Assembly: GCA_035511775.1 (NCBI GenBank)
Contig: DATKEZ010000116.1
Coordinates: 69-64,068, forward strand
Direction of reading: 5' to 3'
DNA length: 64,000 nucleotides
Origin: Steroidobacteraceae bacterium
Lineage (GTDB): Bacteria > Pseudomonadota > Gammaproteobacteria > Steroidobacterales > Steroidobacteraceae
Positions 1 through 64,000 of this stretch are shown piece by piece. How positions within the stretch are numbered: position 1 is the first letter of the stretch; every line of letters begins with the position of its first letter. Position numbers and translations under genes: made by a program. The notes below the pieces were generated by a model. The model was given only the letters and a program-made list of their open reading frames with translations, had not been told where the DNA came from and ran no database searches.

Positions 1-203
1 CCGGCGGCAAGAGCGTGCTCGTGGTGAATGGCTCCCACAAGGTCGAGCAGCGTGCCGTGACGCTTGGTCTGGAGACCCCTGGACGCTACGAGGTGCTGGC
101 CGGTCTGAAGGAGGGTGATCTCGTCATGATCGGCAACCCGGCGCAAGTCGGCCCCGGACAGACGGTCGAGCCGCGCCTCACGGCGCCGCTCGCGCGCGAG
201 TGA
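1..203 (+). CDS. RND efflux periplasmic adaptor (membrane fusion protein), 3' fragment; 5' end lies outside the window
   Basis: Frame is open to the window edge and stops at TGA 201-203. The tail ...RAVTLGLETPGRYEVLAGLKEGDLVMIGNP resembles the C-terminus of HlyD/AcrA-type adaptors. It lies in front of an RND pump and an outer-membrane factor gene. Confidence 0.6.
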   Translation, partial: GGKSVLVVNGSHKVEQRAVTLGLETPGRYEVLAGLKEGDLVMIGNPAQVGPGQTVEPRLTAPLARE

Positions 204-209
204 GCCCCC

Positions 210-911
210 ATGAACGCGCGCGCGCCACTCACCGACGAGCAGCTGCAGGCGCTGCGGCGCCTCGACGCCTGCGTGGTGGCGAACGCGATCGAGACCTTCC
301 GGCTGCGCCTGCGCAACGAAGGCTTCGTCGACCACACCGTGCGCAGCCAGTTCCCCGAGCTCGCGCCCATGGTGGGCTACGCCGCCACGGTGAGGATCCG
401 CGGCTCGGCGCCGCCGGCGGCCGGGAAGCAGTATCCGGAGCGCACCGACTGGCTGGAGTACATCACCCAGGTGCCGCCGCCGCGCGTGGTCGTGGTGCAG
501 GACACCGCCTCGCAACCGGGGCTGTGCTCGCTGGTGGGCGAGGTGCACATGACCGTGCTGCGCGCGCTGCACTGTGTCGGGGTCGTGACCAACGGCTCGG
601 TGCGCGACATTCCTGCCGCCCGCAGCGCCGGCTTTCACTATTTCGCCGGCAGCGTCGCGGTGTCGCACGGCTACGTGCATATCCTCGACTTCGGCCGGCC
701 GGTCGAGATCGGTGGCCTCACCATCGCCTCGGGTGATCTGCTGCACGGCGACCTGCACGGGGTGCAGTCGGTGCCGTTGGGCGTAGCCGCCCAGATCCCC
801 GCGGCCGCCGCCGCCATCAGCGCCCGCGAGCAGGCCCTGATCGCTCTGTGCCGCTCCCCGGATTTCACCCTCGCGAAGCTGCGCGCGTTGCTGGCCCGCC
901 AGCAGCCGTAG
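210..911 (+). CDS. RraA-like / class II aldolase-type protein (RraA, HMG/CHA aldolase family)
   Basis: 233 aa. The core ...VVVVQDTASQPGLCSLVGEVHMTVLRALHCVGVVTNGSVRDIPAARSAGFHYFAG matches the RraA-family G..G.....A...G..G.V.DG.vRD pattern. 6-nt gap to the upstream gene and 10-nt gap to the downstream gene. Confidence 0.7.
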   Translation: MNARAPLTDEQLQALRRLDACVVANAIETFRLRLRNEGFVDHTVRSQFPELAPMVGYAATVRIRGSAPPAAGKQYPERTDWLEYITQVPPPRVVVVQDTASQPGLCSLVGEVHMTVLRALHCVGVVTNGSVRDIPAARSAGFHYFAGSVAVSHGYVHILDFGRPVEIGGLTIASGDLLHGDLHGVQSVPLGVAAQIPAAAAAISAREQALIALCRSPDFTLAKLRALLARQQP

Positions 912-921
912 GGTACCGCGC

Positions 922-3900
922 ATGTCCCGTTTCGCCCTGCGTTATCCGTACTTCGTGATCGTCGCCTGCCTCATCACCTGCGTGGTGGGCGTGACCAGCC
1001 TGGTGCGCATGCCGGTGGATCTGTTTCCGCCGATCCGCATTCCGGTGGTGGTGGTCGCCACTTTCTTCTCCGGCATGCCGCCCGAGCAGATCGAGACGGA
1101 TATCACCGGGCGCTTCGAGCGCTTCTTCACTCTCGCGAGCGGTGTGGACCACATCGAATCGCGCTCGCTGCCGGGCGTGAGCCTGATCAAGATCTACTTT
1201 CAGCCCGGCTTCGACGCCGACGCTGCGGTCACCAGCATCGCCAACCTCGCGCTCGCGGACCTGCGTAAGCTCCCTCCGGGTACGCTGCCACCGGTGGTGC
1301 TGAAGTTCGACGCCTCCAGCCTGCCGGTGTGCCTGGTGACACTCAAGGGCGCCGGGCTCAACGAGGCGCGGCTGCGCGATATCGGCCAGTACGACGTGCG
1401 TAACCAGATCGCGAGCGTGCCTGGCGCGTCGGTCCCGCAGCCCTTCGGCGGCCGCTATCGCCAGATCATGGTGTATGTAGATCCGCTGAAGCTGCAGGCG
1501 CACCAGCTCTCCGTCATGGACGTGGTGCGCACGGTGAACGAAGCGAACCTCATCCTGCCGGCGGGGGACGTGAAGATCGGGCCGTACGACTACAACCTCT
1601 ATGCCAACAGCCAGATCGACGCCATCGCCGACCTCAACACCCTGCCGATCAAGACCGTTGGCGCCGCCTCGGTGCTGGTAGCGGATGTCGGCAAGGCGCA
1701 GGACGCCGCCCAGATCCAGTACAACATCGTACGCGTCGACGGCCAGCCGTCGGTGTATCTGCCGGTGCTGCGCCAAGGGGGTGATGCCAACACCATCGCC
1801 GTGGTCGACGGCATCCGGCGCGGTGTCCAGAACCTGCTCGACGTGCCCAGGCAGCTCATCGCTTCGGTGGTATTCGATCAGTCGCAGTTCGTGCGCAGCG
1901 CGATCGAGAACCTCATTCACGAGGGCGCGATCGGACTGGTGCTCACCGCGATCATGATCCTGGTGTTCCTGGGCAGCATGCGCGCCACCGCCGCCGTGTT
2001 CCTGTCGATCCCGCTGTCGGCACTCGCCGCCTTCGTCGCGCTGGCGCTCGGCAACGGCACGGTGAACGTCATGATCCTGGGGGGGCTGGCGCTGGCGTTC
2101 TCGCGCCTCATCGACAACTCGGTGGTGGTGCTGGAGAACATCTTCCGCCACCTCGAGATGGGAGAGTCCCCAGCGGTGGCGGCCGAGCGTGGCGGCAACG
2201 AAGTGCAGCTGGCGGTGCTGGCGGCGACGCTCACCACCGCGATCGTGTTCTTCCCGGTGATATTCCTCTATGGCGTCAGCCGCTTCCTGTTCACGGCACT
2301 GGCGCTGGCGGTCGTGCTGTCGCTGTTCGCGTCCTATTTCGTCGCCATGACCGTGGTGCCGCTGTACTGCGCGCGCCTCATCAAGGGGCACGAACCGCAG
2401 GCGCCGGCGCCGGGCGCGGACGCCGCCGCGGCGCCCGGCGCTGCGGCCTCGGGCACCGCGGGCAGGCTCACCGCCGCCGCCAGGGGCTTCAATGAGCGCT
2501 TCAACCACGGTTTCACCGGGTTGCTCGATCGCTACGAGGCCTCGCTGGCGCGAGCGTTGCTGCGTCCGGTGGCGACCGTGCTCGGGATCAGCGGGATCTT
2601 CGTGCTCTCGCTGGGACTGTATCCGTTGGTGGGCAAGTCCTATTTCCCGCGTACCGACCCCGGGCAGTTCGTCATCAATCTCAAGGCCCCGACCGGCACA
2701 CGCCTCGAGCTGACCGACGCTCTGGTCGCGCAGGTCGAGCACGTCGTGCGCGAGGTGGTGCCGGCGCGCGAGCTGCGCATCCTGGTATCCAACATCGGCA
2801 CCACGCCCGGGTTCTCGTCCATCTATACGCCCAACTCCGGTCCGCACACCGCCTTCGTGCAGGTGGGTCTTACGGATGGCCGCTCGCGCAGCAGCTTCGA
2901 GTACATGGATCTGGTGCGGCGGCGGCTGCGTGCACAGCTGCCGCTGCTGAGCACCTACTTCCAGACCGGGGGGCTGGTCGATGCGGTGCTGAACCTCGGT
3001 ATGCCCGCGCCGCTCGATGTCCAGGTGAGCGGCAGCGACCTGCAGGCCACCCACGCGGTTGCGGCGCGCATCGCGCGCGAGGTGCACGCGCTGCCGGGGG
3101 TGAGCGATGTGCTGTTGCCGCAGGACATCGACTATCCGTCGCTGCAGCTCGACATCGACCGGGTGCACGCCAGCGAGCTGGGACTCAACGAGAAGGAGAT
3201 CGTCGGCAACGTCATCACGGCGCTCACCTCCAACGCCATGATTGCGCCCTCCTACTGGGTCGACCCCAAGAGCGGCAACGACTACATGCTCACGGTGCAG
3301 TACCCCGAAGACTACATCCACAACGTTGCCGACCTGCGTGCCGTGCCGCTGCGCGGCACGAACTCCGGGCTGCCCACGCAGCTGGACACCGTCAGCAGCA
3401 TTCGTCACATCCAGTCGCCCACCGAGGTGGACCACTACCAGCTGCGCCGCGAGATGGATGTGTACGTCTCACCTTCGGGCGAAGACCTGAGCGGCGTGCT
3501 GCACGGCGTGGAGCGGATCATCCGGGACCTGAAGCTGCCTGAAGGAGTGCGTGTCACCGTGCGCGGCTCGGCGCAGGCGATGCGCACCTCCTTCAGCGCC
3601 TTTGGCTTCGGTTTGATCCTGGCGACGCTGCTGGTATACCTGCTGCTGGTCGCGCAGTTCCAGTCGTTCCTCGATCCGCTCCTTATCCTGCTGGCTGTGC
3701 CGACCGGTCTGACCGGAGTACTGCTCACCCTGTTCCTCACCGGAACCACGCTCAACGTGATGTCGCTCATGGGAGTGGTGATGATGGTCGGCATCGTCGT
3801 CTCGAACAGCATTCTCATTGTTGATTTCACCAACCGCCTGCGCCGCGAGGGCCGTGCGCTTCGCCAGGCGGTGTCACTCGCCTGCCGTGTGCGCCTGCGT

Positions 3901-4101
3901 CCGGTGCTCATGACTTCGTTCGCGACCCTCATCGGGCTTATCCCCCTCGCCCTGAAGCTCGGCACCGGTGCCGAGGCTTACGCCCCGCTCGCCCGCGCGA
4001 TCATCGGCGGGCTGGCGGTGTCGGTGGTGCTGACGGTGTTCATCGTCCCGGCAGCCTATTTCATCATGCACCGGCGCGACGCGCAGGAGGCCGCAGCGTG
4101 A
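922..4101 (+). CDS. RND efflux transporter permease (AcrB/AcrD/AcrF superfamily)
   Basis: 1059 aa with a 12-TM, two-large-periplasmic-loop architecture. N-terminus MSRFALRYPYFVIVACLITCVVGVTSLVRMPVDLFP is typical of RND pumps. Confidence 0.9.
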   Translation: MSRFALRYPYFVIVACLITCVVGVTSLVRMPVDLFPPIRIPVVVVATFFSGMPPEQIETDITGRFERFFTLASGVDHIESRSLPGVSLIKIYFQPGFDADAAVTSIANLALADLRKLPPGTLPPVVLKFDASSLPVCLVTLKGAGLNEARLRDIGQYDVRNQIASVPGASVPQPFGGRYRQIMVYVDPLKLQAHQLSVMDVVRTVNEANLILPAGDVKIGPYDYNLYANSQIDAIADLNTLPIKTVGAASVLVADVGKAQDAAQIQYNIVRVDGQPSVYLPVLRQGGDANTIAVVDGIRRGVQNLLDVPRQLIASVVFDQSQFVRSAIENLIHEGAIGLVLTAIMILVFLGSMRATAAVFLSIPLSALAAFVALALGNGTVNVMILGGLALAFSRLIDNSVVVLENIFRHLEMGESPAVAAERGGNEVQLAVLAATLTTAIVFFPVIFLYGVSRFLFTALALAVVLSLFASYFVAMTVVPLYCARLIKGHEPQAPAPGADAAAAPGAAASGTAGRLTAAARGFNERFNHGFTGLLDRYEASLARALLRPVATVLGISGIFVLSLGLYPLVGKSYFPRTDPGQFVINLKAPTGTRLELTDALVAQVEHVVREVVPARELRILVSNIGTTPGFSSIYTPNSGPHTAFVQVGLTDGRSRSSFEYMDLVRRRLRAQLPLLSTYFQTGGLVDAVLNLGMPAPLDVQVSGSDLQATHAVAARIAREVHALPGVSDVLLPQDIDYPSLQLDIDRVHASELGLNEKEIVGNVITALTSNAMIAPSYWVDPKSGNDYMLTVQYPEDYIHNVADLRAVPLRGTNSGLPTQLDTVSSIRHIQSPTEVDHYQLRREMDVYVSPSGEDLSGVLHGVERIIRDLKLPEGVRVTVRGSAQAMRTSFSAFGFGLILATLLVYLLLVAQFQSFLDPLLILLAVPTGLTGVLLTLFLTGTTLNVMSLMGVVMMVGIVVSNSILIVDFTNRLRREGRALRQAVSLACRVRLRPVLMTSFATLIGLIPLALKLGTGAEAYAPLARAIIGGLAVSVVLTVFIVPAAYFIMHRRDAQEAAA

Positions 4102-5465
4102 GGAGCGCGCTGCTGGCGGCCGTGTGTGCGCTTGGGGTGGGCCCGGGACCGCTGCCGGCGCAGGTGCCGGCAGCTGCGTTGGCGGCAGCCGCCGAGGGGC
4201 CGGCGCCGGCGCCGTCCCTGACGCTGGCGCAGGCGCACGCCATCGCGCTGCGCAACCATCCGGACATTGCCGCCGCCAACTACCGCGCGCAGGCGGAGCA
4301 CGAAGTGTTCGTGCAGTCACGCGCGGGCCTGCTGCCGCAGGTGAATCTTTATGGCTCGGAGGTGCATGCGGACTCGGCAAACACCCGCCTCATGGCGGGC
4401 GGGCTCAACAATCCCACCGTGTTCAGCCGCAGCGCGGTGGGCGCGGGCGTCAGCCAGCTCATTACCGACTTCGGACGTACCACCAACCTGGCCGCGAGCT
4501 CGAGGCTGCAGGCGAGCGCCGCGGATCAGAGCGCGCTCGCGACGCGTGAACAGGTGCTGCTCGAGGTCGATCGCAGCTACTTCGGTGCCTTGCAGGCGCA
4601 GGGCGTGCGGGCGGTGGCGCGCCAGACCCTCGACACCCGCCAGCTGCTCCTCGACCGCGTAAGCATTCTGGCGGCCAACAAGCTGAAGTCGGATCTGGAT
4701 GTGAGCTTTGCGCAGGTCGGCCTCGAGGACGCACGCCTGTTGCTCGAGCGGGCGCAGAATGAGGTCGATTCGACCCTGGCAGCGCTGTCAACGGTGCTCG
4801 GTTACCGCGAGCAGCGGCCGTTCACGCTCGCCGATGAGGCCTCGGTACCGGTGCCGGCGGCGGCGGACGTGGCGCCGCTCATCGAGCAGGCGCTGCACGA
4901 CCGGCCGGAGCTCGCGAGCCTGCGCGATCAGCGCGACGCGGCGCTATACCTGGCGCGTTCGCTGCGCGACGCGCGTCTGCCGACGATTTCCGCGGTGCTC
5001 GCCGCTGGCGATGCTCCTTCGCACGACGTGCGGCTACCGGACAGCTACAGCGCCGGGGGTATCCAGGTGAGCGTGCCGCTGTTCGCCGGCGGCTTCTACC
5101 AGGCCCGCCAGCGCGAGGCGGAGCTGCGCGCCCGGGCGGCCGCCGAGTCGCTGCGCACCGTGGAGGACAACGTCAGCCGTGACGTGCGCATCGCATGGTT
5201 GAGCCTCAACAACGCGCGCGAGCGCCTGCGCACCACCGGGCAGCTGCGCCGCTATGCCGGCACCGCCTACGAACTGGCCGACGCGCGCTACCGGGCCGGC
5301 AGCAGCTCCATAGTGGAGTTGAGCCAGGCGCAACTGCAGCTGACGGCGGCGCAGATCGATGAAACCACGGCGCGTTACGAGGTGTTGATCCGCGAGGCCG
5401 ACCTGAACTATCAGATCGGCACGCCCGCGGCCGCGGACGCGCAGCTGCCGGAAGCGCCGCGCTGA
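4098..5465 (+). CDS. Outer-membrane efflux factor (TolC/OprM family)
   Basis: 455 aa with a signal peptide and two OEP-type repeats (..LTLAQAHAIALRNHPDIAAA.., ..VSRDVRIAWLSLNNARERL..). GTG start 4098 overlaps the pump TGA (GTGA). Confidence 0.85.
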   Translation: MRSALLAAVCALGVGPGPLPAQVPAAALAAAAEGPAPAPSLTLAQAHAIALRNHPDIAAANYRAQAEHEVFVQSRAGLLPQVNLYGSEVHADSANTRLMAGGLNNPTVFSRSAVGAGVSQLITDFGRTTNLAASSRLQASAADQSALATREQVLLEVDRSYFGALQAQGVRAVARQTLDTRQLLLDRVSILAANKLKSDLDVSFAQVGLEDARLLLERAQNEVDSTLAALSTVLGYREQRPFTLADEASVPVPAAADVAPLIEQALHDRPELASLRDQRDAALYLARSLRDARLPTISAVLAAGDAPSHDVRLPDSYSAGGIQVSVPLFAGGFYQARQREAELRARAAAESLRTVEDNVSRDVRIAWLSLNNARERLRTTGQLRRYAGTAYELADARYRAGSSSIVELSQAQLQLTAAQIDETTARYEVLIREADLNYQIGTPAAADAQLPEAPR

Positions 5466-5519
5466 GCGCCTCCGGCTGCCGCCGCCCCGATCAGACTGCC
5501 TCAGCGTCGCTGAGAGCCG

Positions 5520-6971
5520 TCAGAACACGAGGGCGAAGCGCGTCAGCAGCACGTTCTCATCCGGGCGGTCTCCCGAGGTGGCGCCGCCGTCAAAGCGCGT
5601 GCGCTCGTAGTCGAACATCCATTTGACATTCTGGTTGAGGTACCAGTTGACGCCGATGCCGAGCGCGCGTGCCGCCCGGGCGGACACCGTGGGATCGGCA
5701 AAGGAGGCCGCGCCGCCTGCAAACGCGGCCTCATCGACGTGCAGCTCATGGCAGCGCGCCACCAGCTCCCAGGCGCCCCAGCCGTAGTCACCGGGCTCGA
5801 AGGTGCTCAAGGGGGCGAAGCCGTTATAGGTCGCGCGTTCGCCGGTGAGGAACCACGTGACCGCGAGCTGCCAGGCGTCGCTGCCGAGCCGGGCCGAGCG
5901 GCTTGCGCTTGGATCCAGCTGGCGCGTGACTTGCTGCGAAGAGCGCGCGTACTCACCGAGTACTCCAAGGCTGCCGGCGTAGTAGTAGAACTGCGGTGTC
6001 ACGCGGTAGCGCCGTCCGTCTGCGTAGGTCGCGCCGTTGTCGGTACGGAAAGTGAAAAAGGTCTGCTGGCCCGGCGTGCGATACACCGACAACAACGTCG
6101 CGGCCGGCGTCCCGGCCTCGTTACCCCACGTGCCGCCCATGCCAAATCCCAATCCCCGCAGGCCCGCAATCGCGGAACCGGTGAAGGGCCGTGCAAATAC
6201 TCGCCAGTCGTAGTCCTTGCGCCCATCGTTGCTGTCGGCATCGGGTGAGGGGTTGGCGTCGCTGCTGTTGCCATCGGCAACGCCGTCGAATACCCCGAAG
6301 GCAAAGCTGAGCGCGCCGCCGAACACCTCGCCGCTCGCCTGCAGGCCGAGATCGCGGTAAGGAAGGAGCGCCGAGGGCAGCCCCACCTCAAGGAAGCGGT
6401 TGAACTGTTCGAACTGCAGACGCTCCAGGCCCACCGGGGCCTTGAACTTGCCGGCCTGGAGCACGAACCACGGCTCGAAGTGTCCGCTGACCCACGCGTC
6501 CATGAGCAACGCCTTGCCGTTGGCGAAATCGGGCATCAGGCGAAAGTCGTAGATGCGCGCGAAAGTGCCCTGGATGTCCGGGCGTGCGCGGCGCAACAGC
6601 CAGGTGTCCGCGGATTCGGGCGTCACCCTGTCGCTGTACCAGCGGCCATCTACCGAGACATTGCCTCGCAGCCGCAGCTGGGTCGCGCCATCGTCACTGG
6701 TGAAGGTGAAACCTGCAGCGCCGACGCTGGGCACTGCCGGCGCCGCCGCGGCCGCCGGGAGAGGAGGGGGCGCCAGCGAAGCGCCGCCGCCGGCAGCGGG
6801 CACGGACGCAGCGAGGCGTAAGAGCGCGCGCTCGAGCGCCTCGATACGCTTGTCCTGCTCCTCGATCCGTTTCCGGAGCGCGGCGCCGTCGGGCGCAGCC
6901 TCACTCTGGGCAAACGTCGCGGCCGGCAACAGCAGCAGAGCGGCCGCCGCCAGACGGGCGGTGCGGGTCAT
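5520..6971 (-). CDS. Phosphate-selective porin O/P family outer-membrane protein
   Basis: 483 aa. Signal peptide MTRTARLAAAALLLLPAATFAQ, an N-terminal coiled coil (LRKRIEEQDKRIEALERALLRL), then a beta-barrel ending ...LLTRFALVF, as in OprO/OprP-type porins. Confidence 0.75.
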   Translation of the reverse strand: MTRTARLAAAALLLLPAATFAQSEAAPDGAALRKRIEEQDKRIEALERALLRLAASVPAAGGGASLAPPPLPAAAAAPAVPSVGAAGFTFTSDDGATQLRLRGNVSVDGRWYSDRVTPESADTWLLRRARPDIQGTFARIYDFRLMPDFANGKALLMDAWVSGHFEPWFVLQAGKFKAPVGLERLQFEQFNRFLEVGLPSALLPYRDLGLQASGEVFGGALSFAFGVFDGVADGNSSDANPSPDADSNDGRKDYDWRVFARPFTGSAIAGLRGLGFGMGGTWGNEAGTPAATLLSVYRTPGQQTFFTFRTDNGATYADGRRYRVTPQFYYYAGSLGVLGEYARSSQQVTRQLDPSASRSARLGSDAWQLAVTWFLTGERATYNGFAPLSTFEPGDYGWGAWELVARCHELHVDEAAFAGGAASFADPTVSARAARALGIGVNWYLNQNVKWMFDYERTRFDGGATSGDRPDENVLLTRFALVF

Positions 6972-7036
6972 GGCTCTCGCTTCCCCGTGACTGCGGGTGG
7001 TGGTGAACGCGCACGCCCACGGCGCGCGGAACGGAT

Positions 7037-7060
7037 GTTAGGAAGCGCCCGGTTAGGAAG
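7037..7060. repeat. Direct repeat GTTAGGAAG x2 (15-bp period) upstream of the porin gene
   Basis: Exact 9-mers at 7037-7045 and 7052-7060, inside the 166-bp spacer between the porin start and the dapD stop. Confidence 0.5.
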
Positions 7061-7068
7061 TCAGTCGG

Positions 7069-7090
7069 AGGGCGGTAACAGGGCGGTTAT
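7069..7090. promoter_or_regulatory. Tandem 11-bp direct repeat AGGGCGGT(A/T)A(C/T) x2; possible response-regulator site for the porin promoter
   Basis: Copies at 7069-7079 and 7080-7090 match at 9 of 11 positions and lie about 100-120 bp upstream of the porin ATG. An 11-bp period is typical of OmpR/PhoB-type sites. The regulatory function is only inferred. Confidence 0.25.
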
Positions 7091-7137
7091 AAGCGCTGCA
7101 GCCGGTGCGCGGCCGGGCGGTCTCCCCACCGCGCTGC

Positions 7138-7971
7138 CTAATCAGCGCTGCGCAGCAGATCGTTGATGGAGGTTTTCGCGCGCGTCTGTGCGTCGACGCG
7201 CTTGACGATGACCGCGCAGTAGAGACTGTAGCGCCCGTCCGCCGACGGCAGCGTCCCGGACACCACCACCGAGCCCGCCGGCACGCGCCCCTGCAGGATG
7301 GTGCCGGTGGTGCGGTCGTAGATGCGGGTGCTCTGCCCGATGAAGACCCCCATGGAAATCACCGCGCCCGCTTCGACCACGACGCCTTCGACGACCTCGG
7401 AGCGTGCGCCGATGAAGCAATCGTCCTCGATGATGGTGGGGCTGGCCTGCAGCGGCTCGAGAACCCCGCCGATACCGACCCCGCCTGAGAGGTGCACGTT
7501 GCGACCGATCTGCGCGCACGAACCCACCGTCGCCCAGGTGTCGACCATGGTCCCGGAGCCGACCCAGGCGCCAATGTTGACGTAGCTCGGCATCAACACG
7601 ACGTTCGGTGCGATGTAGGCGCCGCGGCGCACCAGCGCGTGCGGCACGATGCGGGCGCCGCCGGCGCGCAGCTGCTCTTCGGTGGCGTTGGCGTACTTCA
7701 GCGGCACCTTGTCGTAGAAGCGAGTAAACCCGCCATCCATCGCAGTGCTGTCGCGGGCGCGGAAGGACAGCAGCACCGCCTTCTTCAGCCATTCGTTGAC
7801 CACCCAGCCGCCGGCGCGCGGCTCGGCAACCCGCGCCCGCCCGCTGTCGAGCAGCCCAATGCACTCCTCCAGGGCGGTCTCGAGCTCGCGCGGCACATTC
7901 TTTGGGCTGAGCTCGGCGCGTCGCTCGTACGCGGCATCGATGCTGGACTTGAGGCTGGCGAGATCGCTCAC
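7138..7971 (-). CDS. dapD: 2,3,4,5-tetrahydropyridine-2,6-dicarboxylate N-succinyltransferase
   Basis: Hexapeptide-repeat protein with the DapD N-terminus (V)[23 protein letters not shown] at 7969-7971 overlaps the dapC TGA (GTGA). The track ORF extends to 8046, but that would overlap dapC. Confidence 0.92.
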
Positions 7972-9194
7972 GCGGGAGTTCTCGCGTCCGCCGCCAGCCA
8001 GTGCGCCTGCAGAAACTCGCGCAGGCGCTGCGCCGCTTCCACGCACTGCGCTAGCTGCGGCACCAGCGAGATGCGCACGCGCCCGGCGCCCGGATTGCCC
8101 GCCGCGCCCGTGCGGCCGAGGTAGCTGCCGGGCAGCACGGTGAGGTTGGCGCGCGCGAACAGCTCGCGTGTGAAGCGCTCGTCATCGCCCCCCACGTGCG
8201 GCCACAGATAGAACGCGCCCGCGGGCCGCGCAACGTTCAGCAGCGGGGTAAGCAGCGGCAGCACGCGCGCGAACTTCTCCTGGTAGATGCGGCGGTTGGC
8301 GGCGGCATGGGCGTCGTCCTGCCACGCGACGACGCTGGCGAGCTGCGTCGGCACCGGCATGGCGCTGCCGTGATAGGTCCGGTACAGCAGCAGGCGCGCC
8401 ATGATGGCAGGGTCCCCGGCCACGAACCCGGAGCGCAGGCCCGGGACACTCGAGCGCTTGGAGAGACTATGGAACACCACGCAGCGCTCGAACCGTGCGC
8501 GGCCGGCCGCCTGGGCTGCCTGCAGCAATCCCGGGGGCGGGTCGCGCTCATCCAGGTAAATGTCGGCGTAGCACTCATCGGAGGCGATGAGGAAGTCGTA
8601 GCGATCGGCGAGGCTGAGCGCCTGCTGCAGCAGCGACAGCGGCAGGACGGCGCCGGTGGGATTTCCGGGAGTGCACAGGAACAGCACCTGGCAACGCCGC
8701 CACACCGCCGCGGGCACCGCGGCCAGGTCGGGGAGGTAATCGTTCGCGTCCGTGGTATCCAGCAGCAAGGGGTGCGCGCCGGCCAGCAGAGCCGCGCCCT
8801 CGTAGATCTGGTAGAAGGGATTGGGCATGGCGATGAGCGGTGCCCGGGCGCCATCCACCGCCGCCTGCACGAACGCGAACAGCCCCTCGCGGGTGCCGTT
8901 CACCGGCAGCACCATGGTGTCGGCATTCACGCTGCCGGCGGTGAGTCGGTAGCGCCGCGTGAGCCAGCCCGCGCAGGCGGCGCGCAGCTCACGCAGGCCC
9001 GCGGTCGCAGGATAACTTCCCAGCCGATCCAGATGTCGGCGCAGCTCCTCCAGCAGGAACGCCGGCGGGGTGTGCTGCGGCTCGCCGATCGACATGGCGA
9101 TGGCCGCAAGCTGCGCGGGTGGAGTAATGCCGGCCTTGAGCCGTGCCAGGCGCTCGAAGGGATAGGCGTGCAGGGCCTCGAGGCGCGGGTTCAT
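7968..9194 (-). CDS. dapC: Succinyldiaminopimelate aminotransferase (class I/II aminotransferase)
   Basis: 408 aa starting [20 protein letters not shown]..., with the PLP-lysine motif [14 protein letters not shown]. Classical position between glnD and dapD. Confidence 0.85.
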
Positions 9195-11917
9195 GTGCGC
9201 ATCGCGTCGGCAGCCGGCTCGCGCAGCGCCGCCTGGCGCTCATCGAGCACCTGCACCAGGTGATCCCGCAGCCGCTCGGCGGCGGCCGGCTCGAGCGGGC
9301 GGTTGTCGAAATCGGTGAGGTAGAACACGTCCTCGGCGCGCTCGCCGACGGTCATGATCTTGGCGGCGTGCAGCTCGACGCGCTCCGCCATCAACACCTT
9401 GCCGACCTCGCACAGCAGGCCCGGGCGATCGCCCGCGGTCAGCTCCAGCACCGAGCGACGGTTGCGCTCATCGACGCTGAGCGTGATCTGGGTGGGTGTG
9501 TTGAACATGCGCGCCTGGCGCGGCGCGCGCCGCGACACCGCGAACGGCGCATCCGCCGGTCCTCGGAGCGACCCCCATAGCGCCTGCTCGATCTCCACCT
9601 GCCGGTCGTTGTCGGTGATCGGCGCGCCGTCGTCCTCCAGCAGGTGATAGAGGTCGAGACTGAAGCCGTCACCGCTCGGAGTGATGCGCGCATCGACGAT
9701 GTTGAGGCCGAGCTGATCGAGCGCCGCGGTGGTACGCGCGAACCCATGGCGCCGCGGGCGCGTGTAAATCAGCGCCGCGGTGGTGCCGCGCACGCTGCGC
9801 GGCTCGAGCGCGACCAGCGGCTCATCGGATGCCGCGTCACGCTCGGCAAGGAGCCGTGCATGCCAGGCGATCTCTTCGGGCGAGTGCTGCAGGAAATAGC
9901 CGGCCGAGAAGCGCGTCCACGCGGCCGCGATGTCGCGCTCGCTGACACCGCGCTCGAGCAGCACGCGCCGCGCGGCGTCCTGGGTCTCGCGCACCAGGTG
10001 CTCCGGATCGATCGGGCTCTCCAGTCCCCGCCGCAGGGCGCGCTTCACGCGCTGGTAGAAATCCCCGAACAGCGATGCCTTCCAGGAGTTCCACAGCTTC
10101 GGATTGGTGGCGCGAACGTCCGCGCAGGTGAGCACGTACAGGTAATCCAGATGCGCCTCGTCACCGACCTTGCGCGCGAAGGCGTTGATGACCTGCGGGT
10201 CGCCGATGTCCTGCTTCTGCGAGGTGATCGACAGCTGCAGATGATTGCGCACCAGCCAGGCGACCAGGCGCGCATCGTACGGGGACAGACCCTGCTCGAG
10301 ACAGAACGCCTCCGCGTCCACCGCACCGAGCTCGGAATGATCGCCGCCGCGCCCCTTGGCAATGTCGTGGAACAGCGCGGCGAGGTAGGCGACTTCGCTG
10401 CGCGGCAGCTGCTGCATCACGCGCGAGGCTTCCGGCAGCTCATGGTCGTAACGCGGGATCGCGAAGCGGCGCAGGTTGCTCACCACGAACAGCGTATGTG
10501 CATCGACCGTGTAGGCATGGAACAGGTCGTACTGCATGCGCCCGACGATGCGCCCGAATGCCGGGATGTAACGTCCCAGCACGCCGTAGGTGTTCATGCG
10601 CCGCAGTTCGTGCGTGACGCCCACCGGCGAGCGCAGGATCTCGAGGAACAGGCGGTGATGGCGCGGGTTCTGGCGGAACTCCTCATCGATGAGCCACAGG
10701 TTGCGCGCCACCGCACGCATGGTCGAGGCGCGCACGCCACCGATGTCCGGGTTCTGCTGCAGCAGCACGAACAGCTCGAGCAGCGCCGCGGGGGTGCGCG
10801 CGAATACCTCCTCGCTGACCGCCTCCAGCGAGCCGTTGCGCACCTGGAAGCGCGCATTCAGCGGCCGCGGCGGCTCGCTCTCACTGAGGATCGCCTCGCG
10901 AAACAGCTGCAGCAGCAGCTCGTTCAGCAGGCTCACGTCCATCACCGTGCGGTAGTAGCGCTGCATGAACTGCTCGACCGCGAGGGTGTAGGAGGCATCC
11001 TCGTAACCGAAGCTCTGGGCGAGGCGGATCTGGTAGTCGAACAACAGGCGGTCCTCGCGCCGTGCGGTGAGGGTGTGCAGGCCAAAGCGCACCTTCCACA
11101 GAAACGCCTGCGCCTGCTGCAGGCGGCGCAGCTCCGCGAGCGTGAGGAACCCGTGCGTCACCAGGGCATCGAGGCTGTCGGCGCCGCCGAAATGCCGCTT
11201 CGCCACCCAGGCTATGGTCTGGATGTCGCGCAGGCCTCCGGGGCCGGTCTTGACGTTGGGCTCGAGGTTGTAGGCGGTGTCGTTGGCTTTCAGGTGCCGC
11301 TCGGCCTGCTCGCGCACTTTCGCCTCGAAGAACTGCTTCACCGGCCAGAGCCGCTCGGGTGCGAGCGCGCCGTGCATGGCGGCGAGCAGCTGCGCATCTC
11401 CGGCGAGGAGGCGCGCCTCGATGAGCGTCGTCATGACGCCGACGTCGCCGACGCATTCCTCGGCGCACTGCGCCACGGTGCGTACGCTGTGCCCGACCTC
11501 GAGCCCGATGTCCCACAGGAACGCCACCAGGGTGCCGATGACCGCGCTCCCCGCGGCGTCCGGCGGCCGCGGCACGAGCAGCAGGATGTCGATGTCGGAG
11601 CACGGGTGCAGCTCGCCGCGTCCGTAACCCCCGACCGCGACCAGGGCCCCGGCGAGCGCGGCGCAGTGCCTGCGCCATGCCTCGCGCAGCGCCGCGTCGA
11701 TGAGCGCCGCGCGCGCGTGCACCAGGTGCTCGACCGCCTCTTGCGCGACGAAGCGCGCCTTCAGCTCCCCGTGCGCCTGGCGCAGCAGCTCACGCCAGGC
11801 GGCCGGCTGGTCCGCGGCGGCGAGTTGTGCCGGCAATTGCGCCAGCAGCGGCCAGGAGGCGGCGGGGGACGTGACGGGGCGCGTTTCCTCGAGCAGCTCT
11901 GAGTCCCAGGCGCCCAT
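9191..11917 (-). CDS. glnD: Bifunctional [protein-PII] uridylyltransferase / uridylyl-removing enzyme
   Basis: 908 aa with a nucleotidyltransferase domain (GGYGRGELHPCSDIDILLL), an HD domain (LAALFHDIAKGRGGDH) and two C-terminal ACT domains. Confidence 0.95.
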   Translation of the reverse strand: MGAWDSELLEETRPVTSPAASWPLLAQLPAQLAAADQPAAWRELLRQAHGELKARFVAQEAVEHLVHARAALIDAALREAWRRHCAALAGALVAVGGYGRGELHPCSDIDILLLVPRPPDAAGSAVIGTLVAFLWDIGLEVGHSVRTVAQCAEECVGDVGVMTTLIEARLLAGDAQLLAAMHGALAPERLWPVKQFFEAKVREQAERHLKANDTAYNLEPNVKTGPGGLRDIQTIAWVAKRHFGGADSLDALVTHGFLTLAELRRLQQAQAFLWKVRFGLHTLTARREDRLLFDYQIRLAQSFGYEDASYTLAVEQFMQRYYRTVMDVSLLNELLLQLFREAILSESEPPRPLNARFQVRNGSLEAVSEEVFARTPAALLELFVLLQQNPDIGGVRASTMRAVARNLWLIDEEFRQNPRHHRLFLEILRSPVGVTHELRRMNTYGVLGRYIPAFGRIVGRMQYDLFHAYTVDAHTLFVVSNLRRFAIPRYDHELPEASRVMQQLPRSEVAYLAALFHDIAKGRGGDHSELGAVDAEAFCLEQGLSPYDARLVAWLVRNHLQLSITSQKQDIGDPQVINAFARKVGDEAHLDYLYVLTCADVRATNPKLWNSWKASLFGDFYQRVKRALRRGLESPIDPEHLVRETQDAARRVLLERGVSERDIAAAWTRFSAGYFLQHSPEEIAWHARLLAERDAASDEPLVALEPRSVRGTTAALIYTRPRRHGFARTTAALDQLGLNIVDARITPSGDGFSLDLYHLLEDDGAPITDNDRQVEIEQALWGSLRGPADAPFAVSRRAPRQARMFNTPTQITLSVDERNRRSVLELTAGDRPGLLCEVGKVLMAERVELHAAKIMTVGERAEDVFYLTDFDNRPLEPAAAERLRDHLVQVLDERQAALREPAADAMRT

Positions 11918-11927
11918 CGTGCGCGGA

Positions 11928-12698
11928 CTAATGCTGCGCCCCGTTCGCGGGAAGGGTCAGCACGTCGAACCCGGTGTCGGTGACCAGCACCGTGTGTTCC
12001 CACTGCGCGGACAGGGAGTGATCCTTGGTGATGACGGTCCAGCCGTCGGGCAGCAGGCGCACGTGGCGCTTGCCCGCGTTCACCATGGGCTCGATGGTGA
12101 AGGTCATGCCCGCCTTGAGCTCGAGCCCGGTGCCGGGCTCGCCGTAGTGCAGTACCTGCGGATCCTCATGATACACACGCCCGATGCCGTGGCCGCAGTA
12201 CTCGCGCACCACCGAGTAGTCGTTTTCCTCGACAAAGCTCTGGATGGCGTGGCCGATGTCGCCCAGGTGCGCGCCCGGACGCACCGTCTCGATGCCGCGC
12301 CACATGGCGGCGAAACAGGTCTCGATGAGGCGTTGCGCGTGCGCCGGCGCCTTGCCCACCAGGTACATGCGGCTGGTGTCGCCGTGAAATCCGTCGCGGA
12401 TCACGGTGACGTCGATATTGACGATGTCGCCGGCCTTCAGGCGCTTGTCATTCGGGATGCCGTGGCAGACCACGTGGTTCACCGAGGTGCAGATGGTCTT
12501 GGGGAAGCCGCGGTAGTTGAGGTTCGCAGGCACCGAGCGTTGCACGTTCACGATATAGTCGTGGCAGAGGCGATCGAGCTCCTCGGTCGTCACCCCCGGC
12601 ACCACGTGCTGCGCGATCATGTCGAGCACCTCCGCGGCGAGGCGCCCGGCGGTGCGCATCTTCGCCTGTTCCTCGGGGGACTTGATGGTGACTTGCAT
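11928..12698 (-). CDS. map: Methionine aminopeptidase, type I
   Basis: 256 aa. Contains GFPKTICTSVNHVVCHGIP, DIVNIDVTV and EYCGHGIG metal-site motifs. Confidence 0.95.
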   Translation of the reverse strand: MQVTIKSPEEQAKMRTAGRLAAEVLDMIAQHVVPGVTTEELDRLCHDYIVNVQRSVPANLNYRGFPKTICTSVNHVVCHGIPNDKRLKAGDIVNIDVTVIRDGFHGDTSRMYLVGKAPAHAQRLIETCFAAMWRGIETVRPGAHLGDIGHAIQSFVEENDYSVVREYCGHGIGRVYHEDPQVLHYGEPGTGLELKAGMTFTIEPMVNAGKRHVRLLPDGWTVITKDHSLSAQWEHTVLVTDTGFDVLTLPANGAQH

Positions 12699-12759
12699 GG
12701 GATGGGAAATTTCGGTCGCGGCGCCTTAAGGCAAGCGGCTGCCGGGGCAGCGTAAGACA

Positions 12760-12788
12760 TTGTTCCAACGAGGTCTTCATGGTATAAA
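12760..12788 (+). promoter_or_regulatory. Sigma-70-type promoter candidate for rpsB-tsf
   Basis: -35 TTGTTC (12760-12765), 17-nt spacer, extended -10 TGgTATAAA (12780-12788), about 140 nt upstream of the rpsB ATG. Confidence 0.5.
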
Positions 12789-12926
12789 GCGCGGCCTTTT
12801 TTGGCAACGTAACCCACACGCGCATCGTTAACCTTGGTGACTGGGTGTCCTGAAGGACGAGCCTCACGGCTCACCGCAGGATGGTCACGGGGATGCGCGG
12901 AGGCTCAACCCACACAGGAGTCTTTC

Positions 12927-13940
12927 ATGCCCGGCGTGTCCATGCGACAGATGCTGGAGGCGGGAGTCCATTTCGGACATCAGACCCGCTTCTGGAACCC
13001 GAAGATGGCTCCCTACATCTTCGGCGAGCGAAACCGGATCCACATCATCAACCTCGAGAAGACGCAGCCGATGTACACGGAAGCTGCGCAGTTCATCAAG
13101 GGAGTGATTGCCGACGGCGGCAAGGTACTGTTCGTCGGCACCAAGCGCTCCGCGCGCGAGTCGATCCAGAAGGAAGCCGAGCGTGCGGCGCAGCCGTACG
13201 TGAACCAGCGCTGGCTGGGCGGCATGCTCACGAACTTCAAGACCATCCGCCAGTCCATCAAGCGGCTCGGGGAGATCACCGAGCTCGCCGCCTCCGGTGC
13301 GCTGGAGAAGCGCGGCAAGAAAGAGGCCACCCAGCTGCGGCGCGAGATGGACAAGCTCGAGAGGAGTCTCGGCGGCATCAAGCACATGGACTCGCTCCCG
13401 GACGCCCTGTTCGTGGTCGACGTAGGGCACGAGAACATCGCGCTTCACGAGGCCAAGAAGCTCGGCATTCCGGTGGTCGCCATCGTCGACACCAACTGCT
13501 CCCCCGATGGCATCGACTACGTGATCCCGGGCAACGACGATGCCATGCGCGCCATCCAGCTGTATGCCGCCGGGATCGCCGACGCGGTGCTCGAGGGCAA
13601 GGAGTCGGTGCCGCAGGTCGCGGTCGGGGAGGACGAGTTCGTCGAGCTCGATGAGGCGGGCAACCCGCGCAAGAAGGCCGCACGCGGGCGGCAGCGCCCG
13701 CAGGCGACGGTGCGCAAGAAGGCACCGGCACGGCGCAAGCTCCCGCCCGTCAAGGCACCGGCCGTCGCGGTCGAGGAGCTGCTCGGCGCCGAGGACGAGG
13801 ATCTCGAGGCGGAGGAGGCGGCGGAGCCGGTCGCGGCCGCCGGCACGGTTCCGCCACCCGAGGCCGTGGCGCGCCGGCCCACCGCCGCGCCCGGCCGCCG
13901 CAAGGGCCGTGGCACCGCGGGCGCCGGTTCGGCCGAGTAA
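12927..13940 (+). CDS. rpsB: 30S ribosomal protein S2, with a roughly 90-aa charged C-terminal extension
   Basis: ATG 12927 is preceded by AGGAG (12916-12920). N-terminus [36 protein letters not shown] is canonical S2. The track ORF start at 12834 is an upstream extension. Confidence 0.95.
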
Positions 13941-13961
13941 AGCAAGGACCACAGTTTGCCC

Positions 13962-14825
13962 ATGAACATCACAGCAGACGCAGTCAAGCAGCTCCGCGAG
14001 CGCACCGGCGCGGGCATGATGGAGTGCAAGAGGGCGCTCGTCGAAGCCAAGGGCGACCTGGACGCCGCCGCCGAGCTCATGCGCAAGCAGGGGCACGCCA
14101 AGGCCGACAAGAAAGCGGCGCGCGTGGCCACCGAGGGTGTGGTGGTCATCGCCAGGTCCGCCGATGAGCGCACCGCCGCCATGGTCGAGATCAACTGCGA
14201 GACCGACTTCGTCGCCCGCGAGCAGAGCTTCCGCGCCTTCGCCCAGGCAGTGGCCGAGTGCGCTCTCACCTCGATGCCGGCGAGCCTCGCGGCGCTGGGG
14301 GAGGCGAAGCTGCCGTCCGGCGAGAGCATCGAGGAGCGGCGCCGGGCGCTGGTGGCGAAGATCGGCGAGAACATCAGCGTGCGGCGCTTTGCAGTGCTCA
14401 GCACGCCTGAGCACCTGGGGGCCTACGTGCACGGCACGCGCATCGGGGCGTTAGTGGCGGTGAGGGGTGGCGGGGCGAGTCTCGCTTATGATCTGGCGAT
14501 GCACGTGGCGGCCAGCAACCCCCGCTACCTGACGCAGGCCCAGGTGCCTGCGGAGGTTATGGCGAAGGAGCGCGAGATTCTCACGCAGCAGGCGCAGGGC
14601 GAGGGCAAGCCGCCCGAGATCGTCGCCCGGATGGTCGAGGGCAGGCTCCGTAAGGCCCTGGGGGAGATCACCCTCGCCGGCCAGCCGTTCGTCAAGGATC
14701 TGGACGTGACGATCGAGAAGTTGTTGAAGGGTGCCAAGGCGGAGGTCGTGGCGTTCGAGCGCTTCGAGGTCGGTGCCGGCATCGAGAAGAGGCAGGACGG
14801 CGCGGGACCTGCGGTCAGGCACTGA
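13962..14825 (+). CDS. tsf: Elongation factor Ts
   Basis: [26 protein letters not shown] matches the EF-Ts N-terminus. The track start at 13956 is a TTG two codons upstream. Confidence 0.95.
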
Positions 14826-14852
14826 AGCGCGGGTACTCCTCAAGGACGCAAA

Positions 14853-14876
14853 CCCCGCCGCGCGCGGGGTTTTTTC
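14853..14876 (+). terminator. Rho-independent terminator after tsf
   Basis: Stem CCCCGC (14853-14858) pairs with GCGGGG (14864-14869) around the 5-nt loop CGCGC, followed by T6 (14870-14875). Confidence 0.8.
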
Positions 14877-14895
14877 CATCGGCGGAGGTGCTGAG

Positions 14896-15621
14896 ATGAC
14901 GCAAGCCAAGGCGCGCTACTCGAGGATCCTGGTGAAACTCTCGGGTGAGGCGCTGATGGGGACTGGCGACTACGGCATCGAGCCGGCGGTCATCCGGCGC
15001 ATCGCCGGGGAGCTGCAGGACATCCGGCAGATGGAGGTGCAGGTCGCGGTGGTGATCGGTGGCGGCAACATCTTCCGCGGCGCGGGCCTGGCGCGTGCCG
15101 GCATGGACCGGGTGGCGGCCGACCACATGGGAATGCTCGCCACGGTGATGAATGCGCTCGCCATGCAGGATGCGCTCGAGAGCTTGGGCATGCACGCCCG
15201 GGTGATGTCGGCGATCCGCATCAACGAAGTGTGCGAGGACTACATCCGCCGCCGCGCCATGCGGCACCTGGAGAAGGGTCGCGTCGCGATCTTCGCCGCC
15301 GGCACCGGCAACCCGTTCTTCACCACCGACACCGCCGCCGCGCTGCGCGCCATCGAGATCAACGCCGACGTGCTGCTGAAGGCCACCAAGGTGAACGGCG
15401 TGTATTCGGATGATCCGCTGCGCAACCCCGGCGCGGTGCGCTACGCGCGCCTGACCTTCGACCGGGTGCTCAGCGAGAAGCTCAACGTCATGGATGCCAC
15501 CGCCATCGTCATGTGTCGCGACAACCGCTTGCCTTTGCGGGTGTTCAATCTCAACAATCCCGGGGATCTCACCCGCATCGTACGCGGCGAGGATGTGGGC
15601 ACGGCCGTGACGTTCGAGTGA
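14896..15621 (+). CDS. pyrH: UMP kinase
   Basis: ATG 14896. [22 protein letters not shown]... is the canonical PyrH N-terminus, preceded by GGAGG at 14884-14888. Confidence 0.95.
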
Positions 15622-15648
15622 GCAGCGCAGCATCGAGGAGAACGCCCC

Positions 15649-16206
15649 ATGCTCGAAGACCTCAAGAAAGATGCCGCTACGCGCATGGCGAAGTGCGTAC
15701 AGAACTTCCAGGCGGACCTGAAGAAGTTGCGCACCGGGCGGGCGCACCCGAGCCTCGTCGAGCACCTGAAGGTGGATTACTACGGCTCGGAGGTGCCGCT
15801 GCAGCAGGTGGCGAGCATCGCGGTCGAGGAGGGCCGCACGCTGGTCATTTCCCCGTGGGAGAAGAGCAGCGTGCAGGCGATCGAGAAGGCGATCTTCAAG
15901 TCCGATCTCGGGCTCACGCCCATGACCGCCGGCACCGTGATCCGCATTCCCATGCCGCCGCTCACCGAGGAACGGCGCCGCGAGATCACCAAGGTGCTGC
16001 GGCACGACGCGGAGAACGCCCGCGTCGCGGTGCGCAACGTACGCCGCGATGTCATGAACGACATCAAGGACATGCTGAAGGAGAAACTGGTCTCGCAGGA
16101 CGATGAGCGGCGCGCTGAGCTCGAGGTGCAGAAGCTCACCGACAAACACATCGCCGACATCGAGGCACTGCTCGCCGCCAAGGAGAAAGAGGTCATGCAG
16201 GTGTGA
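15649..16206 (+). CDS. frr: Ribosome recycling factor
   Basis: 185 aa. Typical RRF sequence (..RTGRAHPSLVEHLKVDYYGSEVPLQQVASI..). SD GAGGAG at 15635-15640. Confidence 0.95.
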   Translation: MLEDLKKDAATRMAKCVQNFQADLKKLRTGRAHPSLVEHLKVDYYGSEVPLQQVASIAVEEGRTLVISPWEKSSVQAIEKAIFKSDLGLTPMTAGTVIRIPMPPLTEERRREITKVLRHDAENARVAVRNVRRDVMNDIKDMLKEKLVSQDDERRAELEVQKLTDKHIADIEALLAAKEKEVMQV

Positions 16207-16949
16207 TGGTCGTCCCCGCCTTGAAACTCACTCCCAGGCACATCGCGATCACCATGGACGGCAACGGCCGCTGGGCGGCGGCGCGCGGTCTCACGCGCTC
16301 CGCCGGACACCGCGCCGGGCTCACGCCGGTGCGCATGTGTATCGAGGAATGCACGCGCCGCGGCGTGGAGGCCCTCACGCTGTTCGCCTTCTCGAGCGAG
16401 AACTGGGGGCGGCCGGCGCAGGAGGTCGGCAGTCTCATGGGTCTGTTCCTCGAGGCGCTCGAGCGCGAACTCGAGGAGCTGCACGCCAAGGGGGTGCGGC
16501 TGCGCTTCATCGGGGAGCGCCGCGATCTGCCGGTGCGGCTGCAGGCACGCTTCGCGGCCGCGCAGGAGCGCACCGCCGGCAACGGCGGGCTCAAGCTCCA
16601 GGTGGCCGTGAGTTACGGGGGACGCTGGGATATTATTCAGGCGACTCAGAAGCTTGCGAAGGAATGCTCGAGCGGTGCATTACGGCCGGAGGATATCAGC
16701 GAGGGCCGCTTCGCGGCTGAGCTCGCGCTCGCGGGACTACCGCCGGCGGAGCTGCTCATCCGCAGCGGTGGTGAGTACCGCGTCAGCAACTTCCTGCTCT
16801 GGGATCTCGCTTACGCGGAGCTGTATTTCAGTTCGCGGCTGTGGCCTGATTTCACGGTGACGGACCTGGAGGATGCGCTGGCGTTCTTCGCAAGCCGCGA
16901 GCGGCGCTTCGGCCACACCGCGGCGCCATCCGCGGCGGCGCAAGCCTGA
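16203..16949 (+). CDS. uppS: Ditrans,polycis-undecaprenyl-diphosphate synthase
   Basis: HIAITMDGNGRWA and FAFSSENWGRP motifs. The start is either GTG 16203 or ATG 16206; both overlap the frr TGA. Confidence 0.93.
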   Translation: MMVVPALKLTPRHIAITMDGNGRWAAARGLTRSAGHRAGLTPVRMCIEECTRRGVEALTLFAFSSENWGRPAQEVGSLMGLFLEALERELEELHAKGVRLRFIGERRDLPVRLQARFAAAQERTAGNGGLKLQVAVSYGGRWDIIQATQKLAKECSSGALRPEDISEGRFAAELALAGLPPAELLIRSGGEYRVSNFLLWDLAYAELYFSSRLWPDFTVTDLEDALAFFASRERRFGHTAAPSAAAQA

Positions 16950-16956
16950 AGGCACC

Positions 16957-17769
16957 GTGACCGAGTCGCTGCGCAAACGAGTCCTGACCGCCGTGGTGCT
17001 GGCCGTGGTACTGCTTGCCATCGTGCTGTGGCTGCCTGCGGGAGCGACCGTGGGCGTGATGACGCTGCTGGTGCTGGCCGGGGCGTGGGAGTGGTCCGCG
17101 TTCCTCTTGCTGCCGGCTCCGGCGCTGCGCGCCGCCTACGTACTGCTGGTGGCGGCGCTGCTCCTGGGCGCGTGGCGCATCTGCGCCACGCCCGAGGGCC
17201 GCGAACTGCTGCTCAGCGTGGCGGTGCTGTGGTGGCTGACGGCGCTGCTGTGGATCGCCTTCGCGCCGCGGCGCGTTTCGCCCTGGTCCGCCGCCGCCGC
17301 CGGGGTGCTGGCGCTGGTGCCCGCCTGGCTCGCGATGGTGCGCCTGCGCCTCGCGCTGCCGCACGGCGCACAATGGGTGCTGTTCGCGTTGGTGCTCGTA
17401 TGGGTCGCGGACATCGGCGCGTTCTTTTTCGGCCGCCGCTTCGGGCGCGTGCGCCTCGCGCCCGAGGTGTCGCCGGGCAAGACCTGGGAGGGAGTGTTGG
17501 GAGGGATTGCGCTGAGCGCACTGGTCGCGATCGCGGGCAGCCTGTGGTTTCATGTGCCGCTCGCGGCGTTCCTGCCGCTGTGTCTCACCGCGGTTGCCTT
17601 CTCGATCATCGGCGACCTCACCGAGAGTCTGCTGAAGCGCTTCGCCGGCGTGAAGGACAGCGGCCGCGTGTTTCCGGGACACGGCGGGGTCATGGACCGC
17701 ATCGACAGTCTGACCGGGGCGGCTCCGGTGCTGCTGCTCGGGCTCACGCTGCTCGGAGTGGTGCGGTGA
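16957..17769 (+). CDS. cdsA: Phosphatidate cytidylyltransferase
   Basis: Multi-TM protein with the CdsA signature ..[32 protein letters not shown].. and [14 protein letters not shown] 16957 was chosen to avoid overlap with uppS; the exact start is uncertain. Confidence 0.9.
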
Positions 17770-18974
17770 TCGGCGTCGCCGTGCTCGGCTCGACCGGCTC
17801 CGTGGGCGAGAGCACGCTCGAGGTGCTCGCGCGTCACCCGGATCGTTTCCGCCTGGTGGCGATCGCGGCCAACACCAACGCCGCGAAGCTCGCGCAACAG
17901 GTGCTCACCTGGCGCCCGGCCTACGCGGCTCTGGCTGACGAGCGGGCCGCGGGCGAGTTGCGTGAGCTGCTGGGCCGCGCGGCCCCGCAGACGCGCGTGC
18001 TCGCGGGCGGCGCAGCGCTCGAGGAGATCGCACAGGTCGCCGAGGTGCAGTGTGTCATGGCCGCGATCGTCGGCGCGGCCGGCCTGCGCTCCACTCTGGC
18101 GGCGGCGCGGGCCGGCAAGCGGCTGCTGCTCGCCAACAAGGAGGCGCTGGTGATGGCGGGCCCGCTGCTGATTGCAGAGGTGAAGCGCTCCGGCGCCACG
18201 CTGTTGCCGATCGACAGCGAGCACAATGCCATCTTCCAGTGCCTGCCGCCGGGTGTGATCCCGGGAGTGGCGCCGCCGGGCTTAAGGCGCGTACTGCTGA
18301 CCGCTTCCGGCGGGCCGTTTCGCGACCTGCCGGGCGAGGCGCTCGCCGCCGTCACTCCGGAAGCAGCGCTGGCGCATCCCAACTGGGTCATGGGCCGCAA
18401 GATCTCGGTCGACTCCGCCACCCTCATGAACAAGGGGCTGGAGTTCATCGAGGCGTGCCTGCTGTTCGGCTTGACGCCCGCACAGGTGCAGGTCCTCGTG
18501 CACCCGCAGAGCATCGTGCATTCCCTGGTCGAGTACCTCGACGGCTCGGTGCTCGCGCAGCTGTCCGCGCCGGACATGCGCACGCCGATCGCTCACGCGC
18601 TCGCCTGGCCGGAGAGAATCAGCTCCGGGGTAGAGTTCCTCGACTTGCTCAAGGTCGGGCGGCTCGAGTTCCGGGCCCCCGATACCGCCAGGTTCCCGTG
18701 CCTCGCGCTGGCGCAGGCCGCGGCGCGCGCCGGCGGGCTCGATCCGGTGGTGCTGAACGCGGCCAACGAGGTCGCGGTCCAGGCATTCCTCGAGCGCCGA
18801 TTGAACTTTCCCGGTATCGCGACGGTCATTGAAGCCGTAGTGCAGCGCGGCACCGGGGGGGCGATCGGCGGGCTCGATGACGTGCTGGCCGCCGACGCAG
18901 AAGGCAGAGTGCGCGCACGCGAGCGGATCGACGGCATCACGAGAAGTGCAGCGGTAAGGGGCGCTCACGCATGA
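17766..18974 (+). CDS. dxr: 1-deoxy-D-xylulose 5-phosphate reductoisomerase
   Basis: (V)[24 protein letters not shown] is the canonical Dxr N-terminus. GTG 17766 overlaps the cdsA TGA (GTGA). The track start at 17028 is an artefact. Confidence 0.95.
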
Positions 18975-20341
18975 GTGTGGTCTGGTACGCGCTGTGGTTC
19001 GTGATCGCCGTGGGCCTGCTGGTCACGGTGCATGAGTTCGGCCATTTCTGGGTCGCGCGCCGGCTCGGCTTCAAGGTGCTGCGCTTCTCCATCGGCTTCG
19101 GCAAGCCGCTCTGGAAGTACGTCCATCCCGAGGGGCACGAATTCTGGATCTCCCCGCTGCCGCTCGGCGGCTACGTGAAGCTGCTCGATGAGCGCGAAGG
19201 TCCGGTGGAGCCGCACGAGCTGGCGCGCTCCTTCACGCGCCGTCCGCCCTGGCAACGCATCGTGGTGCTGCTCGCAGGACCTGCCTTCAACATCCTGTTC
19301 GCGGTGCTGGTGCTGTGGGGCATGTTGTGGGTGAACGGTGTCACCGAGGTCAGGCCGATCGTCGGCGATGTGGCCGCGGGCTCGCTGGCCGCCGCCGCCG
19401 GCCTGCATAGCGGGGATGAGATTCGCGCCGTCAACGGCAGCGCGGTGGCGGGTCAGCGCGACGTGGTGTTCGGCCTGCTGGACGCCATGAGCTCGCGGGG
19501 CGAAGCTGCCTTGAGCGTGCGCGGCAGCAGCGGCGAGCTTCGCGACGCGAAACTGCGCGTGCCCGATGCCGAGCAGCGCCGGCGCCTCACCGAACCGGCG
19601 GAGTTGTTCCGCGGACTCGGATTTCAGTTCTGGACGCCCCCGCTCCCGGCCGTGCTGGGTCAGGTGATGCCCGACGGGCCGGCGGCGCGCGCCGGACTGC
19701 ACCCCGGGGATGAGATCGTCGCGATCGACGGGGAGCCGGTGCACGACTTCCGCGAAATCGTCGCGTTCATCAGCGCGCACCCCGGCGAGCGCGTGACCAT
19801 CGACTATCGGCGCGGCGGCAGCGCGCACCGCGTGCAGCTGCAGGTACTGACCGAGCAGGTCGCGGGCAAGCGCGTCGGCCGCATCCACGTCACCCAGCCA
19901 CCCGGCAAGGGCTACCCCGAGAGCATGCTGCGGCACACCGAGCTCGGCGCGGCGGTGGCGCTGGTGCGCGCCGGCGGGGAAGCCTGGAGCATGACTGTGC
20001 TGCAGGCGCGCCTGTTCTGGCGCATGGTGCTGGGGCGCGTGTCGCTGAAGAATCTGAGCGGCCCGCTGTCGATCGCCGAGTTCGCCGGCGACTCGGCCGA
20101 GGCGGGCGTGGCGGCGTTCCTCGGCTTCCTGGTGCTCATCTCCCTGTCGCTGGGGTTCCTCAACCTGTTGCCGATTCCGATCCTGGATGGCGGGCAGATC
20201 GTCTTCCAGCTGGTGGAGTGGCTGAAGGGCAGCCCGTTGTCGGAGCGGGCCCAGTCTCTGGGACAGCAGCTTGGCATCGCCCTGCTCATCGTCCTGATGG
20301 GTGTCGCGCTCTACAACGATATTGCGCGCCAGTTCGGCTGA
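18971..20341 (+). CDS. rseP: Site-2 zinc metalloprotease RseP
   Basis: 456 aa with [11 protein letters not shown] (HExxH), tandem PDZ domains and a C-terminal LDGG motif ([12 protein letters not shown]). Its ATG overlaps the dxr TGA. Confidence 0.93.
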
Positions 20342-20356
20342 GCGTGCGGGCTGAGC

Positions 20357-20383
20357 GGGGCGCAAACGGCGCCCCGGAGTTTT
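20357..20383 (+). terminator. Possible weak terminator or attenuator hairpin after rseP
   Basis: GGGGCGC (20357-20363) pairs with GCGCCCC (20369-20375) around a 5-nt loop, followed by GGAGTTTT. The U-tract is short and interrupted. Confidence 0.35.
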
Positions 20384-20481
20384 CACACTGGGGGCGTGAG
20401 TCTCCAGTCCTCGAACAGTACAAGGCAAGAGTTTCGGGCGCGTCGCTCGGGCACGCTCAGGGGGATATCGGTGGCTGGAGA

Positions 20482-22920
20482 ATGAAAACACGCAGTGCCC
20501 TGGCCGCCCTGGCGCTGGCGCTGCGCTGCGCGCTGGCGTTCGCGCAAATGGCGGTGAGCCCGGCGGTGAGCCCGACGGACTTCACCGTCGGCGACATCCG
20601 CGTCGAGGGTCTGCAGCGTGTCTCAGAGGGCACGGTCTATAACTACCTGCCGGTAAACATCGGCGATCACCTGAGCGCGCAGCGCGTGCGCGAAGCGATC
20701 CGCGCCCTGTATGCCACCGGCTTCTTCCGCGACGTGCAGCTGCGCCGCGACGGCAGCACGCTCATCGTCGTGGTGCTGGAGCGCCCCTCCATCGAGAGCT
20801 TCGAGATCACCGGTAACAAGGACATCAAGACCGAGGATCTGCAGAAGTCGCTGCGCAACGTCGGGCTCGCGACCGGCAAGACCTTCGACCGCTCGGTGCT
20901 CGAGGACGTTACCCAGTATCTCACCGACCAGTACTTCGCCCGCGGCAAGTACGGCGTGAAGATCGATTCGCATGTGGAGGAGGAGGCGGGTAACCGCGTG
21001 AAGATCAAGATCGAGATCAAGGAAGGCGCACGCGCCAAGATCCGCCAGATCAACATCGTGGGCGCCACCAGGTTTCCGCAGAAAGAGATCCTGCAGACCC
21101 TCGAGCTGAAGACCCCCAACTGGCTGTCATGGTACCGTCAAGACGATCGCTACTCGCGCGAGTCGCTGCAGGGTGACCTGGAGAAGGTGCGCAACTTCTA
21201 CATGGATCGCGGTTACGCGAACTTCCAGCTGGATTCGACCCAGGTGGCGATCGCTCCGGAGAAGGAAGACATCTTCATCACCGTGAACATCGATGAGGGC
21301 CAGGTCTACAAGGTGTCGCAGATCAAGCTGGCGGGCACGTTCGTGGTGCCGCAGCGCGAGCTCGAGCAACTGCTGCTGATACACCCGGGTGCGACCTTCA
21401 ACCGCAAGCTGATCACCTCGTCGCAGGAACTGATGCAGAACCGCATGGGGCGCGACGGCTATGCCTTCGCCAAGGTCGAGCCGGTACCCACCGCCGACAA
21501 CGCCAATCACACGGTGTCGCTCACCTTCTTCGTCGATCCGGGCAACCGCGTGTACGTGCGCAACATCAGCTTTACCGGCGCCAACCGCATCAACGACGAG
21601 GTGCTGCGTCGTGAGATGCGCCAGCTCGAGGGCGGCTGGCTGTCGAATACCTCGCTCGAGCGCTCCAAGCAGCGCATCCAGCGCCTGCCGTACGTCAAGA
21701 GCGTGGATTTCGAGACCACACCGGTAGCGGGATCCCCGGATCTGGTGGACGTGAACTACAAGATCGAGGAGGGCCCGGCATCGCAGCTCTCCGGCGGCAT
21801 CGGTTACTCCGAGACCTACAAGTTCATGCTCAACGGCAGCTACGCGGACGCCGACTTCCTCGGCACCGGCCAGCGCATCGCCGTCAACCTGAACGGCGGC
21901 GCCTTCAGCAAGGTGTACAGCGTTTCGCACACCAACCCGTACACCAATATCGACAACCTGCAGCGCACGATCTCGGTGACCTACAGCGACGTGACGCAGT
22001 TCGTGTCGTCCTCCTCGACCTTCTCCTCGCGCACTCTCAGCCTCGGGCCTACCTGGGCGTACCCGATCGCCGAGACCATGTACATACGCGCCGGCGCCGC
22101 CTTCGACAGCTCGCAGCTGCTCACCAATTCATTGAGCAGCGCGCTGCAGGCGCAGCAGTGGGTGCAGCAGAATGGTCACCCCCATACCCGCCTCGCCCAC
22201 GACGACGCCACCAACAACGAATACGTCTTCTACGGCAGTGACTTCAAGAGCCTCGAGGCCGTGGCCGGCTGGGACTGGGATACGCGCAACCGCACCCTGT
22301 TCGCCGATCGCGGCATGCGCCAGTCGCTGTCTTTCTCGGTCACCACGCCCGGGAGCGATGTCAAGTACTGGATCGGCAACTACCAGTTCCTGAAGTACGT
22401 GCCGCTGTGGCGCACCTGGGCGCTGTCGTTCCTGGACGGCGTGGACTACGGCGCACCGCTGGGCAGCACCACGGCCATCCCTCCCTACCGGCAGTTCTAC
22501 GGCGGCGGCCCGGATTCGGTGCGCGGCTATCGCGAGAGCCGTCTGGGTCCCAAGGACCAGTTCGGCAACCCCTATGGCGGCAATCTGCGCATCGTCAGCC
22601 AGAACGAGCTCATCTTCCCGATGCCCTCGAAATGGGCGCAGACCGCCCGCGTGAGCGCGTTCTACGATATCGGCAACGTGTATCAGACCGGCAGCAAGCT
22701 CAGGTTCTACGGTCCCGACTTCGTTTCTCCGGAGACCTACCGGTTCACCGGCTTCGCCAGCCTCAAGCGCTCGGTAGGCGTCGCGGTGCAGTGGCTGGCA
22801 CCGCTGGGCCTTTTCCGCTTCAGTTTCGGCGTGCCGCTCAACTCCAAGCGCGGCGACGGCCTGACGACCTGGGGGGACGAGACCGAAGGCTTCCAGTTCT
22901 CGGTCGGCAATGCCTTCTGA
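20482..22920 (+). CDS. bamA: Outer-membrane protein assembly factor BamA
   Basis: ATG 20482 follows GGAG. Signal peptide MKTRSALAALALALRCALAFA, five POTRA-like repeats, and a beta-barrel ending ..GFQFSVGNAF. Confidence 0.95.
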   Translation: MKTRSALAALALALRCALAFAQMAVSPAVSPTDFTVGDIRVEGLQRVSEGTVYNYLPVNIGDHLSAQRVREAIRALYATGFFRDVQLRRDGSTLIVVVLERPSIESFEITGNKDIKTEDLQKSLRNVGLATGKTFDRSVLEDVTQYLTDQYFARGKYGVKIDSHVEEEAGNRVKIKIEIKEGARAKIRQINIVGATRFPQKEILQTLELKTPNWLSWYRQDDRYSRESLQGDLEKVRNFYMDRGYANFQLDSTQVAIAPEKEDIFITVNIDEGQVYKVSQIKLAGTFVVPQRELEQLLLIHPGATFNRKLITSSQELMQNRMGRDGYAFAKVEPVPTADNANHTVSLTFFVDPGNRVYVRNISFTGANRINDEVLRREMRQLEGGWLSNTSLERSKQRIQRLPYVKSVDFETTPVAGSPDLVDVNYKIEEGPASQLSGGIGYSETYKFMLNGSYADADFLGTGQRIAVNLNGGAFSKVYSVSHTNPYTNIDNLQRTISVTYSDVTQFVSSSSTFSSRTLSLGPTWAYPIAETMYIRAGAAFDSSQLLTNSLSSALQAQQWVQQNGHPHTRLAHDDATNNEYVFYGSDFKSLEAVAGWDWDTRNRTLFADRGMRQSLSFSVTTPGSDVKYWIGNYQFLKYVPLWRTWALSFLDGVDYGAPLGSTTAIPPYRQFYGGGPDSVRGYRESRLGPKDQFGNPYGGNLRIVSQNELIFPMPSKWAQTARVSAFYDIGNVYQTGSKLRFYGPDFVSPETYRFTGFASLKRSVGVAVQWLAPLGLFRFSFGVPLNSKRGDGLTTWGDETEGFQFSVGNAF

Positions 22921-23027
22921 AACAATCGAGCCGCCGGGGCGGGTTCTACGCGATACTACGCGTTTAGGCCGGCGGGCCTCGGGCCCGAAGCGGATCACAA
23001 GACAATTGCTTACGAGGTAGAAGTTCC

Positions 23028-23612
23028 GTGAAGCGTCTGATCAGCAGCAAGTTGGCGGTGGGGTTCATGGCGGCATGCGGGGCGCTGGCTGCGTTGCCGG
23101 CCTGGGCCGAGCCCAAGATGGGGGTCGTCGACCCGCAGCGGCTGCTCGAGGAATCCCCGCAGGGCAAGGCGATGCTCGATGCCATGCGCACCGAGTTCGC
23201 GCCGCGCGAGCGCACCCTGCAGGCGCAGCAGCAGGCCCTGAAGGCCAAGCAGGACAAGCTGCAGAAAGACGGCGCTACCATGACGGACGAACAGCGTACG
23301 CGCGCCGAGAAGGAACTGCGCGACGGCGCGCGGGATTTCGAGCGCGCGCGCAGCGAGTTCCAGGACGATATCAGCGCGCGCCGCAACGAGGAGATGTCGC
23401 GGCTGCAGAAAACCCTCGGCGACGAGGTGCGCAGTTACGCCAAGGCGCAGAGCTTCGACATCGTGCTGAGCACCGAAGGGGTGGTGTATGCGGCACCCGC
23501 CTACGACGTCACGCCGGCGATCCTGACGGCGCTGCAGGCGCGCAATGCGGCCTCCCCGACGGCGCTTCCGGCGGCCAAGCCGGCGCCGCCCGCCAAGCCG
23601 CAGCCGAAATAG
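23028..23612 (+). CDS. skp: Periplasmic chaperone Skp (OmpH family)
   Basis: 194 aa with a signal peptide and a long charged coiled coil (..QQQALKAKQDKLQKDGATMTDEQRTRAEKELRD..). Canonical position between bamA and lpxD. Confidence 0.88.
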   Translation: MKRLISSKLAVGFMAACGALAALPAWAEPKMGVVDPQRLLEESPQGKAMLDAMRTEFAPRERTLQAQQQALKAKQDKLQKDGATMTDEQRTRAEKELRDGARDFERARSEFQDDISARRNEEMSRLQKTLGDEVRSYAKAQSFDIVLSTEGVVYAAPAYDVTPAILTALQARNAASPTALPAAKPAPPAKPQPK

Positions 23613-23656
23613 CGCTCCTGGCGCGAGCGCGGCCGGCGGTATTTCGAAGACTCGCC

Positions 23657-24700
23657 ATGTCGGTATCGCTCGGGGAGCTTGCGGTGCGATTCGGCTGCGA
23701 GCTGCGCGGCGATCCGGACGCGCGCGTCGAGCGGGTCGCGGCGCTCGCCAAGGCCGACGAGCGCTCCATCGCGTTCCTGGCCAACCCGCGCTACCGCGCG
23801 CAACTCGCCGCCACGCGCGCCGGCGCGGTGGTGCTGAACCCTGCGAGCGCTGCCGAGTGTCCCACGGCGGTGCTGTCGTGCGAGAACCCGTACGCGACCT
23901 TTGCGCGCATCGCCACCATCCTGCACCCCTTACCGCAGCTCGAGCCCGGTGTGCATCCGAGCGCGGTGGTGGCGGCGAGCGCGCGCATCGATCCGAGCGC
24001 TCAGGTCGGTGCCTACACGGTCATCGGGCCCAACGTCGTGGTGGGGGCGCGCGCCTTCATCGGTCCGCATTGCAACCTCGAGGAGGGCGCGCAGCTCGCC
24101 GACGACGTGCGTCTGGTGGCGCGCGTGACGCTGTGCCGCGCGGTGCAGATCGGTGCACGCAGCGTGCTGCAGCCCGGGGTGGTGATCGGCGGCGACGGCT
24201 TCGGCTTCGCGCCCGAGCGCGGCACCTGGCTGAAGGTGCCGCAGCTGGGCGCGGTGCGCGTTGGAGCGGACGTCGAGATCGGTGCCAACACCACCATCGA
24301 CCGCGGCGCCATCGACGATACCGTGATCGAGGAAGGGGTGAAGCTCGACAACCTCGTCCAGATCGGGCACAACGTGCACATCGGCGCCCACAGTGCGCTC
24401 GCCGCCTGCATCGGCGTGGCCGGCAGCACCACCATCGGCAAGCGCTGCATGATCGGCGGTCACTCCGGATTCGCCGGCCACCTCACCATCGCCGACGACG
24501 TGGTCATCACCGGCTATTCGGCGGTCACCCACTCGATCGCGAGATCGGGCGTATATTCCGGCACCTTGCCGTTCGAAGAAGCACACGCCTGGCGCCGGCT
24601 GGTCGCGCGCTTCAAGCGCAGCGGGTTGCTCGAGACCCGCGTGCGCGCTGTGGAGCGTGCCACGGGGCTGAAGTCCGGGCAGGAAGAGGATCATGACTGA
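23657..24700 (+). CDS. lpxD: UDP-3-O-acylglucosamine N-acyltransferase
   Basis: ATG 23657. [19 protein letters not shown]..., left-handed beta-helix hexapeptide repeats and a C-terminal helix. Confidence 0.93.
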
Positions 24701-25148
24701 GCCGCTGCAACTCGACATGCAGGCCATCCTGGAGCGCCTGCCGCACCGTTACCCGTTTCTGCTCATCGACCGGGTGCTCGAGTGCCGCCCCGGGCACAGC
24801 ATCCGCGCGCTGAAGAACGTGACCTACAACGAGCCGTACTTCCCCGGCCACTTTCCCGGGCGTCCGGTCATGCCGGGCGTGATCATCATCGAAGCGATGG
24901 CGCAGGCGGCGGGCGTACTGTGCTTCGTCACCGCCAACGTGATTCCCGATGCCAAGACGCGCTTTTTCTTCGTCGGCATCGACAAGGCGCGCTTTCGCAA
25001 GCCGGTCGTGCCCGGGGACCAGCTGGTGCTCACCGCGCAGCTGCAGCGCACCCTCAAGGGGATCTGGCGATACTCGACCGCAGCCTCGGTCGGCGAGCAC
25101 GAGGTGGCGCACGCCGAGATGATGGTGGCACCGGAGGCCTCCAGGTGA
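24693..25148 (+). CDS. fabZ: 3-hydroxyacyl-ACP dehydratase FabZ
   Basis: 151 aa with [13 protein letters not shown] and [22 protein letters not shown] motifs. Confidence 0.95.
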
Positions 25149-25915
25149 TCGATGCGCGCGCGATCGTCTCGGCCGAGGCCGAGCTCGCGGCCAACGTCTG
25201 TATCGGGCCGTTCAGCATCATCGGTCCGCAGGTACGGATCGGCCCGCGCACGGTGGTCGCACCGCACGTGGTGATCAACGGGCCGACCACCATCGGCGCC
25301 GACAACCGCTTCTTCCAGTTCGCATCGATCGGCGATGCGCCGCAGGACAAGAAATACCAGGGTGAGCCGACGCGCCTTACGATCGGCGACCGCAATGTGT
25401 TTCGCGAGAGCTGCACCGTGAACCGCGGCACCACCCACGACAAGGGCGTGACGCTCATCGGCAGCGACAACCTCTTCATGGCGTACGCGCACGTCGCGCA
25501 CGACTGCGTGGTGGGCAACAACACCGTGTTCGCCAACTGCGCCGCGCTCGGCGGCCACGTCGAGATCGGCGACTGGGTGATCCTCGGCGGACTCACCGCC
25601 GTGCATCAGTTCACCAAGATCGGTGCGCATGCGTTTCTCGCCGGCGGCGCCATCGTGACGCGCGACGTGCCGCCGTACGTGATGGTCGCGGGCAATCCCG
25701 CCGCTCCCCACGCGGTGAACTCGGAGGGGCTGAGGCGCCGCGGCTTCACCGAGGAGCAGATCCGCAACATCCGCGACGCCTACCGCATCGTGTACCGCTC
25801 GGATCTGAAGCTCGCCGAGGCACTCGCGCGCCTCGCGCCGCAGACCGACGGGCGCCCCGAGATCCGCGCGTTCGTCGACTTCATCCACGCCTCCACGCGC
25901 AGCCTGGCGCGATGA
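25145..25915 (+). CDS. lpxA: Acyl-ACP--UDP-N-acetylglucosamine O-acyltransferase
   Basis: (V)[27 protein letters not shown]..., with hexapeptide repeats. GTG 25145 overlaps the fabZ TGA (GTGA). Confidence 0.93.
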
Positions 25916-27123
25916 GCGCGCCGGGGGCGCGCGCCGCCGCGACGCAGGGGCTGCGCATCGGCATCGTCGCGGGCGAGCATTCGGGGGATCAGCTGGGTGC
26001 GGCACTGATCACGGCGCTGCGCGAGCGCGTGCCCGACTTGAGCTGCTTCGGAGTCGCGGGACCGAAGATGATCGCCGCCGGCTGCGAGGCCTGGTGGGGG
26101 GCCGAGGAGCTCGCGGTCATGGGACTCACCGAGGTGCTGCGGCACCTGCCGCGCCTGCTGCGCCTGCGCGCCGCGCTGGTCAGGCGCTTGCGCGCCGCCC
26201 GCCCGCATATCTTCATCGGCGTCGACGCACCGGAGTTCAATCTGCGGCTCGCGCGCACGCTCCGGGGCGCGGGCATGCGCACCGTGCAGTACGTCAGCCC
26301 CCAGGTGTGGGCGTGGCGGCAGGGGCGGGTGCGCACCATCGGCGCCGCCTGCGACCTGGTGCTGTGTCTGCTGCCGTTCGAGGCAAAGTTCTACGCGCAG
26401 CACGGGGTGCGGGCGGTGTTCGTCGGGCATCCGCTGGCGGATCAGATTCCGCTCGCCGTCGATCGCGAGGCAGCGCGACGCGCGCTGGAGATCCGCGGTG
26501 ACGGCCCGCTGGTGGCGCTGCTGCCGGGGAGCCGCCTGGCCGAGGTCACGCGGCTCGCGGCGCCCTTCGCCGCGGCCGCCGCCCACATCGGCGCGCGGCG
26601 CCCCGGCTATCGCTTCATCGCGCCCATGGCGTCCCCCGAGGTGCGTGAGGTCTTTGAGAGGGAAATCGCGCAACTACCCGATGCGCCTGCGATTCGTGTG
26701 CTCGACGGACAGGCGCAGCCGACGCTCGCAGCCTGCGATGCGGCCATCGTCGCCTCCGGAACCGCGACCCTGGAGACGCTGCTCAGCGCGCGGCCGATGG
26801 TGGTCGCGTATCGAGTGAGCCCCGTCACCGCCTTCCTGCTGCGGACCATGGGGCTGGTGAAGGTGCGATACTTTTCGCAACCGAACCTGCTCGCCGGCCG
26901 GCACCTGGTGCCGGAGTTCTTTCAGGAGCAGGTGAGCGGCGCGGCGCTCGGCGAGGCGCTGCTGCAGGAACTCGAGGATCCCGGGCACGTGCGTGAGCTG
27001 CTGGAAGAATTCGCCTCGGTGCATCGCACGCTGCGCCGTGGCGGCGCCGCGCGGGCGGCGGAGGCGGTTCTCACGTGCGCCGGGCGCGTGAGCGGCGCGG
27101 GCGGCGGGCATGCCGCGCTCTGA
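25912..27123 (+). CDS. lpxB: Lipid-A-disaccharide synthase
   Basis: 403 aa. Contains [19 protein letters not shown] and [13 protein letters not shown] motifs. Its ATG overlaps the lpxA TGA (ATGA). Confidence 0.93.
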
Positions 27124-27754
27124 GGGCACGGCACGGAAATGCCACGACCTGACGCGCGTGGCCGGCGTCGATGAGGCCGGCCGCGGGCCGCTCGCCGGAC
27201 CGGTGGTGGCGGCGGCGGTGATCCTGCATCCGCGGCGGCGCATACGGGGACTCGCGGACTCGAAGGTCCTCTCGCCCGAGGAGCGCGCGCGGCTCGCGCC
27301 CATCATCCGTGCCCGCGCCCTGGCGTGGGCGATCGGCTGGGCCGATCGCGACGAGATCGACTGCCTGAACATACTGGAGGCAACGCTGCTCGCCATGCGG
27401 CGCGCGCTGCTCGCGCTGCCGGTGTGCCCGACCCACGTGCGCATCGACGGCAACCGCTGTCCGTGCATCTCCGACCTGCCGCTCGCGTGCACGCTCGAGG
27501 CCATCGTGGCGGGAGATGCGCGGGTGGCGGCCATCAGCGCGGCTTCGATCCTGGCGAAGGTCTACCGCGATCGGATGATGGAAGCGCTCGATGCGTGCTA
27601 TCCGGGTTTCGAGCTCGCGGCGCACAAAGGCTACGGCACCCCCGCCCACCTGAGCGCCCTGCAGCTTCGCGCACCCTCGCGCCTGCACCGCCGCTCGTTC
27701 AGTCCGCTGCGCCGGGACGAGGATCCCTTGACAGACTGCGGGCTCGAGCCTTAA
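27110..27754 (+). CDS. rnhB: Ribonuclease HII
   Basis: Contains [23 protein letters not shown] and DSKVLS motifs. Overlaps the lpxB 3' end by 14 nt. Confidence 0.93.
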
Positions 27755-27763
27755 TTCGCGCCG

Positions 27764-30700
27764 ATGCCACACGGTTTCGTTCATCTGCGGCTGCACACCG
27801 AGTACTCCCTCAGCGACAGCGTGGTGCGGGTGCCGGAGCTCATCGCGGCGGTGGCCGCCGCGGGCATGCCGGCCGTCGCGGTGACCGACCAGGGGAATCT
27901 CTTCGCGATGGTGAAGTTCTATCGCGAGGCGCTCAAGGCGGGCGTCAAGCCCCTCGTCGGGGTGGACCTGCAGGTGCGCGAGGAGGGCGAGCGGCAGCCA
28001 CCGACGCGCCTCACGCTCCTGTGCCAGTCGCCGGGGGGCTACCGGAACCTCGCACGCCTTGTGAGCCGTGCGTACCTCGAGGGGCAGCAGCGCGGCACGC
28101 CGTGCATCGAGCGCGGCTGGCTGTCGCCGGCCGAGCTCGAGGGCCTGATCGGCCTGTCCTGCGCCACCGAGGGCGACATCGGCCGCGCGCTGGCGAATGC
28201 CCGCGAGCGCGACGCCGAGCGCTTGCTCGCCGCGTGGCTCGGCTTGTTTCCCGGGCGCTTTTACCTGGAGCTGCAGCGCCTCGGCCGACCGTTCGAGGAA
28301 ACCTACATTGCCGGCGCGCTCGCGCTCGCCGCCCGCAGCGGCGCGCCGGTAGTGGCGACCAACGACGTGCGGTTCCTCAAGCCCGAACAGTTCGAATCGC
28401 ACGAGGCGCGCGTCTGCATTCACGACGGCACGCTGCTGGCGGACTCCGGCCGTGTGCGCCGCTACTCGCGCCAGCAGTACCTGCGCACGCCACAGGAGAT
28501 GGCGGCGCTGTTCGCCGACGTGCCGGAGGCACTGGCCAACAGCGTGGAGATCGCGCGCCGCTGCAGTTTGACGCTGACGCTCGGGGAGGTGCGCCTGCCG
28601 CAATATCCGCTGCCGGCGGGCGTGAGCACCGAGGAGTTCCTGCGCGCCGAAGCCGCGCGCGGACTCAGCGCCCGCTTCAGCGCGGCGGTGAGCGCGCCGC
28701 CGGCTTACCGCGAGCGCCTGGAGCGCGAGCTGCAGGTCATCTGTCAGATGGGCTTCGCGGGCTACTTTCTCATCGTCGCCGATTTCATCGGCTGGGCGCG
28801 CGAACACGGCGTGCCGGTGGGACCGGGGCGCGGCTCGGGGGCGGGCTCACTGGTGGCCTACAGCCTGAGGATCACCGACCTCGATCCGCTCAAGTACGAC
28901 CTGCTGTTCGAGCGCTTCCTGAATCCCGAGCGTGTCTCGATGCCCGATTTCGACATCGACTTCTGCATGGACGGCCGCGACAGGGTCATCGATTACGTAG
29001 CGGGCAAGTACGGGCGCGACCGCGTGTCGCAGATCATCACCTACGGCACCATGGCCGCGAAGGCCGTGGTGCGCGACGTCGGCCGCGTGCTCGGCATGCC
29101 CTACGGCTACGTTGACCGCATCGCCAAGCTCATTCCCTTCGAGCTCGGCATCACGCTCGATGGCGCGCTGGAGAAGGAGCCGGAGCTCAAGCGCCTGTAC
29201 CAGAGCGAGGACGAGGTGCGCAACCTCATCGACCTGGCGCGCTCGCTCGAAGGTCTGACGCGCAACGCCGGCATGCACGCCGGCGGCGTGGTGATCGCTC
29301 CCTCGGTGCTCACCGACTTCGCGCCGCTGTACCGCGATGCGTCCGGGGGCAACATCGTCACCCAGTTCGACAAGGACGACGTCGAGGCTGCGGGACTGGT
29401 GAAGTTCGACTTCCTCGGACTGCGCACGCTCACCATCATCGAGCGCGCCGCGGCGCTCATCAACGGCGCGCGGCCGTCCCAGGCGCCAGCGCTCACGGTG
29501 AGCACGCTGCCGATGGATGACGCGCCGACTTACGCGTTGCTCAAGTCCTGCCGCACCACTGCCGTCTTCCAGCTCGAGTCGCGCGGCATGAAGGATCTCA
29601 TCCGCCGGCTGCAACCGGATTGCTTCGAGGACATCGTGGCGCTGGTGGCTCTGTTCCGGCCCGGCCCGCTGCAGTCCGGCATGGTGGATGATTTCATCAA
29701 CCGCAAGCACGGCAGGAGCGATGGCCCGATCGACTACCTGCATCCGAGCCTCGAGTCGATCCTCAAGCCCACCTACGGGGTGATCCTCTACCAGGAGCAG
29801 GTGATGCAGATCGCGCAGGTGCTGGCGGGCTATACGCTCGGCGGCGCCGACCTGCTGCGGCGCGCGATGGGCAAGAAGAGCCCCGAAGAGATGGCGCAGC
29901 AGCGCTCGGTGTTCGTCAGCGGTGCGGTGGCGCGCGGGGTGCGTGAGCAGGTCGCGGTGCACATTTTCGACCTGATGGAGAAGTTCGCCGGCTATGGTTT
30001 CAACAAGTCGCATTCCGCCGCCTACGCGCTGCTCGCCTACCAGACGGCGTACCTGAAGGCGCACTACCCGGCGGCTTTCATGGCGGCGGTGCTGTCGGCC
30101 GACATGGATCACACCGACAAGGTAGTGACTCTCATCAAGGAATGCACCGATCTGGGGCTCGCGGTGCTGCCGCCGGATGTCAACGCCTCCGGCTACGAGT
30201 TCGCCGCCTGCGGCGAGCGCAGCATCCGTTATGGGCTGGGCGCGGTGCGCGGCGTGGGTGAGGGAGCGGCCGAGGCGCTGATCGCGGAGCGCAGCGCGCG
30301 CGGCGCGTACTCGGGTCTCGATGATCTGTGCCGGCGCCTCGACCTGCAGAAGGTCAACCGGCGCGTGCTCGAAGCGCTGTTGCGCGCCGGGAGCCTGGAC
30401 GGCCTGGGCGAGAACCGCGCGACGCTCATGGACCGCTTGAGCAGCGCCATGCATCTCGGCGACCAGAACACCCGCGCCCACGCGGCGGGGCAGAACGATC
30501 TGTTCGGACTCGCGAGCGGGGAGCGTGCCAGCGCCGCGCCGCTGCGCGGCAGCCCGCCGTTGCCGGAGTGGAGTGAGGCGGTGCGCCTGGCGGGGGAGCG
30601 CGAGACACTCGGCCTGTATCTCACCGGCCATCCGCTCGCGCGCTTCGAGTCGAGTCTGGCGCGCTTCGTGTCCCACCGCATCGGCGATCTGGTCAGTGAC

Positions 30701-31279
30701 CGGCCGGTCGCCGGGCTGGAGAGCGGGCGCTTCGGCGCCGGCAAGCCGGTCACCGTGGCGGGACTCATCGACGAGGTGAAGAAACGCGGGCCGCGCGTGA
30801 TCCTGACACTCGATGACCGCACCGGGCGCCTCGAGGCCATGCTGTTCGAGGAGAGCTGGCAGAAGCACCGCGATCTGATCGCCAAGGACGCGCTGGTGTT
30901 GGTCGAGGGTGTGTTGCGTTTCGATGAGTTCAGTGACGCCTGGCGGCTGTCCGCGCGGCGCATCAGCGAGCTCGAAGAGGTGCTCGCGCGGTGTGCGCAG
31001 CGCCTGGTGATCCGCTGCACACACGCCGACGCTCCCGCGCTGTCCGAGCGGCTGGCCGCAACGCTCGCGCCCTGGCGTCCGGGGCCGTGCCCGGTCACCA
31101 TCGAATACACCGGCCGTGATGCCTGCGGCGCGCTCACGCTCGGAGACGAGTGGACGGTGCGCGCCAGCCGCGAGCTGCTCGAGCAGCTCGAAGGCCTGCT
31201 GGGACACGGCGCGCTGCAGGTGTTTTACGGGCCGCCGTCGGCGAGCCCGGGCCCGTCATTCTCCGCCGACGGCCGCTGA
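27764..31279 (+). CDS. dnaE: DNA polymerase III alpha subunit
   Basis: 1171 aa with an N-terminal PHP domain ([12 protein letters not shown]), a polymerase core and an OB fold. Confidence 0.97.
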
Positions 31280-31298
31280 GTTAGGATACCCTGCACGC

Positions 31299-32267
31299 AT
31301 GGCCGTCTCGTTCCTGGACTTTGAACAACCGATCGCCGAGCTCGAAGCGAAGATCGAGGAGCTCAGGCACGTCACTTCGGAAAACAGCGAAGTCAACATC
31401 CAGGACGAGATCGGCCGGTTGCAGGCCAAGAGCCGGCAGCTCACGATGAGCATCTTCGCCAGTCTCACGCCCTGGCAGATCACCCAGCTCGCGCGCCACC
31501 CGCACCGGCCCTACACGCTCGATTACGTCAACGCCATCTGCCGCGAGTTCAACGAGCTACACGGAGACCGCATGTACGCGGACGACGGCGCCATCGTCGG
31601 CGGGCTGGCGCGCATCGACGAGCGCACGCTCATGATCATCGGCCATCAGAAGGGCCGTGACACCAAGGAGCGCGTGCGCCGCAACTACGGCATGCCCAAG
31701 CCCGAAGGCTATCGCAAGGCGCTGCGGCTGATGCGTCTCGCCGAACGCTTCGCCCTGCCGCTGGTGACGCTGATCGATACCCAGGGCGCATATCCGGGCG
31801 TCGGCGCCGAAGAGCGTGGCCAGAGCGAAGCCATTGCCCGTAACCTCTTCGAGATGTCGGTGCTGCGCATTCCGATCGTGACCGCGGTTACCGGCGAGGG
31901 CGGATCGGGCGGTGCGCTCGGCATCGGCGTGTGCGACCGCCTGCTGATGCTCCAGTACAGCACCTACTCGGTCATCTCACCCGAGGGCTGCGCTTCCATC
32001 CTGTGGAAGAGCCAGGACAAGAAGGAAGTGGCGGCCGAGGCACTCAATCTCACCGCCGACCGGCTGCTGAAGCTCGGGCTGGTGGATGAGGTCATCGAGG
32101 AGCCCCTCGGGGGTGCGCATCGCGATCCGTCCGCAAGCGCCGCGAGCCTCAAGGCTGCGCTGGTCCGTCATCTGGACGAGCTCGACGCCGTGCCGCGCGA
32201 TCAGCTGCGCGCGGAGCGCGCTGCCAAGATCGCCGGTTTCGGCGTGTTTGCCGAAACCGCGGCCTAA
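31299..32267 (+). CDS. accA: Acetyl-CoA carboxylase carboxyltransferase alpha subunit
   Basis: ATG 31299. [23 protein letters not shown] is the canonical AccA start. Confidence 0.95.
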
Positions 32268-32271
32268 GGCC

Positions 32272-33708
32272 GTGCCACGCGCGGTGCGCCGCGGGACCGA
32301 GGGGTTTGGCCCGCGCTCACTCGGCCGCCGTCTGGCACAGCTGCTGCCCGGCTTCCCGGACGTCGCCGTGTGCGTGGCCTTCAGCGGCGGGGCGGACTCT
32401 ACCGCTCTGCTCGCCGCGCTGGCACAGCTCAAGCGCTCGCCGCTCAAGGTGCGCGCCCTGCACATCGATCACCGCCTGCACCCGCACTCGGTGCGTTGGG
32501 TAGCGCACTGCCGGCGGGTGGCGCGCGCCCTCGGCGTGCCGCTGCAGGTGCGCACCGCGAACCTCGCACGCCTGCGCGGCGAGTCGCTCGAAGCCGCCGC
32601 GCGTGCCGCGCGCTACCAGCTGCTCGCCGCGGCGCTCGCGCCGCAGGAGGCGCTCCTGACGGCGCACCACGAGGATGATCAGCTCGAGACCGTGCTGCTG
32701 CAGCTGCTGCGGGGCGCGGGTCTCGCCGGCATGGCCGCCATGCCTGCACGGGCGGCCTTTGCGCGTGGCGCCCTGGTGCGTCCGCTGCTGTCCTGGTCGC
32801 GCGCCGAGCTCACCGCCTGGGTGCGCTCGCAGGGGCTGGAGTGGATCGAGGACCCGAGTAATGCCGAGCTGCGTCACGATCGCAACTACCTGCGCACGCG
32901 GGTGCTGCCATTGATCCGGGAGCGTTGGCCCGCGGCCGCGGCCACCGTGGCGCGTGCGGCGCGCCATGCCGCGGAAGCGCAGCGGCTGCTCGAGGCCCTG
33001 GGTGGCGCCGATGCCGCGCGCGCGAGCTTCGGGCCCATGCTGTCGGCGAAACGGCTGCGCGCACTGCCGCCCGAACGCCGCCGCAACGCGCTGCGGTTCT
33101 GGATCACGGCCGCGGGGTACCGCGCGCCTCCCGCCAGCCGGCTCGAGGAGATTGCCGGTCCGCTGCTGCAGGCGCGTGCCGATGCGCAGCCCGTCGTGAC
33201 CTGGGAGGGCGCGCTGCTGCAGCGCCAGGCGGATCTACTGTCGCTGCGCGCGGCTGCCGGGGGCGCACCCGGCGCGTCGCCCGGCGCACTGCCCGGGAGC
33301 GCTCGCTCGCGGCGCGCCGCGGCGCAGCCGCCGGCCGCAAGAGCGCGCTTCGAGGAAGTCAGCTGGCCGTGGCGCCGGCGCAGGACCTGCGTGCTGCCCG
33401 CGCCGCTCGGACGGCTCACGCTGAAGCGCGATGCGCGCGGACCGCTGGATCTGGAGGCACTCCCCGCCGCGCTCATCATCCGCGCACGCCGGGGGGGCGA
33501 GCGCCTGCGCCCGCTGCGCGGCGGGCGGCGTCGCGCGCTCAAGAGCCTGCTGCAGGAAGCGCGCGTACCGGTGGCCGAGCGCGCGCGACTGCCGCTGATT
33601 TTCGCGGGCTCGACGCTGGTCGCGGTCGCTGGCCTGTGGCTCGATGAGTCGGTGCAGGCGAGCGCTGCGAGCCGGCGGCGCGCCCGCCTGATCTGGAGCA
33701 CGGCTTAG
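32272..33708 (+). CDS. tilS: tRNA(Ile)-lysidine synthase
   Basis: PP-loop VAFSGGADSTALL followed by HIDHRLHP. GTG 32272 lies just after the accA stop and is a tentative start. Confidence 0.85.
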   Translation: MPRAVRRGTEGFGPRSLGRRLAQLLPGFPDVAVCVAFSGGADSTALLAALAQLKRSPLKVRALHIDHRLHPHSVRWVAHCRRVARALGVPLQVRTANLARLRGESLEAAARAARYQLLAAALAPQEALLTAHHEDDQLETVLLQLLRGAGLAGMAAMPARAAFARGALVRPLLSWSRAELTAWVRSQGLEWIEDPSNAELRHDRNYLRTRVLPLIRERWPAAAATVARAARHAAEAQRLLEALGGADAARASFGPMLSAKRLRALPPERRRNALRFWITAAGYRAPPASRLEEIAGPLLQARADAQPVVTWEGALLQRQADLLSLRAAAGGAPGASPGALPGSARSRRAAAQPPAARARFEEVSWPWRRRRTCVLPAPLGRLTLKRDARGPLDLEALPAALIIRARRGGERLRPLRGGRRRALKSLLQEARVPVAERARLPLIFAGSTLVAVAGLWLDESVQASAASRRRARLIWSTA

Positions 33709-33749
33709 CTGTCGAACCTGCCCCACACTGGTGCGGGCAGATGTGCTAA

Positions 33750-35468
<1,719 letters not shown>

Positions 35469-35471
35469 GCC

Positions 35472-37611
<2,140 letters not shown>

Positions 37612-37675
37612 GGCACCCGGGGATGCTCGCCGGCAGGCTCGCTCGCGACCTTCGCTGTGATACGCTGTCGGGCCC

Positions 37676-37996
37676 ATGAAGTGGCTCGCCGCTGTGCTCG
37701 CTGTTGCCGTCATCCTGCTGCAATACCGGGTGTGGTTCTCCGAGGACGGGGTTCGCGAGGTCGAGCGCCTGAAGCGCGCGGTCGCGACGCAGCGGACGGA
37801 CAACGAGCAGCTCGCCGAACGCAATCGGCAACTCGCGGCCGAGGTGCGTGACCTCAAGACCGGCATGGATGCGCTCGAAGAGCGCGCCCGCAGCGATCTG
37901 GGCATGATCGCCCGCAACGAGACCTTCTACCAGGTGGTTCCCGCCCGCCCGGCCGACGCCGGCCACCCTCCGACCCGCACTGCAGCGGCTCGCTGA
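37676..37996 (+). CDS. ftsB: Cell division protein FtsB
   Basis: 106 aa with an N-terminal TM segment plus a coiled coil (..GVREVERLKRAVATQRTDNEQLAERNRQLAAEVRDLK..ARSDLGMI..). Canonical eno-ftsB-ispD order. Confidence 0.88.
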   Translation: MKWLAAVLAVAVILLQYRVWFSEDGVREVERLKRAVATQRTDNEQLAERNRQLAAEVRDLKTGMDALEERARSDLGMIARNETFYQVVPARPADAGHPPTRTAAAR

Positions 37997-38014
37997 ACTC
38001 CGGGGTCCCTGCCG

Positions 38015-38758
38015 ATGCGTTACTGGCTCGTCATGCCGGCCGCGGGCTCAGGCAGCCGCTTCGCCGCGGACGGACCGAAGCAATACGCGCCGCTCGCCGG
38101 ACGCACCGTGATCGAATGGGCGCTCACGCCGTTTCTCGCCGACGCACGCTGTGCGCATATCGTCGTGGCGCTGGCGCGGGAGGATAGCGGCTGGGAGCAG
38201 GTGGCCGCGCGGCTGAACACCAGGGGCACGAGCACCGTCACCGCTGTTCGCGGGGGCGCGCAGCGCAGCCAGTCGGTGCGCCTCGCGCTGGCAGGGCTCC
38301 AGGGGCGCGCGCAGCCCGATGACTGGGTGCTGGTGCATGATGCGGCCCGCCCGTGCCTCGATGCGCAGGACCTCGAGCGCCTTCTCGGGCAGCTCGGCAC
38401 GCACCCGGTGGGAGGGCTGCTCGCGATCCCTGCGACGGACACTCTGAAGCGCGCCCAGGGGGGCGAGGGCACGGGGGCCGGGGTTGCGCAGACGGTGGAC
38501 CGGTCCGGTCTGTGGCGCGCGCTCACCCCGCAGATGTTCCGCTACGCGCGCTTGTGCGCGGCGCTCGATCGGGCGCACGCAGCCGGGCGCTTCCCCAGCG
38601 ACGAGGCGCAGGCGCTCGAGTGGCTGGGCGAGCACCCGCTGCTCATCGAAGGGGCGGCGACGAATCTCAAGATCACCACCGGCGCGGACCTGGTGCTGGC
38701 CGCGGCGGTGCTGGCGGCGCGCCGCAGCCAGGCGCTCGGGGGCAGCTCATGCTCATGA
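38015..38758 (+). CDS. ispD: 2-C-methyl-D-erythritol 4-phosphate cytidylyltransferase
   Basis: Contains [11 protein letters not shown] and [10 protein letters not shown] motifs. Confidence 0.93.
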
Positions 38759-39228
38759 GAATCGGCTCAGGAATCGACGTGCACGCCTTCGGCCCCGGTG
38801 AGTTCATCATGCTCGGCGGGGTGCGCATCCCACACTCCCACGGTGTGGTGGCGCATTCGGACGGGGACGTAGTGCTGCACGCGCTGTGCGATGCGCTGCT
38901 GGGCGCAGCGGGCCTGGGCGACATCGGGCAGCACTTCAGCGATACCGACCCGCAGTGGAAGGGTGCCGACAGCCGCCGTTTCATCGTGAGCGTGCTCGCT
39001 CAGTTGCGCGCACGGCGCCTCGCCGTGGCTAACGTGGACCTCACGGTGCTCGCGCAGGCGCCGAAGATCGCCCCCTATCGGGACGCCATGCGACGCCAGA
39101 TCGCGCAGCTGCTGGAGATCGACGAGCAGCGCGTCAACATCAAGGCGACCACCACCGAAGGCCTGGGGTTCCTCGGCCGCGCGGAAGGCATTGCCGCACA
39201 GGCCGTGGTGCTGCTGAGCGGCGACTAG
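38755..39228 (+). CDS. ispF: 2-C-methyl-D-erythritol 2,4-cyclodiphosphate synthase
   Basis: [12 protein letters not shown]...[21 protein letters not shown] 38755 overlaps the ispD TGA (ATGA); an alternative ATG lies at 38749. Confidence 0.95.
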
Positions 39229-39246
39229 CGCACGGGAGCGGGTGAG

Positions 39247-40326
39247 ATGCAGGGGCGCGAACTCAACGTGCGCGAGGCCGCACTGGCGCCGCCGCGCGCC
39301 CACGATGCGCCGCGGCCCTCGGCCGTGCTGCGCGCCACGCCGGCGGACTTCGTGGTCGAGGAGGATCTCGGCTTCGCGCCCGCCGGCTCCGGTCAGCACC
39401 TGCTGCTGCGGGTGCGCAAGCACAACGCCAACACGCAATGGGTCGCGCGCGAGCTGGCGCGGATCGCAGGTTGCCGCCCCGGCGAGGTCGGGTACGCCGG
39501 GCTCAAGGATCGCCGCGCCATTGCCATCCAGTGGTTCTCCGTGCCGCGCCCGCGCGCGCCCATCGGCTGGCTGGCGGTGGGGAATGCGGAGTTCGAGGTG
39601 CTCGAGGCGCATCCGCACACGCGCAAGCTCCCGCGCGGCGCGCTGGCGGGCAATCGCTTCGTGGTGCGCCTGCTCGCCCCGCAGGGTGACGGCGCGCGGC
39701 TCGCCGCGGGCCTCGCCCTGCCGCTGGCACACATCGCGCGGTGCGGGGTGCCGAATTACTTCGGGCCGCAGCGCTTCGGTCGCGATGGCGCGAATCTGTC
39801 GCGCGCCGGTGCGGAGCTGCGCCGCCTCGCACCGCAGGAGCGGGGTTTCGTTCTCTCGGCCGCGCGCAGCGCCGTGTTCAACGCGGTGCTTGCCGCACGC
39901 GTGGCCGATGGCAGCTGGGAGCACCTCGAGGCCGGCGACCTCGCCAACCTAGACGGTCGCGGCAGCTTCTTCCCGGTGGACGGAGCCGATGACACGCTCG
40001 GCGAGCGCTCCCAGCGGCTGGAGATTCACCCGACCGGGCCGTTGTGGGGACAGGGCTCACCCGCGACGCTCGCGCGGGTGCTCGAGCTCGAGTTGCACCT
40101 CGCCGCCGCGCTGGCGCAGCACAGTGCACTGTGCGTGGCCGCCGGCATGACCCAGGAGCGGCGCAGCCTGCGGCTCGCGGTGCGCGAGCTTAGCAGCGAG
40201 CCCGAAGCGCAGGCGGTGGTGCTCAAGTTTCGACTGGTGCGCGGGGGCTTTGCGACCGCGGTGTTGCGCGAACTGATCGAGGCGCCGCCGGGCGCTCAGC
40301 CGCCGCCCGACACAGACTCACCCTAG
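39247..40326 (+). CDS. truD: tRNA pseudouridine(13) synthase TruD
   Basis: 359 aa with GYAGLKDRRA and VPNYFGPQRFG motifs. Confidence 0.92.
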   Translation: MQGRELNVREAALAPPRAHDAPRPSAVLRATPADFVVEEDLGFAPAGSGQHLLLRVRKHNANTQWVARELARIAGCRPGEVGYAGLKDRRAIAIQWFSVPRPRAPIGWLAVGNAEFEVLEAHPHTRKLPRGALAGNRFVVRLLAPQGDGARLAAGLALPLAHIARCGVPNYFGPQRFGRDGANLSRAGAELRRLAPQERGFVLSAARSAVFNAVLAARVADGSWEHLEAGDLANLDGRGSFFPVDGADDTLGERSQRLEIHPTGPLWGQGSPATLARVLELELHLAAALAQHSALCVAAGMTQERRSLRLAVRELSSEPEAQAVVLKFRLVRGGFATAVLRELIEAPPGAQPPPDTDSP

Positions 40327-40335
40327 ACAGCTCAC

Positions 40336-40884
40336 CTAAGACAACAGCACGTAGACGGCGCCGGTTCCGCCGTCCACCTGCCGTGCGGAAACGTAGGCGA
40401 GCACCGCACCGGTGCGACGCAGAACTGCATTGACGGCAGCCTTGAGCACCGGCCCGCGGTGACCGGAGCGCAAGCCCTTGCCGTGGATGATGCGCACGCA
40501 GCGCACCTCGTGCTCGAGCGCGTCGATGAGGAACTGCCGCAAGGCCTGCTTCGCCTCGGCGACCGTGAGGCCGTGCAGGTCGATCTCGCGCTGCACGCGA
40601 TACTCACCGCGCCGCAGCCGGCGCAACACCCCGAGCTGCACCTGCGGGCGACGAAAGATGAGCTCCTCACCGCCTGCCAGCGCCGGGTCGGCGCTGTCTG
40701 CGGCGAGGCTCTCCTGCAGCACGGCGGCGCGGTCGGCGCGCGTGAAGCGCGCGCGCGGCCGCACCTTCGGCGGTTGTGGTGCCGGCGCACGCGACCCGAG
40801 CGGCCGCACACCACGCACCGCCTCCCGGAACAGGCGTGCCTCGTCGGTTTCCTCGTCCGGATTGTCATTGCCTGGGGAAATCAC
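40336..40884 (-). CDS. smrB: Smr-domain endonuclease (SmrB/YfcN-like)
   Basis: C-terminal Smr domain (EIDLHGLTVAEAKQAL...VRIIHGKGLRSG). The N-terminal DEARLFREAV.G.RP and LRRGEY motifs parallel E. coli SmrB. GTG 40884 follows GGAG and gives 182 aa; the track start at 40944 would leave only 11 bp to surE. Confidence 0.65.
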   Translation of the reverse strand: MISPGNDNPDEETDEARLFREAVRGVRPLGSRAPAPQPPKVRPRARFTRADRAAVLQESLAADSADPALAGGEELIFRRPQVQLGVLRRLRRGEYRVQREIDLHGLTVAEAKQALRQFLIDALEHEVRCVRIIHGKGLRSGHRGPVLKAAVNAVLRRTGAVLAYVSARQVDGGTGAVYVLLS

Positions 40885-40955
40885 GCCCGCTCCGCCGCAA
40901 CGTCTTTCTTGAAGTATAGTCACGCGCACTCTCGGCGGCTCCATCCCCTTTCGCA

Positions 40956-41714
40956 GTGAAGATCCTGATCAGCAACGATGACGGCTTTCGTGCCGAGGGC
41001 ATCCGCCGCCTGCGCGAGGCGCTGGCGACGCTCGCCGAGGTGACCGTCGTCGCGCCTGACCGCAACAAGAGCGGCGCGAGCAACTCACTCACTCTGGATG
41101 TGCCGCTGCGCGTGTTCGAGTCCGAGCCGGGGGTGTACTTCGTGCCGGGCACGCCCACCGACTGCGTGCACCTGGCTATCTCCGGCCTGTTCGACTTCGA
41201 GCACGACATGGTGGTCTCGGGGGTGAACGACGGCGCGAATCTGGGCGACGACGTGCTGTACTCCGGCACGGTGGCGGCGGCGGTCGAGGGGCGCTTCCTC
41301 GGCCTGCCGACCATCGCGGTGTCACTGTGCACCGGCACGGCCGGGGGCGGCCACTTCACAACCGGCGCCGAGGTCGCGCGCCGGCTGGTGGCGCAGCTGC
41401 TGAAGAGGCCGCTGCAGTCCGCGCTCATCCTGAACGTCAACGTGCCCGACGTGCCGTTCGCACAGCTGCGAGGCTTTCGCGCCAGCCGGCTCGGCTATCG
41501 CCACCGCTCCGAGCCGGTCATGCGGGCGCAGGACCCGCGCGGTCGTGCGGTGTACTGGATCGGTCCCGCCGGCGCGGAGCAGGACGCGGGTCCGGGTACC
41601 GACTTCGACACCGTCGCCCAGGGATACGTGTCGGTGACGCCGCTGCAGGTCGACCTCACCCGTCACGCGGCGCTGTCCGCAGTGGGGAGCTGGCTGGAAG
41701 GCATCAATGACTGA
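40956..41714 (+). CDS. surE: 5'/3'-nucleotidase SurE
   Basis: (GTG)[22 protein letters not shown]... and [22 protein letters not shown]. Confidence 0.95.
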
Positions 41715-42369
41715 TCTGCGCCTGTCCGGGATCGGCATGACTTCCGCCCGCACCCGCGATCGGCTGGTGCAGCGTCTGCGCGAGCAGGGCATTGCGAATC
41801 TCGCGGTGCTCGATCGTATTCGCAATGTGCCGCGTCATATTTTCGTCGATGAAGCGCTCGGCAGCCGCGCCTACGAGGACACGGCGCTGCCGATCGGCTT
41901 CGGCCAGACAATCTCACAGCCCTACATCGTGGCGCGCATGACCGAGGCGCTGCTCGAGGCGGGCGCGGCCGACAGCATCCTGGAGGTGGGCACGGGGTGT
42001 GGTTACCAGACCGCGGTGCTCGCGCCGCTCGTGGCGCGCCTGTACACGATCGAGCGTATCGAACCGCTGCTGACGCGCGCGCGCGAGCGCCTCAAGGAGC
42101 TCGGGATCAGGAACGTGCGCTTTCGTCACGGCGACGGCACCCTCGGCTGGAAGGCGCACGCACCCTTCGATGGCATCCTGGTGGCGGCCGCGCCGCTCAC
42201 GGTGCCCGAGGCGCTCGTGAGGCAGCTGCGCGTCGGCGGGCGGCTCCTCGTGCCCCTGGGGCCTGAAGGCGAGCAGGAGCTGGTACGGATCACGCGCCGC
42301 GAGCAGGGTGTGCAGCGCGAGTCACTGGGAGCCGTGGCCTTCGTGCCGTTGCTGGGTGGCACAGCCTAG
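41707..42369 (+). CDS. pcm: Protein-L-isoaspartate O-methyltransferase
   Basis: Contains [12 protein letters not shown] and the SAM motif [16 protein letters not shown]. Overlaps surE by 8 nt. Confidence 0.95.
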
Positions 42370-42421
42370 CCGGCCCGCCAACCCGAGACAGTTACAGTCC
42401 CGTTCATAGCAGGGGGTGCAC

Positions 42422-45400
42422 ATGAGGCTACTGGCGGCTGTGGCTCTGGTTGTGGTCTCGGCCACTGCGGGCGCTCGTGGGACGGCGGAACAGCCCCTCG
42501 TTCCGCGCGCGCTCGAGGACTGGCAGGGGTGGGTGCTCAAGGGCAAGGAATTTCATCGCTGTCCCTTCCTCGCGGGCTCAAACATCGCCGACGCCAATTC
42601 CTATCGGTGTGTCTGGCCGGAGCGCCTGCTGCTCAGCGTCGACGCGCACGGCGGAACCTTCAGCCAGCGCTGGCAGGTCTACACCGAGAGCTGGGTCGCC
42701 TTGCCGGGCGATCTTGAGCGCTGGCCGCAGGCGGTATCGGTTGACGGCGCTCCCGCGGCGCTGGTCGCCCGGGGCGACGTGCCTTACGTGCGGCTGACGG
42801 CCGGCTCTCACGCGCTGAGTGGCAGATTCGTCTGGGACGCGCGGCCCGAGACCTTGACGATTCCCACCCAGACGGCGCTGCTCGATCTGCTCGTTGATGG
42901 GCAACGTGTGCTGCAGCCGGAGCGGCCGGCCGGCCGGCTCGCGCTCGGGCACCAGGGCGCGGCCGCCGAACCGCGCCGGCTCGATGTGCAGGTCTATCGG
43001 CTGATCGAGGATGACATTCCCCTGCGCCTGGTGACGCGCCTGCGGCTGCGCGCAGCCGGAGACGCGCGTGAGGAGCAACTTGCGCGGCTGCTCCCGGCCG
43101 GCTTCATTCCGGTGTCGCTCCAGGGCCCACTGCCCGCACGGCTCGAGTCCGACGGTCGACTGCGTGTCCAGTTACGTGCCGGTCGCTTTGAGCTCGTTCT
43201 CACCGCGCGGCAGGCTCAGCCCTCGGCGACGCTGTCCTCACCCGGGGAACCCGCTGCTGCGCGCGACGAAGTGTGGAGTTTTGCGGCCAACGATCGGCTG
43301 CGTGTCGCCGCGGTCGAGGGAGGTGCGGGGATCGATCCGGCGCAGGCGAATGTGCCGGAGGACTGGCGCGGGTACCCTGCATTTCGGATGGCACCGGGTT
43401 CGGAGCTCAGGATCGTCGAACGCAGCCGCGGCCTCTCCAACACGGACCAGAACCGGCTGCACTTGCGGCGTCGATTGTGGCTCGACTTCGATCACGACGG
43501 TTTCACCGCTGTCGACGAAGTGAGCGGCACACTGCGACGCGACTGGCGCCTCGGGATGCGAGAGCCCTACCGTCTCGCCAGCGCGCGCACCGGCACCGAG
43601 GCGTTGCTCGTGACGAGTTCTGCATCCCAGGCAGAGACGGGTGTCGAGTTGCGTAGCCCCTCCGTGCGGCTCAGCGTGGTGGCGCGCAGCGCGCACCCGT
43701 ATCGCGCCCTTCCCGCGACGGGCTGGACGAACAGCTTCGAGGGGGTATCAGGCGAGCTGTATCTGCCCCCCGGCCATCGTCTGCTTGCCGTCCTCGGGGC
43801 CGATGTATCCCCGACCGCCTGGCTCGACCGCTGGGGCTTGTGGAACCTCTTCGGCGTGCTGGTGATCGTGGTGTTCTCGTACTGGGTCGCGGGGCCTTCT
43901 ACCGCAACGATCGGCGGGCTCGGCCTCCTTCTGACCTACCAGGCTGCTCCGGAGTTGATCTGGGTCTGGGGCAATCTGCTCGCCGCTATCGCCTTGGCGC
44001 GCGCCGCCCCCGAGGGGCGACTCGCGCGGGTCGCGAGTGTTTACAGGACGGTGAGTTTCGCGGTACTTGCTCTCGCGCTTGTGCCGTTCACCTGGAGCGA
44101 GGTACGGCACGCGATCTATCCGCAGCTCGAGGTGAGCGGCTACGCCCGGCAGCGGGTGGCGGCTCCCATGCCGGCTGCTGCGCCACTCGAAAGCAGGGTT
44201 GTAGAGGAAATTACCTCGGCCGCCGCCCGAGCGGACATGAGCAGCCTCGTGGTGAGCGGCAGTCGAGCGACCTCGGCCGCGGAGCCGATACTCGCCCGCT
44301 ACGCCGCCGGAACGCTGGTACAGGCGGGGCCCGGGATACCCGCGTGGAACTACGGGACGCAGCCGTTCGGCTGGACGGGTCCGGTCGAGCCCGATCAATC
44401 GCTGCGCTTTGTCGTGCTCGGCCCGATCGGGGTGGCCCTGTGGCGCATCGCCGGTGTGGCAGCGCTGGCGTGGTTCTTCATCCGGCTGGCGCGCAACAGC
44501 TTCGGCACGCGTCTGCGACTACCCGGATTCCTGAGGCCGGGCGCCGCGATGGGCGCGCTGATGCTGGCGTGCGTCGCCGCGGTCCCTCACGGCGCGCGTG
44601 CCGAGTCCACGCCCGATCCAGCACTGCTCAACGAGCTGCGTGATCGTTTGACCCAGGCGCCGGAGTGCGCTCCGACGTGTGCCGAGATCATGCAGGCGCA
44701 AGTCCACGTCAGCGCAGATCGGGTCCAGATCGACTTGAAAGCGAGCGCGCTCGCCCCGCTGGCTGTGGCCGTACCCTCCGCAGGAGATCGCTGGCAGATC
44801 GATTCGGTGGCAGTCGACGGTGCCTCGAGTCTTGCGGTAGCACGAGAGCCCGACGAGGCGCTGTGGGTGCCGCTCAAGAGCGGGGTACGCACGATCCGCA
44901 TCGAGGGCCGCCTCGTGGGCGACAGCGTGCACCTGGCTTTTCCACTGGTGCCGCGCACGGTCTCGGTCGATGCAGCGGGCTGGGATGTGGCAGGCGTGCA
45001 CGCTGGACGGCTGGTGTCCGGTGCCCTGGATCTCACGCGCCAGCCGCGCACCGGATCGGTCGCGACGACCCCGAATCCGGCAGCCGGTGAGGCTTTCCCG
45101 GCGTTCGTGCGCGTCGTGCGAAATTTCCGGCTCGATCTTGACTGGTCGGTTGCGACGACCGTTCAGCGAGTCGCTCCGGAATCGGCGGCCTTCACGGTGG
45201 CCGTGCCGCTCGTTGCGGGAGAATCGGTGCTGAGCGAAGGTCTCGACGTCCGACGCGACGGTGTCGCGCTCGTAGGGCTGGCGCCCGGCCAGGCCGAGCT
45301 CGAGTGGACTTCGAGTCTCGCGCGCAGCGATCGGCTGGCGCTGCGGCTCACCGCGACGCCAGCCCGCGCCGAGGTCTGGCGGTTCGTTGTCAGCCCGCAG

Positions 45401-46486
45401 TGGCGCGTGGAGTTCAGCGGACCACCGGCGGTGCTGCCGGACGATCTGGCTGCCACCGCGTGGGTGTTCGAATACCGGCCGCGCGTCGGCGAGCAACTCG
45501 AACTCGCGGTGACGCGTCCAGCGGCCGTGCCGGGGCGAACACTCGCCATCGATGCAGTGCACCAGCGTGCCCGCATCGGACGCCACTCATCGGAACACGA
45601 ACTCGAGCTGCGCTATCGCAGCACCCAGGGCGGCCGCCATGCGATCCAGCTCCCGAAGGAGGGCAACGTTACGCAGGTGGAAGTCGACGGCAAGCCAACT
45701 CAGATTCGGCCCGACAGGGGTGAGCTATCCTTATCTGTCTTGCCCGGCGAGCACACGGTCCGCATTGCATGGCGTTCGAAGGACGGCGCGTCGATGGCGT
45801 CCCGTCCTGACACCGTGGACCTGAGCGCACCGTCGAGTAACGTCACGACGACTCTCGCCTTGCCTGCCGACCGGTGGCCTCTGGTTGCGATCGGCGGCGG
45901 CGTAGGACCGGCTTTTCTGTACTGGGGTGAGCTGCTGGTGTTTCTCGTCGTGGCGACATTACTCGGTCGTTGGCCGCGGTCACCGCTGCGCACCACCGAG
46001 TGGCTCGTGCTCGGCCTGGGGCTCTCGACTCTCTCCTGGCGGGTGCTCGTTACGGTGGCCGCGTGGCTGTTCGCGATGCGCTGGCGAGAGCAGTGGCGCG
46101 GCGCGTACGCTCTCGAGCGCTGGCAGTTCAACCTGCTGCAGTGCGCGCTCGCGGCGCTCACGCTGTTCGCGGTGACGAGTCTCGTCTTCTCCGGAGTGCG
46201 TTATGGGCTGCTGGCCTCGCCCGACATGGGTGTCACGGGGCCGGGCTCCGGTGGCAATACCTTCAGCTGGTTCGTCGATCGGGCGGCTTCGACGTTGCCG
46301 CACCCGGTGGTATATAGCCTGCCGCTGTGGGTCTACCGCACGATCATGTTCGCCTGGGCGTTGTGGATCGCGATCGCGCTTGCGCGTTGGCTGCGCTTTG
46401 CCTGGCGAGCCTGGAGCGCCGGAGGCATCTGGCGAGGCGCGGTCCTCCCGCCGACGCTCGGGGCTGCCGGCCAGACTCCCCGGTAG
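42422..46486 (+). CDS. Large (1354 aa) uncharacterised membrane protein built from two paralogous modules, each a signal or anchor segment, a roughly 450-aa ectodomain and a multi-TM block
   Basis: ATG 42422 lies 5 nt after AGGGGG. The Sec-type leader is MRLLAAVALVVVSATAGARG. Hydrophobic clusters lie at about aa 470-560, 680-735, 1190-1270 and 1310-1335. I recognise no catalytic or family motif. See the findings for the internal duplication. Confidence 0.8.
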   Translation: MRLLAAVALVVVSATAGARGTAEQPLVPRALEDWQGWVLKGKEFHRCPFLAGSNIADANSYRCVWPERLLLSVDAHGGTFSQRWQVYTESWVALPGDLERWPQAVSVDGAPAALVARGDVPYVRLTAGSHALSGRFVWDARPETLTIPTQTALLDLLVDGQRVLQPERPAGRLALGHQGAAAEPRRLDVQVYRLIEDDIPLRLVTRLRLRAAGDAREEQLARLLPAGFIPVSLQGPLPARLESDGRLRVQLRAGRFELVLTARQAQPSATLSSPGEPAAARDEVWSFAANDRLRVAAVEGGAGIDPAQANVPEDWRGYPAFRMAPGSELRIVERSRGLSNTDQNRLHLRRRLWLDFDHDGFTAVDEVSGTLRRDWRLGMREPYRLASARTGTEALLVTSSASQAETGVELRSPSVRLSVVARSAHPYRALPATGWTNSFEGVSGELYLPPGHRLLAVLGADVSPTAWLDRWGLWNLFGVLVIVVFSYWVAGPSTATIGGLGLLLTYQAAPELIWVWGNLLAAIALARAAPEGRLARVASVYRTVSFAVLALALVPFTWSEVRHAIYPQLEVSGYARQRVAAPMPAAAPLESRVVEEITSAAARADMSSLVVSGSRATSAAEPILARYAAGTLVQAGPGIPAWNYGTQPFGWTGPVEPDQSLRFVVLGPIGVALWRIAGVAALAWFFIRLARNSFGTRLRLPGFLRPGAAMGALMLACVAAVPHGARAESTPDPALLNELRDRLTQAPECAPTCAEIMQAQVHVSADRVQIDLKASALAPLAVAVPSAGDRWQIDSVAVDGASSLAVAREPDEALWVPLKSGVRTIRIEGRLVGDSVHLAFPLVPRTVSVDAAGWDVAGVHAGRLVSGALDLTRQPRTGSVATTPNPAAGEAFPAFVRVVRNFRLDLDWSVATTVQRVAPESAAFTVAVPLVAGESVLSEGLDVRRDGVALVGLAPGQAELEWTSSLARSDRLALRLTATPARAEVWRFVVSPQWRVEFSGPPAVLPDDLAATAWVFEYRPRVGEQLELAVTRPAAVPGRTLAIDAVHQRARIGRHSSEHELELRYRSTQGGRHAIQLPKEGNVTQVEVDGKPTQIRPDRGELSLSVLPGEHTVRIAWRSKDGASMASRPDTVDLSAPSSNVTTTLALPADRWPLVAIGGGVGPAFLYWGELLVFLVVATLLGRWPRSPLRTTEWLVLGLGLSTLSWRVLVTVAAWLFAMRWREQWRGAYALERWQFNLLQCALAALTLFAVTSLVFSGVRYGLLASPDMGVTGPGSGGNTFSWFVDRAASTLPHPVVYSLPLWVYRTIMFAWALWIAIALARWLRFAWRAWSAGGIWRGAVLPPTLGAAGQTPR

Positions 46487-46749
46487 AGTATTCACATGAT
46501 GTATACGTGCTAACGCTTTGATTACAAGCGCTAAAAATATCCTAGCCCTCTGACTCGGATCAAGCAGCGCAGGAGAAAAGCCCTACAAATCAGCGGCCCA
46601 GGACTACGTGCGGATGCCGGGAAAGCCCCCACTGGCGGCAGGAAAAATCTTTATCCCTCAAAGAGCTTGCAGGGGCTTCTGCGACGCGTTTAACATGCGC
46701 TCCCTGTCTGCTAACGACGACAGCCAAAAAAGCCAAAGCGGAGGGTAAC

Positions 46750-46886
46750 CGGCAGAAGACACAGGGTGGAGGGAGTCGCGACAAGAGCAACAACGGTCCG
46801 AAACAAAAAAAACAGTGCAATTGTTCGAGTCTGTCAGCTTCGAATGATTGTTTGGTTGGTTGAGCCTCCCCCTGTGTCTTCTGCCG
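46750..46886. repeat. Near-perfect 22-bp inverted repeat enclosing 92 nt (candidate structured RNA or MITE-like element)
   Basis: The left arm CGGCAGAAGACACAGGGtGGAGG (46750-46772) is the reverse complement of CCTCCCCCTGTGTCTTCTGCCG (46865-46886), apart from one bulged T. Confidence 0.85.
46805..46850 (-). terminator. AT-rich imperfect hairpin followed by T8 on the minus strand; possible terminator of the DUF498 gene or the 3' end of a small RNA
   Basis: 46818-46828 (CAATTGTTCGA) pairs with 46840-46850 (TCGAATGATTG) at 9 of 11 positions. The run 46805-46812 reads T8 on the minus strand, 5 nt after the stem. Confidence 0.3.
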
Positions 46887-46908
46887 ATCATCCTTGCGCC
46901 TCCAGGCG

Positions 46909-47280
46909 CTAGCGCAGAAACAGCGCCGCGGCGACCCGCCGCTCCTCCTGAACCAGAACGTTGAACGTGCGGCAGGCTGCACCCAGCTGCATGGCCTCGA
47001 GCCCGATGCCGCGCTGCGCCAGCGCCGCGCGCACCGCCGGCGGCGCAAAGCGCGGCGTCGCGCCGGTGCCAAGCAGCACCACCTCCGGTGTGAGCGCGAG
47101 AATCGCCTCGAGGTGAGCGGGCGTCAGCTCGGCGAAACTCCCGGGCTCCCAATCGGTGATCAGCCGGTCCGCCGTGACGATGCAGCTGCGCTGCACGCTG
47201 TGTTCGCCGATGCGGATCTCGGCAGCCGAGTAGCCTCGGATCAGGTTGGCGCGCGTGCCCGGTTCGAGCGTGAACTTCAT
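46909..47280 (-). CDS. Mth938-like / DUF498 domain protein (NDUFAF3-related fold)
   Basis: 123 aa. MKFTLEPGTRANLIRGYSAAEIRIGEH...VVLLGTGATPRF...LEAMQLGAACRTFNVLVQEERRVAAALFL matches the DUF498 pattern. Confidence 0.7.
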   Translation of the reverse strand: MKFTLEPGTRANLIRGYSAAEIRIGEHSVQRSCIVTADRLITDWEPGSFAELTPAHLEAILALTPEVVLLGTGATPRFAPPAVRAALAQRGIGLEAMQLGAACRTFNVLVQEERRVAAALFLR

Positions 47281-47300
47281 TCCGCAGTACGATAGCGCCG

Positions 47301-48344
47301 GTGCGCGAGATCGTCATTGTGGTCGCCGACCTGTACCTGCCGCGCGGCGCCAATGGCGCGCCGCTCGGCGGCGCCGCCGAACCGGGGGCCGCTCCGGGAA
47401 TCGAAAGCGCGGGCCGCTTCGGGGAGCGCGCGGCACTCGAGCACGGTTGGCGCGAGTGGCTCGCGCACGCGCTTGGCCGCGGGGATCTCGCCGGCGCCGC
47501 CCCGGCATGCGTCGCCGCCGCGGAGCTGGCGCCGGGGGCTGCGCCCGCGGGCGCGAGCGGCACGCTGTGGATCGCTACCCCGCTGCACCTCAGCGCGGGC
47601 GGTGCGCGCCTGGATCTGGATCATCGCGGCGTCCTGCGCCTGCCGCACGCCGAGCTCGCAACTCTCGCGGCCGCCTTTCAGCAGACCTTTGGCGCTTCCG
47701 GCTTCACACTTACGCCGCTGTCGTCGGGGGACTTTCTCCTCAGCACCGCCGGCATCGCCGCCCTCGCCACCACCGAGCCGGCCCGCTGCGCGGGCGGCGA
47801 CGTCGCCGATGCCCTGCCTCGCGGAGCCGCCGCCGCGCCACTGCGGCGCCTGCTGGCCGAGATCGAGATGTGGCTGCACGGTGAGGCGCTGAACGAGGCG
47901 CGCCTGCGCCGCGGCGAGCCGCCGGTCACGACACTGTGGCCGTGGGGTGCCGAGGGGCGGGCGCTGCAGCCAGAGCGGCGTGCGGGGCGTGCCCTGCGCG
48001 CCTTCGGGGCGGACCCGTATGTGAGCGGTCTGTGGCGCCTGCAGGCGGACCTGTGCCGCGCGCTTCCGCAGCGCCTGCAGGATGTGCTCCCCGACGAGCG
48101 CGCCTCCGGGGTGGTGCTGGTGGTGGAGGTGGGACGGGAGTTGCAGCCTGACCGGCACGACACGCTCCACCAGGCCCTGGCGCGTCTCGATGCGCGCTTC
48201 GTGTCGCCGGCGCTCCAGGCGCTGCGTCGCGGTGAGGTCGGGAGTGTGACGCTGATCGCCAACGACACGCGAATCACGCTGCGCCGCCGCAGTCATCTGC
48301 GGCTGTGGCGGCGCCCGCGGGCGGGCCTGCGGAGCTTCGCGTGA
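47301..48344 (+). CDS. Hypothetical protein resembling the RpfE-type regulatory protein family found upstream of recJ in Xanthomonas
   Basis: 347 aa, Ala/Leu/Arg-rich, with no motif I can name. The call rests on position (directly upstream of, and overlapping, recJ, then prfB-lysS) and on recollected family features. Confidence 0.4.
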   Translation: MREIVIVVADLYLPRGANGAPLGGAAEPGAAPGIESAGRFGERAALEHGWREWLAHALGRGDLAGAAPACVAAAELAPGAAPAGASGTLWIATPLHLSAGGARLDLDHRGVLRLPHAELATLAAAFQQTFGASGFTLTPLSSGDFLLSTAGIAALATTEPARCAGGDVADALPRGAAAAPLRRLLAEIEMWLHGEALNEARLRRGEPPVTTLWPWGAEGRALQPERRAGRALRAFGADPYVSGLWRLQADLCRALPQRLQDVLPDERASGVVLVVEVGRELQPDRHDTLHQALARLDARFVSPALQALRRGEVGSVTLIANDTRITLRRRSHLRLWRRPRAGLRSFA

Positions 48345-50059
48345 GGCTGCGGGTCGTGCGCCGCGCGCCGGCCGCGCCGCTGGGCGGGGATCTGCACCCG
48401 GTGCTCGAGCGCGTGTACGCGGCGCGTGGCGTACGTTCGGCGGCGGATCTGGACACTTCCCTCGGGCGGCTGTTGCCGGTGGGCACGCTCGAGGGCATTC
48501 CGGCGGCGGTGGACCTGCTGCTGCAGCACCGCACGGCCGGGCGCGTGCTGATCATCGGGGATTTCGATGCCGACGGCGCCACCAGCAGCGCGCTGATGGT
48601 GCGCGCGCTGAGGAGCTTCGGGTTCGCGGCGGTGGACTTTCTGGTGCCCAACCGATTTCAGTTCGGGTATGGGCTCACCCCCGGGATCGTGTCGCTGGCA
48701 GCCGCGCGCGCGCCGACGCTCATCGTCACGGTCGACAACGGCGTCTCGAGCAACGCCGGCGTCGCCGCCGCGCGCGCGGGCGGGATCGACGTGCTGATCA
48801 CCGATCATCACCTGCCGGGCGCGCTGCTGCCCGACGCCAACGTGATCGTCAACCCCAACCTCGGGGGCAGCCGCTTCGGCAGCCGCTCGCTGGCCGGTGT
48901 CGGGGTCGCTTTCTACGTCATGGCGGCGCTCGCACGCCGGCTCGAGGAGGCGGGGCTCCCCGCCACCCCCGGCGCGGCGCAGCTGCTGGACCTGGTGGCG
49001 CTCGGCACGGTCGCCGACGTGGTGCCGCTCGATGCCAACAACCGCGTGCTGGTCGCGCAGGGGCTGAAGCGCATTCGCGCCGGCCGCTGCGTGCCCGGCA
49101 TCCGGGCGCTGCTCGCCATCGCCGGCCGGCCGGCGCACGATCTCACGGCAAGCGATCTCGCCTTTGGTGTGGCGCCGCGCCTGAACGCCGCCGGCCGTAT
49201 CGACGACATGACCATCGGTATCCAGTGCCTGCTCGCCGATGATCCCGCCACCGCCGAGGGTCTGGCGGCGCGTCTCGATGAGCTCAACCAGGAGCGCCGC
49301 TCGATCGAAGCGCGCATGCAGCAGGTGGCACTGGCTGCGGTGCGCTGCCTCGCCGATCCCGGCCCCGGGGCGCTGCAGCGCAGCGGCGTATGCCTGTTCG
49401 AGGAGAGCTGGCACCAGGGCGTGGTCGGGTTGGTCGCGAGCCGGGTGAAGGATCGCGTGCGGCGCCCGGTGATCGCCTTCGCGATCGCCGATGAAGCGAG
49501 CCTGCGCGGCTCGGCGCGCTCGGTCGCGGGGATCCACATCCGCGACGTGCTCGAGTCGATCGCGACGCGGCACCCGGATCTCATCGAGCGCTTCGGCGGT
49601 CATGCCATGGCCGCGGGACTGACGCTCGAGCGTGCCAAGCTCGAGCGCTTCGCACGCGCATTCGACGAGGAGGTTGCGCGCTGGACGGCCGGCGCTCCCG
49701 CCGCCGACACCATCGAGACCGACGGGGAGCTCGCGCCGACGGAGATCGCGCTCGATACCGCCCACGCCCTGCGCGCCGGCGGCCCGTGGGGCCAGGCTTT
49801 CCCCGAGCCGTGCTTCGATGGGCTGTTCAGCATCCGCAGCGCGCGCGTCATCGCCGAGCGGCACCTGAAGATGTGGGTGGAGGTGCCGGCGAGCGGTCGC
49901 GCCTTCGATGCGATTGCCTTCAACCACCTCGAGGAGGGTGCGCAGTTCGTGCCACCCTCGGGCCTGGCCCAGCTCGTGTACCGACTGGAAGTGAACGAGT
50001 ACCAGGGCGAACGGCGCCTGCAGCTGCTCATCGATCACGTGCTGCCGGCCGCTCGCTAA
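48341..50059 (+). CDS. recJ: Single-stranded-DNA-specific exonuclease RecJ
   Basis: DHH-family motifs ([26 protein letters not shown]) and a DHHA1 domain (GGHAMAAG). GTG 48341 overlaps the upstream TGA (GTGA). Confidence 0.93.
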
Positions 50060-50131
50060 GCTGCGCGCCGCGGTGTTAGCATGCCAAACTTTGGTTCACG
50101 CGCGCCGCGCTCCGCGCGGGCCAGGACGTGT

Positions 50132-51227
50132 ATGGAAGTCAATCTACTCAAGCGCCAACTCAAGGATCTGGGTGAACGTATTACCTCGTTACGGGGGTTT
50201 CTTTGAGTACGACCGCAAGCGCGAGCGGCTCGAGGAAGTTGCGCGCGAGCTGGAGGATCCCGCCGTCTGGTCGAACCCGGCGCGGGCGCAGGAGCTCGGG
50301 CGCGAGCGCGCCCGGCTGACGAGCGACCTCGGCGAGATCGACCGCGCCACCAAGGGCATCGGCGAGGCTACCGAGCTGCTGGAACTGGCCGAGGCCGAGG
50401 GCGATGAGCGCGCCGCGCGCGACCTCGAGCGCGACGGGCAGCGCCTCGAGGCGGAGGTGCGGCACCTGGAGCTGAAACGCATGTTCCGCGGGGAAATGGA
50501 CTCGCACAGCGCGTTTCTCGACATCCAGGCGGGCGCCGGCGGTACCGAGGCGCAGGACTGGGCGCAGATGCTGCTGCGTATGTACCTGCGCTGGGGCGCG
50601 GCGCGTGGCTTCGCCTGCGAGGTGATCGATTCCAGTCCCGGCGAAGTGGCCGGCATCAAGAGCGCCACCGTGGAAGTGCAGGGCGAGTACGCCTACGGTT
50701 GGCTGCGCACCGAGACCGGCGTGCATCGCCTGGTGCGCAAGTCGCCATTCGATTCCGGTAACCGCCGCCATACCTCCTTCGCATCCGTGTTCGTCTCCCC
50801 CGAGATCGATGACGACATCCAGATCGAAATCAATCCCGCGGACCTGAAGGTGGATGTCTACCGCTCCTCCGGAGCGGGCGGACAGCACGTCAACAAGACC
50901 GAGTCGGCGGTGCGCATCACCCATATGCCCACCGGCATCGTGGCCGCCTGCCAGAACGAGCGCAGCCAGCACAAGAACCGCTCCACCGCCATGAAGATGC
51001 TCAAGGCGAAGCTCTACGAGCTGGAGGTCAACAAGCGCAATGCCGCCGCCCGGGTGCTCGAGGATTCCAAGTCGGATGTCAGCTGGGGCAACCAGATCCG
51101 CTCGTACGTCCTCGATCAGTCGCGCATCAAGGACCTGCGAACCGGAGTGGAGGTGGGCAACACCGCCGCGGTGCTCGATGGCGATCTGGATCAGTTCCTG
51201 GAAGCCTCGCTCAAGGCAGGCGTATAA
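50132..51227 (+). CDS. prfB: Peptide chain release factor 2, needing a programmed +1 frameshift: join(50132..50203, 50205..51227)
   Basis: Frame 0 reads [24 protein letters not shown] then TGA (50204-50206). The +1 frame continues [12 protein letters not shown]... through the SPF motif (RKSPFDS) and GGQ motif (SGAGGQHVN). Confidence 0.95.
50192..50207 (+). promoter_or_regulatory. prfB +1 frameshift site (internal SD-like GGGGG plus slippery CTT TGA)
   Basis: CGG GGG TTT CTT TGA G here, compared with AGG GGG TAT CTT TGA C in E. coli. Confidence 0.9.
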
Positions 51228-51230
51228 GAA

Positions 51231-52769
51231 ATGCAACAGGGAAAAGACGCTCCGGCGCCCGCGGCCAAGGGTAACGGCGGCGACGATGGCGGCGATGAGA
51301 ACAAGCTGATCGCCGAGCGGCGCGCGAAGCTCGCGGCGCGGCGCGCACAGGGACCTGCGTTCCCGAACGACTTTCGCCGCGACGCGCTCGCCGCGCAGCT
51401 GCACGACGGCTTCGGCGAGCGCAGTGGCGAGTGGCTGGATGCCAATCCGACGCACGTGGCGGTCGGCGGACGGCTGATGTTCAAGCGCGTCATGGGCAAG
51501 GCGAGCTTCGGAAAAATCGCCGACCGCACCGGGCAGATTCAGCTGTACCTGCAACAGGAGGCGCTCGGCGCCGCCTACGAGGCCTTCAAGGGGTGGGACG
51601 TCGGCGACCTGGTGGGCGCGAGCGGCGTGCTGTTTCGCACCAGGACCGGCGAGCTGTCGGTGCGCGTGCAGGCCCTGAGGCTGCTGGTGAAGTCGCTGCG
51701 GCCGCTGCCGGACAAGTGGCACGGGCTCGCCGACACCGAGACGCGCTACCGGCAGCGCTACGTCGACCTGATCATGAGCGAGGCAAGCCGCAACGTATTC
51801 CGCACCCGCGCCCGGCTGGTGCGCTACCTGCGCGACTTTCTCGACGCGCTCGATTTTCTCGAGGTCGAGACGCCGATGATGCAGCCGATCCCGGGCGGTG
51901 CCAGCGCGCGCCCGTTCCGCACGCATCACAACGCGCTCGATCTGGACATGTACCTGCGCATCGCCCCGGAGTTGTACCTGAAGCGCCTGATCGTCGGCGG
52001 GCTCGAGCGCGTCTACGAGATCAACCGCAGCTTCCGCAATGAGGGGCTGTCGACGCAGCACAACCCGGAATTCACGATGCTCGAGCTGTACCTGGCGTAC
52101 GCTGACTATCGCGACCTGATGGACTGGATCGAGAAGGCCACCCGCGGACTGGCCGAGGCGCTGCACGGCTCGCAGCAGATCAGTTACCAGGGGCGCGCCT
52201 ACGATCTCGCCCGGCCGTTCCAGCGCCTGACCCTCGAGCAGGCCATCATCGACCACAGCCCGGGGATCGATCCGCTGTCGATGCGCGACCTCACGTACCT
52301 GCGCAAGCGCTGCGAGCAGCACGGCATCAAGGTCGAGCGCGAAGACGGCCCCGGCAAGCTGCAAATCGCGCTGTTCGAGAAGACCGCGGAGAGCGCGCTG
52401 CTGGATCCGACCTTCGTGTACGCCTACCCGGTGGAGGTGTCACCGCTGTCGCGACCCAACGATGCCGATCCGTTCATCGCCGATCGCTTCGAGTTCTTTC
52501 TCGCCGGGCGCGAGATCGCCAACGGCTTCTCCGAGCTCAACGATCCCGAGGAGCAGGCGGCGCGCTTCCGCGCCCAGGCCGCCCGCAAGGATCAGGGCGA
52601 CGAGGAAGCGATGTTCTACGACGCCGACTACGTGCGCTCGCTCGAGTACGGCATGCCGCCGGCCGCGGGACTCGGTGTCGGTATCGACCGGCTGGTCATG
52701 TTCTTCACCGACGCGCACTCGATCCGCGACGTCATTCTCTTCCCGCACATGCGCCCGGAAACTGGCTGA
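51231..52769 (+). CDS. lysS: Lysine--tRNA ligase (class II)
   Basis: 512 aa with an OB anticodon-binding domain and class II motifs (..[20 protein letters not shown].., ..[11 protein letters not shown]..). Confidence 0.95.
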
Positions 52770-52816
52770 CCGGCTGCTGGACCGGTCGAGCGCGCACACT
52801 GCGCAGACACGCCCGT

Positions 52817-53788
52817 TCAATCCGGCAGAGCGTAGGGCAGTGCGAGCCGCTCGGCGCTGAGCGGCGCTCTTTCGGCCGGCGCCCGCGCTGCGGCCGGTTC
52901 CGCATCAACATGCCCCAGCGTGGTCACCGCGAGGAACTCGCACAGGCCGTCCGCCCGCTGCGCCGCATCCACCACCTTGAACGAACGGCCGTCGGGGAAC
53001 TCACCGTCATCGGCGGGCTTGAGCGGGGCCGCAACCTGTGCGCGAAAGCGCTGTAACCGCCGCTTCACCTTACCGCGATAGTGCGCGCGCGCAATGATCT
53101 CCTGTCCGGTGTAGCAACCCTTGTCGAACGCAATGGCCCCGAGTGCATCCAGATTGAGCATCTGCGCAACGAACGCCTCGGAGGTGGCCGCATAGACCTG
53201 CGGCTCGCCCGCCGCGATCGCAAGGCGCTGCCACACCTGCACCCCGACGGGGCTGCAGCCGGACACCGGCGGCGGATGCGCGAGCGGGCTGACGAGCAGC
53301 CAGCGCGCCGGCTCCTCGGCCACGCGCAGCGCGAGCGAGGCATCGATCCGCGCCACGCCATTCACCGTCGCGGGTAACTGTTGCGCGAACGATGGCGCGC
53401 CGAGCGCCGCGGCCTGCGATGCCGGCGCGGAGGCCGGCGCCGGGCGCAGCGGCGCGCCACCCATGAGCCCGGTGACAGTCCAGGCGGCCGAGTCGTCCGC
53501 CAGCTTCACCTTCGCTCGCAGCACGAATTTGCCCAGACGCTGCACCACGACGCCGATCAGCTCGCGCGGCAGGATTGCGAGCAGATCATCCGGCGCCAGT
53601 TGCAGCAGTCGCAGCAGCGCGATCACGCGTCCCTGCGGGTTGTGATAACCCGCGAGCAGCGAGTTCCCCGGTCCCAGCAGCGCGATATCGTTCGACAGCT
53701 GTCCCTGCAGGAACGACACCACGTCCGCGCCGCGCACGCGCAGCACGCCGAGCGAGTCGAGCGGAACTGAATTCCATTCACTGGACAT
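52817..53788 (-). CDS. ygfZ: Folate-binding Fe/S-cluster repair and tRNA-modification protein YgfZ
   Basis: ATG at 53786-53788 (MSSEWNSVPLDS...). Signature KGCYTGQEIIARAHYRGKVKRRL. Confidence 0.85.
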   Translation of the reverse strand: MSSEWNSVPLDSLGVLRVRGADVVSFLQGQLSNDIALLGPGNSLLAGYHNPQGRVIALLRLLQLAPDDLLAILPRELIGVVVQRLGKFVLRAKVKLADDSAAWTVTGLMGGAPLRPAPASAPASQAAALGAPSFAQQLPATVNGVARIDASLALRVAEEPARWLLVSPLAHPPPVSGCSPVGVQVWQRLAIAAGEPQVYAATSEAFVAQMLNLDALGAIAFDKGCYTGQEIIARAHYRGKVKRRLQRFRAQVAAPLKPADDGEFPDGRSFKVVDAAQRADGLCEFLAVTTLGHVDAEPAAARAPAERAPLSAERLALPYALPD

Positions 53789-53829
53789 GGAGTTGACCGT
53801 GCTGCCGAGGGCGAATTCTGTCAGACTTA

Positions 53830-54042
53830 ATGGGTATGCCGACGCCGCATCGCAAGAACCCAGGCGCAGCTTTTTCCAACCCGCCCGCTGACTCTCCGGC
53901 TCCCGGCGTCGCGGCCGTAGAGCTCGCGCGCGCGCCCGGCGATCCGCTCGCCCTGCGGCCACGCGAGCTCGCAGGCCCCGCGGGGCTCGAGCCCACGCGC
54001 TTCGGGGACTGGGAAAAGAACGGCCGCTGCATCGATTTTTAG
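53830..54042 (+). CDS. DUF1674 protein (SDHAF4-like succinate dehydrogenase assembly factor)
   Basis: 70 aa ending ...GLEPTRFGDWEKNGRCIDF, the characteristic DUF1674/SDHAF4 C-terminus. Lies 3 nt upstream of sdhC. Confidence 0.7.
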   Translation: MGMPTPHRKNPGAAFSNPPADSPAPGVAAVELARAPGDPLALRPRELAGPAGLEPTRFGDWEKNGRCIDF

Positions 54043-54045
54043 TCT

Positions 54046-54438
54046 ATGCCGCCGCGGCCGCTATCGCCTCACCTGTCGGTGTACAAGTTCAAGTACACCC
54101 TGACCACTTCGATCCTGAATCGCTTCGCCGGACTTGCCCTGTCGGTGGGGCTGCTGCTGCTGGTGTACTGGCTCATGGCGGTGGCCGGCGGGGCGCACGC
54201 TCAGGCGCGCGCCACGTGGCTGCTGTCGCTGCCGCTCATGAAGCCGGTGTTTGCCGCTCTCATCGTTGCGTTCTGCTACCACCTGATCGCCGGCATCCGT
54301 CACCTGGTGTGGGACACCGGACGGGGACTGGAGCGCGCCCAGGCGCAGCGCAGCGCGTGGCTGGTAGCCTGGGTCAGCATCGCCCTCGTGCTGCTCATCG
54401 GCTACTGCGCGTGGCTCAGCGGAGCGCGCGCCCCGTGA
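54046..54438 (+). CDS. sdhC: Succinate dehydrogenase cytochrome b556 subunit
   Basis: RPLSPHLSVYKF motif and three TM helices. Confidence 0.9.
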   Translation: MPPRPLSPHLSVYKFKYTLTTSILNRFAGLALSVGLLLLVYWLMAVAGGAHAQARATWLLSLPLMKPVFAALIVAFCYHLIAGIRHLVWDTGRGLERAQAQRSAWLVAWVSIALVLLIGYCAWLSGARAP

Positions 54439-54821
54439 GCCTGCGCACCCCGTTGGGCAGGGTGCTGGGCGCGGGGTCGGCGAAGTCCGGCGTGCAGCAC
54501 TGGTGGAGGCAGCGCCTCACCTCGGTGGCGCTGGTGCCCCTGTCGGTCTGGTTCGTGGTGTCGCTGCTGTCGCTGCCGTCCTTCGATCATGAGACCGTGG
54601 TCGCGTGGATGAGCGGCAGCTGGACGGCGCTGCTCCTTATTCTCCTGGTACTGGTGGCCGCCTGGCACTCGCAGCTGGGTGTGCGCGTGGTGGTGGAGGA
54701 CTATGTTCACGGCGCCGGGGCGAGGACCGTGACGCTGGTCGGCGCGTTGTTCGCGCATACGCTGATCGCGGCGGCGGGCGTGTTTGCCGTCCTCAAGGTG
54801 GCCTTCGGGGCGGCGCCATGA
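54435..54821 (+). CDS. sdhD: Succinate dehydrogenase hydrophobic membrane anchor subunit
   Basis: GTG 54435 overlaps the sdhC TGA (GTGA). 128 aa, three TM helices, ..[17 protein letters not shown]... Confidence 0.85.
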
Positions 54822-56602
54822 GCGCGTACGAGTTCATCGATCACAGCTACGACGTCATCGTCATCGGGGCCGGAGGCGCGGGCCTGCGCGCCACGCTGGG
54901 ACTTGCCGAAAGCGGTCTGTCGACCGCCTGCATCAGCAAGCTCTTTCCGACGCGCAGCCACACCGTGGCTGCCCAGGGCGGAATCAGCGCCGCCCTGGGC
55001 AATATGGGCGAGGACGACTGGCGCTGGCACATGTACGACACCGTCAAGGGCTCGGATTGGCTCGGCGACCAGGACGCGATCGAGCTGATGTGCAAGGAGG
55101 CGCCGGCGGCGGTGATCGAGCTGGAGCACTACGGCGTACCGTTCTCGCGCACCGAAGCCGGCCTCATCTACCAGCGTCCCTTCGGCGGCATGACCACGCA
55201 CTTCGGCAAGGGTGTCGCGCAGCGCACCTGCGCCGCGGCGGACCGCACCGGGCATGCGATGCTGCATGCGCTCTATCAGCAGTCGTTGCGCCACGCCGCG
55301 ACCTTCTTCATCGAATACTTCGCGATCGATCTCATCATGGAGGATGGCGCGTGCCGCGGCGTGGTGGCGCTCGATCTGACCGAGGGCACGCTGCACCGCT
55401 TCCGCGCGCACGTGACCATTCTGGCCACCGGCGGCTACGGGCGCACTTATTTCTCATGTACCTCGGCGCACTCCTGCACCGGCGACGGCAATGCCATGGT
55501 GCTGCGCGCCGGGCTGCCGCTGCAGGACATGGAGTTCGTGCAGTTTCATCCCACGGGCATCTACGGCGCGGGCTGCCTGATCACCGAAGGGGCGCGTGGC
55601 GAGGGTGGCTATCTTACCAACTCCAAGGGCGAGCGCTTCATGGAGCGCTATGCGCCCAACGCCAAGGATCTCGCCTCGCGCGACGTCGTGAGCCGGGCGA
55701 TGACGGTGGAGGTGCGCGAGGGACGCGGAGTGGGCCCCGAGCACGATCACATTGCTCTGCACCTGGAGCACCTGGGGGCCGAGGTCATTCACGAGCGCCT
55801 GCCGGGAATCGCGGAAACGGCGCGCATATTCGCCAGCGTCGACGTCACCCGCGAGCCCATCCCGGTGCAGCCGACGGTGCATTACAACATGGGAGGCATC
55901 CCCTGCAACTACCGCGGCGAAGTGGTGCGGCCCAAGGACGGCGATCCGGACAGCGTCGTCCCCGGGCTCATGGCCGTGGGGGAAGCGGCCTGCGTGTCGG
56001 TGCACGGCGCCAATCGCTTGGGGAGCAACTCGCTGCTGGATCTGGTGATCTTCGGACGCGAGGCGGCGCGGCGCTGTGCCGAGACCGTCAAGCCCGGCAG
56101 CCGCCACCGCCCCTGGGCCGCGGATGCGGGGCAGCCTGCGGTGGCGCGGCTCGATCGCCTGCGCAACGCCGACGGGGCGCGCTCAACCGCTACGATCCGC
56201 GTGGAGATGCAGAAGACCATGCAGCTGGATGCGGCGGTATTTCGCAGCGGCGAGAGCCTCGCGCAGGGGATCGAGAGGATCGGGGCGACTTTCGCCTCCT
56301 TCACCGACGTACGCATCAGCGACCGCTCGCTTATCTGGAACAGCGATCTGATCGAGACCCTCGAGCTCGAGAACCTGCTGCTGCAGGCCACGGCCACCAT
56401 CCATTCGGCGGCGAATCGTACCGAGAGCCGCGGCGCGCACGCGCGCGAGGATTTCCCGCTGCGCGACGACCGTAACTGGCTCAAGCACACCCTGGTGTGG
56501 ATCGAGGGACCGCGGCGTGCCCGCTTCGACTACCGCCCCGTGCATCTGAACACCCTGACGGGTGACGTCGAGTCGATCCCGCCCAGGGCGCGCACCTACT
56601 GA
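54818..56602 (+). CDS. sdhA: Succinate dehydrogenase flavoprotein subunit
   Basis: ATG 54818 overlaps the sdhD TGA (ATGA). Contains [14 protein letters not shown], the covalent-FAD region [10 protein letters not shown], and HGANRLG. Confidence 0.97.
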
Positions 56603-56611
56603 GGGACTGTG

Positions 56612-57394
56612 ATGGCCGAATTCCGCCTGCCCCTCAACTCGCGCCCCGTCAGGGGCGTCACGCACGCCGCGCCCCCAGGCGCGCGCGCGCTGCGCGCCCT
56701 GCGCATCTATCGCTTCAATCCGGACAGCGGCGCAAATCCGCGCATGGATACCTTCCAGCTCGACGCGAGCGGCTGCGGTCCGATGGTGCTCGATGCGCTG
56801 ATCCTGATCAAAGCCACGGTGGATTCCACACTCACGTTCCGCCGCTCCTGTCGCGAAGGCATCTGCGGCTCGTGCGCCATGAACATCAACGGCGTCAACT
56901 GCCTCGCCTGCACCACTGCCACGCGGGACCTGCCGGCCGAGATCCGCATCTACCCGCTGCCGCATCTGCCGGTGGTGAAGGACCTGGTTCCGGACCTCAC
57001 CAACTTCTACGCGCAGTATGCGTCCGTGAAGCCCTGGCTGCAGACGCGCACGCCCGTGCCTGCGGATCGGGAGCGGCTGCAATCCAAAGAGGAGCAGGAG
57101 CGGATCGACCGCCCGGCGGCGTGCATCCTGTGCGCGTGCTGCTCGACGGCCTGCCCGAGCTACTGGTGGAACAGCGAGCGCTTCCTGGGTCCGGCGGCGC
57201 TGCTCGCCGCCTATCGCTGGATCATCGACAGCCGCGACGAGGCGACCGGCGAGCGGCTGGATGAGCTCGAGGACCCCTTCCGGCTGTACCGCTGCCACAC
57301 CATCATGAACTGCACCGACGTGTGCCCGAAGGACCTGAACCCCGCCCGGGCGATCGCCGAGATCAAGAAGATGCTGGTCGAGCGGCACAGCTGA
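56612..57394 (+). CDS. sdhB: Succinate dehydrogenase iron-sulfur subunit
   Basis: [10 protein letters not shown]..., with three Cys clusters ([45 protein letters not shown]). A GTG at 56609 is an alternative start. Confidence 0.95.
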
Positions 57395-57768
57395 TGCGTG
57401 TAGCCCCGAGCCACCCCAAGCCAGCCCCCGCCGCGGCGCTGGACGCGCAGGCACGGCGCCTGCTGTGGCGCTGCCGCCGGGGAATGAAGGAGCTCGATGT
57501 GATGCTCGAGCGTTTTGCGCCTGAGGCTCTGGCGCACGCCTCGCCGCAGGAGCTCGGGGCGCTCGAAGAGCTGCTGGCGCTCCCAGACCCCCTGCTGGCG
57601 GGGTACCTGCTGGGTGAAAACACGCCGCCGGAGCCCCGATTGGCGCGCCTGGCGGGGAAGATTCGGACTTATGTCGCAATGCAAGGCGGGTCGGCGCTAT
57701 TCTCGACGGATGCTGAACTTTCAGGTGAGGTCACAGTCTACTCAGCGCACGGCACCGCGGCCCTCTGA
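57394..57768 (+). CDS. sdhE: FAD assembly factor SdhE (DUF339/YgfY) with a roughly 35-aa C-terminal tail
   Basis: ATG 57394 overlaps the sdhB TGA by 1 nt. Core is ..RRLLWRCRRGMKELDVMLERF....ELLALPDPLLAGYLLG... No in-frame stop occurs before 57766. Confidence 0.8.
   Translation: MRVAPSHPKPAPAAALDAQARRLLWRCRRGMKELDVMLERFAPEALAHASPQELGALEELLALPDPLLAGYLLGENTPPEPRLARLAGKIRTYVAMQGGSALFSTDAELSGEVTVYSAHGTAAL
57715..57741 (+). promoter_or_regulatory. Sigma-E (AlgU/RpoE)-type promoter upstream of rpoE
   Basis: GAACTT (57715-57720), 16-nt spacer, TCTAC (57737-57741; GTCTAC with the preceding G). Compare the GAACTT-N16/17-TCTGA type consensus. It lies 50 nt upstream of the rpoE ATG. Confidence 0.6.
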
Positions 57769-57790
57769 GCGGCAGTAGAGGGGGCGCGCG

Positions 57791-58396
57791 ATGAGCGCCG
57801 ATGCAAGTGATCTGAGCCTGGTACGCCGCGTGCAACGCGGGGACAAGGGGGCATTCGATGCGCTGGTGCTCAAGTACCAGCACAAACTCGTCAAGCTGGT
57901 CATGCGCTACGTGCGTAACCCGGCGGAAGCAGAGGATATCGCCCAGGAGGCCTTCATCAAGGCTTATCGAGCCCTGCCGCAGTTTCGCGGCGACAGCGCC
58001 TTCTACACCTGGCTGTATCGCATAGCTATCAACACCGCCAAGAACGCCGTGGTCTCCCGTGACCGTAGCCCCATCGAATATGACCTCGACCGCAGCAACG
58101 AAGAGTCTTATGACATGCAAGGCCGGATGAAGGATTCCGAGACCCCTGAGGGTCTCGTGTTGACGGAGGAGATCCGCTCCACCGTCAACGCAGCGATTGA
58201 CGCCCTGCCCGAGGACCTGCGCACCGCCATCGTGTTGCGCGAGCTCGAAGGGCTTTCGTACGAGGAGATCGCCGCGGCCATGGCCTGCCCCGTGGGGACC
58301 GTGCGCTCGCGCATCTTCAGAGCGCGCGAGGCCATCGACCGCCGCCTGCGGGAGGTGTTCGAGGGTGGCCTGGGGCGCGCGGAGGAACTCGGATGA
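57791..58396 (+). CDS. rpoE: ECF RNA polymerase sigma factor sigma-E (RpoE/AlgU)
   Basis: 201 aa. LVRRVQRGDKGAFDALVLKYQHKL...; region 4 is LRELEGLSYEEIAAAMACPVGTVRSRIFRAREAI. Confidence 0.93.
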   Translation: MSADASDLSLVRRVQRGDKGAFDALVLKYQHKLVKLVMRYVRNPAEAEDIAQEAFIKAYRALPQFRGDSAFYTWLYRIAINTAKNAVVSRDRSPIEYDLDRSNEESYDMQGRMKDSETPEGLVLTEEIRSTVNAAIDALPEDLRTAIVLRELEGLSYEEIAAAMACPVGTVRSRIFRAREAIDRRLREVFEGGLGRAEELG

Positions 58397-59022
58397 ACGA
58401 GGAACTAGACAGCCAGTTATCGGCCATGTTCGACGACGAGCTGGCGCCTGAGCAATGCGAGCTGCTCGCCCGCCGCCTGTCGCGCGATGAGCAACTGAAG
58501 GCCCGCTGGGGTCGTTACGCAGTGATCGGGGCGGCGATCCGCTCCGAGCGTGGCGTGCGGCTCAACGCCCCGCTGGCCGGCCGCGTGAGTGCTGTCCTGC
58601 TGGCCGAGCCGGCGCTTGCCACGGCGCCCGGCGCACGCCCGACCGCTGTGCGCTGGTGGCAGCCACTCGCCGGGGCCGCGGTCGCCGCGGGTGTCGCCGT
58701 GGCCTCAGTTCTGTGGTTGCGCGCCCAGGACCCGCTGGCAGGAGCGCCCCTGAGCGCGCACCTGACTGCCGCGACGGTGAGCGTGCCGAGCGCACCGGTG
58801 GTCCCGGCCGCTGCGGCGGGCGCCGCGCAGAGCTATGTCGTGCCGCGTACGCCTGCGGTGCGCGCCATGGTGCCGAGCACCGAGCTCGCCAATTACGTCG
58901 TGGCGCACAGCGTGTTTTCCTCACCCGTCGCGCGCCGCAATCTGCTATCGGCCTTCATGACCAGCGAATCGGGCACCGCCGCCGAGGAACCGCCGGACGA
59001 GCCCGTAGTCCATGCCCAGTAG
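58393..59022 (+). CDS. rseA: Anti-sigma-E factor (RseA/MucA-like)
   Basis: N-terminal RseA_N-like domain (LSAMFDDELAPEQCELLARRL..LKARWGRYAVIGAAIR) and a single TM segment (WWQPLAGAAVAAGVAVASVLWL). Its ATG overlaps the rpoE TGA. Confidence 0.8.
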   Translation: MNEELDSQLSAMFDDELAPEQCELLARRLSRDEQLKARWGRYAVIGAAIRSERGVRLNAPLAGRVSAVLLAEPALATAPGARPTAVRWWQPLAGAAVAAGVAVASVLWLRAQDPLAGAPLSAHLTAATVSVPSAPVVPAAAAGAAQSYVVPRTPAVRAMVPSTELANYVVAHSVFSSPVARRNLLSAFMTSESGTAAEEPPDEPVVHAQ

Positions 59023-60091
59023 CGAGCGCTTAGTCGCCCTGACGTTCGCTTGGGCGGTCGCCGGGGCCGCACTGGCCCAGGAGGCCTCGCCCGATCGTGC
59101 GCCGGCGCCGGCGCAGAAGACATCGCTCGAATCGGCGCCAGCGCAGAAGACATCACTCGAATCGGCGCCAGCGCATTGGCTCGAGCGCATGAACCGGGCG
59201 CTCACGACGCGCAACTACGACGGTACCTTCTCGCACTGGCACGGCGGTCACGTGGAGATGCTGCGCATCATCCACCGCGTGCAGGATGGCACGGTTTCGG
59301 AGCGGCTGGCGTCGCTCGATGGCTCGGGGCGGGAGTTCATCCGCAGCGGTGCGAGTCTGACCTGCTACCTGCCGGACAAACGCACGGTGCTGGTCGAACA
59401 GCGACCGCCGGAGGAGTCGCTGGTGGGCTTTCCCGCTGTCAATGATCAGACCGCGAGCTTCTACGACATCCGCGAAGTCACCCGCACGCGCCTGAACCGC
59501 CGCGACACTCACGTGATCACGGTCTCGCCCAGGGATGAGTATCGCTACGGCTACCGGCTGTGGATCGACGATTCCACCGCCATGCCGCTCAAGACCCAGC
59601 TGTGCGACAGGCGTGGGCACGTCATCGAGCAGATCGTGTTCGCGAGCCTCACGCTCCCCGCGCATATCTCCGACTCCGCGTTCAAGCCCGAAGTCTCGAC
59701 CGCCGGCTTCCAGTGGCTGCGCAACGAATCGGCGCCACCGGCGCCCACGGCGGCGACGCTGGCCTGGAATGCGATGCGCCTGCCGCCGGGCTTCCGCATG
59801 ACGGCACGCGCGGCCCAGACTCTGCCCGGCTCGGCCGACCCGGTGGACCATCTGGTGTTTACCGACGGGCTTGCTTCGGTCTCGGTGTTCGTCGAAGCGC
59901 AGCGGAGCGCGCAGGCCGATCAGCCCGCGGTGCCCGAATCCGCCGCGGTGGGCTCGTCGTCGGCCTTCTCGACCGTGATCGACGGCCACAAGATCACGGC
60001 GGTGGGCGAGGTTCCGCCGGACACAGTACGATTCATCGCCAGCCAGCTCAAGGCCGAAGAACTGCCCGCGGTCAGCTCACGGCGGCACTGA
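59012..60091 (+). CDS. rseB: Sigma-E regulatory protein RseB/MucB
   Basis: 359 aa with a signal peptide. WLERMNRALTTRNYDGTF... is typical of the MucB/RseB N-domain. Confidence 0.85.
   Translation: MPSSERLVALTFAWAVAGAALAQEASPDRAPAPAQKTSLESAPAQKTSLESAPAHWLERMNRALTTRNYDGTFSHWHGGHVEMLRIIHRVQDGTVSERLASLDGSGREFIRSGASLTCYLPDKRTVLVEQRPPEESLVGFPAVNDQTASFYDIREVTRTRLNRRDTHVITVSPRDEYRYGYRLWIDDSTAMPLKTQLCDRRGHVIEQIVFASLTLPAHISDSAFKPEVSTAGFQWLRNESAPPAPTAATLAWNAMRLPPGFRMTARAAQTLPGSADPVDHLVFTDGLASVSVFVEAQRSAQADQPAVPESAAVGSSSAFSTVIDGHKITAVGEVPPDTVRFIASQLKAEELPAVSSRRH
59105..59176 (+). repeat. In-frame 30-bp tandem duplication (2.4 copies) inside rseB
   Basis: 59105-59134 and 59135-59164 differ at 2 of 30 positions; a partial third copy spans 59165-59176. 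Encodes APAQKTSLES twice. Confidence 0.9.
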
Positions 60092-60095
60092 CGCC

Positions 60096-60359
60096 ATGAC
60101 GGCGCAGCGCCTGACGCTCGTGCGGCGCCACGACTGCGCCCTGTGCGAGGAGATGTTGGCGCAGCTGCAAGCCCTCGGCAGGACTGTCGCGCTTCCCCCG
60201 CTGGAGCTGCTCGACGTCGATTCGGACCCGCAGCTTCGCCGCCGCCACGGGCTCGACGTCCCGGTGCTGTTACTCGATGGTGCAGTGGTCTGTCGTCACC
60301 GCCTCGATCGGGGCGAGCTCGAGCGGCTGCTGCGTCCGGGCCGAGACGCGCGCCCCTGA
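60096..60359 (+). CDS. Glutaredoxin-like small protein (DUF836, thioredoxin fold)
   Basis: 87 aa. LTLVRRHDCALCEEM (CxxC) ...DVPVLLLDG... is the typical DUF836 pattern. Confidence 0.65.
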   Translation: MTAQRLTLVRRHDCALCEEMLAQLQALGRTVALPPLELLDVDSDPQLRRRHGLDVPVLLLDGAVVCRHRLDRGELERLLRPGRDARP

Positions 60360-60452
60360 GCGCAGCGCGCTACTCAAGGGGCCAAACTTCCCTATAATCC
60401 GCCGGCCGCAAGGCTTAAGGCGCGGCAGCACGCGGCGGCATCTTGCGGATTC

Positions 60453-62249
60453 ATGCGGCACATACGTAACTTTTCCATCATCGCGCACGTAGACCACGGC
60501 AAATCGACCCTCGCCGACCGGTTCATCCAGTTGTGCGGCGGCCTGGCCGACCGCGAAATGCAGGCGCAGGTGCTCGACTCCATGGCGCTGGAGCGCGAAC
60601 GCGGGATCACGATCAAGGCGCAGAGCGTCACGCTCTACTACACCGCGCGTGACGGGGAGCGCTATCAACTGAACATGATCGACACGCCGGGGCACGTGGA
60701 TTTTTCCTACGAGGTGTCGCGCTCGCTGGCCGCCTGCGACGGGGCGCTGCTGGTGGTGGACGCGTCCCAGGGTGTCGAGGCGCAGAGTGTCGCCAACTGC
60801 TACACCGCCACCGAGCAGGGGCTGGAGGTGCTGCCGGTCATCAACAAGATCGACCTGCCCTCGGCGGATGCCGACCGTGTGGCGCGCGAGATCGAGGAGA
60901 TCATCGGCATCCAGGCCACCGACGCCGCGCGGGTGAGCGCCAAGACCGGCGAGGGGGTGCCGGAGCTCCTGGAGACTCTCATCCGGCGCATTCCCGCGCC
61001 GCGCGGCTCGGAGGATGCGCCGCTGCAGGCGTTGATCATCGATTCGTGGTTCGACAACTACGTCGGCGTCGTGTCGCTGGTGCGGGTGATGAATGGCAGC
61101 CTGAAGAGCGGCGACCGGATCCGCGTGGTATCCACGGGCCGCAGCCACCTCGTCGACCGGCTCGGGCGCTTCACACCCAAGCCGGTGGTGGAACACGAGC
61201 TGGCCGCCGGGGATGTGGGCTTCGTGGTCGCGGGCATCAAGGAGATCGACGGCGCGCCTGTCGGCGACACCATCACGCTGGAGCACCGGCCGGCGGCGGC
61301 GCCGCTCCCCGGATTCAAGCAGATCAAGCCGCGGGTGTTTGCCGGGCTTTTTCCGATCAACTCGGAGGATTACGAGAAATTCCGTGACGCGCTCGCCAAG
61401 CTGCGCCTCAACGATTCGGCCCTGCACTACGAGCCGGAGGTGTCGGGGGCCCTCGGCTTCGGCTTTCGCTGCGGATTTCTGGGACTGCTGCACATGGATA
61501 TCGTGCAGGAGCGTCTGGAGCGCGAGTACGAGCTGACGCTCGTGACCAGCGCGCCCACGGTGATCTACGAGGTGGCGCGCCGCGACTCAGGTGTCGTGTA
61601 CGTCGATAACCCGGCGAAGCTCCCCCCGGTCAACGAGGTCGAGGAGATCCGTGAGCCGATCATCGTGGCGAACATCCTGGTGCCGCCGGATCACGTGGGC
61701 GCGGTGCTGAAGCTGTGCAACGACAAGCGCGGCACGCAGAACAAGATGCAGTACCTCGGGACCCAGGTGGCGCTGCAGTACCAGCTGCCGCTCGGGGAGG
61801 TGGTGCTGGATTTCTTCGATCGCCTGAAGTCGGCGAGCCGCGGCTACGCCTCCTTCGACTACGAGTTCAGCCATTTCGAAGCCGCGCCGCTGGTGAAACT
61901 CGACATCCTCATCAACGGCGAGAAGGTGGATGCGCTGTCGGTTATCGTGCACCGCGACAGCGCCTACCAGCGCGGCCGCGAACTGGTGGACAAGATGCAC
62001 GAGCTCATCCCGCGGCAGATGTTCGAAGTCGCGGTGCAGGCCGCGATCGGCAGCGCGGTCATCGCCCGTGCCACCGTCAAGGCGCTGCGCAAGAACGTGC
62101 TGGCGAAATGCTATGGCGGTGACGTGACGCGCAAACGCAAGCTGCTCGAGAAACAGAAAGAAGGCAAGAAACGCATGAAGCAGCTTGGACATGTCGAGAT
62201 TCCGCAGGAAGCGTTCCTGGCGGTTCTGCAGGTAGGCCGCAAGCACTAG
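60453..62249 (+). CDS. lepA: Translation elongation factor 4 (LepA)
   Basis: [28 protein letters not shown] and a LepA-specific C-terminal domain. Confidence 0.97.
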
Positions 62250-62271
62250 CGCACTTGAACGAAGGGTTCCC

Positions 62272-63363
62272 ATGTTACAGACGCTGATGCCGCTCATCGT
62301 TCTTCTGTCCTGGCTGGCGCTGCCGGTGACGCTGCTATGTATCGTCGATGACTGGGTGCTGCGCCCACGGCGCGTGATCGCCTCCGGCCTGCAGAGCGTG
62401 CGCGACGGGGCGCTGATGAGAGTGCTGTACGGCGCGTTGCCGGTGCTGATCGCCTGTGCGGTGCTGCGGCTGCTGCTCGCCGAGCGGCTGGACTTCAGCG
62501 CGGTGCTGCTGGCGATCACGGTGCTCACGGGCCTGGTGTGGGGCCTGGACGCCGCCCTGCTGGCTCCGCGGCGCACGGCCGCCGCGCGCGCCGCCGGCCG
62601 GGACCCGATGTTGACGCCCGAGCCGGGGACCGTCGACTACGCGCGCAGCTTCTTTCCGGTCGCGCTGGTGGTGCTGCTGCTGCGCTCGTTCGTGTTCGAA
62701 CCGTTCCGCATTCCCTCCGATTCCATGATGCCGACGCTCCTCGACGGCGACTTCATCATCGTCAACAAGTACGCCTACGGGCTGCGCCTGCCGGTGATCA
62801 ATCGCAAGATCCTCGAGGTCGGCGAGCCGCGGCGCGGCGACGTGGTGGTGTTCCGCTGGCCGGTGGACCCTTCGACCAACTTCATCAAGCGCCTGGTCGG
62901 GCTGCCGGGCGATCACGTCGAAGTGCGCGACAACCGCATCAGCATCAACGGCAAGCCGGTGGACTTCAGCCTCGAGAAGGACCGCTACACCGACGGCTGT
63001 TATATGAACCTGGCGAGCGCCACGGAACGTCTCGGCAGCCATGAGCACCAGGCCATATTCTGTCCGGTGGCGCTGGATCGTCAGCCGGTGCTGCCGGCGT
63101 GCAACCGCAGCGGCGTGCGCGGCTACGTCTGCGGGGACGAGGACGCGCCCGGAGGCAGCCGCATGGATCCGTTTGTCGGCGACGTGCCGCCGGGGCATTA
63201 TCTGATGATGGGCGACAACCGCGACAACAGCGACGACGGGCGCCGCTGGGGCTATGTGCCCGAGGAGAACCTGGTCGGCAGGGCGACGCGGATCTGGTTC
63301 AACTGGGATCTGCGCCGCTCCGGCGGTCCCATGTGGAGCCGCATCGGTTCCGCCATTCCGTGA
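62272..63363 (+). CDS. lepB: Signal peptidase I
   Basis: N-terminal TM segments, the catalytic Ser box IPSDSMMPTLL, the Lys box (NFIKRLVGLPGD) and GDNRDNSDDGR. Confidence 0.93.
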   Translation: MLQTLMPLIVLLSWLALPVTLLCIVDDWVLRPRRVIASGLQSVRDGALMRVLYGALPVLIACAVLRLLLAERLDFSAVLLAITVLTGLVWGLDAALLAPRRTAAARAAGRDPMLTPEPGTVDYARSFFPVALVVLLLRSFVFEPFRIPSDSMMPTLLDGDFIIVNKYAYGLRLPVINRKILEVGEPRRGDVVVFRWPVDPSTNFIKRLVGLPGDHVEVRDNRISINGKPVDFSLEKDRYTDGCYMNLASATERLGSHEHQAIFCPVALDRQPVLPACNRSGVRGYVCGDEDAPGGSRMDPFVGDVPPGHYLMMGDNRDNSDDGRRWGYVPEENLVGRATRIWFNWDLRRSGGPMWSRIGSAIP

Positions 63364-63412
63364 CCGGCGCGGGCGTACGCTGCGCTCCGCAGGCAGCAGT
63401 TGGGGGTTAGCG

Positions 63413-63790
63413 ATGCGTAACAGGCAGCAGGGTATCACCGCAATCGGCTGGCTGGTTCTGCTCACGCCGTTTGCGATCGTCCTCTACGCCGGCATCCGCC
63501 TGGCGCCGCTCTATCTGAACTACATGAAGGTGGTGCGGGCGATGGAGGTGGCGGCGAGCAGCGCCAAGGGTGGCGCCGGCGATCAGGTGGCGATCCGTAC
63601 CGCGATCGACAGGCATTTCGAGATCGACATGGTCGACTATCCCACCACCAAGGACATCCAGATCAGGCGCGAGGGAACGGCGTGGGTGATCGAGGCCAAG
63701 TACGACGATGAGGCGCCGCTGCTCGGAAGCGTATCGCTGCACGTGACTTTCGACAAGGTCGTGCGCGCCAGTGCCGGCGGCGGTGACTAG
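63413..63790 (+). CDS. DUF4845 membrane-anchored small protein (conserved lepB-rnc spacer gene)
   Basis: ATG 63413, 125 aa, with an N-terminal TM segment (ITAIGWLVLLTPFAIVLYAGI). It occupies the lepB-rnc position, as in other gammaproteobacteria. Confidence 0.6.
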   Translation: MRNRQQGITAIGWLVLLTPFAIVLYAGIRLAPLYLNYMKVVRAMEVAASSAKGGAGDQVAIRTAIDRHFEIDMVDYPTTKDIQIRREGTAWVIEAKYDDEAPLLGSVSLHVTFDKVVRASAGGGD

Positions 63791-63832
63791 CGGCGCCACC
63801 CCATCTTTTCAGTGCATGCCGATCGGCGGGAC

Positions 63833-64000
63833 ATGAGCAGTGTTGACTGGCCGGGGCGCTGGCTGCAGGACCGCCTGGGTTACGAGCCGCACGACCTGGC
63901 GCTGTTTCGCGCGGCCCTGACCCACCGCAGCGCCTCGGGACCCAACAACGAGCGGCTCGAGTTTCTCGGTGACGCCGTCCTCAATCTGGTCATCGCACAG
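63833..64000 (+). CDS. rnc: Ribonuclease III, 5' fragment (continues beyond the window)
   Basis: [35 protein letters not shown]...[18 protein letters not shown] contains the RNase III signature ERLEFLGDA. Confidence 0.9.

Follow-up and report, generated by a model that had tools for sequence, protein, structure and literature searches.

A two-module, predicted inner-membrane protein of an undescribed family, encoded downstream of surE-pcm

The locus and the predicted protein

The window (the whole 64-kb stretch of DNA that was analysed) carries, on the forward strand, an ORF that runs intact from an ATG at 42422 to a TAG at 46486 and encodes a protein of 1354 aa, as judged from the ORF list and its translation. 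An interruption of the frame, which would have weighed against an earlier sequence-only reading of this DNA, was not seen. As that reading had described, the ORF follows the pcm stop codon (42367–42369) on the same strand after a 52-nt gap and has a good Shine-Dalgarno sequence. No terminator-like site was found between pcm and the ORF, which is probably co-transcribed here with surE and pcm. The absence of nlpD and rpoS that had been remarked on extends to the entire 64-kb window, where neither a LysM/M23 gene that could be nlpD nor rpoS was found; the sole sigma factor gene found there is rpoE, with rseA and rseB. A 100% identical protein in a Steroidobacteraceae MAG is annotated as "hypothetical".

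Table 1. Features of the ORF and its upstream region (window coordinates)
Feature	Residues	Coordinates	Strand	Basis
surE (40956–41714) and pcm (41707–42369)		40956..42369	+	Pfam, NCBIfam, synteny survey
Shine-Dalgarno-like AGGGGG, ATG 5 nt downstream		42411..42416	+	sequence read directly
Whole ORF: predicted two-module inner-membrane protein, undescribed family	1–1354	42422..46486	+	1354 codons plus stop
Signal peptide or signal anchor (MRLLAAVALVVVSATAGARG, A-G-A preceding R19)	1–20	42422..42481	+	hydropathy
Predicted periplasmic ectodomain 1	21–468	42482..43825	+	AF2, Foldseek, conservation, positive-inside counts
Predicted membrane block 1	472–694	43835..44503	+	AF2 secondary structure, hydropathy, loop K+R densities
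Variable insert in predicted periplasmic loop of membrane block 1	571–625	44132..44296	+	pLDDT <50
"Second leader", predicted internal TM helix opening module 2	703–721	44528..44584	+	hydropathy
Predicted periplasmic ectodomain 2	724–1160	44591..45901	+	AF2, hhalign, residue equivalences, Foldseek
Predicted membrane block 2	1164–1332	45911..46417	+	AF2, conservation, loop charges
Arg/Trp-rich tail, predicted cytoplasmic	1333–1354	46418..46483	+	K+R density, pLDDT

Hydropathy analysis places hydrophobic segments at residues 3–21, 472–490, 508–530, 537–560 and 669–687 on the module 1 side and at 703–721, 1164–1182, 1195–1219, 1238–1256 and 1302–1320 for the second leader and module 2, in agreement with the positions picked out earlier. 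The two halves were modelled separately with AlphaFold2 (AF2; models md90b94cb176e for module 1 and m83100b532689 for module 2, with pLDDT of 80.5 and 80.1, respectively, and pTM of 0.46–0.51), and both models follow one plan, in which a leader or TM helix leads into a stalk of ~440 residues with three beta-sandwiches; four TM helices come next, then a conserved periplasmic beta-hairpin and a last TM helix. The sequence-only reading had proposed a leader, an ectodomain and a block of helices, twice over; this outline stands, refined to three beta-sandwiches and five TM helices per module, and its suggestion that the ectodomains are built of beta-sandwiches is supported by the AF2 models and by Foldseek.

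Of 233 family members, 216 have a hydrophobic segment at the N-terminus; in the window protein it may be cleaved as a signal peptide or act as a signal anchor. Ectodomain 1 is predicted to start with a short helix and a disulfide-type pair, C47/C63, followed by sandwiches A1 (~26–180), B1 (~181–315) and C1 (~316–465). The AF2 model of membrane block 1 contains helices at 473–490, 492–508, 512–528 and 533–565, a beta-hairpin in a periplasmic loop (645–666) and a helix at 668–694; the variable insert in this block has a column identity of ~0.2–0.3 and 27–29% gaps in the family alignment. Helix 703–721, preceded by an Arg-rich cytoplasmic loop (K+R density 0.23), would take the chain from the cytoplasm back to the periplasm. 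In ectodomain 2, a helix bearing the invariant C749-x3-C753 precedes sandwiches A2, B2 and C2, and membrane block 2 repeats the arrangement of block 1 (helices 1167–1183, 1191–1204, 1206–1224 and 1233–1264, periplasmic beta-hairpin 1280–1301, helix 1302–1332), its strongly conserved motifs including GVGPAxLYW, EWLxLGxGLS and PDMG. The C-terminal region from residue 1323 to the end, tail included, has a K+R density of 0.15, and pLDDT falls below 50 from residue 1342. Over 235 sequences, K+R density is 0.15–0.26 in the cytoplasmic loops versus 0–0.04 in the short periplasmic loops. These family-wide positive-inside counts, along with the conserved Cys pair in each ectodomain, put both ectodomains in the periplasm. 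The earlier proposal of a large envelope protein is supported, as an inner-membrane protein.

A widespread family with an internal duplication

Searches of Pfam, NCBIfam and PADLOC, including searches with pieces of the protein at E up to 10, gave no match, nor did phmmer and profile searches of PDB sequences. The statement that the protein belongs to no recognisable family thus held in these profile checks, and no enzyme, transporter or secretion-system signature turned up, as had been claimed. Homologues sharing words with the protein number 940, and the family comprises at least 3,322 representatives after clustering at 50% identity; the best 150 of these at least 3,322 are nearly all full-length two-module proteins, down to 31% identity. 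Members come from Gamma- and Betaproteobacteria, Desulfobacterota and Myxococcota, with full-length examples in Thalassotalea, Rhodanobacter, Dokdonella, Kinneretia, Azoarcus, Desulfuromonas and Sandaracinus, and their annotation is always "hypothetical". We conclude that the ORF is a genuine, strongly conserved gene of a large and widespread family, one that nobody has described.

The two modules are related to each other. When alignments of diverse homologues (30–55% identity) were compared with hhalign, module 1 matched module 2 with a probability of 98.5% and an E-value of 1.8e-15 over 402 colinear columns (residues 61–490 against 751–1185); with a shallow alignment (>=52% identity), the probability was 25–37%, which is weak support. 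A BLASTP self-match (29% identity over 221 aa, E 0.002) recovered the alignment of residues 92–139 with 782–835 that had been made by eye. At eight equivalent positions, both modules carry the same family-invariant residue (C63/C753, P95/P785, G128/G821, R193/R900, E283/E984, W285/W986, G459/G1158 and W471/W1168). The first TM helix past each ectodomain belongs to the duplicated unit, while the other TM helices share the plan with no sequence similarity detectable by hhalign. Domains A and C are also mutually related (A2 versus C2, E 4.5e-8). The internal duplication suspected from the sequence is therefore real, and the protein arose by ancient tandem duplication.

Conservation was scored over 235 diverse members, a conserved position being one kept in at least 93% of them. 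There are 118 such positions, among them 24 Trp, 23 Gly, 20 Pro, 15 Leu, 11 Arg, 6 Glu, 5 Asp and 4 Cys, with one each of Ser, Thr, Asn, Gln and Tyr and not a single His or Lys. The Cys pair noted earlier in each ectodomain (C47/C63 and C749/C753) is kept in 98% of these homologues. The charged conserved residues cluster in module 1, where ectodomain 1 has most of the family-invariant Arg, Asp and Glu. Ectodomain 2, although homologous, is without most of them: D197, R216, E217, D305, R350, D365, R376, E409, R411 and D461 of module 1 correspond in module 2 to L, A, A, L, A, S, A, S, L and G.

Gene neighbourhood

The position of the ORF had been read as the place where nlpD(-rpoS) normally follows surE-pcm. 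That its product takes over the function of NlpD, and of the nlpD-rpoS module, might be argued from its orientation and the terminator-free gap, from the lack of nlpD and rpoS in the window and from the retention of the arrangement in relatives at 74–92% identity. The synteny survey largely refutes this. Among 82 family loci from other genomes, surE-pcm lies upstream in one, whose member is 92% identical; the 74%-identical relative keeps the arrangement, whereas a 62%-identical relative does not, and orthologues hence follow pcm only at identities of at least 74%, not always. The adjacency is missing from the other 81 loci and from all distant lineages, the family occurs in many genomes regardless of what neighbours pcm, and the protein has no LysM or M23 domain; replacement of NlpD is almost certainly the wrong reading. 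The placement is a genus-level rearrangement, and the position next to pcm says nothing about the role of the protein. Members in Thalassotalea, Rhodanobacter, Kinneretia, Desulfuromonas, Sandaracinus and Azoarcus lie in unrelated gene contexts, no neighbour recurs from one lineage to another among the family loci surveyed, and the gene stands alone, not tied to a fixed partner.

A link to aged or isoaspartate-damaged envelope proteins was also considered, since pcm lies directly upstream here and in the 92%- and 74%-identical relatives, and since in Azoarcus sp. KH32C the stop codon of the homologue overlaps the start of an isoaspartyl peptidase/L-asparaginase gene by 4 nt. These are just two independent events in ~92 loci, with neither enzyme at the remaining ones; moreover, the theme was picked post hoc and Pcm is cytoplasmic while the ectodomains are predicted to be periplasmic. 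We regard a function in handling such proteins as very unlikely, even though the Ost1-like and M1-N-domain-like folds described below are polypeptide-holding modules.

Fold likenesses and a possible role

Foldseek searches with each module independently gave Ost1/RPN1 as the best PDB match (6ezn_A, 8agb_E, 7oci_A, 6c26_1, 6s7o_E and 8pn9_E; E 2.7e-9 to 2.4e-7, probability 1.0), and for ectodomain 2 the top seven matches are all Ost1/RPN1. Ost1/ribophorin I (PF04597) is a non-catalytic subunit of the eukaryotic oligosaccharyltransferase and, like the modules here, has stacked beta-sandwiches on the non-cytoplasmic side with a membrane anchor directly after them. There are also differences: hmmscan finds no similarity, Foldseek TM-scores are low (0.15–0.27), each module has three sandwiches and five TM helices where Ost1 has two and one, and the unit is bacterial, duplicated in one chain and without an STT3/PglB-type partner nearby. 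Because a profile-profile comparison with Ribophorin I was negative (hhalign, 116-sequence alignment, probability <=6.5%), the likeness is one of fold only, stacked beta-sandwiches being a very common design.

The next ranks hold M1-aminopeptidase/LTA4H N-domains, integrin legs and PIG-T, all non-catalytic beta-sandwich modules. The N-terminal beta-domain of M1 aminopeptidases and LTA4 hydrolase superposes on one sandwich per module (probability 1.0, rmsd ~6–7 A over 166–177 columns), but the protein lacks the thermolysin-like catalytic domain, the HEXXH motif and a Peptidase_M1_N profile match. A V-x-V-D-G ... P-G-x-H-x-V motif recurring in domains A and C recalls the Ig-like sandwiches of BiPBP_C and macroglobulin type (PF06832, PF07703), which gave weak matches in 4 of 34 distant members (best E 0.0032, under curated thresholds); the window protein itself is unmatched and has no PBP or alpha-2-macroglobulin context.

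These matches bear on whether the protein could be a membrane-anchored periplasmic enzyme, for instance a hydrolase or transferase that acts on glycans or peptides through the invariant acidic residues in module 1. D197, E217, E283, D305, D365, E409 and D461, together with the conserved Trp and Arg, do resemble carbohydrate-active sites, and Trp makes up 3.6% of the protein. However, Foldseek matches just non-catalytic domains (Ost1, M1 N-domain, integrin legs, MG/Ig-like), no enzyme family is matched by profile, and the conserved set offers at most one Ser and neither His nor Lys, which makes an enzyme improbable.

The membrane topology invites another comparison. In RND and SecDF halves, YidC and ABC-2/PIP proteins, a leader is followed by a large periplasmic domain and then by five TM helices. 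This count and order is seen twice here, and RND proteins share the internal duplication to 12 helices; few parts of the protein, too, are better conserved than its membrane blocks. A 12-helix (1+5)x2 transporter or lipid/polymer-handling machine of RND/SecDF or ABC-2/PIP type, which would shift a substrate inside the inner membrane or out of it, is nevertheless an unlikely reading. ACR_tran, MMPL, SecD_SecF, Patched, ABC2_membrane and 60KD_IMP are unmatched in Pfam even at E up to 10, and hhalign of the module and TM-block profiles against AcrB from the same window gave a probability of <=0.3%. The all-beta periplasmic stalks differ from RND porter domains, the five-helix block contains a tight helical hairpin and a periplasmic beta-hairpin, conserved intramembrane charged residues are missing, with no invariant charge in the helix cores, and an ATPase, membrane-fusion or outer-membrane partner is not conserved nearby.

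We tentatively favour, at somewhat short of even odds, a non-catalytic binding or scaffold platform, a reading to which the lack of His and Lys among the conserved positions points. The two modules may form an intramolecular pseudo-dimer on the periplasmic side of the inner membrane and hold an extended envelope polymer (an unfolded polypeptide, a glycan or a lipid-linked glycan) close to it, by analogy with the role proposed for Ost1/ribophorin I and the non-catalytic M1 aminopeptidase N-domain. Module 1, through domains B1 and C1, could provide the working surface, because the invariant Arg/Asp/Glu/Trp set is kept there, with module 2 as a degenerate structural partner. The membrane blocks would anchor the protein and form an interface, not a channel, because their conserved positions in the 235-member alignment (W467, W471, G636, W642, P1267, W1283 and D1286) map to the loops and the periplasmic interface and are not polar residues of the helix cores.

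An ancient internal duplication

The gene downstream of surE-pcm is a single unbroken ORF of 1354 codons that begins after a 52-nt gap from the end of pcm at 42369. AGGGGG occurs within this gap, five nt upstream of the ATG, and no terminator-like hairpin was found between pcm and the ORF. The GC3 of the ORF (0.79) is mildly below that of surE, pcm, truD, eno, recJ and DUF498 (0.85–0.91), and the encoded two-module protein contains 3.6% tryptophan. Hydropathy analysis showed a leader, five hydrophobic segments within residues 472–721 and four within residues 1164–1320; translation and hydropathy thus agree with the ORF, leader and hydrophobic segments of the sequence-only reading, which had also proposed that the protein is internally duplicated.

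When one half was compared directly with the other, BLASTP gave 29% identity over 221 aa (E 0.002), and hhalign of module 1 (residues 1 to ∼694) against module 2 (from residue 703) gave an unconvincing probability of 25–37% with an alignment of close relatives. We judged this weak self-comparison to be misleading, and it was overtaken by a diverse alignment of 62 sequences at 30–55% identity, with which the two modules matched at a probability of 98.5% (E 1.8e-15) over 402 columns, bearing out the proposed duplication. Residues 61–490 are colinear with residues 751–1185, a span that comprises the three beta domains (A, B and C) and the first transmembrane (TM) helix. The individual domains also paired (A1–A2, E 1.5e-10; B1–B2, E 8.5e-5; C1–C2, E 1.6e-4), and at eight equivalent positions the two modules carry the same family-invariant residue. 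Domains A and C are mutually related (A2–C2, E 4.5e-8), which accounts for the recurring VDG...G-x-H motif noticed earlier. Beyond the first TM helix, hhalign detected no sequence similarity between TM blocks 1 and 2 with either alignment, and the blocks match in secondary-structure plan only. We conclude that the internal duplication is real and ancient.

AlphaFold2 (AF2) models of the two halves were built separately from a 61-row alignment and had mean pLDDT values of 80.5 (module 1 half) and 80.1 (module 2 half). Both models start with a short helix carrying a Cys pair, followed by three sandwiches (∼400 residues of beta structure), and end with four helices, of which the second and third form a tight hairpin, a periplasmic beta-hairpin and a long final helix. 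An additional variable, disordered insert (residues 571–625) is found in module 1. The density of Lys and Arg across 235 members was 0.15–0.26 in the predicted cytoplasmic loops and 0–0.04 in the short periplasmic loops, and an N-terminal hydrophobic leader was present in 216 of 233 members. These data show that the order is leader, periplasmic ectodomain 1, five TM helices, one TM helix, periplasmic ectodomain 2, five TM helices and a cytoplasmic tail, and that the ectodomains are beta-sandwich stalks, supporting and sharpening the earlier structural reading. The signal peptide is probably cleaved after A-G-A.

A widespread family and its genomic surroundings

A word-indexed search recovered 940 homologues, the 100% match being annotated ‘hypothetical protein’ in a Steroidobacteraceae MAG. 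An exhaustive search with query residues 1–1200 against 1.84 billion cluster representatives identified 3,322 proteins with E ≤ 1e-3, of which 1,706 reached E ≤ 1e-30. Among the best 150 of the 3,322, nearly all are ∼1310–1600 aa long and span both modules, with identities as low as 31%; the handful of shorter proteins look like contig-end fragments, and no single-module relative was seen. The family is present in at least three phyla, with named members in Kinneretia aquatilis, Desulfuromonas, a Desulfobacterales MAG, Sandaracinus amylolyticus and Azoarcus sp. KH32C (WP_015452075.1), every one annotated as hypothetical and with 0 precomputed Pfam domains. Scanning one genome per GTDB species gave 228 loci, mostly in Steroidobacteraceae, a family over-represented at the expense of other taxa by the narrow patterns used. 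As a working definition, supported by alignments of 62 and 235 members numbered on the window protein, family members are about 1310–1500 aa long with two colinear modules, the invariants C47/C63, C749/C753, R193/R900 and E283-x-W285/E984-x-W986, and the motifs GVGPAxLYW and PDMG.

The sequence-only reading had recognised no known family, and this holds. The whole protein had no match in Pfam-A, NCBIfam or PADLOC, nor did four pieces of it in Pfam at E up to 10. Among 34 distant members scanned against Pfam, the only matches were four sub-threshold ones to BiPBP_C (best E 0.0032). A phmmer search of all PDB sequences returned a single chance match (E 0.41), and the 62-sequence family profile found nothing among them at E up to 10. 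Full-text literature searches for Ost1- or ribophorin-like proteins in bacteria and for duplicated Steroidobacteraceae membrane proteins turned up no description of the family. YidC/Oxa1 proteins (PF02096, PF14849) have a 60KD_IMP core with a cytoplasmic coiled coil between its first two helices; neither profile matched in Pfam, and the AF2 models contain no coiled coil in the cytoplasmic loops, which are 1–10 residues long.

The ORF lies in a core-genome stretch that runs acrB-oprM, glnD, map, rpsB, pyrH, cdsA, bamA, skp, fabZ, lpxB, rnhB, dnaE, pyrG, kdsA, eno, ftsB, ispD, truD, smr (−), surE and pcm, and continues beyond it with DUF498 (−), a 347-aa gene, recJ, prfB, lysS, sdhCAB and rpoE-rseA-rseB. 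As had been noted, neither nlpD nor rpoS was found within the 64-kb window. The inference drawn from this, that the protein occupies the nlpD locus, was attractive but wrong: placement after pcm is kept only in the relatives at L061 (92% identity) and L090 (74%), and is missing at 62% identity and at 81 of 82 other loci. NlpD itself combines LysM and degenerate M23 domains with the signal of a lipoprotein. The two-module protein gave no LysM or Peptidase_M23 match in Pfam, its reading frame holds no M23 motif, and its leader is not followed by a Cys that could form a lipobox. With pcm adjacency also confined to close relatives, replacement of NlpD by the two-module protein is scarcely credible.

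Neighbours were surveyed by all-against-all clustering of flanking ORFs at 82 loci, a comparison in which spurious high-GC ORFs interfered. Real neighbours that recurred were limited to a DUF924 gene in divergent orientation and a convergent gene of 126 aa, at 26 loci, which include L001 and L003–L082 and are mostly Steroidobacteraceae MAGs. These genes cannot be co-transcribed with the family member, and the arrangement looks like vertical synteny rather than an operon. An M1 aminopeptidase gene was present a few kb away at just 2 loci, and distant members have unrelated neighbours. Since neither the unrelated neighbours of distant members nor the DUF924 and 126-aa genes provide an operon partner, we conclude that the gene is normally monocistronic and that its linkage to surE-pcm arose locally. 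At L085 (4292–8762), a distant metagenomic member (31% identity) is tightly followed on the same strand by genes for a 712-aa protein with no Pfam match, a transglutaminase-core protein and a TPR protein, a set that may be a lineage-specific operon.

Genes for isoaspartate handling adjoin the family in two unrelated lineages: the isoaspartate methyltransferase gene pcm in the window clade, and, in Azoarcus sp. KH32C pAZKH (NC_020548.1), an isoaspartyl peptidase/L-asparaginase gene (L092, 10996–11913) whose start overlaps the stop of the homologue by 4 nt. Such neighbours would suit a protein linked to isoaspartate-damaged proteins, but neither enzyme gene occurs at any other surveyed locus and the theme was chosen post hoc; chance is a plausible explanation, and we regard the link as very unlikely.

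Fold likeness and possible function

Hydropathy, AF2 models and positive-inside counts show a (1+5)x2 topology in which two large loops face the periplasm. This is the topology of the RND superfamily and would suit a transporter-like machine. RND proteins, however, carry an ACR_tran, MMPL, SecD_SecF or Patched profile and intramembrane charges for a proton relay. None of these profiles matched in Pfam, hhalign against the AcrB encoded in the window gave a probability of 0.3% or less, leading us to reject RND homology, and the helix cores of the family contain no invariant charged residue. The likeness is thus one of topology only, which does not establish membership, and a transporter appears unlikely.

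When both AF2 models were compared with the PDB using Foldseek, Ost1/ribophorin I of the yeast and human oligosaccharyltransferase (OST) ranked first (E 2.7e-9 to 2.4e-7, probability 1.0), with TM-scores of just 0.15–0.27, low values that are expected of flexible multi-domain stalks. The next matches were N-domains of M1-aminopeptidase/LTA4H (rmsd 6–7 Å over ∼170 columns), integrin legs, pilins and PIG-T; a viral structure library gave no meaningful match. All of the listed match groups are non-catalytic sandwich modules. Conservation was assessed across 235 members, where 118 positions are at least 93% conserved (24 W, 23 G, 20 P, 15 L, 11 R, 6 E, 5 D and 4 C), and no His or Lys is found among them. 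Both observations argue against a membrane-anchored enzyme, to which we likewise give a low probability.

Foldseek thus finds in the two-module protein the ribophorin I plan, in which beta-sandwiches arranged in tandem on the lumenal or periplasmic side precede a membrane anchor. Ribophorin I / Ost1 (PF04597) was not matched in Pfam by the whole protein or its pieces at E up to 10. We also assembled a Ribophorin I alignment of 116 proteins, starting from the yeast Ost1 and human RPN1 sequences, which match PDB chains 6c26_1 and 6s7o_E, respectively, at 100% identity; in hhalign, no module or domain profile reached a probability above 6.5% against this alignment. Homology is therefore unsupported at the profile level and the likeness to Ost1 is structural only. 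In addition, Ost1 is a single-pass type I protein, whereas the two-module protein has five TM helices in each of its two modules. The surveyed neighbourhoods of family members contained no GT-C or STT3/PglB gene; Ribophorin I / Ost1 associates with an STT3-type catalytic subunit.

To our knowledge, Ost1-type accessory subunits of OST are specific to archaea and eukaryotes, and if the fold likeness reflected common descent, such a subunit would have a bacterial relative. On this reading, the two-module protein would be the founding example of a bacterial membrane platform on the Ost1/ribophorin-I plan, a pseudo-dimeric periplasmic substrate holder offering extended polypeptides or lipid-linked glycans to a partner whose gene is not nearby. 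It may be tied to the handling of aged envelope proteins with isoaspartate damage, as the pcm neighbour in the window clade and the isoaspartyl peptidase neighbour in Azoarcus might suggest. We consider this joint reading distinctly doubtful.

Within the membrane blocks, conserved positions lie in loops and at the periplasmic interface. The charged invariants concentrate in B1 and C1 of module 1, and ten of those in module 1 align with small or apolar residues in module 2. Pseudo-dimers in which a single half does the work typically show such asymmetry, and the working half here is likely to be module 1, through domains B1 and C1. We tentatively favour a non-catalytic, membrane-anchored periplasmic platform that would bind an extended envelope polymer and have module 1 as its working half.

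Although its members number in the thousands and share a distinctive, strongly conserved architecture, the family has no Pfam or NCBIfam model and no PDB sequence relative. The gene stands alone and is apparently single-copy, and its full-length conservation reaches down to ∼27% identity, which points to a constrained envelope function that is invisible to current annotation. What is new is the protein family and its architecture, a claim that does not extend to function; the analysis supplies the topology, the domain boundaries, the likely working half and ∼15 invariant charged or aromatic residues. The interest of the protein is moderate at present and would be higher if a function or a real Ost1 link emerged.

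Other features of the window

Coordinates of the two-module ORF and of further features of the window
Feature	Position	Strand	Remarks
Two-module ORF	42422-46486	+	1354 aa
Non-coding spacer, 422 nt	46487-46908		between two-module ORF and convergent DUF498 gene
Inverted repeat, 25-nt	46742-46766 and 46870-46894		arms 88% complementary, 103 nt apart, in 422-nt spacer
347-aa gene	47301-48344	+	no Pfam match
t44 RNA (RF00127)	12797-12909	+	Rfam 49.3 bits, above gathering score
prfB, longest ORF	50073-51227	+	extends ∼30–40 residues N-terminal of RF2 model
ORF	15780-16484	−	gene-like GC3 0.82, no Pfam match at thresholds used
ORF	32317-32967	−	gene-like GC3 0.82, no Pfam match at thresholds used

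The spacer downstream of the two-module ORF looks AT-richer than its flanks (GC 0.62–0.65 in 1-kb windows versus ∼0.70 elsewhere), and Rfam gave only a spurious miRNA match within it. No Rfam family other than t44 was found in the window; the t44 RNA starts 37 nt upstream of the start of the longest rpsB ORF (12834) and overlaps that start. prfB lacks the canonical CTTTGAC frameshift site, whose sole copy in the window is at 5589–5595 on the minus strand. Against NCBIfam, the 347-aa gene scored only 30 bits for cofactor-independent phosphoglycerate mutase (E 2.8e-7), far below the cutoff of 320, and its placement between DUF498 and recJ is kept in L061 and L090.
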